Notes under the pieces: generated by a model
Database searches by the model: none
What the model saw: the letters and a program-made list of their open reading frames with translations, nothing else
What the model was told of the DNA's origin: nothing
Assembly: GCF_018977255.1 (NCBI RefSeq)
Contig: NW_024704742.1
Span: forward strand, 110,610,001 to 110,674,000
DNA: 64,000 nt
Direction of reading: 5' to 3'
Source of the DNA: Callorhinchus milii
Lineage: Eukaryota
Made by a program: the position numbers and the translations under genes
Part shown: positions 1 through 64,000 of the stretch, piece by piece
How positions within the stretch are numbered: position 1 is the stretch's first letter
Layout of the letters: each line of letters opens with the position of its first letter

Positions 1-1039
1 TTAAATCCCCTTCAGCTCACGTCACATTCCATTCTCCACCGGAGATGGTGAGCAGGTATTTTCTCTCAACCCAAGGATTGCCACTCTTTTTGCGGATATC
101 ATAAAATGCCGCATCCCCACATCAGGCAGCTATTGCCATTTCCAATGCAATATCACAACCCAAAACATTTTTTTGAAGGTCAGTTGAGTGTCTGACACAT
201 TTGGAAATCCATCACCCTAATTCATACAAGATCACAAGATGAACCTGGATGAAGAAAGCCTTTTGGCAAATCTGATTTCATCCCTCCAGAACACCCACTC
301 TACTCTGACCCCTTCACTACATCAAACTGCTTTTTAAACTGATTTTTAAGTATTCTGGCCCCCACTATCTGTCCTGGCAACCTGTTTCAGTCATTGATTA
401 TTAAGAGTAATCCAACCGTACAAAGTTCCACAAATGTATGCTACCACATATAAAGATTTAATTGTGTCTGAAATGGAATACACATTCTCTCCCTTAAGGG
501 GCACCCTCTACTTACCTAATTCTGGAGAGTATTAGGCACAGGTTGGCAAGAGCCAAAGCTTGGGGACCCCAGGGTGTGTGTTGTTGTACCAATGGAGTTG
601 AATCAGCTACAACTGTATAGCTTGCCATTGATAGCACTGTCTGGTAAGCTTCCCTACCTACTTGTTAATGCTTTAGTATGCAGGGTTAAAAAGAGCAGAG
701 TGAGATGTATTCTGCTCCCAGTATACCCCTTGACATCCTGCTGATGAGCCAGGCTACATGGTTTGTCATCATTGCTGACCAAGGAAGCTCAAATGAGCCA
801 TTCCCATCTCCTTTTTCAATTATCCTAAATGAACCTCCATTGTTTTGTTCTTCATTCTGACAACCAAACCAGAATCAGAAACTTGCCATGTGAGAAACTG
901 CAGGCGTGAAACTGTTTCTTTCCACTGGCTGAAGCAGGATCTAAATAACTCAATGGTCTGCTTTGTTTCAATTCCCCCCTGCCCAATTCCACTGCACTAA
1001 TTTTCTCTCCACACATCTCCTCTCCTGAATATATTTGAT

Positions 1040-1405
1040 TACTTTTTTTCTTCTATTGACTGATGGTTCTACAAGAACCAGATGCCCTCTGGTACCTCAC
1101 CTAACTAGCCATTATTCATTTGCGAGTTTTGACAGCGAGTTTTGACAGGTAATTCAACCACTGAGAGCATCAGAGCCAAGCCTGTTCTTGCCTTCACCCA
1201 ACATCCACGCAGAGGCAACTTCCTGCAGATTATTTGGATAGCGCTCTGACTGATTTCCCCACCAGAACCAAGGGCACTAGGACCAATTTTAACATTCAAA
1301 CTTCTTTCCGGGATGAGATCGTCTAACTCAGCACAACAGGGATACGAACCTGCAACATTCTGGTTTGTTTGACTAAGTGCTTTTACCTAGTTGACCATCA
1401 GTGAA
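1040..1405 (-). repeat. Unclassified ancient tRNA-like SINE (related pieces ~8770-9070+, 43945-44170+, 50990-51170+, 62960-63250-)
   Basis: Recurring ACCAGAA..GTT..GGTTC..TCC..TGTGCTGAGTTAG..GATCTC and GAGGACAGGATTGGGCT-like blocks. Confidence 0.5.
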
Positions 1406-4400
1406 GCATTATATTATTGTATATACGTTAACAGTCAAAAGGGATGAAGGCAGGGTGCAGACCTAAACAAAATGCAATATAATTTACATTTAAATAGCAG
1501 CTTTCATATCAGGACGATGTCTCATAATGTTGGATGGGCATCTGAGTTGGATTGAGGATTGGGAAAATGACCGAAAGTGCGGTCAAACAGGTACATTTTC
1601 AGACATGCCTTGAAAGAGGGAGAAAGAGTCAGAGGGGCTTCTAGATGAAATTCCAAAGAGTAGAGGTAGAAAGGACTGAAAGCCTGCCCACTGATGGTGT
1701 GGTGGATAGGGCAACGGGATATGAAGCAGGCCAGTGTTTGCTGAGCAAAGGGAGCAACTGCGACAGCATGGTTGGAGGAGGTTGCAGATAAATAAATAAA
1801 ATAAATAAATGTGGTACTTTGGCAATCATTATATTTTCACCCTAAAAGGTTCCATTTATGAGGTAATGTAAAGTCCATGGTGGTCTCTAGTGAATCTCTG
1901 ATCTCATGAGTTGGTACCTAAGGCTGCATTGCAGATGTTTGAGAATATTTATATGGAAATCTTGAAAAAGTTCTCAAACATATTTCTGTGGGGCTTCTAA
2001 CAGTAATCTCATCAGGGTGTATACCAAAAGATAGTGGGACCACACACAACAAGACTGAAAAAAATGAAACAATATGAGAATTGTGTGCACAGAATAGGTC
2101 TGCAGGCTGCATCTGGATATCAATCTGGAATATTTAAAGAGGCACTACACAAAAAAAATTTGGCAAACTTTCTATTTGGGAATAGAAAAGAGCATCATGA
2201 CCCAATGATAGGTTCCAACACAATTTATGTTATTTAGTCATTTGATTGCACACAAAACTATTAAAATCAAGGTTTCTTAAACATTTTTGCGTGAAGAAGT
2301 TACACTTCAGATCAAGCAATACTCTTCTAATGCTTGAGTTTGATATAACGTCATTGAAATAACTCCACGCTCTCGCCCTCTTCTATCTCTGTGACCTGTG
2401 CTCCTATCATCTTGGCACCTCCTAACCAATCAGCCAACACCTGCCTGCTTCTTTTCTCCCACCCTCTCCATCCTGTTGAGCAAGCTTTTAACCATTCTGC
2501 TCCATTCTGTGCGCAATTGGCTGCCAGGTTTCGCCCACGAAACATGCAGTCAATTCACTTGACAGTATATGCTGTGAAGCGCTTTGAGATGTCTCAAAAA
2601 CGTGATAAGGCACTATATCAAATGTAAGGATTATTATTATATTATTATTATCCATCCAGAACCCTTCTCCTTGACTCCTCCCTCTTGCCCCCTCCCTCTC
2701 CGCCTTCAAAACCTATCTCAAAACATACTTCTTCAAAATATACCCATCTCCCCTTTAGCAAACCCCTCCTGCCCAGGACTTTGACATGTCTTCCCGATAA
2801 GATGCCAACCAATTTATTAAATATAAATTGTTGTAGTTCCCTTATTAAGTTGAAATGTCTCAAACTGCTTCACAAAATTAGTTACTCAAAGTATAATGCC
2901 TGTTATATGGCCTAACAGAAAAGTAAATATGCACTGCAATTTTCTGAATGTCCAAATAATTTCATANTTTTTGTGAATTTGGATGAGGAAGATTTGCTCT
3001 TTTTGAAATAGTGGAATGAAAACTTTAAAAACCACCTTAATCACCAACTCTTTTGAATTTGAAACAACAAAGAACTACCAGGTATCCAGATAATTTGACA
3101 TCTCACCCAGTCAGCACTTCCAACAAGTCAACATTCTCTTAGTTACTGTACTCTCACTCTATGTCAGCCCAGATTAGAAGGTCAAATCCTAACTGTGCCA
3201 AGGCTAACACATAATAAGTAGAAAGAAAAAATACTTAACTTTGTGTTTACCTGTAAAATGCAAACTAAAATGGTAGCAAATCTCAGTGTTTATAAAGGTT
3301 TACAGTAAACAAATTTAGTTACAATCAGAAACTATATATTTTTACTGTTTTGAATTTAAATAAATATAGCACTATGCGATAATTTCACTCTGCAATGCTT
3401 TATAAAATGTTATTCAATATTTAATTGTGCATCAATTTGTTTTTGAGTAGAAGATTTGTTTGCTAATGTCAGTTGGAGGAAATTCAAATCGATAAAGTAC
3501 CTGCAGTTCATTGAAGGCTAGCATTACAGGGCAGATGAATCAAGGGAATCATTTGGCAAAAACAAAGCGATCATTATTTAATCTCCCTAAAACATAAATT
3601 CACATAGGCATGGATTTGTCATCTAAACAAACCTTTGGGCAAACAGTGAATTTGATTTGGAATCTTTCAGTGTTCATTTTAATGAAAAGTCAGTAGTACA
3701 AACTAATATAGCTTGTACTTATTACTGCATAATATTCTTAACAGGGCTCTGTTAATAGCTATTATGCAGATATTATGTCTTGCCTTTCAGTGACATTAAT
3801 TCTGTTTTATTCTCTACCGTGCTTGATTATTATTATATTTTCTCCAATATATTTAATAAACACAATTACTTAATTTGAAATAGGAACATACTGGACTTTA
3901 AAGGAATAGATTTTTAAGAAGGAAAATAAGTCTTGCAAACTGTTTAATGTCAGCATAGTTTTTGTAAACATTACTGTACCCATATCAAGGGAACCATCTA
4001 ATCAACTCTTAACATTTTAATTCCTATTTCCAGGGCAGAGTGCTCTTTTGAACTACTGATGTTATGTTGAAATTATGGAAAACAGGATTGACATTTTGAA
4101 ATGTACAAATATTATACAAGTGAAAGAACCAAATTCACTGGAACTCGAGGCCAGAAACTGTTGTTGAAGCAGAAAGCATCAATGATTTCAGAAAAAACTT
4201 AATGCATACACGAGGGAGTAGGCAATAGAAAGATATGAAGGGGGACTACGTAGAGGGCATTAGGATGCATGGAGACTTGTGTGAAGTAAAAACCCTAGTA
4301 TCTAATAGTTGGGTTGAATTGCCCATTTCTATACTTTATATTTTATGTAATTTTATAAACCGATGAAGATTTAAATAACAAATACCCAGTTTAGAGATCC

Positions 4401-6062
4401 AGTTACTGATTGTGACGGCCTGAGAGGACATACTCTCACAAAGCACTTTATAAGACAAAGGTTAATTATTTTTATAAACAACGTTCAATGGAATCAAACT
4501 AATTTTAGATATTACATAAGAACATAAGAAATGCTAGATGAAAAATACCAAGGTCCATCTAGTTCGCCTTCCACTTTCCTGGTGGTTGCATGCACATGTG
4601 CACCAAACTACCTATGTACTATATCCCATATTAGTGCTTTCATTAATGAATAACAATCCTTGAATTTGATAAAACACCTTTTACATCAGGAGAACTTCTC
4701 AAAGTGCTTCACAGAAGTTTTTCTGTGAAGTGTACTGACTGCATCTTGTCAGTAATTTTTCTCATTTTCTTTATACACTTTTGCTTTTTGCACAAGATAA
4801 AATGCATTTAACTTCCAAACTCATGCAAATTGATAGACTGTAACATCATGTGTTTTAGGTAGTAGCAGAATTGGATAAAAACACGTTCAATGGTAAAAGT
4901 TCACATTCAATGTATAAATATAAAACATGAATTACAATCATCAAAAGAGAATATCTAAAAATGTATTCTCTATTAAGACTATTAAGGAAATTTAAATGTA
5001 AAGTATTGAGTGCTTTTTAAAATTCAGACTTTGTTTGATACGTTTAATTCCAGTTCACTTTTAAATGCCTCAAAGCTACACTTTGAGTATTTATGAACAT
5101 AGCGTTCTAATTCACATAAGTAAAAGGGCAGATTTATTGCCAAGAGCCAGTCATCAGACAAATAATGCCAAGATTCCCTGATAAAATGTTTAATTCAAGT
5201 GCCTTAAAAACAAATCTGACATCTAAAAGTTAGGGATGAAACCATCTTGTCCCAAACTTTTACTTGTGGTCAGTTCCTTCGGATTTTAAACTTGAGTCAA
5301 TACAGTAGATACAGAATGGCTGTCAGTGAGCTGAAATATGGCAAACTAATCAGGGTGTTTACGTGACATTGCACACCACAGGGGCCACTCAGATGGCTTG
5401 TGTTTGTCATGTGAATCCTGTGAGTACAAAGCCATCTGTAATTCCCTGACAACATCCACTACAATTTAATATTTAAAGGATATACATTTGTGACATGTAC
5501 TGTGCCTTTGATGGCACATGATTTGTTTGATGTCAAGGGTAACCTCATAACTTTGAGAGCCATGATAACATAGAGCTGAATAAAATATAACCAATGTAGG
5601 TTCTCATATGAAACTATGGTATTTTCAACATTTAAATACTTAATAACTCAATATCCTTTCTGAAGCAATGAGTGATTTGATCTAACAAGATATCATTGCT
5701 CATTTACTTCATGGCTGCTTGTGGGATATTGCTAATCACAACTTTGCCTATAAAACGCAGTCACTACATTTCACAATGAGTCCGGCAAAGAACCACCATC
5801 AATGGCTATGCCTTCAGCAACCACCCCCTAATCTCTAGAACTCCCTCCCTCAACCACTCCTCCTCCACCCCTTCTTGCCATCTCTCTTTATATCCCACCC
5901 TCTACCTCTTTGAACATACCTACAGTCACCTTCCCCCTCCTTCATTGCTCAATATCCAACCCCATCTCTGTGAAGTGCTCCGAGACATTACCTATATAAA
6001 GGATACCCTATAAGTGCAAGTTCTTGTTGTTGAATGTGGCTTGAAAGTCTGCCATGATTGCT

Positions 6063-7385
6063 GGTTCTTGTGCCTTAACTATAAAATGGTACTCTCTCAA
6101 AGGTACTCCTCTATGTGCCTATCTTAAGTTTAAGATACATTACAAACCACATTCAACTCAAATTTCCTTCCATGTAATGTTTGGAAACATCAATTAGAAA
6201 ACATAAACCAATATAGTGAATTTTTTTTGGTCAACTGAGTGTCTGTTGAAAACCCATCACAATGCTTGAGTTATTATGTTATTTGTAGTATTAAAAACAA
6301 ATTATTAATTATAATAATTATAATAAACAACATATTTCACCTTTTATATTGTTCAAAATAAATCTACTATCTGTAACATCAAAGCAAACGCTCTATTGAC
6401 AAAATGTCTTATGAAAGTATGACTTACTGTAACACTCATGAAAGCTTACATCAACTCAATCATGCAAGCTGAGCCATTTTATGACCCATTTACTCCTAAA
6501 TTGCAGTCCCTAAATATCCACTGGTTGTTAAGTTAGGTAGGCTGTTTCCATTGGTTAGGGAGTCTGTAACCAGGGTACACATATATAAGATAGTGATTAT
6601 GAATTTAACAGAGAATTTAGGAGGAACTGCTTCAGACAGAGTGTAGTGAGATTGTGAAACTCGCTGCCTGAAGCAGTGGTTGAATTAAATAGTGTAGATG
6701 CATTCAAGTGGAAGCTTCACAAGAGGGAGAAGGGAATAGAAGGAAATGAGAGGCAACAACAACAACAAGATTACATTTGTATAACGCCTTTCATGCCGGG
6801 GGGACCAAGGCGCTGGAAAGCGTACAGCATTTCAGACCCGAGCGGGGGTCGGGGCGGGGGGGGGGAGCGAGGGGAAGGGGGGTGGCCGATGGCATGGTTG
6901 AAGAGGAAGGTCTTGAGGCGGGACTTGAAGGAGGCTAAGGAGGGGGTGAGGTGGAGTGACTGGGGGATGGAATTTCAGAGGTTGGGGGCAGAATGGCTGA
7001 AGGCTCTCCCGCCAATGCTGGGGCGGGCGGATCAGGGGACATGGAGCAGGCCAGAGCCGACTGAGCGGAGGGAACTGGCGGGTTGGTAGGGGGTTAGGAG
7101 GTCGCAGAGGTAGGGTGGGGCGAGGACATGGAGGGCTTTGTATGTGAGGACCAGGATCTTGAACTGGAGAATCTGAAGAATAGGGAGCCAATGGAGTCGG
7201 GCGAGAATGGGGGAGATGGGATCACAGAGTTTGGTGCGGGAGAGGACACGAGCTGCAGAGTTCTGGATTATCTGCAGCCTGTGGAGGGAGGAGTTGGGAA
7301 GGCCGACAAGCAAGGCGTTTGCATAGTCGAGCCTGGAGGTGATGAAAGCATGAACAAGAGTTTCAGCGGCCTGAGGGGTGAGGTA
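6063..7385 (+). repeat. Donor copy of a ~1.32-kb near-identical duplication (second copy at 36994-38314)
   Basis: Direct comparison shows only about half a dozen differences by eye, including across ~470 bp that is not recognisably LINE-derived. Confidence 0.95.
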
Positions 7386-8632
7386 ATGGCGGAGTCGGGC
7401 GATGTTATGGAGGTGAGGGAAGGCAGAGCGGGTCATGGCTTGAATGTGGGGGAGAAAAGACAGTTGAGGGTCAAACAAGACACCTAGGTTCCTGACTGGC
7501 TTGGTGAGTTATAGTGTGCAACCATGGAGGTTGATGCTGCCAGGGCCTGAGGTGCTGAGGCACTGGCGCGAGCCAATCAGGAGGTCTCAGTCTTGTTCAC
7601 ATTCAACTGTAGGAAATTTGCCCTCATCCAGGACTTGATGTCCGACAGGCAATCTGTCAGGACAGCAGTGGTCCTGGAGGTGAGGGTGGAGGCAGAAACA
7701 TAGTTGGGTGTCATCCGCATACATGTGGAAATTGATCCCATGTCTGCGGATGATGTCACCAAGGGGGAGCATGTAGATATTAAAGAGGAGAGGGCCAAGG
7801 ACAGAGCCCTTGGGGAAGCCAGACGTGACAGTGCAGGGGTTGGAGGAGAAACCGTTAGAGGCAACAAAGTGGAGATGGTGAGAGAGATAGGAATTGAACC
7901 AGGCAAGGGCAGATCCGTGAAGATTGAGTAAAGAGGAGAGGCAGTGTATGAGGATGGAGTGGTCGACAGTGTCGAAGGCAGCAGAGAGGTCGAGGAGGAC
8001 AAGGAGGCAGAGGGAGCCCTGATCCCAGATGTTCAGAATGTCATCAGTGACTTTGACCAGGGCTGTTTCCGTGCTATGGGCAGCACGGAAGCCAGATTGG
8101 AGGGGTTCAAAGAGGAATGACGAGAAAGAAAGGAGTGGAGCTGGAACACGACGACTCGTTTCAGAACCTTGGAGAGCAACAGGAGATTAGCGATGGGGCG
8201 GTAGCTGGAGAGAAGGGATGGATCCAGGAAAGGTTTTTTCAGGATGGGGGTGATGACGGTTATTTTTAGGCGGTTGGGAACTGAACCGGTGGACAAGGAG
8301 AGATTGATGACATCGGACAGGATAGGGGCCAGAAGGTGGAGCTGGGAGATGAGGAGAGAGGTGGGGATGGGATCGAGGGAGCAGGTGGTAGGTTTGAGTT
8401 TGCGGACAGTCGTGGTGAGGGAGGAGGGTGAGATAGGGTCGAAGGAGTAAGGGGGGGAATGGGTGTGGGGTGGGTCATGAGGGAAAGGTGATGTGGGGGT
8501 GTCTGTGGATGGGGCTGAGGTGGCTGAACGTATCCCCTCGATTGAATGAGTGGAGACTCCTGTGGAGTATAAACACCGGTACCAACTGATTAGGCCCAGT
8601 GATCTGTTTCTGACCTGTGTATTCTTTGTAAA
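6530..8632 (+). mobile_element. Old CR1 3'-end fragment (6530-6753 and ~8500-8632) interrupted by the L2 insertion
   Basis: CR1 C-terminal motif (FRQSVVRL*NSLPEAVVELNSVDAFK..L) before the L2; CR1-type 3' UTR resumes after it. Confidence 0.65.
6754..8478 (-). mobile_element. L2-clade LINE, 5'-truncated, degenerate RT region plus 3' UTR and (TTG)n tail
   Basis: Frameshifted ORF2 motifs YRPIANLLLLSKVL, LLDLSAAFDTVDH, QGSVLGP, YADDTQL and LVHAFITSRLDY...LHWLP; 3' stem-loop and TTG tail at ~6754-6820. Confidence 0.95.
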
Positions 8633-10054
8633 TGTTTGTAAATCTATATATCACTACTGCAAATATTGACTCTCCAAGTTGACAGGAGCACATTTTATCT
8701 GCAACATAATCAGCTTACCCAATAAAAAGTGAAGGCCACAGAGAAGTTTCCCTGATAGCCTAGAATACAGCAGCACTGGCTGGTGTAGAACTCAGCCAGA
8801 CCAGAAAGTTATCTATTCATGGACTGTACTGAGTAAGCTGATCTCAATCAACATGGTACTTGGGCTACTATGGTCTCAGTGTCAATGTTTTGATGGGAGA
8901 AAGCAGCCGAGGTGTCCATTATGATGCACCCCCTACACTTGCGCATGTTTGTTTGTCACGTGAGGATGGGATTGAGTTCACTCCCTGTGGTCACATAATT
9001 TGTAGACACTGTCAAGGCTCACAATGGCTACTTAAATAAGCTATTGGAGAGGTTTAGAGATCATAGCACACTTTCCAGGAATAGAATAAAGCTGGCAAAT
9101 TGCTTGGCAAGAAAGAAAGTATTCTTCTGAGATATGTACCTATATTAATGGGGAAATATGTAGCATATTAAGTAATAATTATCACCACTTACAATTATAA
9201 TACTGCTATAAAATGTCCCCTCCCAGTAAAGAGCAGATTTATTTAGAGCGCAGATCTACTTGTGGACCAGTGCCAACCAGTAGTGAGGTACTCCTGGCTA
9301 TTACTGCTGATTAGTTGGTTTCCTGTGCAAAAGGGTTGCCAACATCTGGATGGACTGGTCACTGATGAATTTACTTCCTGCATGTTGTAGTATGCAACCA
9401 GCCTTGCTGATGTCACTTCCTGCATGCTGTGTATGCACTCCACGTGTAGAAAGAGCCACTGATGCCACAAATGTATTGCAATTGTTTTTCAAAAAGCAGC
9501 CTCTGAGATATTAATAATAATAATCCTTGCATTTGATATAGAGCCTTATCACATCATTGAGATGATTCAAAGCGCTTCACAGGATATAATGTAAAGTAGA
9601 TTGACTGTGTATTTTGTGAGCAAAATTAAATCTTGAACTCAGACCGCTTTAGAAGTTGTCCTGCATTACAAAGACAGAATATCAGTTGTTTTGTTCTGCA
9701 TTTAACAACAACTAACACCCACCCCCACACTTTCTGGAGGTTTGAAAAGGATTGAGAGAGAAATGATTTTTCAGACATCAAGGATGGTTCAGCTCCTAAT
9801 CTGTCTTCAGTACAGCACAAAAATAACTGCATACTCTAGCCATATGATCATATTCTATGCATTTCCACACATTATTTATTAGAAAGTATCTTCATTGACT
9901 TTGGAAGACAGCAGCGAACCAATTGGAGCATAACTAGAAGCAGACTGAAAATCACTTACAGTTCATATACTCTGATAACTACTAGTAATCATCTAGTGAC
10001 TACTATCAGGACCACATATTTGTTTGTGGAGGTGAATAAAAGTAGATTTAAAAT

Positions 10055-10556
10055 TTGCCTGACAAGTGTGGAAACTCATCACCCTACTTAAGAGTCTCCA
10101 AACCAAACTAAGAGTTTCAAGTATGTATTACACCTACACATGAAATTTCCCTGTGTTTAGAATGGAATGCAGAATCTCTCCCTGGAAGCACGCATCCTGC
10201 TTACCTAATTCTGGAGAGTATTAAGTGGAGGTTGGGAAGAACAAAGGCTTGGGGACCTCAGAGTCTGTGTTGGCTACTGCTGGAGTTTAATCAGCTAAAA
10301 CCACATAGTTTGTCATTGAACACTCTGGTATGCTTCCTGATGGTTGTCCAGAATAATTAAACCAGCAACTTTAGAAATATTTGCATTATAGAGTAAATAA
10401 CTATAATTGTTACTAATATCTTTAAATAGATTTTATTAATCTGAACTACTCTACCCGTTAAGGCTTTGGCTGGCAGAGTTAAAGAAGCTGAGTGGGAAGA
10501 ATCTTTGCCCTAATTAAGCACTCTGCCCCTCCAAGTCCTGCTGATGAGCCAGGCTT
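10055..10556 (+). repeat. Unclassified ancient ~450-500-bp interspersed repeat (copies ~180-756+, 16160-16560-, 53745-53818+, 61436-61530-)
   Basis: Shared blocks CTTACCTAATTCTGGAGAGTATTA, GCTTGGGGACC, AATCAGCTA and CCTGCTGATGAGCC. Confidence 0.75.
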
Positions 10557-12001
10557 TAAAATCAAATTTGAAAAGAACTCACTGAAGAGTACTTTATGCA
10601 CAGCTCCACAGTTAATAATTTTACTCATGTAATTGACATAATTGGTTCAGATTTTTAGAATCCATTTAAAGATATTAGTAACAATTATAGTCATGTACTC
10701 TATAATACAAATATTAATAACTTTGCTGGTTTAATTATTGTGGTGCAAGATATCAACAAATATAGAAGCCATTCGAGCTTAGTCATCACAGTTTTTGCTG
10801 ATTAAATAATGGGCTTCCAACAGAGATCTATTTTAAAACACTGCATACTAACAGGTAAATCTATTCCTTTTTTCAGACAGCACATTTACATCACATTGTC
10901 TCTTTTGAGTTTTGGATTATCAAAGAATTGATCATTTCACTGTACTTAGAGACAAAAGCACTGATTAAAACATTTAATGAAAACATTACACAGGCAAGAC
11001 ACTTAAATACTTACATACATATACACATGCACTCATATCCATACATAGAGGTAAATATTACTCTGTGTCACCGTGAATATGATCCATTGATAGCATTTAC
11101 TCAACACAAAGGATTTGTATTTGCATTAGAGAAAACAAACAATTAACTATAACAACACGTTCGATATCCCTTTTAGTTGTAATACTAGGCAAAAAGTCAG
11201 TTCACAAGGTGTTAATAGTTCTAAGTCTTGTCTCTATCAAAATAGGATTCACATTTCTCAACTATTTTTTCAGATCAATATCTGTAAATAATAAATGAAT
11301 TCCCGCAGGGTTATTCTGAACCCCAACCAACACACAATAACTCCTTCAATGGACATTCATTCAACAAGGCAAGGGAACAATACACTAAACAGCATTTGTA
11401 ACAAACGGTAAACCAATAAGAATCTAATAGTGTATTGAGGAACATGATGGAAACAAAAAATTGCTTTGCAGCCGTAGGTTTTGTACATGTTAAGCCCAGG
11501 TATCACTGCTCTGGGACTGTTCATAATAGGATCATTGAAGGAACTAGTTGTCATGCCTGCTGTGGCCTATGATACTGTATAGTCTGAGAAAAATAAGTAC
11601 ACTAGTTTCTTGGAAATACATAAAGGAGCATTTTAGCCTCTTAGTATCTATTTCAAGTTTAGTTCCATTCCACGGTACAAGGTATTTTATTAAACTGAGG
11701 CTGTCATAACTCATTTGTTTTTCTCATACAACATAACTGCTGAAAACAGAATGACAATCTTTCTAACAACACTGACCCTAATGCAATACAAAATATTCCT
11801 TTAGAAAATCCAGCCACATAGATTATAGCAAATTCTGTTTTTTGTAAAAGTTGGAAAGTTAACAAGTCAGATTTAATTTTAAAAAAATGTCTGTAATACA
11901 CATACATCATTTGTGATACTGAAAGTGTAATTACTCAAATGAACAAGACAACAACTTAGCTGCCAAAGGCTTCAATGAGTATGAATAGTTTCAGCACTTA
12001 C

Positions 12002-12111
12002 CCACAGGCCGCTACCTTCCCATTCTCTAAAGCAAAGAGTGTGTGGCGTTCTCCACAGGCGACTTGGTTCACTTTGTCACAGAGCAGAGTCCTCAGCAAG
12101 TGTGGCTCCAG
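12002..12111 (-). CDS. Internal coding exon encoding one RCC1 (RCC1-like beta-propeller) repeat of an unidentified gene
   Basis: Minus strand: acceptor ctttcttcttacAG, then 110 nt (phase 0 to 2) reading LEPHLLRTLLCDKVNQVACGERHTLFALENGKVAAC(G), then donor GG|GTAAGT. The 'P..L..L...V.QVACG.RHTL.L..G.V..(W/C)G' pattern is the RCC1 repeat signature. Confidence 0.85.
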
Positions 12112-12849
12112 CTGTAAGAAGAAAGTTGGACTGAGATTTAGAGCTTTAGAAGCCATGAGACCCTCTCCCCAGTGGCTTTATTGTTGTTGCCCTACTGCCA
12201 TAACAAAATGGCACCATTCTCTTATCACAAAGCAGTGCAAGTCTTAGTCCAAGCTTGTGTGTCTGAGTGTGTCACAAAAACACAGGTCATCATAATGTGC
12301 TTGTTAGCTTGTCCAATCTATGGCAATCACTTCAGTCCCAAGGGCTGAAAGACAGAAGACACAGGAAAACAAGGGAAGCAAAAGCTGAAGAAAGATCAAT
12401 ACTGCACTGTGAAACAAGAAGTGTAGGCTATTTACTTTTCATTGATCTGATGATGCAAGAGAAACACCTCGGACCTGGCATTCAATTGAAGGAATACATC
12501 TTCTGTTTATTTCACCTCAAGGTCAGCTAAAGGAAAACAAATTAGATGAAAAAATATTGTTTTAGAGCAGAAAATCTATTAATCAGCATTAGAGTTACAA
12601 GAAAAGTGAAAACATTAATGAAACCAGATAAATAAATTCTACGCTGATGATGTCAACCCATTCCACACACTGCTGTGCGAAATGTGAATGGTGTTACAGA
12701 GTGAGTTGTAATTTAAAGTCGTTCTATCTAGCCTCCGCTTGCATTTTTTTTGCTGTAATCCATATATGTACATATATATACATACATATATGTACACATT
12801 TCTAAAAGTGTATTAATACATCTGTAAAATTTTATTATTCAGATAATAG

Positions 12850-13143
12850 AAATCTCCTCAGCAATTCTTAGAGATACCCATTGGGAGGGGAGTCCCTGAC
12901 TAGGGGACATAGATTTAAAATAGCCACAAGAAAAGCAAAAGGAGACATTAGGCAAAGCAATTTCACTCAGAGAGTTGAGTGACTGGTCAAGTAAGGTAGA
13001 GGCAGAGTCCATTATGGGTTTCAAGAGGGAAGCAGATGGGTATATAAAGGTTAGAGGCTTGAAAGGGTATGGGGATAGTTCAGATTAGTGAGACTAAAAG
13101 TCCTGCTTGCTCTGAAAACTAGTGTAGGCTCAATAGGCTGAAC
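12850..13143 (+). mobile_element. Old CR1 3' fragment
   Basis: TRGHRFK...FTQRV motif and 3' UTR similarity to the other CR1 copies. Confidence 0.7.
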
Positions 13144-13550
13144 ATAATAATAATAATAATCCTTGCATTTGATATAGCACCTGATCACATCTTGGAGACG
13201 TATCAAAATGCTTCACAGAATATACTGCAAAGTGAATTGACCGTGTATTTTGTGGCTGAAATGCGGCAGCTCATTGTGCACAGCAGTATCCCACAAACAG
13301 TTGTGGACTGAGTAACTAAATTATTATTATTTATTTTTGAACAGGTGATTACCACCAGTAAAGCAATATGCTAACCGACTAACTAAGAATGGCATCCTTC
13401 TGGGCGATACATTTCTGTGATTTTATTTTAATAGTTAAGCAATTTTTTTCAATAAACTGAAAATGAGTTTGATGAAGATGAATTATTGCCACCAACTTAG
13501 CTTGTGTATATTAATACCTACTGCTGACCAATCCACCAGTATCATCTGGT

Positions 13551-13868
13551 GGAGACCTGTAGCTCAGTGGTTAGAGCACTCGCCTCGCAAGCGAGACACC
13601 TGGGTTCAATTCCAGGCAGGGCAAAACCTTGGGCAAGTTTCCTTACTCCACACACAGCCTAATAATAATCCCTCCAAAAACAAAACAAAAAAAAATTGGT
13701 CACTTTCAATCCACGATTGTTTGTGGGATACTGCTATGCGCAATTGGCTGCCATGTTTCGCCAACAAATATACAGTCAATTCACTTTACAGTCTATTCTG
13801 TGAAGCGCTTTGAGACGTCCTCCCGACGTGAAAAGCGCTATATCAAATGCAAGGATTATTATTATTAT
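13551..13868 (+). mobile_element. Young tRNA-derived SINE (short form) with L2-type 3' tail and (ATT)n
   Basis: A box TAGCTCAGTGG, B box GTTCAATTCC, CORE-like CCTTGGGCAAGTTTCC, tail AAGCGCTTTGAGACGTC...ATCAAATGCAAGG(ATT)n. Confidence 0.93.
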
Positions 13869-16800
13869 AAACCCATCTATCCAAAATAAAACAAAACGGT
13901 AAGTAAACCTACCTTACTCTCTCCTCCCTCATACCCCTCAATCAACCTATTCACCGAGCAACCCTCTTGATATTGCTGACACAATCTGCCTCCAGCACCT
14001 CTAAGAGCAGTCCACTTCACACCGTTGAAGCATAGCACAGTAAAGAGTGGCCAATAATAATAATAATGTAATAATAATCCTTGTATTTGATATAGCATCT
14101 TATCACGTAATTGAGACATCTCAAGATTGAACTGTAAAGTGATATACTGTAAAGTGATATGACTGTATGTATTCTGTGAGTGAAGGCGGCCCCCAAGTTG
14201 TACACAGCAATGTCCCACAAACAACAATGGACAAGAAAATAAGAAAAACAACAGAGAATTGGTTGGAAAAAATCCCCTTGAATATTATCAGATTGCATGT
14301 TTTAAATCCTTGAAATCATATGACATATGAGACTTTCTTGACAGTCAAGTTGAAATTTGGATTGTAGCAGCCTACAATTGATAGTGCCAGACATAGCTAT
14401 TTGAATGATTCAACCACTTTTACACCATCCATCAATTCAACACAATAGGTACAATCAGCCTCATTTGTTGGCAAACCTGCCTGAGGAATATATACCAGTT
14501 GACATTTTTGGGGTTTTTGTGAATTGCCAGCAATGGAAGAAACTATTTCAAGACTTTTAACAAATGCACCAGATTCAACTTCCTTCTAAACCTTCCTACC
14601 CCACCTCGTAGTCACCAGCACCAGGTTCCGAAATGAATCTTGGCTCCCAATGTTTATATGTGATGATATTTCATGATACATTACATGACTTTTACTGCAC
14701 TATGCAACTGACTAGCACACAGAAAATGCTTGCCTCTTGATTTTAAAATAAATGAAGAATGACATAGCACTTTTACTCTTCAGATGGTTGGTTAGCATGT
14801 TTGGACGACTAAGTAGGAATTGGACACTGTGCTATGACCCACATCAAAAGTCCTGTCTCACAACCTGATCTTGATTCCTTGAGAAATATTAGCTTGGTGA
14901 CAGGCACAATAGGCTTCCTATCACATATGATGCAGAATATGACATTGGGTGACCTGCAAGAACAGTAAGGAGACAAAGAGAAAGGGACCCAGAAGATGAT
15001 TGATTATTTGCGGACGATCTATAGTTTTAAAAAAATGTTTTTGAAACTCAATGTGAGTCCTATTTTATTCTTTTACGGGATCTTTAGTCTGAACCATTCA
15101 CTTCATTGTAGTCCAATAGTTATTATTGTGCAAGTGCTTAATAAAATAAATTATGAGTTTNAAAAAGCCTGAAATTGTTATTTGTGCAGTGGTTTGAATG
15201 ACTGTACAAGTCAATCTGATTTTTCACAAAGGAATTCTATGTGTTTTACCTGGTCATTCCTGAATCTAGAGTTCAATTCAGCAGCTATACTTGACTGAAA
15301 GCAAGTGAGATGGCATTCATAAGAAAGTGTGGGAAGCCATTGCACAAAATCAAATAACTTATTATAATAATCATTCAATACAGCGCCTTGTCATGTCACC
15401 ACAACTAATTTTAAGGTGAAACTAAGTTTAAGAGGACAATTTTGTTAGAATAAAATATTTTAGAAAACTCTGCCACATTTAGACACAAAAGTGAGTTTAA
15501 TGATGCTACTGCTGATTTAATCATAGAATTCCTATGACCATCAGGCCTGTTGTTGCCAGTGTTTTAATCGCTGGAAAGAAAAACATTGTAACAGTTTGTG
15601 TTTGACCTAATTATGGTTAGTTTCAATAACAAACCACCCTGTGTGGCAGCCAACATTGCTCAGCCATATTTGCAGATAAGCCTGATTCAGAAACTAGCTT
15701 GACCAAAGGTGCTCCAATGAATTAACGCTAACCTTAAATTTTTCATATAAATAAAACCTGGAGGTTTAGTAGAGTACTTATTTTTATACAGGATAATGTC
15801 TTACACAACGTGTTTATCTGAGAACATAAAAAAGTCTGGAATAAGAAAACAAATTGGCCATAGAACCATAGAAATTTACGGCACAGAAGAAGGCCATTCG
15901 GTCAATCTTGTCTGTGGCAGTTCCCTCAAGAGCAATCTCTTCAGTCCCATTTATCTGCCTTTCCTCATAGCCCTACAGATTACTCTTTTTAGGAGAGAAA
16001 AACATTGGGCGCATTCCCTTTTGCAGCTACCAGGTACAATTTGTTATAGATTTGATCCAAATTATTTAATCTCCTGGTAGATGTGAGTAACTACAGATAG
16101 TGGATAGGTGGCAATAGGCAACGATATGAAGGAGCAGTAAAGAACAGCACAGCCAGGATGGCTCATTGGCAGGACTTGGAAGGGCAGACCAGTCAATGTG
16201 GGAAGGGTCTCTTTCCATTCAACTCTTGTTACCCCTGCAAGCCAAAGCTCTAATTGGTAGCTGGACCTAATTGTACAAGTAGTGGGAAACCTTGCCAGAC
16301 AGTGCTCACAAAGGCAGGCTATGTAGTTCTAGCTGCTTGAACTCCAGACTACCCGCACAATATGGGGTTTCCAAATCTTGGCTCTTGCCAACATGTGCTG
16401 AATACTATCTGGAATTAGGTAACCAGGGTTCATCCTTCCAGGGAGAGAGTGTGCATTTCTTTTCAGATATGGGGAAATTTGTATTTGTAGGTAATACACA
16501 TATGTGGAAACCTTAACTGGTTTGGATTCCTAAGTATGGTGATTTGGTTTTGCATTTTTCAAGCAACTGTCTGACTGAAAGAGAGCAGCAAATGAAAAGG
16601 CCATTGAGGCTATGTTTGTTAGCTTCACTGGAGCTATCAACTCGTAACCACTAGTATAAAACAAGAATTAATTAAGAAAGGTATGTATTGATTTAGTGAT
16701 TCACTATTAGATCATAAATATATTCTACTAGAGCTTCATTTCGGGCAACTTTACAGCAATTTGAACACACTTGCTAAGTCTGCCATAATATAATATTCTG

Positions 16801-19562
16801 TTGATAAGTAACTCTGTGTCATTAATCTAGGAATAAGAATAACTGTTTACAATGACTTAAAAAAACTGTTCCTTAGGGATCCACAGGTGCAATAGAAAAG
16901 CAATGAGTCTATAGATTTTAAAATATCTTCTCCTAGTCAACATCCAATAAGGCAACTATCTAAATGAAGAATTATATCTAATCCAGCCAAGAAAAGTATC
17001 CCCAATTGAATCCATTTGAAGACTGCAGGCTGCCTCTAAGTTGTGGTTTAGTTAACCATAGCTGTCAATGTTGGAAAAGCAATAGTATTTCAATTTAGGA
17101 TCATTAAAGAGTTGGTATGGACTCCAAAGCCATTTAAACATATTTACTGTAGCTCATCTGTTTATTTTCAGTGATTTACATCAAAATAGCTGCTTCTATT
17201 TGGTGAAGCATAGAATGGTTTAGATACTAGTACAGTTGTAACTTTTATTTAAAGGAATGTTTATTTGTTGCACATTCTAGATTAGTGGCAGTAAATGAAA
17301 TATGGTCAGAATGGTTTGTTGCTGGTGGCCACAATGGTGGGGTGGGTTTAGCTATGCATGTATACACAGGATCTACCCTACCTTGGCTAATTGTGATTAC
17401 GTTAGATTATATTTTTAACTCAAAACGAGTGTCAAACTGAATTAGTTATATCGACAGTTCTGATCAAAGTTCAAAATGAGAAATCCTAAATAATCAGCCC
17501 AGATCCTTTATGACACTTAGAAGTATCAGACTTGTTCATTCTCTAACAGTAGCTTCCCACCTAGATTATTGGAAAGAATGCTGCTCCAAGTTTGGAAACA
17601 TCAATTCCTTTAACCTCTGCTGAGGAAAGAACAGCTAAAATAGGTGTTCATTTGTGTCCTGATTGTCTTAATCTGTGTACTATCTACAGCAGGAACAGGA
17701 GAAGAACCAAGGACCATTTAATTTTAAGGTCACACTGCCCCAGTCTGACCCTATATCATTTCCTGCCATTAAACTAGAATGTGGAACAAATGTATGTTCC
17801 TTTAAATAGAAGATATCGCACTTCCCAGGATATATTATAAAGTGTAGTGATTATGTATTGTGTAGGTGAATGCAGCAGCCATTTTGTGTGCAGCAATGTA
17901 CCACAAACAGCCACAATGTTAAGGATCAACTTCATATGGGAGATTGTCGACCAGGAAAAACTGGGAAAAACTCCCTTCTCTTTTTGAATAGTACCATGAC
18001 ACCAGCAGACAGGACCGTGGTTTAATGTCTCGTCCAAAGGACAACACTTCCAACAATGCAGTACTCCCCCAGCAGTGCACTGGAGCAGCAACCTAGACCA
18101 GCTTCAACTGTGTTCTGAGCTTCACCAGTACTAAGCAACAGGTATTGGATCACTGATTCTGTGACTTCGAAGAGTTTGGCTCAATTGAGAATTTGATAAG
18201 ACAGAAATAGGTTGACAAAATACCTGGTGCACAAAATTTCCACCTCCTGCAGAAAGTAGTTATTTTGGGAAGTTCAAATAAATATAAGAAAAGTAATATC
18301 CAGCCAAGTGTAACATGGCAGTGGTCTGGCTGACCCATCGCTGAAAACCACATAGAAACTACCTCTATGGAGTGATCTAAACTGCAATAAGATAATAATA
18401 ATAATAATCTTTGAATTTGTTACAGTGCTTTTCATGTTGGGAGCACATCTCAAAATGTTTTATAAGATTTACTCTAAAATGTATTGACTGTATTTTGTAG
18501 GGAATCGCAGCAACAAATTTGCGCAAAGCAATGTCCCAGCTCATGGCTGCCAGTGAGGAGCAGACTGAATAGGTGATTGAGCAATATAAGCATAGGACTC
18601 AAAAGAGAAAAACAGCTTTTGGCTGATGAAAGTGAATGCCGAGTAGCAGAATATTATCTTAGCCTTAGCTCCAAAAAAGAATCAGAGTTAAGTCAGTATT
18701 CTGCAAGATGGTAGTCCAGTACTGTGCTCCATAAACTGAAAATCATATATGTGCATGACCAGCCACTCACCTAAAGAATCTGGAGGTGGTGGGGGGGTGG
18801 TGGTGGGTTTGGGGAAGTGTTAACAAATTAAAAATTAACTGTCTGCATTTTCTCAACAGCATGTTAATTAACACAACATTAATTAGAATGTCACTGATCA
18901 CAATTTTGACCACACTGAGCATGAATGTGTTGAACTATAATAATTGGAGATTAATATAAAATGAAATTGTTGCATTTGAATTGCAATAATCCTTGTATTT
19001 GATATCAACCCTTCCACATCAGGAGGATGACTTAAAGTGTTCACAGGATATACTGTAAGTATAGTGACTGTTTTTTGTTGGAGAGCATAGCAATCAATTT
19101 GGACAAAGCAATATCCCATAAATAACATGAAGTGAGTGACCAATTTTTTTTGGGGGGGTGAGAAAGCTTGTTAGCCAGGACACCATGACAAAACTCCCCT
19201 TCTCTTCTGGATTGGTGACATGGGATTTTTAATGTCCACATGAAGAGACAAGACAGGATCTCCATTTAAGGTTTCATCTGAAGCCGGCACCTCCAACAAT
19301 GCAGGGCTCCCTCAGCACATAGCACTGCCCCAGTCAGCCCAGATGGCTAGCTCACAATCTATGTGAGCTTAAAGTCCTACCCACAACCTTCTAACTCAGA
19401 GATGAGAGCGATACCAACTGAGCTAGGCTTCCTCCCAACATTAGTAGCTTGCAAAACCTTTTCATACTTTGAACCAGCCAGATGGATCAAAAATGGCCTT
19501 TTCCTGTCCTGCACATTCCAATATTGTATTTCTAAAATTCACAGACAGCAAAATCAAGGATC

Positions 19563-20258
19563 AACAACATCAACAACTTGGATTTATATAGCGCTCTCCA
19601 CGCCGGACGGCGTCTCAGAGCGCTTTACAATAATGGATCCTGGGACCGAGCCAGGGGGAGGAAGGTGACCAGAGGCGCGGTCGAAAAGAAAGGTCTTCAG
19701 CAGAGACCTGAAAATGGGAAGGGAGGGAGCGAGGCGAAGGGAGTGAGGAAGGCATTTCCAGAGCCTCGGGGCATAGTGGCTGAAGGCACGGCCGCCGAGG
19801 GTGGAGCGGAGGACTCGGGGGACGAGGAGGAGGCCAGACCCGGTGGAACAAAGGCAAGGGGTACTGTGTTGAGGAGAGAGGAGGTCAGAGAGGTAGGGGG
19901 GTGCAGAGGAGTGCAGAGACGTGAATACAAGGGTGAGGATCTTGAAATCGATCCTCTCTGGGATAGGCAGCCAGTGCAGTCTGGCAAGGATTGGGGTGAT
20001 CAAAGAGCGGAGTTTCGTGCAGGTGAGAATACGGGCGGCAGAGTTTTGAATGAATTGGATTTTATGGATGGGAGTGGAGGGGAGACCGGCGAGGAGGGTG
20101 TTAGTGTAGTCCAGCCGAGAGGTGACAAAGGCATGGACCAGGGTTTCAGGGGCTTTTGGGGAGAGGTATTGGCGGAGACGGGCGATGCGTCAGAGGTGGA
20201 AGAAAGCGGTGCTGGTGAGGGACCAGATGTGGGGGAGGAAGGATAATTGGGGGTCGAA
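19563..20258 (-). mobile_element. L2 LINE 3' fragment, second subfamily (tail AAGCGCTCTGAGACGCCGTCCGGCGTGGAG...)
   Basis: ORF ITPILARLHWLPIPERIDFKIL...GGRAFS..APRLW; (TTG)n tail. Confidence 0.92.
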
Positions 20259-20316
20259 GCTGATCAGCTGAAGGAAGCTGCAGCAAAACATTCCCACCTA
20301 CTGAGAAATCACTTAC

Positions 20317-20345
20317 CTCAAATCAAAAACACCAACATCTGCCAT
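20317..20345 (-). CDS. Possible start-codon exon (MADVGVFDL-), gene unknown
   Basis: ATGG followed by 29 open nt ending at a consensus donor AG|GTAAGT, with a possible acceptor (gattttAG) near 20360. Very short, so chance is plausible. Confidence 0.2.
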
Positions 20346-20457
20346 TTGAAAAATTAACCCTAAAATCTCAAACTTCAATGACTTCAACAACTTCCCTGTC
20401 ATGCTACAGAAATATTTTTCCTCTCCAGTTAGTGTTGTATATGGAGACATTTTTCAC

Positions 20458-20560
20458 TTTGACCTCAAAACCTGACCTTTGGCCTTGAAAGCACACATTT
20501 TAACTGCGTCGTTGAGAATAAAGACAGGTTGTGACCTGCACATTTGCCCTTTGCCCAATG
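20458..20560. promoter_or_regulatory. Cluster of nuclear-receptor half-sites and DR1-like elements
   Basis: TGACCTTTGGCCT (20473-20485), TGCCCTTTGCCCA (20545-20557) and extra TGACCT at 20460 and 20532, all within 100 bp. Confidence 0.3.
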
Positions 20561-22934
20561 CCTATGTGTACTTGAGGTTGAGATCACATTTATCTTCATC
20601 TTTTGTCAGTGTCAATCTCATAGATTAAGTATTATGGGTTATGTTACAAGTTAGCCACTTAGTGCGCAATAATAAAAAACAAGCTTTCCCTGCACATGTC
20701 TGAAAATTCTTGGTCAAAGATGGGTGACAAGATTCCTTTCAATTCCTTTGAGAAAGACAGCAACTTTCAATGTCAAAGGCAAAGACTGCATTTCAAAATG
20801 AGGTTTGGTTCTCAACGAGATTGGAAGATTGATTGAAAAAAAGAGTTTTGCTCACTTCATCATATTTATAAATAAGATCAAACCCGATCAATTACTGAGA
20901 CATTCAATTAACTTTCTCATATGTTATCACAACCATGCACTTATCTCAGTGATATCAGGATTTCATCAGATTTTTATTGTTTGGCTTTCCACCATTTTAA
21001 AGGGGTCTTTTAAACTGAGCAGCTAACAGCGCTGATATAATGTACATTAAATAGCCTCTTTCACGTCAGGAGAATGTCTCAAAGTGTTCACAATGCTGGC
21101 TGAACACCCGGGACGGAAAAGATGGCCGAATGCATAGTCAAAGAGGTAATTCTTCTAAAGACACTATATACAACTATTCTGAGAAAAACATGTAAGTACT
21201 AATATATACACTAAATACACAAATGTCTGACACTTCATTGATGCCTGATGATATGATGAAGTGAGCTTCAAAGAGGCTTGCCTGACAACCAAGGAAACAT
21301 ACTAAACTGAGAAAGATTGGATGTGCTAACATATGCTTCCGTTTTTGTGTACAGAGGGCACACAAATATCACTGAATAGGCATTAATGGCAGAGTGACAT
21401 TTACCTGAATTTACAAACAGTGAAAGTGGCCTAAAGGCACTTTGGTGCTCTCTGCGCTTTAGAGAATTTTCACTTACGAACAGCACAACGAGAAATCGCC
21501 ACATCCCTGTGAGGGTTTTAAGGGCTCACAGTATATCTAACACCACTGATATGGCAACAGAGAGGTGGAGGTAACCAATAAAAGAACAGCTTCAGTTGCT
21601 GGTATTTAGTAGGCTGCAATCCTCTTTTAGCTGTGTAATTGCCCTTCTCTCCATGGATAAAAGACATAGTATTTCCTTTGAAAGGGCCTGTGACTGGCAA
21701 GTAGCCCAGAAAGTCCTTCAAAACTGGCCCTTGAGAACTAGGGCTGCATCAAAAAAGGGCTACATTAAATCCACTTTGTCTGATCTCTTCTCAGTCCACT
21801 CAAGGACATGCACAGTGAAATAGCTGCAAAGCTTTGTACTGTTAGCACAAGCCGTGGCTTGCTCATCAAGATAATGACGAATTGCTTTTAAACTTGCAGA
21901 GAACTGGATTGAGATGAATGGCTTGTTTGGCTTCTTACTCAGCAGTACTGTATTTTCTTTTTAGTTTATCACCACATACTTTTCACATCCATAGGGAGAT
22001 TAGTGTTCTTTGGGAAATGGAAATTGCTAATACACATCCATCAAGAGACAGGAACGAACAATGATAAACAATATGGATGGCACATTTCATTTTTCATCAA
22101 AATCCAATAGAAAATCATACATTTTTCAAATAGTCAGTAACAGATTGCGAAGCGAAGAAAAATTTTACAATTTATTGTTATCCATGCAGCCAATTTGGGC
22201 ACTCTTGTTCATTAGGCTAATGTGTATATAAGGCAGTTGAAATGCCAAAGCATTGCAGAATTTAGTATCAACTTAAATTCCATTACCTGGCAGGCATTAA
22301 TTGCTTACTGAGCGTGGGGATTCTTCCCAAGGGTGTTATATGTTTCCTCTGTCATTTCACTAACTATTCTGTCTAGACGGACTTAAAGCCCTTAATCCAC
22401 CACAGGGATCAATAAACTGCACAATAATTCAGTCCTAATAATTAGCTTTCACTTAAACACAATTGGTCATTTCAGTGTGAACTGCAGTACAAAATGATAA
22501 TGAAATAATTAAAAAGACAGATGAAAGGAAGGCTTCGCAGGAAAGAAGCTGTAGCATCCAATTAACAACACTCCCATTTATTCAAACCTTTATTCCAACC
22601 ACATCCTTGCAAATTCTTAAAACAATACCTAAACCCTTCCCGTCTAAATTGGAACATTAGTTACATTGTGTATACCAGCCCAAAAGAGACAAGAACTCCT
22701 AGAGCACTGCAGGGAATAACAAGGCGTAAGATGTTCAGAGTGGAGGTTCTCTGGCCATTACGTGTCTCATTCTATTTCATCATTTTGGTCACCTACTGCC
22801 AGGATATTGAATTTCTGGATGAGTTACCATTGGTAGCATATTTAAGATCAGTAACACATCCCTTAAAGCATGATGTTATGGTTTGATCTTCTGAGCGCTA
22901 CCAGTGGCCAGCTATTGACACCCTAAATTAAGTA

Positions 22935-23600
22935 TCAGCCTGGCTTAGTTGGTAGCACTCTTGCTTGTCTATCAGAGGGCTTTGGGTTCAAGACCCACAT
23001 CGGGACTTTGAGCTTATAGTTTAGGTTGACCTTCCAATGCAGTACTGGGGGAGCACTGCATTGTCAGAGGTGCTGTTCTTCAGATGAGATCCACCAAAGT
23101 GCTGTCTGACTGTTCAAGTGGACATTAAATATACTGTACTATTCAAATATATATGGGCGTTTTACTTGCTATCCTTGCTTACAATCCACTGATTTTTAAA
23201 AAATGGCCATTCACTTTATGCTTGCTTGTGGAACATTGGGCAAGTTTCCTTACTCCACACGCCTAATAACAATCCCTACAAAACAGAACAATAATAAAAA
23301 AATTGGTCATTTCCAATCCACGATTGTTCGTGGGACATTGCTGTGCGCAATTGGCTCCTGCGTTTCGCCCACCAATATACGGTCAATCCACTTTACAGTC
23401 TTCTGTGAAGTGCTTTGAGACGTCAAGAAGATGTGAAAAGCGCTATATCAAATGCAAGGATTATTATTATATTATTATTATTGCTGTGTGCGAATTGGCT
23501 GCTGTGTTTGCCTATATATACATAGTCACTACATTTAAAGATAGCTTTGTGTAGTGCTTTGAGTGTTTTAATATGATAAAACTTTATTAGAATTGTAAGG
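22935..23600 (+). mobile_element. Ancient Deu-domain SINE (SacSINE1/AmnSINE1-like) with a younger SINE nested at ~23235-23482
   Basis: tRNA-like head, then CCAATGCAGTACTGGGGGAGCACTGCATTGTCAGAGGTGCTGTTCTTCAGATGAG, matching the Deu-SINE body as recalled. Confidence 0.75.
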
Positions 23601-25484
23601 ATTACAATTATCAGCCCAAAAGCTTTTCTGTTTTTTTCTATGCTCATAAATAAGTAGCTGGCACATTGGGTGAGAAGGTTCATTATAATATTTTAATTTC
23701 TCTTTGTGAAAGCAATGTGGTGTTGGAATCATATTGTTTTGTTTCATGTTTTATAATTTATTGAAACTGTCTTGAGGTTCAGTTATAAAAGCTAACTAGT
23801 TTTAACAAATTAAAATAAGTGATAATATGATATTAGAGATGAATGATACTTCACAGTATGTGAAGTTGTGACNTTTTTTTACCTCCAATTTTCTCACTTG
23901 CTTTTCTGAAATGATAAGGGGGTAATGGGGTGAGGGGGTGGGAGGGGGCAAGTAGTATAAGTAGGATGTACCTGTAGTTGAATTGGCTCTGAGTTGACCT
24001 GTATGGTGAAGTGATAATTTTGGAATAATCCCAGGTAATGCTAGTGGTAGACCATCATGTCTGGTTCATCACTGAGACTTTGGAGATTGTGGACATATCC
24101 TTATGACCTTCACCCTTATGAGCCAAACTCCTAATGAGTAGGGTCACTCTGACTTGGCAAGTACTGTGAACAGTATTGGCTCTTTGTACGGGTGAGCTGC
24201 ACAGTTCTCATCGAGATTTAGCTGTCCTGAAGGTGCTAAATCATGACTCAATTTCACAATCATCCTCCAGTATCTTATTCTCTTACTTACCAAACCTTCC
24301 CACCACTTTGTATTTTCGATGATACTGAAAATGCACAGAGAAAACGAGAGAAAGAGAAGAAAATAAATAAGGAAAGAACTTATATTTTACAGCGGATTAT
24401 CATGTTTCAGCATTTCAAAGTGTTTTACATTAATTGCTATCAGGTGAAGGGACTGTTTTTGTAGGCATACATAGCACCAATAGCCCTGAAACAAATGCCC
24501 AAAACATCTGGAAAATTGTTGGACAGGAAGCTCATTTCTGAATAGAACTGTTTTTTTGCAAACGAGCTACAACATTACACACTTACTAACATCTGCTTTT
24601 TTAAGCTTCAGACACATTCTGGGAATTCTTCATCTTTTACATCTGAAACTTTATTTTCTTATATCATCCAGTCACAAACTAACAAACTAACTTGTGTTAC
24701 ATCTTTAGCTTGCTGGGCCTGGATTGAACAAAATCTTTTTACAAGACACATTTTAACCATGGTTTTAATATGCTGTTCAGATCAATGAATTTGTAATATA
24801 CGCTTCCCCCAAGTACTATAAACAAGTGAGATACAGGACACCACATTGATTATACTGCAATTTTTCACAATCTCGAAAAACCATCAGAAAAAACATGTGA
24901 ATGGAAGTATAAGTGAACAAATAGCTTTAGGTTCCATCATTCTTTGATTCCAAAAAACAAATCGAAGAACATATTTTCATGCTCATTATAATTCTAAAAG
25001 CTTTCTAAACTTTTTTCAGATACGTAACCCCTCAAGCTACAGATTTGAAAGGCTGGCCCACAATTGCTCTTGAAGGCAATGTGCAGCCCAGACTATTAAG
25101 TAGTAATTCACATATAATTCACATGCATAATTATTTATTTCCAGTGATGTGAATTATCACTTTGGGACAGTAGAAATGTCACCTACAATCATAAAATAAA
25201 ATAAAGATATTCTATCACATTGCTTCCAAAAGAACTAAATTAAACATTTGAAACCGCTACCTTTATTTAAGGGGATACTGTCAGGAAATAAACATTTTGC
25301 TTCTCTTTTCCATATCTGTTCCCATTCAGACATAAAACTAGGAACCCACCTTTACATCTAACCAGGGAACGTGAAGTTGGATTTTATGAATGGTCAAATG
25401 ACAACAAAGTAAATTAAGGAAACTTTTTACAGAGATGAATTCAGTGTGCCCGGTGGTGCAATTAATAATTGTCAAGTTTGGAGG

Positions 25485-25888
25485 AATGATAATAATCCTT
25501 GCATTTGATATAGCGCCTTATCACATCTTCGAGCTGTATCAAAGTGCTTCACAGAATAGACTGTAAAGTGAATTGACTGTACATTTTGTGGGTGAAACGG
25601 ACAAGAACTCCCAGAGCACCCAGGGAATAACAAGGCAATTGCGTACAGCAGTGTCCCACAAACAGTCATGGTTTGAAGTGACCAATTTATTATTATTATT
25701 TTTTGAAGGAATTATTCCCCCCAGAAAAGTGATCCGCCAATTGACTAACAACTGGGTTCCTACTTCCTGCTAGGCAAACAGAGGCATATAGAGTAAGAAA
25801 ACTTGCCCAACATTTCGCCCTGCCGGGAATTGAACCCAGTTCTTTCGCTTGTGAGGTGAGTGCTCTAACCACTGAGCTACAGGAATCC
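25485..25888 (-). mobile_element. SINE, long form with an extra internal CORE-like segment; carries a 37-bp foreign insert
   Basis: Same head and tail as the short form plus ~70 bp (GCCTCTGTTTGCCTAGCAGGAAGTAGGAACC...GATCACTTTTC). Confidence 0.9.
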
Positions 25889-26835
25889 ACAATGACAGCG
25901 CCTCAGGATGGTCATGGTCAAAGGGGAAGGTCTTGAGGGCTGTAAGATTGAATTCAGGTCTCTCTCCCTATCTTGATTCATGCCCACCTGCTTTCACTGC
26001 CTGGGTTTCTCCCTGTTCTCGTCTTGGCAGCTGAGTGAAACATTCCACAGTTGTGAGGCACTCCATCTCAGGAGAGGCAAAATGCCATCACAAACAGTGC
26101 TGCCTGCAGATATGTACATCCTGCCAGGCCAAATCTAGTAAGTGCTAACCTTTCAGGTATGAGAGTAAAAAAGGACCATTTTAATCCTTCTAAATCACAG
26201 TGTTTTAAATTATTATTGTTACAATTCTCCAGTCGTATGGGGCCCTGTTGGGCAGGAAAGAAGCCAACTGCATCATACAGTATTTGGATGCAATTTCTAT
26301 GAATCATTTCAACCCAAACCAATGATAAGATCTCCTGGCATACATGTGCTGTCAATGTCCACAATAAGATACTTGAGAACCCATCAGGCCAGAGCATTTC
26401 TGTGCAGTGTCACCTCTTGTGTAGACTTGCTCCTGAATCTGGAGTATAAATGACATTCGTACATGCAATAATTGAGCAACCATTCATTATGCTGCTACAA
26501 ATTCCTCACACTGCAAGAGTTCCATTTCAGCTCCTCCAACTACAAATTTATGGTTAGACATTATTTGGTTGAAGTGACTTTTTTTATTAAATTAGACATA
26601 ACTTACATTGTACATTGTTTTGGTCCCCATTCATCTCCTGACAAGTTGCTCCAAAGGTGATGCATGGAACAAGTGTTATGGGTTTGCACCTGTTATTTTC
26701 TGATTTCATATTATTGGACAGAGCTCAGGCGCTCAGGATACCATCATACAGGATTTACTGTAAAGTGTAATAACTGTGCATTCTGTAGGGAAATGTGGTA
26801 ACCAATTTGAATGCAGCAGTGTCCCACAAGCAGAC

Positions 26836-29800
26836 ATAAGACCATAGGAACCGGGGTAGGCCATTCAGCCCTTTGAGCGTTTTCCAACATTTAATTAGAT
26901 CATGGCTGATCTGTATCTCAACTAATCCTTTCAATTCCAATTTCAACAACAACAACAACAAAATTGCATTTATAGAGCGTCTTTCATGTCGGGAGGATGT
27001 TCCAAGGTGCTGACTTTCCTGCCTGCTCCCCGTATCCCTTTTTACTCCTCTTATTACTTTCTTTATATCCCTTGTTGTCTTTGTAGTTCTCCCAGTCCTC
27101 TGCATTCCATTTTTTTCTTGCATTTGCGTAAGCCTTTTCTTTTAGCTTGATACAGTCTCTAACCTCTTTTGTCCACCATGGTTGCTTAACTACATGATTG
27201 GGCCTTTTGCATTTTAGGTGTATGTACTTGTTCTGTATTGTATCAAATACTTTGAATACTTCCCAGTGCTACTGTCTTTACCTTAGAAGAAACTGAAAAC
27301 CTACCAAGAATAGAGGAGAACCAAAGAAGACAATGTTAGCGAGCAACTTGGGGAAATTAATATTCGTAAAGAAATGGTTTTAGGTAAATTGTCAGGTCTT
27401 AAAACTGATAAATCCCCTGGACCTGATGGCCTACATCCTAGGGTTTTAAAAGAGGTTGCTACTGAGATAGTGGATGGCTTGTCTTTCATCTTCCAAAATT
27501 CTGTGGATTCTGGAACGGATCCCATTGATTGGAAGATTGCAAACATAACACTAATATATAAGAAAGGTGGGAGAGAAAAGATGGGGAACTATAGACCAGT
27601 TAGTCTGACATCAGTGGTAGGGAAAGTTCTTGAGTCCTTAATTAAGAATGTCGTTATGGGATTCCTGGAAGACCATAACAAGATTAGGCAGAGTCAACAT
27701 GGCTTTACAAAAGGGAAGTCATGCTTAACTAATCTTTTAGAGTTTTTTGAAGATGTATCTAGCCGGTTAGATAGGGGGAAACCAGTAGATGTAGTGTATT
27801 TAGATTTTAAGAAGGCATTTGACAAAGTGCCACACAAAAGGCTATTGCACAAGGTTAAGGCCTACGGGATTAATGGGAACATATTAGCATGGATTGAAGA
27901 GTGGCTAACAGGTACAAAACAGAGAGTAGGGATAAACAGGTCATTCTCGAATTGGCAGGTTGTGACTAGTGGAGTGCCACAAGGATCAGTGCTTGATGAG
28001 GACATTGAATGTAACGTATCTAAATTCGCGGATGACACTAAACTAGGTGGAAGAGTAAGCTCTGAGGATGATGCAAAAAGATTGCAATGGGATACAGATA
28101 GGCTAGGGGAGTGGCCGAGTAGGTGGCAGATGGAATTTAATGTGGGGAAGTGTGAAGTTATTCACCTAGGTAAAAAAAATAGAAAAACAGATTATTTTCT
28201 AGAGGGGGAGAAATTAGATAGTGTTAGTGTTCAGAGGGATTTGGGTGTCCTTGTACACTAGTCTCAAAAAGTTAGTTTACAGGGTGAGCAAGCAATTAAG
28301 AAGGCAAACGGCATGTTAGCGTTCATTGGAAAAGGTTTAGAGAACAAGAGTAGGGAAGTCTTGCTGCAACTGTATAGGGCCTTGGTGAGACCGCACCTAG
28401 AGTATCGTGTGCAGTTTTGGTCTCCTTATTTAAAAAAGGACATACTTGCCTGAGAGGGGGTTGCAGCGTAGATTCACTAGGTTAGTTCCTGGGATGAGGG
28501 GACTGACCTATGAGGATAGGCTGAATAAACTAGGGCTGTATTCTCTAGAGTACAGAAGAATTAGGGGAGATCTTATTGAAACATATACGATTCTTAAAGG
28601 GGCTGGATAAAGTAGACACTGAGGCACTGTTTCCCCTGGTAGGAGAATCTATAACCAGCCTTAAAATTAAGGGTCAGCCTTTTAGAACAGAGTTGAGGAA
28701 ACATTTCTTCACTCAGAGGGTAGTGAATTTATGGAATTCACTACCCCAGAAGGCTGTAGATGCTCAGTCCTTGAACATTTTCAAGGCTGAGACTGATAGA
28801 TTTTTTTTAAAATAGAGGGATTAGGGGATATGGGGATAGGGCAGGTAATTAGAGTTAGGTCAGAAGAATGGCAGGGCAGGCCTGAGGGGCCGAATGGCCT
28901 TCTCCTGCTCCTAATTCTTATGTTCTTATGTTCATCTGCAGGTTACCCACTAACAGTTCAGCCCAGTTTACTGTGATAAATATATTTCTCATCCCATCAA
29001 AGTTTGCCTTACTTAAATTTATCACCTTGGTTTGGATCTCTCCCTTTGCCCTCTCAAATCTAATGCAAATTCAATCATATTATGATCACAATGTGCAAGA
29101 TATTCCCTTACTGTCAGATTGTTAACTAGTTCTGGCTACCCATCACCAAATCCAGTATGGCGTGTTCCCTTATTGGTTCTAAAACATATTGTTCCAAAAA
29201 ACTGTCCTGAATACATTCTAGAAATGTGTTGCCTTACCTACCCTGAGGTGCCCTGCTTTTTCCAGTCTATGTGAAAATTAAAATCTCCCATTATAACCAC
29301 ATCGGTTTTGCTACATGCTTCTCTGATCTCTGTATTTATACATTTGTCCACTACATTGCAACTCTGTGGAGGTCTATAGACTACTCCTAACAGATTCTTA
29401 CCTCCTTTACTGTTACTTAATTCTACCCATGGTGTTTCCACTACCCGCCCTTACTGAAATCTTTCCTTTCCACTGCTGAAATAGTGTCTTTTATCAATAT
29501 TGCTACTCCTCCTCCTTTCCCAATGTCCCTGTCTTTTCTAAACATCTTATAGCCTGGAATATTTAGCTCCTCCTTCTGCCCAGCTTGTAACCAGGTCTCT
29601 GTAATGGCTGCTACATCATAACCTTTAAATTGAATTTGTGCTTCCAACTCACTTGTTTTATCTCTTATGCTACATGCATTTGTATACTTAACTCTTATTT
29701 GGATAACTGTCCCCAACATACCTATATGCCCTGACGATGTTCTTCTCACACTTTTTGACTTGTTACAACTTTTGTGATAATTTCCTATTAGCTTTATCTG

Positions 29801-30780
29801 TCCTGTATTATTTATATTTTCTTGATCACTCTTGTATTCTGACCATTGCTCTCATCTTATCCTTGCCTTATGTTTTGGTTATTGTTTCCACCCGATCCTC
29901 CCCACACCCCCTTACTGGTTTAAAGCTTCTTCATCCCATCCCAGCAGTACAGCTCATTCCTGTTCCAGTACTGGTGCCAGTATACCATGAAATGGAAACC
30001 CTCTTCTCACACCACACTTTCAGCCACACATTCATTTCACTGATCTGTTAATCTCTATGCCAATTTGCACATGGCTCGGGTAACAATCCAGAGGTTACCA
30101 CCTTCGAGGTCCTGCTTTTTAAATTTAGCCCCTAGCTCTTAGCAGGACCTCCTTCTTGCTCTTTCCTATGTCATTGGTTCCAGCATGGATAATGACAACT
30201 GTTTCTTTCCCCTCTCTTTCCAAGTTCCTTTCCAGCTGCTTTGAAATATCCCTTACCCTGGCACCGGGAAGGCAACACACTCTCCTGGACTCTCGATCTC
30301 GACTGCAGAGGATGTCCTCGATCCCCTTAATTATTTCATCCCCTATAACTACAGCATTTCTATTCTGCTCCTCCCCCACTTGCACTGCATTCTGCTATGT
30401 GGTGCTTTGGTTTGCATTCAGGCCTCGTTCCCCACAGACTTCTCCCTTTTCCAATGTAGCAAGTACACTGTACCTTTTGGGCAGGACCAGTGTCTCCTTC
30501 TCTGCCTCTACTAAGTAAATGCTACTCTGCTGGCTTTCAGTCTCATACTCCTCTTCCTGTACCTCTCTATGTGGCGTGGCTACGTTCTAAAGTAAACAGT
30601 CCAAATATTCCTCCCCCTCCCTTATGCATCAGAGTGTCTCTAATGTGCACGCCAGGTCAAAAAACTGAGCCAGAGTGATTCAAGACACGTGCACTTCTCA
30701 CAGATATGACCATAAAGGAAAGCCTTACTCACAAATTCACACATACTGCAGCTTTGACACACCATCTGTGTTGCCATTAT
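26836..30780 (-). mobile_element. CR1 LINE retaining ORF1 (zinc finger plus SGNH esterase), the APE endonuclease, part of the linker and the 3' end, but lacking RT
   Basis: ORF1 starts MATQMVCQSCSMC...HICEKC (ATG 30777). Esterase blocks VVIGDEI, CLPGARVRD, IHAGTND; endonuclease TNACS, ITETWL, GVVYRPP, MGDFN; linker QPWWTKEV at ~27170; CR1 3' end at 26836-26943. Confidence 0.9.
27269..28930 (+). mobile_element. CR1 LINE, 5'-truncated, RT domain to 3' tail, nested in an antisense CR1
   Basis: 295-aa ORF with [53 protein letters not shown]-terminal FFTQRVVNLWNSLP; (TTCTTATG)n tail. Confidence 0.96.
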
Positions 30781-30965
30781 CCCTTTCTAGCTTCTACTCC
30801 ACTTAACGTTTAGGATTATTTATATATATGTTTAAATTTACAAAGTTTTAACTTTGCCTTTTATTTGTTTTTAGTTATTTTCCCTTAATCTATTTTACTG
30901 TTAACAATTTCAGGATAAATAGGTAAACAAGTAATTTTGCATCATTTGTCCCTCACTCACACTCC

Positions 30966-31368
30966 GTAATCGATTTCAAGATCCTCACCCTCGTATTCAA
31001 GTCCCTGCACTCCTCTGCCTCCCGCTACCTCTCTGACCTCCTCTCTCCTCAGCACAGTACCCGTTGCCTTCATTCCTCCGGGTATGGCTTCCTCCTTGTC
31101 CCCCGAGTCCTCCGCTCCACCCTCGGCGGCCATGCCTTCAACCACTATGCCCTAAGGCTCTGGAACTCCTTTCCTCACTCCCTTCATCTTGATCCCTCTC
31201 TTCCCATTTTCAGGTCTCTGCTGAAGACCTTTCTTTTCGACCGTGCCTTTGGTCATCTTCCAACCCTTCCCCCTGGCTCGGTCCCGGGGTCCATTACTCT
31301 AAAGCGCTCTGAGACGCCGTCCGGCGTGGAGGGCGCTATATAAATCCAAGTTGTTGTTGTTGTTGTTG
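30966..31368 (+). mobile_element. L2 LINE 3' fragment (same subfamily as 19563-20258)
   Basis: Close to the reverse complement of 19570-19950; ends in ...ATCCAAG(TTG)n. Confidence 0.92.
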
Positions 31369-32351
31369 TAATACTCAGCACCTACTTCCTCAGGAATGTT
31401 ACCATTGGCCTAGGCACTTCGGTGTCTAGACCAACTGAAACTCACGTCTTCCCAGTGGAAACCAATTCGATAACAACTTTCAAGAGAGAAGTAGATAAAT
31501 ATTTGGGGAGGACACGGCTATGGGGAATGGGATTGATTAAGGTAGCTCTTTTCAAAGAGCCAGCACAGCCATGATGGACTAAATGGCCTCCTTCTGTGCT
31601 GTAAAATTCTATGATTCTATACCTGACTTCACTCTCAAGGTGAGGTTAGCGAAATAAATAAGCAGATAGACTGAGAAAATAACTAATGGAGGAAACTCAA
31701 TAGGTTGGCATTTTATTCTATGAGTGTAGGAATGGGTTGTGTGTCAGATAAACATCAAACCCAATAACTCCAAGTTCAGCCTCCAATTTATAATGCCAAA
31801 CAAGTATGACTTTTGTGTAATAATGTTAAAAATCAAGATAGTGCTTCGAGCAGTATGTGTGCAGTGTTAGCCCCCGTGGCAGTTGTTTTAAGTTGTGTTG
31901 AGCAGAGTGGTACATAATAGTATTACAGAGTGCTTAGGGCCAGCTGTCTTTGCAGAATTCCTAATGTCATCAGTTGCCTTTTCGCTGTCAAACAATGTGC
32001 AGTGATGGAGTGAGTGGGAGTTCTGGTTATCAGTATGTGACCTTGATAGCGAGGTTTATTTTTTTCTATTTTATTTAGGTTGCGTTTGACACGTTCGTTG
32101 TAATAATCCTTTCATTTAATACAGTGTCTTACCAAGTCAAAATATCTCCTTCACAGAGTTTCCTGTAAAATGTAGTGACTGTTTTTGTAAACAAACCTGG
32201 GTGGTACACATGTCCAGTACTTCAGCTATGTAGCACCAGCAAATAATTTGTTTTGGTGAACAACATGGAACATCTAACATTATAATTATAACTCAACAAA
32301 ACAAATCAGAGTCAAAAATAATAAACCTTCAATGTGATGTAGCCCCCTACA

Positions 32352-32669
32352 GGAGTCCTGTAGCTCGGTGGTTAGAGCACTCGCTTTGCAAGTGAGAGAC
32401 CTGAGTTCAATTCCAGGCAGGGCGAAACCTTGGGCAAGTTTCCTTACTCCACACACCTAATAATAATTCCTCCAAAAACAATAATTAAATTGGTCATTTT
32501 CAATCTACGATTGTTTGTGGGACATTGCTGTGCGCAATTGGCTGCCGCGTTCGCCCACAAATATACAGTCAATTCACTTTAAAGTATGTTCTGTGAAGCG
32601 CTTTGGGACGTCCTCCCGACGTGAAAAGCGCTATATCAAATGCAAGGATTATTATTATTATTATTATTA
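32352..32669 (+). mobile_element. Young tRNA(Ala)-derived SINE, full length (short form)
   Basis: Same structure as 13551-13868; anticodon-like loop TT-TGC-AA. Confidence 0.93.
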
Positions 32670-34529
32670 CACCCTTTACAAGGATGGGTCAGGCATCAAG
32701 CAAGGGAGAAAAGAGGAGGGAAGAAGTCGACATAGTTCAGGGAGTGGGTTGCATCTTGTTGCTCTTAACAATAAGACGTGTTTTAGTCTGCACTGCAATA
32801 AGTTCCTAATGGTACAAGCTATCGAAGATTTGTGTTTCAATTGTAGCAAGGCAACCAGATGTGGAGAGAGAGAATAACTGAGACACATGAAGACACCTGT
32901 TCACCATGGACTGGCCCTGCTCCAGTTTGCTAGTCATCTTTTCTACCTAAAGTAGCACGTAAAACATTGTTTATGAGATGGGAAACAGTGTTAGGCCAAT
33001 GAAACAGTTTCAACATGTCACTGCACAGTACATGACATGAATATTATTGTATAGGTTTCTCGAAGTTCAATGTTAGTTCAAATGCATATAATCAAACAGA
33101 TGTGTTGGTGAATCCAAATCAAGGGGTGCAAATATAGGATAGCTGGTAGGAGATCTAAAAGATTGTTTAGGAGAATTTTTTTTACACATAGATGATAGTG
33201 AGAATTTGGAGCGGTAGTTGAAGCAAAAAGCATCAATATATTTGAGGAAATTTTATGTTTACATAATGAAGAAGGGAATAGAAGGGTATAAGAGAGGGTG
33301 GTAGGAGGGGTGGAGGCTTTTGTGGAATAGAAACATTGGCATTGGAAGATTAAAACTGACAAGGTGACGAGACAGAAGGTCCAGAAAGAGCACTTTCTAA
33401 ATATCCAACAAAGACCTGCTACTTCAACACTATCATCTCCATAAACTGCAGAGGAGTTAAATAAGGCCCTCATGGCCACAAAAAGTGGAAAAGTTGCAAG
33501 TACAGTATTTATTCTGAATTCTTCAGCAATTTCTAATAATATAAGAAGAATTTGGGACCAAAGGGGCAATAATGTTCTAGAGTGGTTCTATGTTCTAGAA
33601 TGGTTCAGGGATCTGTACTGGCTTCTTCACTATTCAACATCTACAGTAGTAACTTACCCGATACAATTTTACTTGACATCGCCCTTGTGGTACAAGACAA
33701 AGACCTCACCACTATCGGTGAGACCCTCTCTATCGACCTGAAGATAAGGGCGTAATAATTCCAATACTGGAAAACCCACGCCAATGCCTCCAAAACCTTA
33801 ATAACAGCCTTGCACCTGAACAACAAAAGCTGTCAAGCAACACCTTCATATCTTTTGCAGTAAAGACTCAGACATAAACCCTAATTGAGGTCCTTGGGTG
33901 CAATGTAACCTTGGACAGAAACTTGACTTTTAAAGCTCATCTGGAAAAGACAAGTGAAAAGGAAAAGCAAAGCCTAGCCTTGTCTGAAAACTCGTTGGCA
34001 CAGCATGGGGTGTCAATGTAAACAGACACAGAACAGCGGCTCTAGCACTGGTATACTCGACCGCTGATTTTTGTGCACTATTCTGGGTGGGCAGTTCACA
34101 CACCAAATCTCTAGATGCGTAGCTTAATGCAAACTGGTAAATTAAAATAAAATCAGTAGTTGCCCACTCTGGTATATATATTCCCACCCATAATTCAGAG
34201 AAATACACATACAGCTTGTGAGTACAGTTCAATGATGGCAAACCTCAACTTGACAATTCATGAGGATTTCCAGAACCTTCCGAAGATACACCTGAAATTC
34301 TGATCGGGCCTTTTTTGAGATCAGGCTCATGTTCCTTAATCATCCTCATTCAAACCTGAGGCACACTGGAGTGATTTCTGGGATAATGCTAATATCCCAA
34401 ACAAACATCTGATTGCCGAACTCACAAAAAAAGTTCAGGCTTCAATCTAGCCCATAAACAACAACAACAACTTGCATTTATATAGCGCCCTTCACACGAG
34501 GTAGCATCCCAGAGTGCTTAAATAATCGA

Positions 34530-34650
34530 CAAAACGCAAAATACTGCAGATGCTGGAAATCTGAAAAAACTGAAGTCACTAGAAACACTCAGCAGGTCAA
34601 ATCTGCTGCCTGACCTGCTGAGTGTTCCCAGCAACTTCTGTTTTTGTTTC
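34530..34650. repeat. Penelope-type inverted-repeat (fold-back) fragment
   Basis: Perfect 16-bp inverted repeat AACACTCAGCAGGTCA (34584-34599) / TGACCTGCTGAGTGTT (34611-34626) with imperfect outer arms. Confidence 0.75.
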
Positions 34651-34693
34651 GCTTAAACAATGGTCTACATGGCAGATATGGTCATTTTGGAGT

Positions 34694-35090
34694 GGAGTCC
34701 TGTAGCTCAGTGGTTAGAGCATTAGCTTTGCAAGAGAGAGACCTGGGTTCGATTCCCTGCAGGGTGTAACCTTGGGCAAGTTTCCTTGCTCCACACGCCT
34801 GATAATAATCCCTCAAGAAAAAAAAACAATAATAAATTGGTCGCTTCAATCCACGACTGTTTGTGTAACACTGCTGTGTGCAATTGGCTGCTACATTTCG
34901 TCCACAACTATAGTCAATTCACTTTACAGTCTATTCTGTGAAGCGCTTTGAGACGTCTAGAAGACGTAAAAAGCTCTATATCAAATGCAAGGATTATTAT
35001 TATTCTGTGAAGCACTTTGAGACGTCTAGAAGATGTGAAAAGCGCTATATCAAATTCAAGGATTATTATTATTAATATTATTATTATTAT
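34694..35090 (+). mobile_element. Young SINE, full length, with a tandemly duplicated 3' tail
   Basis: The tail TATTCTGTGAAGC...CAAGGATTATT occurs twice (~34932-35002 and ~35001-35070). Confidence 0.92.
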
Positions 35091-35559
35091 TTTGTACTCC
35101 TCTGGAAGGTGGGAGACAATGCACAATGTGACTGCAGATACCAAAGTACCTGGGTTGATCTTTTGTCAGCGACGTCTCAGATTTACACTTAACCACTTAC
35201 AAAGCTACCTCCTAACTCACTAATCTGGACTTGGCTATTTGAACGCTGCTAATCACTTCTCTTACCATGCGAAAGTCATAGTACTGACACAGACTAGTTG
35301 GTGTGAATGGCCTGTTTCTGTGCCATATCATTCTATATAGTCTATGAAACGTTTAGGAATCTTTTATTTTGATACAAAAGGTGAGAGGCTGGGATTAAAA
35401 TGTTTGCTGTCAGCTAATAAAATAGCTACAACAACAACAGGCTCAACAGCTTATCAGGCTCAATGAGCTTAATATTTCTCATGTTCCTATATTCCTAACC
35501 TCCCTCTACTATGCCCAACAATGTACCTTTCTTAGTGGTTAAGGATAATTTAAAGGCAG

Positions 35560-35720
35560 TTTTGTGTTGTGAGGCTAATCTCATTCGAGCTGAAATGAAA
35601 GTTCCCAAACTCATTTCACATGAGACCCTCTCAGACAACTGTCAGAAGATCACATCAATCTAGACTGGATTTTAACTTAGAGGTGAAACAAGTACTTAAT
35701 GTACTAGGCCAGCATCAAAC
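35560..35720 (-). mobile_element. LF-SINE-like ancient SINE fragment
   Basis: Minus strand has TTTCACCTCTA...AATCCAG...TCTGACAGTTGT...ATGTGAAATGAGTT, collinear with the LF-SINE 5' half as recalled. Confidence 0.5.
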
Positions 35721-36332
35721 CAATTTATCTGCAAAAAAAGTAAAATAATGATCAATAAAATGTCAGATGAGAGTAAGATTATCTTCTTTGCACACACAGC
35801 AGTAAATAACAGACAAAACTTTCACACAGCCACCCTCAGTGAGCAACATAGACTATTGAATGGAAAGTTAAGTGATTTTACCTCTTTTTCATTTAATTCA
35901 ACTTAGAAAAGTACAGGGAACCTTAATATAGCACAGTTGGCTGGGTCCAATGTCAGTGATGGTGTTAAAAGGAACGCGAATACTGCAGTTCTTATGTTCC
36001 TACATTCCTAACCTCCCTTTTCAATGCCCAACAATGTACCACACAAAGTGATTAACAATGTATTAAGGACAGTTTTGTGCTGTGAGTCTAATCTCATTGG
36101 ATGAAAGTCCCAAACTCATTTCACATAGGACCTTCAAGGCCAACAAACAAAGGATCACATCAAAAAAAAGGAAACCAAATTGACATAAGAATATGCTTCA
36201 TGAATATATTTTGCATGTGTATCGAGCACAGTGATGTTTCCTGTATATAGCACACCACACGCAGAAAGTGATGTCAATAGTGATCTGATGACCTGAACAT
36301 TATTCACATTTTGGTGCTGGAAGCCAGCTAGT

Positions 36333-38767
36333 CAACAACAACAACAACAACAAGATTACATTTGTATAGTGCCTTTCATGTCGGGAGGACGTCCCAAGGC
36401 GCTGAAAAGAGTCCAGCATTTCAGACCCGAGTTGGGGTTGGGTGGGGGGGAAGGGAGGGGAGGGGAAGAGGGGTGGCCGATGGCATGGTTTTGAGGCGGG
36501 ACTTGAAGGAGGCTAAGGAGGGGGTGAGGCGGAGAGACTGGGTGATGGAATTCCAGAGGTTGGGGGCAGAGTGGCTGAAGGCTCTCCCGCCAATGGTGGG
36601 GCGGGTGGGTCAAGGGACGTGGAGCAGGCCGGAGCCGGCTGAGCGGAGGGAGTGGGCAGGTTGATAGGGGTTTAGGAGGTCACAGAGATAGGGTGGGGTG
36701 AAGCCATGGAGGGCTTTGTAGGTGACGACCAGGATCTTGAACTGGATCCTCTGAAGGACAGGGAGCCAATGGAGTCGGGTGAGATTGGGTCACTGAGTTT
36801 GGTGTGGGAGAGGACACGGGCTGCAGAGTTCTGGATTATCTGCAGCCTGTGGAGGGAGGAGTTGGGAAGGCCGACAAGCAGGGCATTTGCATAGTCGAGT
36901 CTGGAGGTGATGAAGACACGAACAGGAGTTTCAGCGGCCTGAGGGGTGAGGTAGTGGCAGAGTCGGGTGATGTTACGGAGGTGAGGGAAGGCAGGTTCTT
37001 GTGCCTTAACTATAAAATGGTACTCTCTCAAAGGTACTCCTCTATGTGCCTATCTTAAGTTTAAGATACATTACAAACCACATTCAACTCAAATTTCCTT
37101 CCATGTAATGTTTGGAAACATCAATTAGAAAACATAAACCAATATAGTGAATATTTTTTGGTCAACTGAGTGTCTGTTGAAAACCCATCACAATGCTTGA
37201 GTTATTATGTTATTTGTAGTATTAAAAACAAATTATTAATTATAATAATTATAATAAACAACATATTTCACCTTTTATATTGTTCAAAAAAAATCTACTA
37301 TCTGTAACATCAAAGCAAACGCTCTATTGACAAAATGTCTTATGAAAGTATGACTTACTGTAACACTCATGAAAGCTTACATCAACTCAATCATGCAAGC
37401 TGAGCCATTTTATGACCCATTTACTCCTAAATTGCAGTCCCTAAATATCCACTGGTTGTTAAGTTAGGTAGGCTGTTTCCATTGGTTAGGGAGTCTGTAA
37501 CCAGGGTACACATATATAAGATAGTGATTATGAATTTAACGGAGAATTTAGGAGGAACTGCTTCAGACAGAGTGTAGTGAGATTGTGAAACTCGCTGCCT
37601 GAAGCAGTGGTTGAATTAAATAGTGTAGATGCATTCAAGTGGAAGCTTCACAAGAGGGAGAAGGGAATAGAAGGAAATGAGAGGCAACAACAACAACAAG
37701 ATTACATTTGTATAACGCCTTTCATGCCGGGGGGACCAAGGCGCTGGAAAGCGTACAGCATTTCAGACCCGAGCGGGGGTCGGGGCGGGGGGAGAGCGAG
37801 GGGAAGGGGGGTGGCCGATGGCATGGTTGAAGAGGAAGGTCTTGAGGCGGGACTTGAAGGAGGCTAAGGAGGGGGTGAGGTGGAGTGACTGGGGGATGGA
37901 ATTTCAGAGGTTGGGGGCAGAATGGCTGAAGGCTCTCCCGCCAATGCTGGGGCGGGCGGATCAGGGGACATGGAGCAGGCCAGAGCCGACTGAGTGGAGG
38001 GAACTGGCGGGTTGGTAGGGGGTTAGGAGGTCGCAGAGGTAGGGTGGGGCGAGGACATGGAGGGCTTTGTATGTGAGGACCAGGATCTTGAACTGGAGAA
38101 TCTGAAGAATAGGGAGCCAATGGAGTCGGGCGAGAATGGGGGAGATGGGATCACAGAGTTTGGTGCGGGAGAGGACACGAGCTGCAGAGTTCTGGATTAT
38201 CTGCAGCCTGTGGAGGGAGGAGTTGGGAAGGCCGACAAGCAGGGCGTTTGCATAGTCGAGCCTGGAGGTGATGAAAGCATGAACAAGAGTTTCAGCGGCC
38301 TGAGGGGTGAGGTAGTGGCAGAGTCGGGTGATGTTACGAGGTGAGGGAAGGCAGAGCGGGTCATGGCTTGAATGTGGGGGAGAAAAGACAGTTGAGGGTC
38401 AAACAAGACACCGAGGTTCCTGACTGGCGGTGAGTTACAGTGTGCAACCATGGAGGTTGATGCTGTCAGAGCCTGAGGTGCTGAGGTGCTGGTGTGAGCC
38501 AATCAGGAGGTCTCAGTCTTGTTCACATTCAACTGTAGGGAATTTGCCCTCATCCAGGACTTGATGTCTGACAGGCAGTCCATCAGGACAGCAGTGGTCC
38601 TGGAGTTGAGGATAGAGGCAGAAAGATAGAATTGGGTGTCATCGCATACATATGGAAGTTGACCCCATGTCTGCGGATGATGTCACCAAGGGAGAGTATG
38701 GGGCCAAGGACAGAGCCCTGGGGGACGCCAGATGTGACAGTGCGGGGGCTGAAGGAGAAACCGTTAG
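36333..38767 (-). mobile_element. L2 LINE fragment interrupted by a 1.32-kb copied segment (36994-38314)
   Basis: L2 tail at 36333, L2 ORF2 to 36994, then a copy of 6063-7385, then L2 ORF2 continues to 38767 (through the YADD/QGSVLGP region). Confidence 0.92.
36994..38314 (+). repeat. Inserted copy of 6063-7385
   Basis: Starts GGTTCTTGTGCCTTAACTATAAAATGG as at 6063 and matches through ...GAGGGGTGAGGTA. Confidence 0.95.
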
Positions 38768-38949
38768 TCAGTGTAGAGAAGTCAGATGTAACAAGCTTCC
38801 CATTAGTGTTAGTTCACAGTAATCCCATGGTATAATCGAGTCAGCGTAATAGTGAAAGATGCCATTACAAATTCCCCATGTGCATAATGGAGGAAAATTA
38901 ATACATAAGAACATACATACAGGAATATTCAACCTGTCATGTTATTTAG

Positions 38950-39618
38950 TTGTTTAAAATGTTGGCCTTTATCTCAAGGGGCCTGGAATACAAAGGGAAA
39001 GAAATGATGCTTCAGCTGTGTAGAGCGTTAGTCAGACCCCATATGGAGTACTGCGGTCAGTTTTGGACACCACACCTCAGGAAAGATATATTGGCACTGG
39101 TGGTGATGCAGCGCAGGTTCACCAGATTATTACCAGTCCTGAAAGGGTTAAGTTACGAGGAAAGGCTGGGTGAACGTGAATTGTATTAATAATAATAATA
39201 ATATCCCTTGAGCTTAGAAGCTTGAGGGGTGATTTGATTGAGGTATTTAAGATGATAAAAGGATTTGATAAGGTAGACACAGAGAAGCTATTTCCTCTGG
39301 TGGGGGAATCCAATACAAGGGGCATAGTCTTAAAATTAGAACCAGGCTATTTAAGAGTGAAATCAGGAAACATTTTTTCACTCAAAGGGTGGTAGAAATC
39401 TGGAATTCTCTCCCCAAAAGGCCATGGATGCTGGATCCATTCACACCCTCAAGAGTGAGGTTGATAGATTTTTGGTAGGTCGAGGTATTAAGGGATATGG
39501 GGAGAAAGTGGGAAATTGGAATTGAAAGGATTAGTTGAGGTACAGATAAGCCATGATCTAATTAAATGGTGGAACAGGCTCGAAGGGCTGAATGGCCTCC
39601 TCCTGTTTCTATGTTCCT
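38950..39618 (+). mobile_element. CR1 3' fragment
   Basis: LVRPHMEYCGQFWTPHLRKDI...RRFTR, FFTQRVVEIWNSLP and a CR1 3' tail; an (AAT)n stub is inserted at ~39187. Confidence 0.92.
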
Positions 39619-42600
39619 AATTAGTTCATGGCATATCTTTCAAACTCAATTCCACACCTCAGCGCCATACCACTTAATAGACTTGCTTCCAAGTATCTAG
39701 CCAACTCCCTTTAAAACTTCTCAACTGATGCTGCATCTGCAGCCTGTGGAGCTGAGAGTTAAAACAGGTTTATAGCTGAAGAAGTGAACCAATGATCAGC
39801 AGTACTGAATAGAATGAGACAATCGGTAGCTGTGTGGTGTTCTGTTACTTTGATATTACTCAGTGTTTGTGTAAATTAATAAACAATTACCAATTAGCAT
39901 AAGGAATTCTACCACTACCATCTGAAGTCCATCAACCATAAATCACGATGTCTTTACAATGAAGTGAATTTATAGAAAACTTTTTATGTTTAGTGTATTT
40001 ACAGTAATCTGATACACATCACTAATATAACAGTAATTTAGTGTGTGATGAAGCAACATTGACCCAGGGCTTTTTGTAGTAAATTGCTACTGCCTTAATT
40101 ATTTGCATCTGTGAACTTGAAAAACAATACTTAAGGATATATCAATATGCTCATAAATCATCTCTAGGCAAAAAGAAATCCAACATAGATAATTAGAGAA
40201 TTTATGGAAGGCTTACTGCCTCTGTTTATCTGCTTATGACATTTGTTATATAGCCCTAACTGCGGGATAATTACTAGATTTATTTATCAAAGGAAAAACA
40301 AATCATGCCTTCTGGCATTGCTCAACAGCTTAGTTTTGGGGCTGATAAATAAAGGCAATTGCAGACAAACTTCTCTGCCGCGCAGCAAACAACTTCTGCA
40401 AGACCCCCACCTAAAAGCCACCAACACAGCAGCATGCACTCTGTTGAAAGGAAGAACTGTGCCAAAGTTATGAATTTGCTCTTGTTGAATTTTTAATTGT
40501 TCCCTGTCATGGGTCTGGGTAGGGCATTGTTGCCTGAAAAAATAAATTGGGTAATTCAATTAAACTGCTGCAGAAGATACATCATATCTGATGTGGAAAG
40601 GCACTAACCCCAACTTGAACTTGCCGTCCCACATCGCTTCACTTATTTGACAAATGGATTCTTGAAAATAATTGAAACACATGGCTGCCAGCATAGGTCA
40701 ATAACACTTTTTTTTGCCACTCACCCTGCTAACAGCTTCCATTTATCGTTGTGCTGTGCAGTTCAAGCCAAAGATTGTATTCTGTGGTAAATCAGGCAGC
40801 CAATATTACTAAAAAGGAACTAAATGCAGCAAAAATAAACTACGGGAGTGAACTGATATGAAGAGAGACTGAACACCATCCGGTGAAGCAATTGCTATAT
40901 ACACAACTCTGAAATAGTTTACTCTTTCTTCAATACATTTGTATGCTTTGAACAACAATTTATTTCCTTTAAACCAGTAAAACCATTTATAAATCAATAC
41001 AAGAAATCCAAAATTCACTTCCATGTGAATTCTAGAAAAGTCTTAAATACTCCTTGTTAATTTCACTCAGTTATTTCATTTACATGGAACATCATACAAA
41101 TCAAGTGTCACCTGCATTCAGTTGGAATAACTAACAAATAACTTCTTGTTGCAGTCAGTTTATAAGCAAATGGAAAGGTTTATGAAAAGATATGCTATTG
41201 TTCTCTTGGGGTGAGTATGACTCCTGCTGTAATCACACTTGCACCTCTGACAGCTCCTGGAATGAGATGTAAATAAGCAGAACCAGGAAAATAAAGCCAT
41301 TATTGCAATGAAACTGATACCATTTTGTTTTCTTTCAGATACAGATAGATTAACCTCAACTACATAACTTTTATTTAAAAGTATGGAAAACTGTGCCATG
41401 GTATATGGTGAGGTTGTGCAATAACAGAAAAGATTTATGTAGCACATTCTGTGAGGATATCCCTTTGAATGTTACGAACTACTCAGTAACTGCTTCTTGA
41501 AGGTCTTACAGAACCATCAATTCACCTAGGAGTTGCTCTTCTAAGGCTGATCCACGGGATTATATCTCAGGCACACCCACAAACCCACTATCAGTGTTCC
41601 AGAGTGCAAGTGTGATATCTATCCATAAGAAGGGTGACCCTCATGAGTAAAAATTGCTAAGAAATCTCATTGTTTTTAGTAGCTCTTAAGGTAGTGTTTC
41701 AAGTGCCAATATGTTCTGTGCAGTACTGTATTTGGAAAGAATGGCCTACCCTAGGTTTAAAATGCATGGGTTAAACATGGTACAGGAACCTTGCCTTAAT
41801 GTCACAAGCCAGTACAATACTCGTGTATTTGTTATGTGTTAGTCATATAAACCCAACTTATACTTAAGTCATATATGATACAATTTATGAGAGTTTGTCA
41901 AATCTCATATTTACATAAATCATAGGAAATGTTATGGTTCCAACTGATAGGACTTATGTGAGTTTTACTGTATATGATAAAGAAAGGCAATGGGCGGTAT
42001 GGTAGCTTACTTAATATGTTTCACTTTCTCTGTAGCCTGAATTTGAATCCAGCCCCCAAACTAGTTGAATAACAATTACTGTACCCCTCTCTGCCATTGT
42101 AATGCTCCAGCACAAAATTAAAGTGGGCTTCCTGGCAATTTGTAAAATATACACCAAAAGTCTGTCTTTTAAAATACAGATGATTTTCCACCCTTTTCCA
42201 CATCTTTTGATGTTGTAGCATTACTAATTAAGGTTATTATGTTTTTCAATGTATTTTAAGTGTGAGGAAAACAAGCCTCAGAACTTGAGCCATGACCCAC
42301 CCACCCATTCCACCTCCATGCTGCTCCCGTCTGGATCGAGCCTTGGCAGAGTTGGAAACTCCTCCTTAAGTTAAGCATTCGCCATTCAGTCCATGAGGTG
42401 CTGCTGGCCAATTTGCCCACAAAATAAAATTTTCCTTCAGAGAGGCTGCAAGAACAATTTGGGAGGAAGTGGAAACATTCATAGTGATGATGCAGTAGGG
42501 AACTCCAAGGTTGGAATTGAAGTAGAGTAAACCCTAGGATTACTAGACTCAGAATATCTGGAATTTGGACCTCACTGGACTGGGTCCAATACAGAAACAT

Positions 42601-45600
42601 TTGAAAACCATTTCATTGGATCCACGCATGTGTACACTTCCCTCACTGTGCTCGCGTGCCTTCAGTGGCCAGGGATATCAACTGTTACTCGGTGTGAATC
42701 CCGCTATTTGTCCGGCTAGCCGGGGTTTAAGTGTATTTTATTTGAACAGTTTACACTCCATTTTGGTTCAATGAACGAAACATTGCATCTTTACAATGTT
42801 TTATCACTTTGCGCCATTTCAATTTGCCTTTGAATAATTACTGCAATGGTTCAGTGACCGTTTTCCCAAGTGAACATAGCAACTATTCTGTGCACAACAA
42901 AATCCCACATACAGCCACAAAGTGAATGAAATGTGGAACAATCACTTCCAGGCCATCATTAGAAACTCCTTTTTCTTTTTGAATAATGCGATGAGATATT
43001 TGCAATCCTGCTGAAGAACAGATAAGTAGGACCTCAGTATAACATTGCACCCAAAATACAACAATTCTGAAAATGCAGCACTCTTCCAGGGCTGACTGGC
43101 ATGTCAACCTAAGCTAGCTATAAGCTGAAGTACCCACAAAGGGGCATGAAACCATAACCTTCTGAACTAGAAGCGTGAGTGCTACCAATTCAGCCACCCT
43201 GGCACCTAAATAGCTGTACAAAAGCTATAGTACAGTAAAATACATAGCCAATATCACAGTTCAGAGTACATGACATAATTAACCTTGTCCAAGCATGCAG
43301 GTTTATCCAGAACACAATGGTTATGAGAACATTTTTGTTTCTGCATGAAAAGCAAGGGCTTATTGCAACCATACAAGTTAGTACTAGTGCAGTTTGACCT
43401 TTCCACATCAGTGACAATGTAACACAATCCTGCAAATGGAATAGTGTATATTTTCAGACTTTGGCACAGCAGCATACCAGAAGCTTATTAATGCTTATAC
43501 ACATAAGAAAAAAATAATGGGCTGAAAGATAATAATCCCTTCAAAACAAAACAGTAATAAATTGGTAATTTGAATCCACCACTGTTTGTGGGACACTGCT
43601 GTGTGTAATTGGCTGTCGGTTTCGCCCACAAACATACGGTCAATTCACTTTACAGTCTATTCTGTGAAGCGCTTTGAGACGTCTAGAAGATGCAAAAAGC
43701 ACTATATCAAATGCAAGGATTATTATTATTGTTATAATGTTATATAGCATGGTGCATTCAGCTGAAAACGTATTATAACAATAACTTGACTTGCTTTAGA
43801 TATCAACTCTGAAAATTATGGCGATCAAACCTCTTTTCAACAAACAGTTTGCCAGTAGTTAATAGCACTTCCGGTTCCTTTTTAAAATAATTCTAATGCA
43901 GAGTTGTCCATTTTTTAAAAAAAATGTTGTAATGGATAGAGTTATAGCTGACGGAACATTAGTTTCCTGGTTCAAATCCTACTCTGTGCTGACTTTGCTG
44001 GAGGCTAAATTGGTCCCAGCCTTCCTAGAGTTTGAGGGAATAAATTCAGTCGGGCGTACTGGTCTTGCTCCCTCTTTAGAATCCTCTACTACTAGCAGAA
44101 GTGCGTGACAGCCAATTGAGGACAGGTCAGGTTCAGGGCTGATTCTCTTTTGTGTCAATTAGCAGGAGTTAGCACTAACTTGAGAGGTAGAAACATGATG
44201 AGCTGAATTGCCTTCTTTGCTGTAAACCCTCTATGATTCTATTTTAATGATTCTAAATTTATTGTTCAGTATGTTCCATTTGGTCCAATTTTCTTGGTTC
44301 ATTTGAAGTAAAAGTCTGAGTTTATCTTATCTACAACACTACACAATACACCATTCAATGTTTGTGGGATACTGCTGCATGCAAATTGGCTATTGCATTC
44401 ACCTATATTCACGCATTTTATAGTAAAATTCTGTGAAGCATTTTCAGATGTGTTGATGACATGATAAGGCACTATATTAAATGCAAAGCTTATTTATTAT
44501 TATACTTTGAACCCCCCCTCTCCCACTCCCTCACCATCAAACCATTTTTTACCAAGACCACAGTTTAATTTTCTCTAATTTTTCTTAATAGATTATCCCA
44601 GTTTCAGTTGGGATCAGTCTTTCTTCTACTTGTGTATATATTTTTGTGACATGGTCACCAAACAACTTTCACTTATATAGTACCTTTCATTAGATAGGAT
44701 AATATCTCAAAGCACTTAATAGAGTCAGAGTGGGACTCTGAGAATGGGAGAAGGAGGGGGATGAGGTGCATTGAGAAACATAACTTATGTTACTGTTTTA
44801 GCTTGGACACAGCACTTAATTATTAACATCTACACGGAACGATTAACACTAGTAGTTTAATCAAGTTTATCAAATGGGAATCCACATTGAATTCTTAGAA
44901 AATAAAAACAGTCAATATATACATTATAAACCTTAGAGGGGAATGTGTTCAAGGCACAAACACATTTTTATGCATTTTAACATGATTCAAAATCCCTTAG
45001 GTATACTACTGCTTTGTAATATCTGTCATTTTCAGTATAAATTTATATAGTGCAAAACATTTCCATAACTTTTTTGTAAAACATTATTCTTTTCTGCAAG
45101 ACAATTTGATTGATAATTTGTACCCATTGTTGTCAAAAGATTCCAACAAATGATAGACATTATTCATCACTCGAGCAACCCCAGCCCACTTATTATAATT
45201 AGTGGAATTACTAGTACACAGATTAAATTCATGCTGGACAAGAAGAAGTGACACGTTAAAGGATGTCCTGAAGCTCATATTTCAAACGAATAAAGTAATG
45301 GAAACATTGCTTTAATCTATATAATGCAATATTTCAATGGATCACTTTTCAGAAGATTTGCCAATTTATATTTCCCACTTTGTATTTTACAGGATTAGTT
45401 TGGCTGAAGAAGAATCTTCAGCCCATTTGGTCTAATTCTTCCAAACAAAACACCCTACCTTCCCATCATGACATCAAGACGAGTCTAGCATTGTGCTCTC
45501 AATGACCCTTTCTGGTAACCTGTCCCAGTCTTCAAATCTCCTCTGGGTAAAGATACACTTCCTATAGTTTGTCCCAAAACTGCCTTTTGTTATCCTACAC

Positions 45601-45789
45601 CTGTGCCCTCTTCACCTGACCCATCTGAAAGTATTGTTCTGGGTTTGTTTTCTCAATCCCATTTAAAATCTTATGTTTGGTCTTTTCTGAGACATCTGTT
45701 TTCAAATCTGTAGATCCCCAACTTGTCTAATCATTGCACATATCTCATTTCATGTTTCATTGAATCATACATAAAGCCTTAAAGGTGGG

Positions 45790-46575
45790 AAGACAGGTTC
45801 AGAAAGCTGCCAAAAAAGCTAATAGAATCTCAGATTTTATAAATAGTGGTATAGAATATAAAAAGCAAAGTGTTAATGCTAAAGTTATATATGTGTAAAT
45901 CGTTGGTTAGAAGACAGTTGGAATATCGAGTCCAGGTGCGGATCGCTGACTGTCCAGCACCTGACGTGAAAGGCGCTATACAAATGTAATTTCCAGTGTT
46001 CGTCACCCCACTTTTGGAAATATGTCAAGGCAGTAGATAAATGTAGAGAATATTTATTAAGATCTGTGGTTTGGCCTATGAGCGGAGACTGGAGGAACAA
46101 GGATTGTTTTCACTGGAACATAAAAAGGTTGAGGGGTGACCTGATAGCGGTCTTTCAAATTATGAAGGATGTTGATAGAGTCAATAGGAAGAAATTATAT
46201 CAACTAGTCGGTGACACAGTAACTAGAGGGCATCAATTTAAGATAGTTAGTAAATGAGCAAATGGGGGGATTAAGAGATTGTTTTTAATGTGCAGACTAG
46301 TTAGGATCCATAATAAAAACAGAAGTCGCCGTGAACACGTAGCAGATCAGGCAGCATCTATGGAGAGAGGAAAGTGAGTTAATGTTTCAGGTCAATGACC
46401 TTTCATCAGAAGTGAATCCATATTGGCTTTGAAGAGAGACCTGGACAGATACCTTAAAAGAGTCAGTTAGAGGGGTTTGGGGAAAGAGCAGGCAAGTGGA
46501 ACTGAAAGGATTTCTCTTGACGGACAATAGCATGAATGGCCTTCTTCTGTGCTGTAAATTTTTATGGTTCTATGA
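45790..46575 (+). mobile_element. Degraded CR1 3' region with nested L2 tail stub (~45940-45990) and Penelope-type piece (46315-46411)
   Basis: KRLRGDLIAVFQIMK...VTRGHQFK motif and CR1 tail ...gctgtaaatttttatggttctatg. Confidence 0.8.
46315..46411 (-). mobile_element. Penelope-like terminal-repeat fragment containing a degenerate minimal hammerhead ribozyme
   Basis: Minus strand reads CTGATGA-A-AGGTC-ATT-GACCT-GAAAC-ATTAACT; related copies at 58378-58490 and 34530-34650. Confidence 0.7.
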
Positions 46576-47406
46576 ACTTGTGAAAAATCAAGCACCCAAT
46601 GTTCATAAGATCAAAATGAGGCAGTTACATGTTTTCTGGTATCAAAGAAATGGTTGTGAGTTTGGCTCCTTCACAGCAATAAAAAAGTCCTTTGAAAGCT
46701 CTTGGGCTATCTGCCTGACATCCAAAATCACAACAATTCACTGATAAACCTACAGCATTTACTCTGGTTAAGGACAAACACTTGCAGCAAATAATTAAAC
46801 CGCTGTTGAAAATATGAACATACTGTGCTGTCAGATAATCATACTAATAACACACTGCAGGCGGGAGGGTAATTGCATTGTGACTGTGGATCTCTTTGAG
46901 GCAGATATCAATGTTCAGCACGGGGAACTGAAGCTCGAGTTGAAAATGTTTCACATGTTAATACACCACAACACACATAGGGTTCCTTTTTAGAATTTGG
47001 TAATTTACAACATGGCACAGAAAACCTGCGAAAGAGAGCTGGGAGGACAGCATCGGTCGTATGTAACTGAAATGTTGCAAATTCTTTACTAAGTCTATGT
47101 CAATGGAACACACTAGGCTTTTGTTATTTTCAGGTCCATGAAGGCAAATGTGAAGGTTGCCAAATTGTCTTTCACTTCACGATTGTGGAACACTGTTGTG
47201 TACAAATTGTGTGCTGCCTTTGCCTACAAAATATGCAGTTACTACAATTTACAGCAAAATACTGCAAAGCGATTTGAGATGCCTTCCCAATGTTAGTGAC
47301 ACTATATTAAATATCAAAAAAAATTATTATTGTAATTAAGAACAATTGCTCTGTTGCATAATAAAGGTTGTCAATCTGCAGTGAAACTCATAGGCATCTT
47401 CAGTTA

Positions 47407-47760
47407 TTATAACAATAATAATAATCCTTGGATTTGATATAGTGCATTTTCACATCTTCTCGACGTCTCAAAGTGCTTCACAGAATATAAAGTGAATTGA
47501 CTGTATGTTTTGTGGGGGTAACGCGGCAGTCAATTGAACACGACAGTGTCCCACAAACAGTCGTGGATTAAGTGACCAAATTATTTTTAAGGAATTATTA
47601 CCTCGGAAAAGTGATCTGCGAATCGAATAGGTTCCTAGTTACTGCTGGGTAAACGAAGTGGTGTGGAGTAAGTAAACTTGCCCAACGTTTCGCCCTGCCT
47701 GAGAATCAAACCCAGGTCATCTTGCTTGTCAGGCGAGTGCTATAACCACTAAGCTACAGA
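47407..47760 (-). mobile_element. SINE, long form
   Basis: Shares the extra internal segment with 25485-25888 and is more diverged. Confidence 0.88.
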
Positions 47761-50700
47761 TATTACATAGAGCATACAGACATTATTTTCTCTTTATTCT
47801 AGAAAGTTATATTTTGTTCCACATCCAATCATAATGTCTATTATTTTATGAATGCCTCTCTGATTTGTCTTGTCTGATACAATATAACAGTGTCAGATTA
47901 CACCACAATCTATTTTGGTATAACTGTTATATCAAAATGCATGTCTACTGTCCTTAAGAAAGTACTGGATGTGCAGTAAAATGGCATTTCTTGTATAAAA
48001 GTACACGCTGAATTAAAGCACTCAGCAGAATTAGGCATAGCATTGCCAGACCATAAATGTCTCACCTAGATTTCTTTGTAAAACAACTACATCTTGTCAG
48101 CAACAGAGGAATATAACGGAGCTGATCATCCGAGAGAATTCAATTAGATAATGGCAGTCAATATTAACCGAGGATGACAACTCATAATGTGATGAAAATA
48201 ACAGTGCAAACCATCGATATTTTCTGATGCCTTCTATGATACCCTAATGTATTAGCAGTTTTGTAACAACAGACCCTCATCTTCTTAAAACATGTCAAGG
48301 CTTAGCCCTGTTAATTGAATGTGCAGGAAATTAAAATTAAACAGAGTCTGGAGCAACCAATAAGTTATACAAATTAAAAGCAAAGTAACATTTCCTTAAA
48401 TGAATGATTATTCAGTCATCTTCTTTCTCAATTAGAGTAAACTGACTTCCATCATTTCATTTGAAATGGCATTCTTTGCTTGAGAGTCCATGGATATGGG
48501 TTGGGTGTCAGCTCAGGAGGCAGGTGAAAATTGACAGCACAGATTGTTTGAGAGGGCTTTTCCATCAGACAAGCTTTTCTCATTTCTATAATCTTACATT
48601 TCTAGATAGTACACAAAGTCAGCAGTTTGACAACCTGCAGTCCAATGACAATGGAGTTTACCCCCATTCCAAGTCAATGAAGATAATAACGCATTGATTT
48701 CTCCCTGTTGATTGTAAAGATTCTGAGTAAAACGAGACTTGGCAGTGTCCTTGTAGGCATTGATCTAAGGCACAAAACTCTCTTCAATTTGATTCGCGTT
48801 AGCACTAAATTAGAAATCTGAAGCTCAACATCCTCATGGTCATTGCCTTCAGACCATCATCTTAAAATTAACATTGTACAAAATTCTGGAAAATTCTTAA
48901 ATGTAGTCTTAAGTACAGTTAAGGCTGTACAGTTTTTATAGAAATGGAAATCAAACAAATGAATTGACCACATTTAGCCTCCCATTGCAGCCCTAGCTAA
49001 GACCAGCAAACAGCAAGATTTGAACCAGCAAGCTCACCATCCATAAACTGCAGCTTTATCCACTACACCATCAGATTTCTATGCCTCAAGATTCATATTC
49101 AAAGATTCAAGAATGACTTTAAAGGCATTCCAACAGATTAATAATAATAAATAATGATAATATTTGAATTTGATATAGCATCTTATGTCAAAAAGGCTCA
49201 AAGAACTTCAATGTTTCTGAGTAGAATAGTTACTCTGTATCTGGAGGTGAACATGACAGCCAATTAATTCACAATAATATGCAGTTCCATATAGAAGTGA
49301 ATGGACAAGAGCCATGGTATCTTCAATGTCATGGAACCTCTGTTTAGCATTCCATCTGAACAACAACAACCACCACAAAATTACATGTGTAAAGAGCCTT
49401 TCACATCGCGAGGACATCTCCAGGCACTGAACAGTCAGGGATCAGGACCTGAGCATGGGTGGGGGCAGGGTTGGGACCAAGAGGGTAGGTTTGGGTTGAG
49501 GGAGGTCCGAGAGGTAGGAGGGCGGCTGAAGGCACAGCCAAAAAAGGAAGAACTTGAGTCATGCCTTGAAGGATGCAAGGGAGGGATCAAAGCAAAGGGA
49601 TTGTGAGATGGAGTTCCAAACGTTGGAGGCAGAGAGGCTGAAAGGCCAGCCGCCAATGGTAGGGTGGGTCACGTGGGAGACATGGAGCAGGCTAGAGTCT
49701 GCTGAATGGAGGCAGCGGACAGGTTGATAGGGGGTCAGCAGTCAGAAAGGTAGGCCTTGAAAGTGAGGATGGATCTGAAGGTCAGCACCTCCAACACTGC
49801 AGCCCTCCCCCACTGTATTGTCCGCTTAAACGGTAAATTCAAAGACCAATTGGGTGCTTGAACCCATAACCTCTGAGTCAAAGATGAGAGTGCACCACCT
49901 CTGGCAGGCTGACACCATGGCTGGAATAGGGAATCTCACACTGATTTCATCATCTTTGTTTAATTTTTCTTATTGGAAAATAAAACACGCTGAAACAGTT
50001 TATTATTATCATTAGCACTTACTTAGCAATGCACCAAATGAAATGTGAAAGTTGAGAACGGATTCAGGATTATAGAGATTTACATGCATTATTTCCCACC
50101 CTCTCAGCCCAATAGGATTACATGGATTTTAGCAACCTGCCTCCTTACACAAAATTGCCACTTTTAAAATCATTAGCTTCTCTTAGACTTGTTTTTAAAT
50201 GTTAAACTAATCTCAGGAAAAATGCATTGCATTTGATTCTCTAGGTGGCAATGCGAGTCAGTGTGACATTGAGTTGGTGAGTTGGTAAATTCCACTGGTT
50301 ATTGAGTTGGTAAGTAGTGGGCACACATTTAAGGTAATTACCAAAAGAGAAAAGGGAGAAGCTGGGAACATTTTTTTTCACATTGAGGGTTGATGGATAC
50401 GGAATATCCTATCTAGAAAGGTGTTGGATGCAGAATCTATATTAGCTTTTAGGAAGGAATAAATAATATTACTCCTTACATTCGATATAGTGCTTTATCA
50501 GAAAACCTCAGAAAATGCATCCAGTCCCAGCTTCTTGCTTCGGTGCAGAATCAGGCCCTGTGGCAACTCTCAGGACAAATCAGAGGAGCCATATTGACAA
50601 CTTGTCATCGTGATCCCAATTCTGCACTCTATTCTAAAATTCTCCAGCGCCTGAGTTTCAAATGTCAAAACACCTCAGGGAGACTTATTTGTTTGGTGCA

Positions 50701-51279
50701 GCAGCTTCCAAGCCAACACACTGTGTAGTTTTGAGCATTGGTGCCCTTGAGGTTCATTTCACTTTACAGTGCAAGGTGCTATTTGGTCCCATCAAATAAA
50801 TATTAATGAGTTTGCTTAAATGAATTGCCAGTGAAGCGATGTCACTCCACAGTTTCACAAAGAACCAACGATCTTACTTAGCAATTTTGTGCTATCAAGG
50901 CCATTTCCTTGGGTTCGTGGATTCACAATATTCTGTAAAATAATATACCTTCCCGAAGTCAATTGTAGAAAGCCACTCGAGGCATTACAATTCGACTCAG
51001 CTCCAACCAGGTTGGGGAGGGGAGAATTCAGCCAAGATTGCTGTCCAGCAACTCCCGGTTAAAAATGCATGGTTGAGGACAGGATTGGGCTTAACAGTGA
51101 TACCCAGTATTGTTAAGTGGCCTCCTGACCCTCATTGCCAAGAATAAAACATGAATAATTATTATAGAGCAGAAGATCCGCAGCCCCAGAGACAGAAAAA
51201 CAGGAATTCTCTGAACAGGTCAAGGGAGAAGGGGAGGGCAAAAATTTAAGGAAAAAATAAAGAAATCAAGTATTACTCA

Positions 51280-51770
51280 ATTATTGAGAATTCCTGATAG
51301 ATGTTCTTAAAATTATGAGGGATCTTCATATATATAGGAAAATTATTTCCACTGGTGGTTAAGTTGGCAAGTAGTTGGCATAGATTTAAGGTAATTACCA
51401 AAACAGCAAAGGGAGAAGCTAGAAGATGTTTCCATATTGAGAGTTAGGATGTGGAAAACCCTATCTAGAAAGGTGTTGGATGCAGAATCTATATTAGCTT
51501 TTAAAAAGGAATTAGATAATAATTTTCTGTGCATTTGATATCGCTCTTTATCACGTTGTCAGAAAAACATCTAAAAGTTCTACACAGGATACACTGTAAC
51601 CTAAGTAACTGTGTATTTTGGGCAAATACATATCTGAAAAGGAAAAAAGATAAAAGGGTATGGGGAAAAGACAGGAAATAAGTCTAACTGGATAGTTCTT
51701 TCAGAGAGACAGCACAGGTATGTTTGGCTGAATGATATCCTCCTCTCCTGTACATTTCTGTGGTCCTATG
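51280..51770 (+). mobile_element. Old CR1 3' fragment with an inserted SINE tail
   Basis: CR1 C-terminal and 3' UTR motifs; inverted SINE tail at ~51517-51625. Confidence 0.7.
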
Positions 51771-53830
51771 GTTATAATAATAATAATAATCCAAATAAGA
51801 AGAATATATGGTAAGGAGGATTGATTCTGTTGTTGACTCATGAGAGTCAAAAGTTGTTGAGTGACTTTTATTGTAAAAGTGTGTAAATTAATGGCAACAT
51901 AAACATTGTCTATCAATGAGATGTGATTGATGTACATGGTGAGATCAAGGTTGGTACATCTACTAAAATGAAATCAGCTGTTTTTTGAGGGACCAGTGTA
52001 ATGTATTACTATACCACTACAGAATGCTACTAATGATCTGAGAACCGATTATCTGCCCCTACTCTCTACCTTCTATTTTTGAGTCATTGTCCATGCCGCC
52101 AAGATACCTTTAACAAAATAATAATAATAAAAATCCTTAAATTTGGTACAGCCCCTTTCACTTCTGGAGGATGTCCCAAAGAACTTCATAGGTTCTACTA
52201 TAAAGTGTAATGACAGTGTGTGTGTTTTGTTGGCGAATGTGGCAGCTAATTTGCGCACAGCAATACAATGTCACTTAACTTTCTCAACAGCTTTGACTGG
52301 TTTGTGGCATAGCTCTTTTGAAGAATGTAAAGACAACCTTATTATAGAGGAAAACACGAAAATCAGGATTCTCTGAACTTAGCTTATTTTAGGCCAGTCT
52401 AACGCTGTTAATGAATTTCACCAGTTAATAGATATTGGGGTTAAAAAAGGCCTGATTTGCATAACTGTTGGATAACTGATGGAAAAAGCATCCACAACTT
52501 GAACTGCATTTTCTCCAGAAAGCTTTAGGAGATCTCAGGTAGAGCTTACATCTGATAAATTGGTGTAACGCACAAAATTGGGGTTCCCTGCAGAAAAAGG
52601 AAATAATTACCAGGTGAGCTAGCAAGTACAGTTTATCAGTCATTTGTTTCAGGGCTCTTTGAAAATTATAGTTTACCTGTGCTTAATCACATCAGTTAAA
52701 TTATTAGGTCACTTTACTAAGGTATTGCATTTCTTTTAGTGCATTATTTTGTGATTTATGTTCTAGTAAAAATAAAAGAAAATATGTAATAGGGAAAAAA
52801 CCCACTCAGGATCTTTCACCCATTCCTTCAACAGACCACATCTAGTCAATTCCATTTTTTTAATCTGCTGAAAGAAAGGTCTGCATAAAAAAACTCTTTC
52901 ATCCCCAAAGGTCATCAAGTAAAAACTTCAGAATATTTATTCATTCCCACATCTGCACAATTCAATGCTGGCCTCTGCAGGCAACCTGTCTCCTAGTTTC
53001 TCCCTACCCCAGCAGTATAGTTAACATTTGAGTCTATGGATTGTTTGATCCATCTATAACTATCTGTATAAGCTTCAATCTCTTTGTCAACCAGATATTT
53101 ATCCCACTCCCTTTGAAGGATCAATTGCATCAATTGCTTTTGCTAGAAGTCTGTACCACATATTCACTGCTCTATGGTTAAAAAGAAATCATTCTAATCT
53201 CTGGTCTTGCTTGGCTTGTTAATTTTAAATCTGTGTCCTCTAGTTATATGTTCACAGTCTGTTAAGACCTTGATCATGTCTCAATTTTCTTTTCTTCAAT
53301 GAAAACACATTCAGCTCCAAACTGTAGAATTTTAGTCCTGAAAGGTTGCGGTTAACACAAGAGTTAAAAATAACACTTCTCGATAGTTGATTTATAAAAT
53401 CAGATTCTCAGAATTTTAGTGTTCATATTGATACTCTTGAAATATATGAAGGCAGAAGGAATAGATGTTCAGTGGAAGCCTGAGGGTCACAAAGTCTGTA
53501 TGATAGGAAGATAAGAGTTTGCTATATAAGAAGTTAAGACAATATTCTTCACTTGAAAAAGGCTAATTTCTCAGTTTTTGATATTTCAGTGTAAAATTGT
53601 TGGAAATATATATCTACTCAATGGTCATGCTCAACGATGGATCTGATAGAGACAACAAAATTATATTCCTGTCATAAATTGGGTCTGTGAGTTCACACAG
53701 TTTTGTAGTGTGATGAAAATTCAACTGTAAACACGAGCTGGTTTATAAAGATGGAACTGGAAGAAGAGGAATCCCCTCTCCCAGGAACTGGTCTGCCCCT
53801 CGAAGTGCTGCTGAGCCAATCTTTCAACAA

Positions 53831-54145
53831 GAGTCCTGTAGCTCAGTGGTTAGAGCACTCGCTTTGTAAGTGAGAGACCTGAGTTCAATTCCAGGCAGGG
53901 CGAAACCTTGGGCAAGTTTCCTTACTCCACACGCCTAATAATAATCCCTCCAAAAACAAAAACAATAATAAATTGGTAATTTTCAATCCATAACTGTTTG
54001 TGAGACACTGCTGTGTGCAATTGGCTGCCACGTTCGCCCACAAATATACAGTCAATTCACTTTACAGTATATTCTAGAATATAGTATATTCTAGTCGAGA
54101 AGACGTGAAAAGTGCTATATCAAATGCAAGGATTATTATTATTAT
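53831..54145 (+). mobile_element. Young SINE, full length (short form)
   Basis: Near-identical to 32352-32669; part of the tail stem is replaced. Confidence 0.92.
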
Positions 54146-54289
54146 TTTTATTATTAAGAGTGCTTTGGAGTACTGCAGACCCGCCTGCCTCATAACACTT
54201 GAGACCATCACAAAGAATTGATTTGTTTCTGACATTCTAGTGCCAAGCACATTATCTCTATTTACCTCTCTGCTCCGCCTCCCCTCCAC

Positions 54290-54591
54290 CACCAAGGAGG
54301 ATATCCATTAACAAAGAGAATGTCTACCTTGAAGAAACCAGAGGACCAGAAGAAATCGAAGAAGATATGAGCGAGTACTAAATTTATGGAACAGGCTCCC
54401 TAAGGAGAGAATGGAAGCAGAAAATGTCATTTGTTTCAAGAACAAATTAGATACATTTCTGCTAGAAAATAATATCTCAGGGTACAGTATATAGTTTGGA
54501 ACATGACATATCAAGCGATTGCTAGGTTGGTGGAAAGCGAACTAGATGGACCTTGGTATTCTTTCGCCTAGCAAATTCTTATGTTCTTATG
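54290..54591 (+). mobile_element. CR1 3' fragment
   Basis: RVLNLWNRLP..FKNKLD motif and a ttcttatgttcttatg tail; its reverse-complement end recurs at 4515-4575. Confidence 0.8.
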
Positions 54592-57327
54592 AGATGAGAT
54601 AGATACTGAACAGTTAGAGTATGAGAACAACATGCAGAAACATTGGTCTGCATTCTCTACCTACTTTCATTAAATAACATTTTAACAGATACGCTTGAAA
54701 GTGTGAGACTCAGGCCCAGTGTATGTCTATCATTCCCAATACATAAAGGTTGACAGCTCTGGGTTTAGCTGTCCGGAGACATTCTACGTATCCAACGCAA
54801 ACTATCAGATGTACAAACAAGGCTGTTCTCTATAGCCTTTGTACTTGACATTTTGTAGTTTCCTCTGATTACCCATGGGAACCTTTAGGGAGCTCTAACA
54901 CTTATCAAGAAACAGGACAAAATGCGAGGCCTGTTGTACACAAAAAACAAACTTCTTTTCGGACTTATCAACACCCACCCGTTTGAGGTAAAGTGTCTTC
55001 AATCTATCCTTTTACTTCCATCTTTGATTTTTGAAGTTTAAGGTAGTATATTTGACATATAGAACAATAAGGGGCTGCAAATATGGCATTTGCGAACCAG
55101 ATGTCACTGCATTATTTGTTGCCCAATTCGCAAAGGAAATTGGGAAGTAGCACCATCCCGAAGGCCAGCAAAGGCTGTTTTGCAGCTGGTAATTTTCTTT
55201 CTGGCCTTTTTCGCATTTTAGGCGTCAGCCTTGCTCAGTTGATGGTACACTCATCTCTGAGTCAGAAGGTTGCAGAGTTTAAGGCCCATGTGAAGACTCT
55301 GAACACACAGGCTAGTTTGGGGTGACACTCCACAATAGTGTGCTGTATGAATGCAACATTGTCAGAGGTATTATCCTTCATTTGAAATATTAAGCTCAGT
55401 TGAAATGATAAACCCAGGTCCTATCTATCTGTTCTAAATTGTAATTACAGCAGGAATATCCCTCATTCAAATTTCTGTAAAATACTAACAAGAGCTGGTT
55501 TTCTCCAATGATGCTTTAATAGTCTGTAATAATGAAATACACAAACAGATGACTGCCTCGTAAGTGTAAAACTATACTAAATATATAAGCAAGTTTTGCC
55601 ATGCATTTTCTGTTTCTTTAATTACAGAAATTAAGTAGCTCCATTGTATAATCTATCCTTGTCTGACAGAAAATAATTAGTCTTTTAAGAAGGCAGCTCT
55701 ATCTATATGTACAAATTAATTTGATCCTTGGCTATACAAACTGAACTCCAAACTGTCTGACATTATCAAAGACATATGAAAGTGCCACACTTTTATGAAA
55801 ACTGCAGATCGGCAAAAATAATACGGGAATAATATTTCAAATAAAGGATTCTACCACCTCTTTTATCTGGAGCTGACAATGCTAAGTACTTCATATTCTG
55901 AAAGAGTGCAACGTGCTGTAATTATCTATATTGTTCTAAACTCAGATAAACTGGAGATAACTGTGGAAAAAAATACATGCATTATAATGCAATGAGACTG
56001 AATAAGACTTTGACAGAAATTACATTGCTTTTTGTTCTCTACAGACTTTATACTAGACATTTCCAAATGAACAATTATATTATATTATTTTCTTCTAAGA
56101 TTTTTTTTAAACCAAAAACAAATGTTACATGTCTTTCTGAGAAAAAAATATCAAAAATGTACCAATTTTATGGCAGTGGTGGTGGGGGGTGCACAGTCAC
56201 AGGATTGTTAGCAGAGAATTAGGAGAGAGGTTAGCGGAAATTTCTTCGATCAAAGGGTTGTTACAGTTTGGAATTCAATACCACAAGTGACTACTGTGAC
56301 AGCATCAACAACAACAACTTGCGTTTATACAGCGCCCTTCACGAGGGGTAGCGTCCCGGAGCGCTTAGATGGATCAATGGAATCATTCAAACGGGAACTA
56401 GATAATAATAATCCTTACATTAAATAAGTGGATAACTATCTAAGTAGTAAAAACATTAAGGGATATGGGGAAAGAGGTGAAAAGTGGGATTGATAAAAGT
56501 GACTGATAAAAGTGATAACAGTGTTTTTATCCAAAGTGATTTGAACAAAACAGGTAGCAGTGACAACTATTTGTGCTTATATATTACCTTTCATGTAGGG
56601 AGAACATCTCACTGTTCTATACAAAAACTGAGTAGGGGCACAGACACGATAGACCAAATAATAATAATAATCCTTGCATTTGACATAACGCCTTATCACA
56701 TTTTTGAAACGTCTCAAAACGCTTCACAGAAATATACTGTAAAGGGAATTGACTGTATATTTTATGGGCAAAATGCGGCAGCCAATTGCCAACAGTCGTG
56801 GATTGAGTGGCCATATTATTATCTTTTAAATTTATTTAATGAACCCCTTCTATACGGAACATTTCTATGTTTCTATGATCATTTATATTCAAGAACTCAA
56901 CCTTTCATTTCATGTTATAATGAAAGTTTTCTGATTCATATTAACATGTAATTCAAGCAACACAAAAATTTCTGACCATGTTAACTACATGATGAATTAG
57001 TTATGTTAATTTCCAATAATCCCCAGGTCCCAATCCTACAGTAACTATCTGTGCAAAATGTCCATTAAACAAGGTTCATTTATTATTAATAATAATAATA
57101 ATCCTTGAATTTGATATAGCATCTTATCATATCATTAAGATGTCTCAAAGCATTTCACACGATTTTGGTGTGGAAGTGTTGTGACTGTATTTGTAGGCAA
57201 ATGAGCAGCCTATTTGCATTCAGCAATGTCTCATAAACAACCGTGAAGTGAGTGACCATTTATCAGTCACCAATTTTTTAGTCTGTGACAAAGAGTGAAT
57301 TGAAAAGATTCTAAAATGTCATTTAGT

Positions 57328-57653
57328 TAATAATAATAATAATAATAATCCTTGCATTTGATATAGCGCTTTTCATGTCAGGAGGACATCCCAAAGCGCT
57401 TCACAGAACACACTGTAAAGTGAATTGACTGTATATTTGTGGGCGAACGCGGCAGCCAATTGCGCACAGCAATGTCCCACAAACAGTCGTGGACTGAAAA
57501 TGACCAATTTATTATTGTTTTGTTTTGGAGGGATTATTATTAGGCTCTGTGTGGAGTAAGGAAACTTGCCCAAGGTTTCGCCCTCTGCCTGGAATTGAAC
57601 TCAGGTCTCTCGCTTGCAAAGCGAGTGCTCTAACCACTGAGCTACAGGACTCC
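57328..57653 (-). mobile_element. Young SINE, full length (short form)
   Basis: Reverse complement of the family consensus; 13 bp of the head (AGCTACAGGACTC) is repeated at 57654-57666. Confidence 0.93.
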
Positions 57654-58756
57654 AGCTACAGGACTCACTTTAGTTATAAAGTGATAAACATTATGTAATA
57701 ATCAGTACTATCTTCAAACAATTGGATCACCATTTCTTTGGTGAAATGGAAGCAGGTTTTCTTATACAACAACAACGACAATTTGCATTTATATCGAGCC
57801 CTTCACACCGGACGGCGACTCAGAGCGCTTATAAGGGACTTTCTTTTCAAAACTTAATGCCGGCAACCCTTCTTACAGTCTCTTTCTAGCGATGCAATTA
57901 ATTTGTATCACCATGGCTACTATTAAAAATCTGAAGCTTTTTAAATACAGACGAGGCATCATTATTATGTCATGAAGCAACAATGAGAAGCACCTGCATG
58001 AGACACAGTTCTTTAGTATTTTTGGATGGGATCTTCATAGCTGCAGTAGTTTCTGGCTCCCTATTCATTAAAATGTATGTGCAGTGCCTATAGAGTTTTA
58101 ATTTCTAATATTATGGATCTCTAAATAATTTCAGTTTCTAGCAACGGGATATCTTATGGGCCAATTGTACAACAACAACAAAATTACATTTGTATAGCGC
58201 AGCAGATTTGGAATTGATTTTGTGCAAATATTATCTTAAATCATTGTAAAATCTGCAATATATCTGCACATTTAGGGGTCTCAAATGAATCAGTGTTTAC
58301 TGAAATAGTTCATAAATAACTGCAGGAGCTGGTTTGACACCATTCCAACCTCACACCAGCTACAACTATATTTATAAAAGGCAAAATACTGCAGAACTGC
58401 CCAAAGGTCATCGACCTGAAACGTTAACTCACTTTCCTCTCTCCATAGATGCTGGTTGACCTGCTGAGTGTTTCCAGCAACTTCTGTTTTTACAACTATA
58501 ATTGTAACCAATGTGAATGAAGCTTACAAACTTTTACTTTAAACTTTATATTTGCAAGACATTTGCCAGATCATCTTTACCTTGTTTAATGTCAGTGAAA
58601 ATATCAAGAAGGCAATATAGCTCGTCTGACATCAAAACTTTTACCACAAAACGTATTTGTTCTGCAAAGCTACTATTTGATCCATTACTATTTGTAACAT
58701 TTGGTTGTATTGAACAATCTGAACTCTCTATAAATATGGTAAAATTGGAGAGAAAC

Positions 58757-58885
58757 CTGGAGATATTCTCTCTCAAGTTCCACTAGCAGCAAGTGGAGAG
58801 AAGGTCTGCTCAAAACCCTACACCGAGTGTGCTTCATTCCACACGAGTAACATTGGGGGTCTGTTCTGGAGGTTGTGATAGTCTT
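58757..58885 (-). CDS. Candidate exon (KTITTSRTDPQCYSCG...LEREYLQ) or a terminal exon
   Basis: Good acceptor ttcctctttacacgtgcatttacAG and 43 open codons to a weak donor CAG|GTTTCT. An alternative frame gives RLSQPPEQTPNVTRVE*. Confidence 0.2.
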
Positions 58886-59667
58886 CTGTAAATGCACGTG
58901 TAAAGAGGAAATTGTATAATTAGCTACTAATAAATAACAATTAACTACCAATTATATAATTGGTATTATATAATTACGTAATTAACTTCCAATAAAGAGA
59001 ATTACAGATTTGGATTTGCATTTGGTACAGCATCTATAATGTCAAAAAGTCTCAGAGCGTTTCACAGATAATTGCTGTCAAGTGTACTGACAATGCATTT
59101 ATAGGCAAACATGCCAACCAGTTTGTGCATAGCAAGGTAAATCACTTCAACAACACAGCCATTGAAGTGAATGATTGCTGACCAGAAAACAGGGAGAAAC
59201 TCCCTTACACTTTTCAATAGCAACATGGGATCTTTTATGACTACCTGAAAAGACAGATGACCACAGTTTATGATCCAAAGGACAGGATCTCCAACGATGC
59301 AGAACTCTAAATGTATTGGATTGGCAGCCTGGATTTGAGTTCAAAGTCCCAATGTGGGGCATAAACCCACAACCTTCTGACCCTGTGGCAATAGTGCTAC
59401 CAACTGAGACGAGCTGACACTGTTATTCACCTTGTTAAGGGAACTTGTAATTTTTTCTGTATACATCGTTACTACAATTTACTGATCACCTTGCCCAAAT
59501 AAATGATAACTGATAAAACTCAAGCATACTTTTACAGTACACACATGAGTACAGTATACACATGACCCAACATCTAGGCCTCTGGACAAAGGACCTGGAA
59601 ATTATTAACACCATGATAGTCTTCATTATTCGACAGACTGTGCCTAACAATAAGGTGCATCCACATG

Positions 59668-60050
59668 TCAACCTGGTTCAGTTAGTAACACTCTTGCTTC
59701 TTAGTCAGAATGATGTGAGTTCAAGTCCCATGTCAGGACGCTGAACTCATTGTCTAGGATGATGCTCCAATACAGTGCAGGAGGAGTGCTGCATTGTTGG
59801 AGGTACCATCCTTCAGATGAGATGTTAAACCAAGATCCCATCTACCTGCTCAGTTGGACGTTAAAGATCCTATGGTACCAATTGGAAAGAGAAAAGAGTT
59901 TCTTCTGACGTCCTGGCCAACAATCCCACAGACTAAAATTAATTTTGTGGCCGTTGTGGGACAATTTGCACAATTTCCTGTGTACAAATTGATGGTCTCC
60001 AAAATATACGCTTCACATTATCTCATGTGAAACTTTTTGAGACGTCCTCC
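59668..60050 (+). mobile_element. Ancient Deu-domain SINE; further copies at ~17830-18110(-), 18985-19430(-), 42860-43205(-), 55225-55435(+), 59010-59420(-)
   Basis: GAGTGCTGCATTGTTGGAGGTACCATCCTTCAGATGAGATGTTAAACC...GGACGTTAAAGATCC...GTCCTGGCCAACA. Confidence 0.78.
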
Positions 60051-61151
60051 TCTACCAACCCTCATAAATTGGAACCTCCAAAGTGTATAAAAATATGTAA
60101 CTGTGCAAAACTGCCCATGTATTTATCAGCAACTGATAAATGTAACCTGTAATTGGCCATAATTCAAGAACACGTATAAATCTTTGTTGAATAAAAAAAA
60201 CAGGATTTGTTTGCTGGTTACCAAAGCAGACATTTGTTCAGGCACCAGTTTTACAGTGACAGCTTCCTTAGATTATGTGTGAGCAAATAGCATCATGCTA
60301 TATTGCTGGCTCCAGTCCCACACCTCTTGGCACTCAGGTGAAGCGTGCACAGAAAATGTGTAAGAAACTACTATAATCCCCTTTACCAGGGGCAATAAAT
60401 AGGCATTTTAATTTTACAATAACAATCTGTGCACATATAATGCCTGCGGTCATATCACTTAGCTGGTCCTTGTAAAATCTGCAGGAGATTGACAGTGGAA
60501 TGATATAAGCAGAAACAGAGCAGTTCAAGTAAAAAAAACAGTTTGAAATTTGAGCTGCTAGCTGTCTTAGCTTTATCTGTGGTCCTTATCTTAGTTGCAC
60601 ATTTAATATACTGCTATTTCTGTTTGCTGGGTAGTTTTGTTCTATTGTATTGAATATTGGGATGAACACTGTTATGTTTCTTAACAGATTCAAAGTGTTA
60701 ACAAATTACACTATTGAGATACTTCACATTTTATTTCACACTGTAGAACCATCAATCAAAAATGACCAATTGAAGCCTCAATTTGTAAATTAATCTAGTC
60801 TCACAAAAAAGAAAAGGTTTTGGAGTCAAATATGTAGCATGTAATCTTATCACAAATGGCAATTATTACAAACACCATCTTTTGGGGAAGGGAGTTGAAA
60901 CCCATCCTTATCCTCTCCAGAGGTCATTGCTATTGTTGACGGAAGTGATAATTATCACCAATTACATATCAGCTGCTGCATTTTGACCTTATATTTTGAA
61001 ACATTTGGCAAATCAAAATTGAGTAACTTTCTTAAATAAATAGGCCTGCAAATTTCCTCTCCAACCCACAGTAAATTTGAAATATATTTCCAGTCCTACA
61101 TAGTTTGATTGTGTATATGATGCCAAGATAATTTTTAAAGACATGTTCTAC

Positions 61152-61236
61152 CTTTGTCCATTTTTCTGAAAGTACTTTTAAGAGCTGCAGAAAATCTGCT
61201 TCAAAGTTAAGACTGAATTCTACAGGTTCGAAAATG
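61152..61236 (-). CDS. Candidate exon IFEPVEFSLNFEADFLQLLKVLSEKWTK
   Basis: ctctgtttatgcAG acceptor, AAG|GTAGAA donor, open frame (phase 2 to 0). No recognised homology. Confidence 0.25.
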
Positions 61237-62868
61237 CTGCATAAACAGAGTACAATAACAACTTGCATTTATATAGCGCCCTACAGGGGGGTAGCTTCAA
61301 GAGCACTCAAAAAAGGCGTTGCTTGTTGGATATTAAACGACTAACTAGTGACTATCCTTCTTGGGGGGAGGTATCCTTCTTGGCTCCAAGGTGAGATGTT
61401 TGGCAATGGAATATCAGCATTGATTCAGCCCTCTATACTGGCTCATCAGTAGGACTTGGAAAGGCAGACCAGTCACTGAGGGCAGGGAGTCATCTCACTC
61501 AGCTCTGCAACCCAAGGCCCTAACTGGTATGCTGATCCTAGCTGAACAAGCAGCAGAAAAGGTTGATTTTAGGCATGATCAAAGAGGAAAATCTTCAGGT
61601 GTGATCCAAAGACAGGCAAAAAAGGGGCAAAGCAGAGGGACCGAGGCAGGGAGATCCAGGATAAATCTAATTCCAGATATAATTTCTCCCAGTATATTGG
61701 CAGATCAATTATTAACTGACAAGTGGCAAGATGACAACACACAATTGTTGATTATTTTCTTATTAGCAGTAGCAAAGGCAAAATTATAAGCAGAACAGCA
61801 CTGAAGCACAAGACATATTCAGAGTGGAATTCAGGCACAGGCTTCAGATTTTGCACCAATCGGTCCCATCATTATGCTTATCGGAATAATGGGATAAATT
61901 GCGACTTTGTGTCTATTTTTTGCTAACTAAGCCTGTCTAACATTCAGAAACTATCACCTCGTTAGAGCATATTCCTGACACTGCCATCACATCACTACAT
62001 TTCAATATTTCGGTGACAATACAGCAAAATTAGGAGACAAAGTCACATATGGATTAGTGACTCTCCAGGATCTTTGTCCTTTGCATAAATAGGTCTGTTT
62101 CGCCCATAACTATGCAGTCAATTCACTTTGCAGTATATTCTGTGAAGCGCTTTGAGACGTCTAGAAGACGTGAAAAGCACTATATCAAATGCAAGGATTA
62201 TTATTACTATCTCATGCACACCCTTTGAAGACGATAACCAAACTTTAGAGTTTCATACAGAAAAGAATACTTTGTCAGCATGATCTCCTTCACAAACCTG
62301 TGAGGGTGAAAAAATATTTTCCGTTTTTGTGAACGAATAGGATTATCTGAGTTTTTGTGCAATATACATCAAACAGTTTCATATTGCTCCAATTCAATAG
62401 GAAATGTGAGCTCTCTGACATTAATGCTTTACAGTGTGGCATATTTGATGTGAGATCAGCATTTGTCTCACAAATTCTCATTACAAATGTATTATTCTGA
62501 GACTATGTATTGTTGGATGTTTACTGGATCTGCTCTTAAATATAGTCAAAAATATTTGGATACTCATGTTAATATGGTGAAACATAAAAAAATTCACCTG
62601 ATATGAAACACTTTTACTTTAGCTTTACTTTTTTATTGTTAATTTCAACCTGTGCCTAATAGTGTCCAGAACTAGATAAGCAGGGTGCATCTTTCTGGGG
62701 AGAGGATTCTCCCACAAATTATACAGTCAATTCACTTTACAGTATATTCTGTGCAGCACTTTGAGATGTCTCGAAGACGTGATAAAGCGCTATATCAAAT
62801 GCAAAGATTATTAAGGATTATCGGATACGCATTCCATTCCAGACACAGGGAAATTTCCATGCAAGCCT

Positions 62869-62869
62869 G

Positions 62870-62901
<32 letters not shown>
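62869..62901. repeat. (TA)n microsatellite
   Basis: Directly visible. Confidence 0.95.
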
Positions 62902-63377
62902 GGTATGTAGAATGCTCAGTTTGGATAGCCTGATGCATGGTGTTCAACTTTCATATGTTGTCAGACACCCGGCTGACCACCCCAAATATCATTCACAATG
63001 ATTAATAAGCAGTTATTCAACAATAGGTATTGGAGAGAGAGGACCACACCTAGAACAAGCCACTGCTTACCCAACACCTACATGGGTCGCTGACAATGAT
63101 TGGGAGTGGAATATTTTGCCATCTTGAATCAAAGATGCTGATGCCACCTATAGCATCTTCACAGAGCTAAGCTTTGGGATCGAACTTGGAATTTTCCTGG
63201 TCTGTAGGGTTCAGTATCACACAACGTAAAGAAGTTATCCACTGAACGTTAATTTGTAAAGTGCTGAATATTTCAAGTAGCATTGCTTTCCCTTGGATGT
63301 GTACTGTGCTACAAGGTAAATTTTTATGTTAAAGCAATGCTATGTTCCTGCAATTGTACAAAGCATATGCTTTTTAC

Positions 63378-63474
63378 TCGCCGCGTAGCTCTATTAGGAC
63401 CGCAAAGTTGTTCTCAAAGAAATCACTCAAAAGCAGACGGATTGCCGAATGACATAAGATAATTTCTCTGACAA
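63378..63474 (-). CDS. Candidate exon VREIILCHSAIRLLLSDFFENNFAVLIELRG
   Basis: gtttgttttgaaccAG acceptor, open frame, locally CpG-rich. Donor is either GTAAAA at 63377 or GCGAGT at 63381. No recognised homology. Confidence 0.22.
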
Positions 63475-64000
63475 CTGGTTCAAAACAAACTCACAAGTAC
63501 CAGCAGAATCATCCTGTATTATTTAAATGCTTTATAGGCATTAAAATTAACATGAATGCAATGAAACCTGGCCCAGTCCAGGCTTGTTCTGACAGCATAA
63601 ACCCAGCAGGGAGGTGACTAGCACATTTACTGTATTCTTTGTTCATTTATCTCAAGCATGTACCAGCAAGCATCTCAGAAATATTTGAACAGATCTTTGA
63701 ATATAAATTACATTTCCATATTTAAATGACTGCTATTCTCCAACATTAAAAAAATATTATTCATTGCTTTCAAGTTGAAACTTCTGATCCCCTTTACAAA
63801 TATGCAGCCCTCTGTTTGTCCATATCATGAACCAAGAATCTAAAGTCATTTGAAAAATAAAAGGAATGTTCAATATCGCAATGAATAATGTCCATGATTA
63901 AAACAATTTGATGGAAATGGTTCAATAAAACATTTCACTCCTGCAACAAAAGAACGTTCTAATTTAGCAATTGCCCACTCACTTTGACAAGTGTCCTTTT

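Follow-up and report, generated by a model that had tools for sequence, protein, structure and literature searches.

A probable repeat-guided repair insertion between neighbouring LINE copies of Callorhinchus milii

Features of the locus

The analysed window is a stretch of 64,000 bp of Callorhinchus milii DNA (contig NW_024704742.1, forward strand, positions 110,610,001-110,674,000), and its own positions are used throughout. It contains two minus-strand copies of a LINE family, which we take, on the basis of protein motifs, to belong to the L2 clade (Table 1). The first of these, referred to as the donor LINE, retains a reverse transcriptase domain (Pfam RVT_1 at 7587-8186, E 3.3e-21), and each of its reading frames contains 7-21 stop codons. 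The second, the recipient LINE, appears to be separated into a tail-side and a 5′-side part by a nearly identical copy of DNA of the donor locus.

Table 1. Positions of the donor, the recipient and the inserted copy in the window
Feature	Position	Strand	Remarks
Template (donor) segment	6063-7385	+	99.5% identical to 36994-38314
Donor non-L2 flank, 3′ of the LINE tail	6063-6753	.	~6063-6526 single-copy, ~6527-6743 older repeat
Donor LINE	6754-8543	-	1.8 kb; (CAA)n tail at 6754; broken reverse transcriptase frame
TAGTCA, left copy of a 6-bp repeat that may be the target-site duplication of the original recipient LINE	36329-36334	+
Recipient LINE, tail-side part	36333-36994	-	in register with donor 6754-7426
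Duplicated target, left copy	36954-36994	+	minimum 41 bp, rising to 69 bp if counted from 36926
Left junction	36994	.	1-bp microhomology; no filler, poly(A/T) or assembly gap
Inserted copy	36994-38314	+	691 bp of donor flank and donor-type LINE 3′ end
Right junction (switch block)	38287-38314	.	28 bp identical in donor and recipient
Duplicated target, right copy	38315-38354	+	one G shorter than the left copy
Recipient LINE, 5′-side part	38315-38767	-	truncated at 38767; 92.9% identical to the donor LINE
TAGTCA, right copy of the possible target-site duplication	38765-38770	+

Three-way alignment placed the tail-side part of the recipient in register with the donor LINE, the two sharing 584 of 643 aligned bases (90.8%). 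The best matches of the 5′-side part elsewhere in the assembly were 87-93% identical (40 scored of 6996 candidates), and a third-party donor of this part was rejected, since no close paralogue was present among the 40 candidates scored. The tail-side and 5′-side parts diverge from the family by 6.4% and 4.4%, respectively, and are alike at 40 of the 41 bases of their overlap. Because the two parts are in register, carry TAGTCA at their outer ends and include a 5′-side part with no close paralogue, they are likely, to judge from their sequences, to be halves of one interrupted LINE. The insert was therefore classed as interrupting a single transposon copy, each of the supporting lines being of moderate weight.

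The outer hexanucleotide repeat was rejected as proof of a single element: within the same search intervals, a 6-bp end match was found in 18 of 380 shuffled end pairs, i.e. at a chance level of about 5%, and the family seldom shows such repeats. The test covered the 20 of 28 family copies in which both ends were usable, the other 8 being skipped. Target-site duplications are rare in this LINE family (1 of 20 copies with a 6-bp end match, no more than among the shuffled pairs), in contrast to the 80% given for zebrafish ZfL2-2 in cells in PMC2666801. The age of the copies or the calling of their ends may account for this rarity.

The copied segment

Comparison of the window with itself revealed a single long pair of nearly identical sequences (6060-7858 and 36991-38767). 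The inserted copy (1321 bp) and its donor (1323 bp) have the same orientation and are separated by 30,931 bp. The near-identity of 36994-38314 and 6063-7385 had been proposed in a first-pass annotation of the window, and base-by-base pairwise alignment confirmed it, coordinates included: 1315 of 1321 aligned bases are identical, the differences being six substitutions (donor positions 6222, 6359, 6610, 6864, 7066 and 7313) and, in a run of G, a single indel of 2 bp. Past donor position 7385 the identity drops to 419 of 451 bases (92.9%). When near-identical pairs (at least 150 bp, at least 95%) were listed for the 464 kb around the window, this was the only same-orientation pair of at least 400 bp at 96% or more, and it therefore exceeds what is expected by chance.

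The insert was also said to include non-LINE DNA and to have moved unique sequence. The first statement holds for the 691 bp of donor flank, part of which (~6527-6743) is an older repeat; the second holds for approximately 460 bp of single-copy DNA, the rest of the insert not being single-copy. The interval 6060-6660 is matched over its full length at only two places in the assembly, both within the window (40 of 1151 candidates scored), and the remaining matches reach only positions 468-601 of this query. Repeat matches to 6583-6743 were found in the 464-kb region. No ORF of at least 110 aa lies wholly inside the non-LINE part of the insert; the copy has no evident function and its effect is likely nil.

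Other repeats in and around the window

The window contains an open reverse transcriptase frame of 315 aa (RVT_1; 27314-28261, plus strand) and, 1.2 kb beyond it, part of an endonuclease (Exo_endo_phos; 29441-29851) on the other, minus strand. They represent either two fragments of LINEs from a different family or one such fragment with an inversion inside it. Immediately to the left of the recipient LINE is an old direct repeat (35476-35658 and 35989-36163; 78% over 183 bp) that is not matched over its full length anywhere else in the assembly and may represent an older local duplication. Further pairs are (i) a 99-bp inverted repeat (10348-10446 and 10645-10743; 88%), with arms approximately 200 bp apart, (ii) a direct repeat of 212 bp (50290-50500 and 51347-51553; 82%), with copies about 1 kb apart, and (iii) in segment L078 of the 464-kb region, an inverted pair of 717 bp (1251-1967 and 3009-3723; 97.6%), whose arms are about 1 kb apart and which is partly composed of a dispersed repeat. 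A dispersed repeat of 320 bp, SINE-like by its size, occurs five times in the window (13549-13868, 32352-32669, 34692-35004, 53831-54153 and 57328-57654); these copies are 84-94% alike, and the identity with copies nearby reaches 97.6%.

The junctions and the duplicated target

At the left junction, the recipient LINE ends with ...GAAGGCAG and is followed directly by donor sequence. A single G is shared at 36994/6063, in agreement with the 1-bp microhomology of the first-pass annotation, and the final four bases agree at three positions. At the right junction, the same 28 bp are present in the donor (7358-7385), the copy (38287-38314) and the recipient (36926-36953). The copy carries a donor-private A at 7347/38276 (of other family copies, 1 of 28 and 0 of 29 have it, in two partly overlapping sets that were both chosen by similarity and are used in all comparisons below). 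It has neither the recipient-private letters at three sites (7348, 7351 and 7357) nor the donor letters from 7386 onward. Because donor-type letters extend through 7357 and donor letters are gone from 7386, the change from donor to recipient is placed inside the 28-bp block, where it had originally been located.

Recipient LINE sequence of approximately 40-70 bp had been reported on both sides of the insert, and the length found here is 41-69 bp. The right copy equals the left one minus a single G at ~38337, a position just beyond the stretch that the annotation had quoted. The annotation also described the sequence after the switch as matching the recipient. Its departure from the donor stands, but the letters concerned are shared with other members of the family: the set of four recipient-type letters (G, A, T and C) is complete in 8 of 28 and 5 of 29 further family copies, although none of the four additional copies in the 464-kb region has it. 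The recipient 41-mer recurs without a mismatch in 5 of 28 and 1 of 29. As they are common in the family, these four SNPs were rejected as sole proof of a return to the recipient.

The G of the copy at 38242, where the donor has A, was considered as a patch of recipient sequence, and this reading was also rejected. The A occurs in 0 of 28 and 0 of 29 family copies, and the adjacent recipient-private site, 4 bp away, is of the donor type; the G is more simply explained as a variant of the donor haplotype.

Presence in the animal and age of the insertion

Six of the 24 listed runs, among which no informative one came from the assembled animal, were compared (X15-X20; X1-X14, with shares of 0.08-0.16, and X21-X24 were left out), and four animals (X15-X18), all from one study, were informative. 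No read or contig spanning 36994 was found in the six runs. In each of the four informative animals, one contig (914-969 nt) includes 36994-37603 and extends a further 304-359 nt to the left, where its letters are unlike those of the recipient. These extensions probably represent the donor flank, since by their lengths they would end at 5704 and 5759, within a repeat that occupies ~5680-5780. In X16 and X18, no other contig covers 37007-37139. There is thus a hint that the left junction is absent from X15-X18. The cover of X19 and X20 is patchy or nil; the differences listed for X19 are all G>A, and one of its pieces (~37007-37032) is compatible with either the donor or the junction.

The contigs of all four informative animals carry the donor letter at 37541, and letters of the copy were found at 37153 in two of them and at 37290 in all four. 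Over 610 sites, X15, X16, X17 and X18 differ from the copy at 1, 3, 2 and 2 positions, and from the donor of the window, by a tally of the same table, at 2, 2, 1 and 3. The copy falls within the allelic variation of the donor locus, and the event is younger than this variation, since the copy is just another allele of that locus. The insertion is likely to be a young, rare or segregating variant. These contigs support the description of the event as recent, since the junction is missing from them and the copy lies between their donor alleles.

Two further observations on these runs were set aside. The contig depth ratios (0.81 for X15, 0.59 for X16, 1.46 for X17 and 1.44 for X18) are too noisy, and contig depth is not a valid measure of copy number; the values of X17 and X18 would be expected of a heterozygous carrier, and contigs drop rare variants. 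A joint of 36989 with 38351, present in three of the four runs, was rejected as an empty allele: it skips 1361 instead of 1360 bases, its short side comprises 26 letters and it lies wholly within the high-copy LINE. No empty allele is present in the assembly, and the contigs of other animals cannot resolve one inside the LINE.

It is unlikely that the duplication is an artefact of assembly, in which merged haplotypes or a chimeric read would have doubled a segment that is single-copy in the animal. The divergence of copy and donor (0.5%) is at the level of two alleles, as merged haplotypes would give, and the junction was unseen in the contigs of all four informative animals. Such an artefact would, however, require two false joins, one of them on a 1-bp overlap, placed in register within 69 bp. 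There is no assembly gap within 200 kb and no contig join at the junction, no similar pair occurs in the 464 kb, and a search of the rest of the assembly yielded no piece that could represent a second haplotype of either the left flank or the copied DNA. The 464-kb region contains 10 single Ns but no N run, and none of them is near the junctions. The duplication is real in the sequence and is probably real in the animal.

All 10 Ns of the 464-kb region (including those at 2967, 15161 and 23873 of the window) immediately precede a run of 5-7 A or T residues, which probably results from the way the sequence file was processed.

Origin of the insertion

We interpret the insertion as a recent germline repair scar, produced by homology-primed copying from the nearest paralogue and closed by end joining or by microhomology re-priming; we assign this reading a probability of roughly 0.7. 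The broken right-hand end of the recipient LINE, its 3′ strand pointing left, would have paired with a copy of the same family 31 kb away and would have been extended, on this DNA template, for 1.3 kb leftwards through the tail of the donor LINE and 691 bp of its flank. The extended strand would then have been released and joined to the left end via the 1-bp microhomology, so that homology would have acted first and microhomology last. The 41-69-bp target duplication may have arisen when a leftward fork collapsed and re-primed behind the break, or by the filling in of two staggered nicks; we lean slightly towards re-priming, the sequence itself being compatible with both.

The right junction is in register and lies in the 28-bp identity block beside the break, not in a 61-bp block farther away. 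Among the bases of identity blocks of at least 20 bp, 104 of 470 are within 68 bp of the break. The LINE family is represented in the 464 kb by eight alignments of at least 300 bp at 83% or more, and genome-wide by thousands of copies (6996 and 8909 first-look candidates). The donor is the copy found nearest to the recipient in the 464 kb but not the most similar one, the two being 87% identical (BLAST, gaps included) while the best other matches reach 91-92%. Since the donor is nearest and yet not most alike, it appears that proximity chose the template. Repeat-guided ectopic repair, the reading offered by the first-pass annotation, is thus supported by one homologous and one microhomologous junction, by the duplicated target and by the nearest donor, and it performs better than the rivals tested. 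No poly(A) tail or signal is present at the donor breakpoint, which also supports the annotation's view that the DNA moved without retrotransposition.

The annotation's single copying event is likewise supported, although it left unmentioned a two-step route to the same letters. A tandem duplication of 6063-36994 (30.9 kb) followed by an ectopic LINE-LINE deletion, between the second donor copy and the recipient, would give an identical final sequence. The left junction exactly fits a tandem duplication, the sequence from 36994 onward equals the deletion product of the donor and recipient LINEs, and the 41-69-bp duplication is explained without staggered ends. This route would nevertheless have to place its crossover beside the duplication junction by chance, at odds given by the above 104 of 470 identity-block bases even within the LINE, and we would expect perfect 31-kb repeats, rather than LINEs of 91-93% identity, to mediate the collapse. 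We regard it as improbable.

It is still less probable that the template was RNA, i.e. that a minus-strand read-through transcript was reverse-transcribed at a nick at 36994, by 3′ transduction or transcript-templated repair, and that its cDNA annealed by homology. The copied DNA does consist of a LINE 3′ end with its downstream flank, in the polarity expected of read-through; target duplications arise from staggered nicks; and zebrafish ZfL2-2 junctions usually show microhomologies, according to the junction data in PMC2666801. The same data, however, give target changes of at most 20 bp in 24 of 25 ZfL2-2 insertions, as against the 41-69 bp found here. The insert also lacks the marks of LINE 3′ transduction: no tail or poly(A) is found at its 3′ end, nor a poly(A) signal, the source element is a broken 1.8-kb fragment, and the target duplication is not short. 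Furthermore, the LINE tail would sit 690 nt inside the RNA, and an RNA acting in trans gives no reason for the choice of the nearest donor. The same very slight probability applies to a variant in which nascent read-through RNA of the dead LINE stayed close to its locus of origin and was copied by reverse transcription from a nick in the adjacent paralogue, with homology serving to seal the product. If this were true, dead LINEs would move downstream unique DNA into nearby relatives in the vertebrate germline in a homology-directed and RNA-templated manner.

The reverse order of steps, with the left end primed at 6063, copied rightwards and captured by homology in the recipient, yields the same product and agrees with the left junction at three of four bases, but it is highly improbable, as a 1-4-bp match would not explain a landing 690 bp from a paralogue in the one orientation that permits in-register capture.

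Comparison with known systems

Mechanisms of the class preferred here, i.e. homology-primed copying closed at the other end by joining, are already known as DDSA, one-sided invasion or repair-mediated duplication. One-sided invasion, or coupled homologous and non-homologous repair, together with LINE-to-LINE gene conversion at a break, was reportedly described by Belmaaza and Chartrand in 1994, by Richardson and Jasin in 2000 and by Tremblay, Jasin and Chartrand in 2000. The likeness lies in the reported use of homology at one end and joining at the other, with endogenous LINE paralogues as templates, whereas the systems were reportedly experimental and employed somatic cells.

The model of duplication-dependent strand annealing (DDSA; Fiston-Lavier et al. 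2007, as outlined in PMC3276153) concerns larger segmental duplications of Drosophila, in which a break within a repeat is repaired from an ectopic copy of that repeat. The insertion resembles these in the location of the break in a repeat, the use of another repeat copy as template and the presence of repeat homology at one end only. It differs in the absence of re-invasion marks (short tandem repeats or gaps, which that outline treats as optional), as the copy contains only the 2-bp G-run indel, and in the presence of a target duplication, which has no counterpart in the outline of DDSA in PMC3276153.

Vertebrate inserts that interrupt transposons were described as repair-mediated duplications by Pace, Sen, Batzer and Feschotte (2009; PMC2671141). 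According to the figures given there for the confident set, the donor lies within 5 kb, the insert is at most 619 bp, the microhomology is 2-9 nt and the TSD is 4-21 nt; 5 of 39 proximal cases have both microhomology and TSD, with filler present or absent. The insertion shares with these cases an interrupted transposon, one donor on the same chromosome, the lack of poly(A) and the combination of microhomology with target duplication. Its own values (30,931 bp, 1321 bp, 1 nt and 41-69 nt) are outside the ranges quoted for the confident set, and one of its junctions, in contrast to those portrayed in PMC2671141, uses long repeat homology. By distance and size it would fall within the "distant" group of the same paper (58 intrachromosomal cases of up to 3,424 bp), which its authors left unclassified.

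Template switching by FoSTeS / MMBIR, in the accounts found in PMC2583991 and PMC5120786, also gives templated insertions that are hundreds to thousands of bases long and show microhomology of 1-3 bp. The templated insert with short microhomology is common to these and to the insertion, and backward re-priming yields a duplication. The events of those accounts occur at the junctions of large human rearrangements, whereas the insertion stands alone, is 1.3 kb long and involves one switch guided by a repeat. Its slightly unusual features are the long repeat-guided junction and the duplicated target.

Significance

This is a single event, which moved about 460 bp of single-copy DNA, and it tests no open question. 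If the insertion is real, it offers a natural case of repeat-guided ectopic repair in the vertebrate germline that can be read with unusual ease, since the donor, the acceptor, the switch window and the re-copied target are all legible. It may still segregate, in which case an empty allele should be recoverable. It would further indicate that LINE copies diverged by approximately 9% can prime copying, that proximity outweighs similarity in the choice of template, and that LINE copies can move flanking DNA without retrotransposition.
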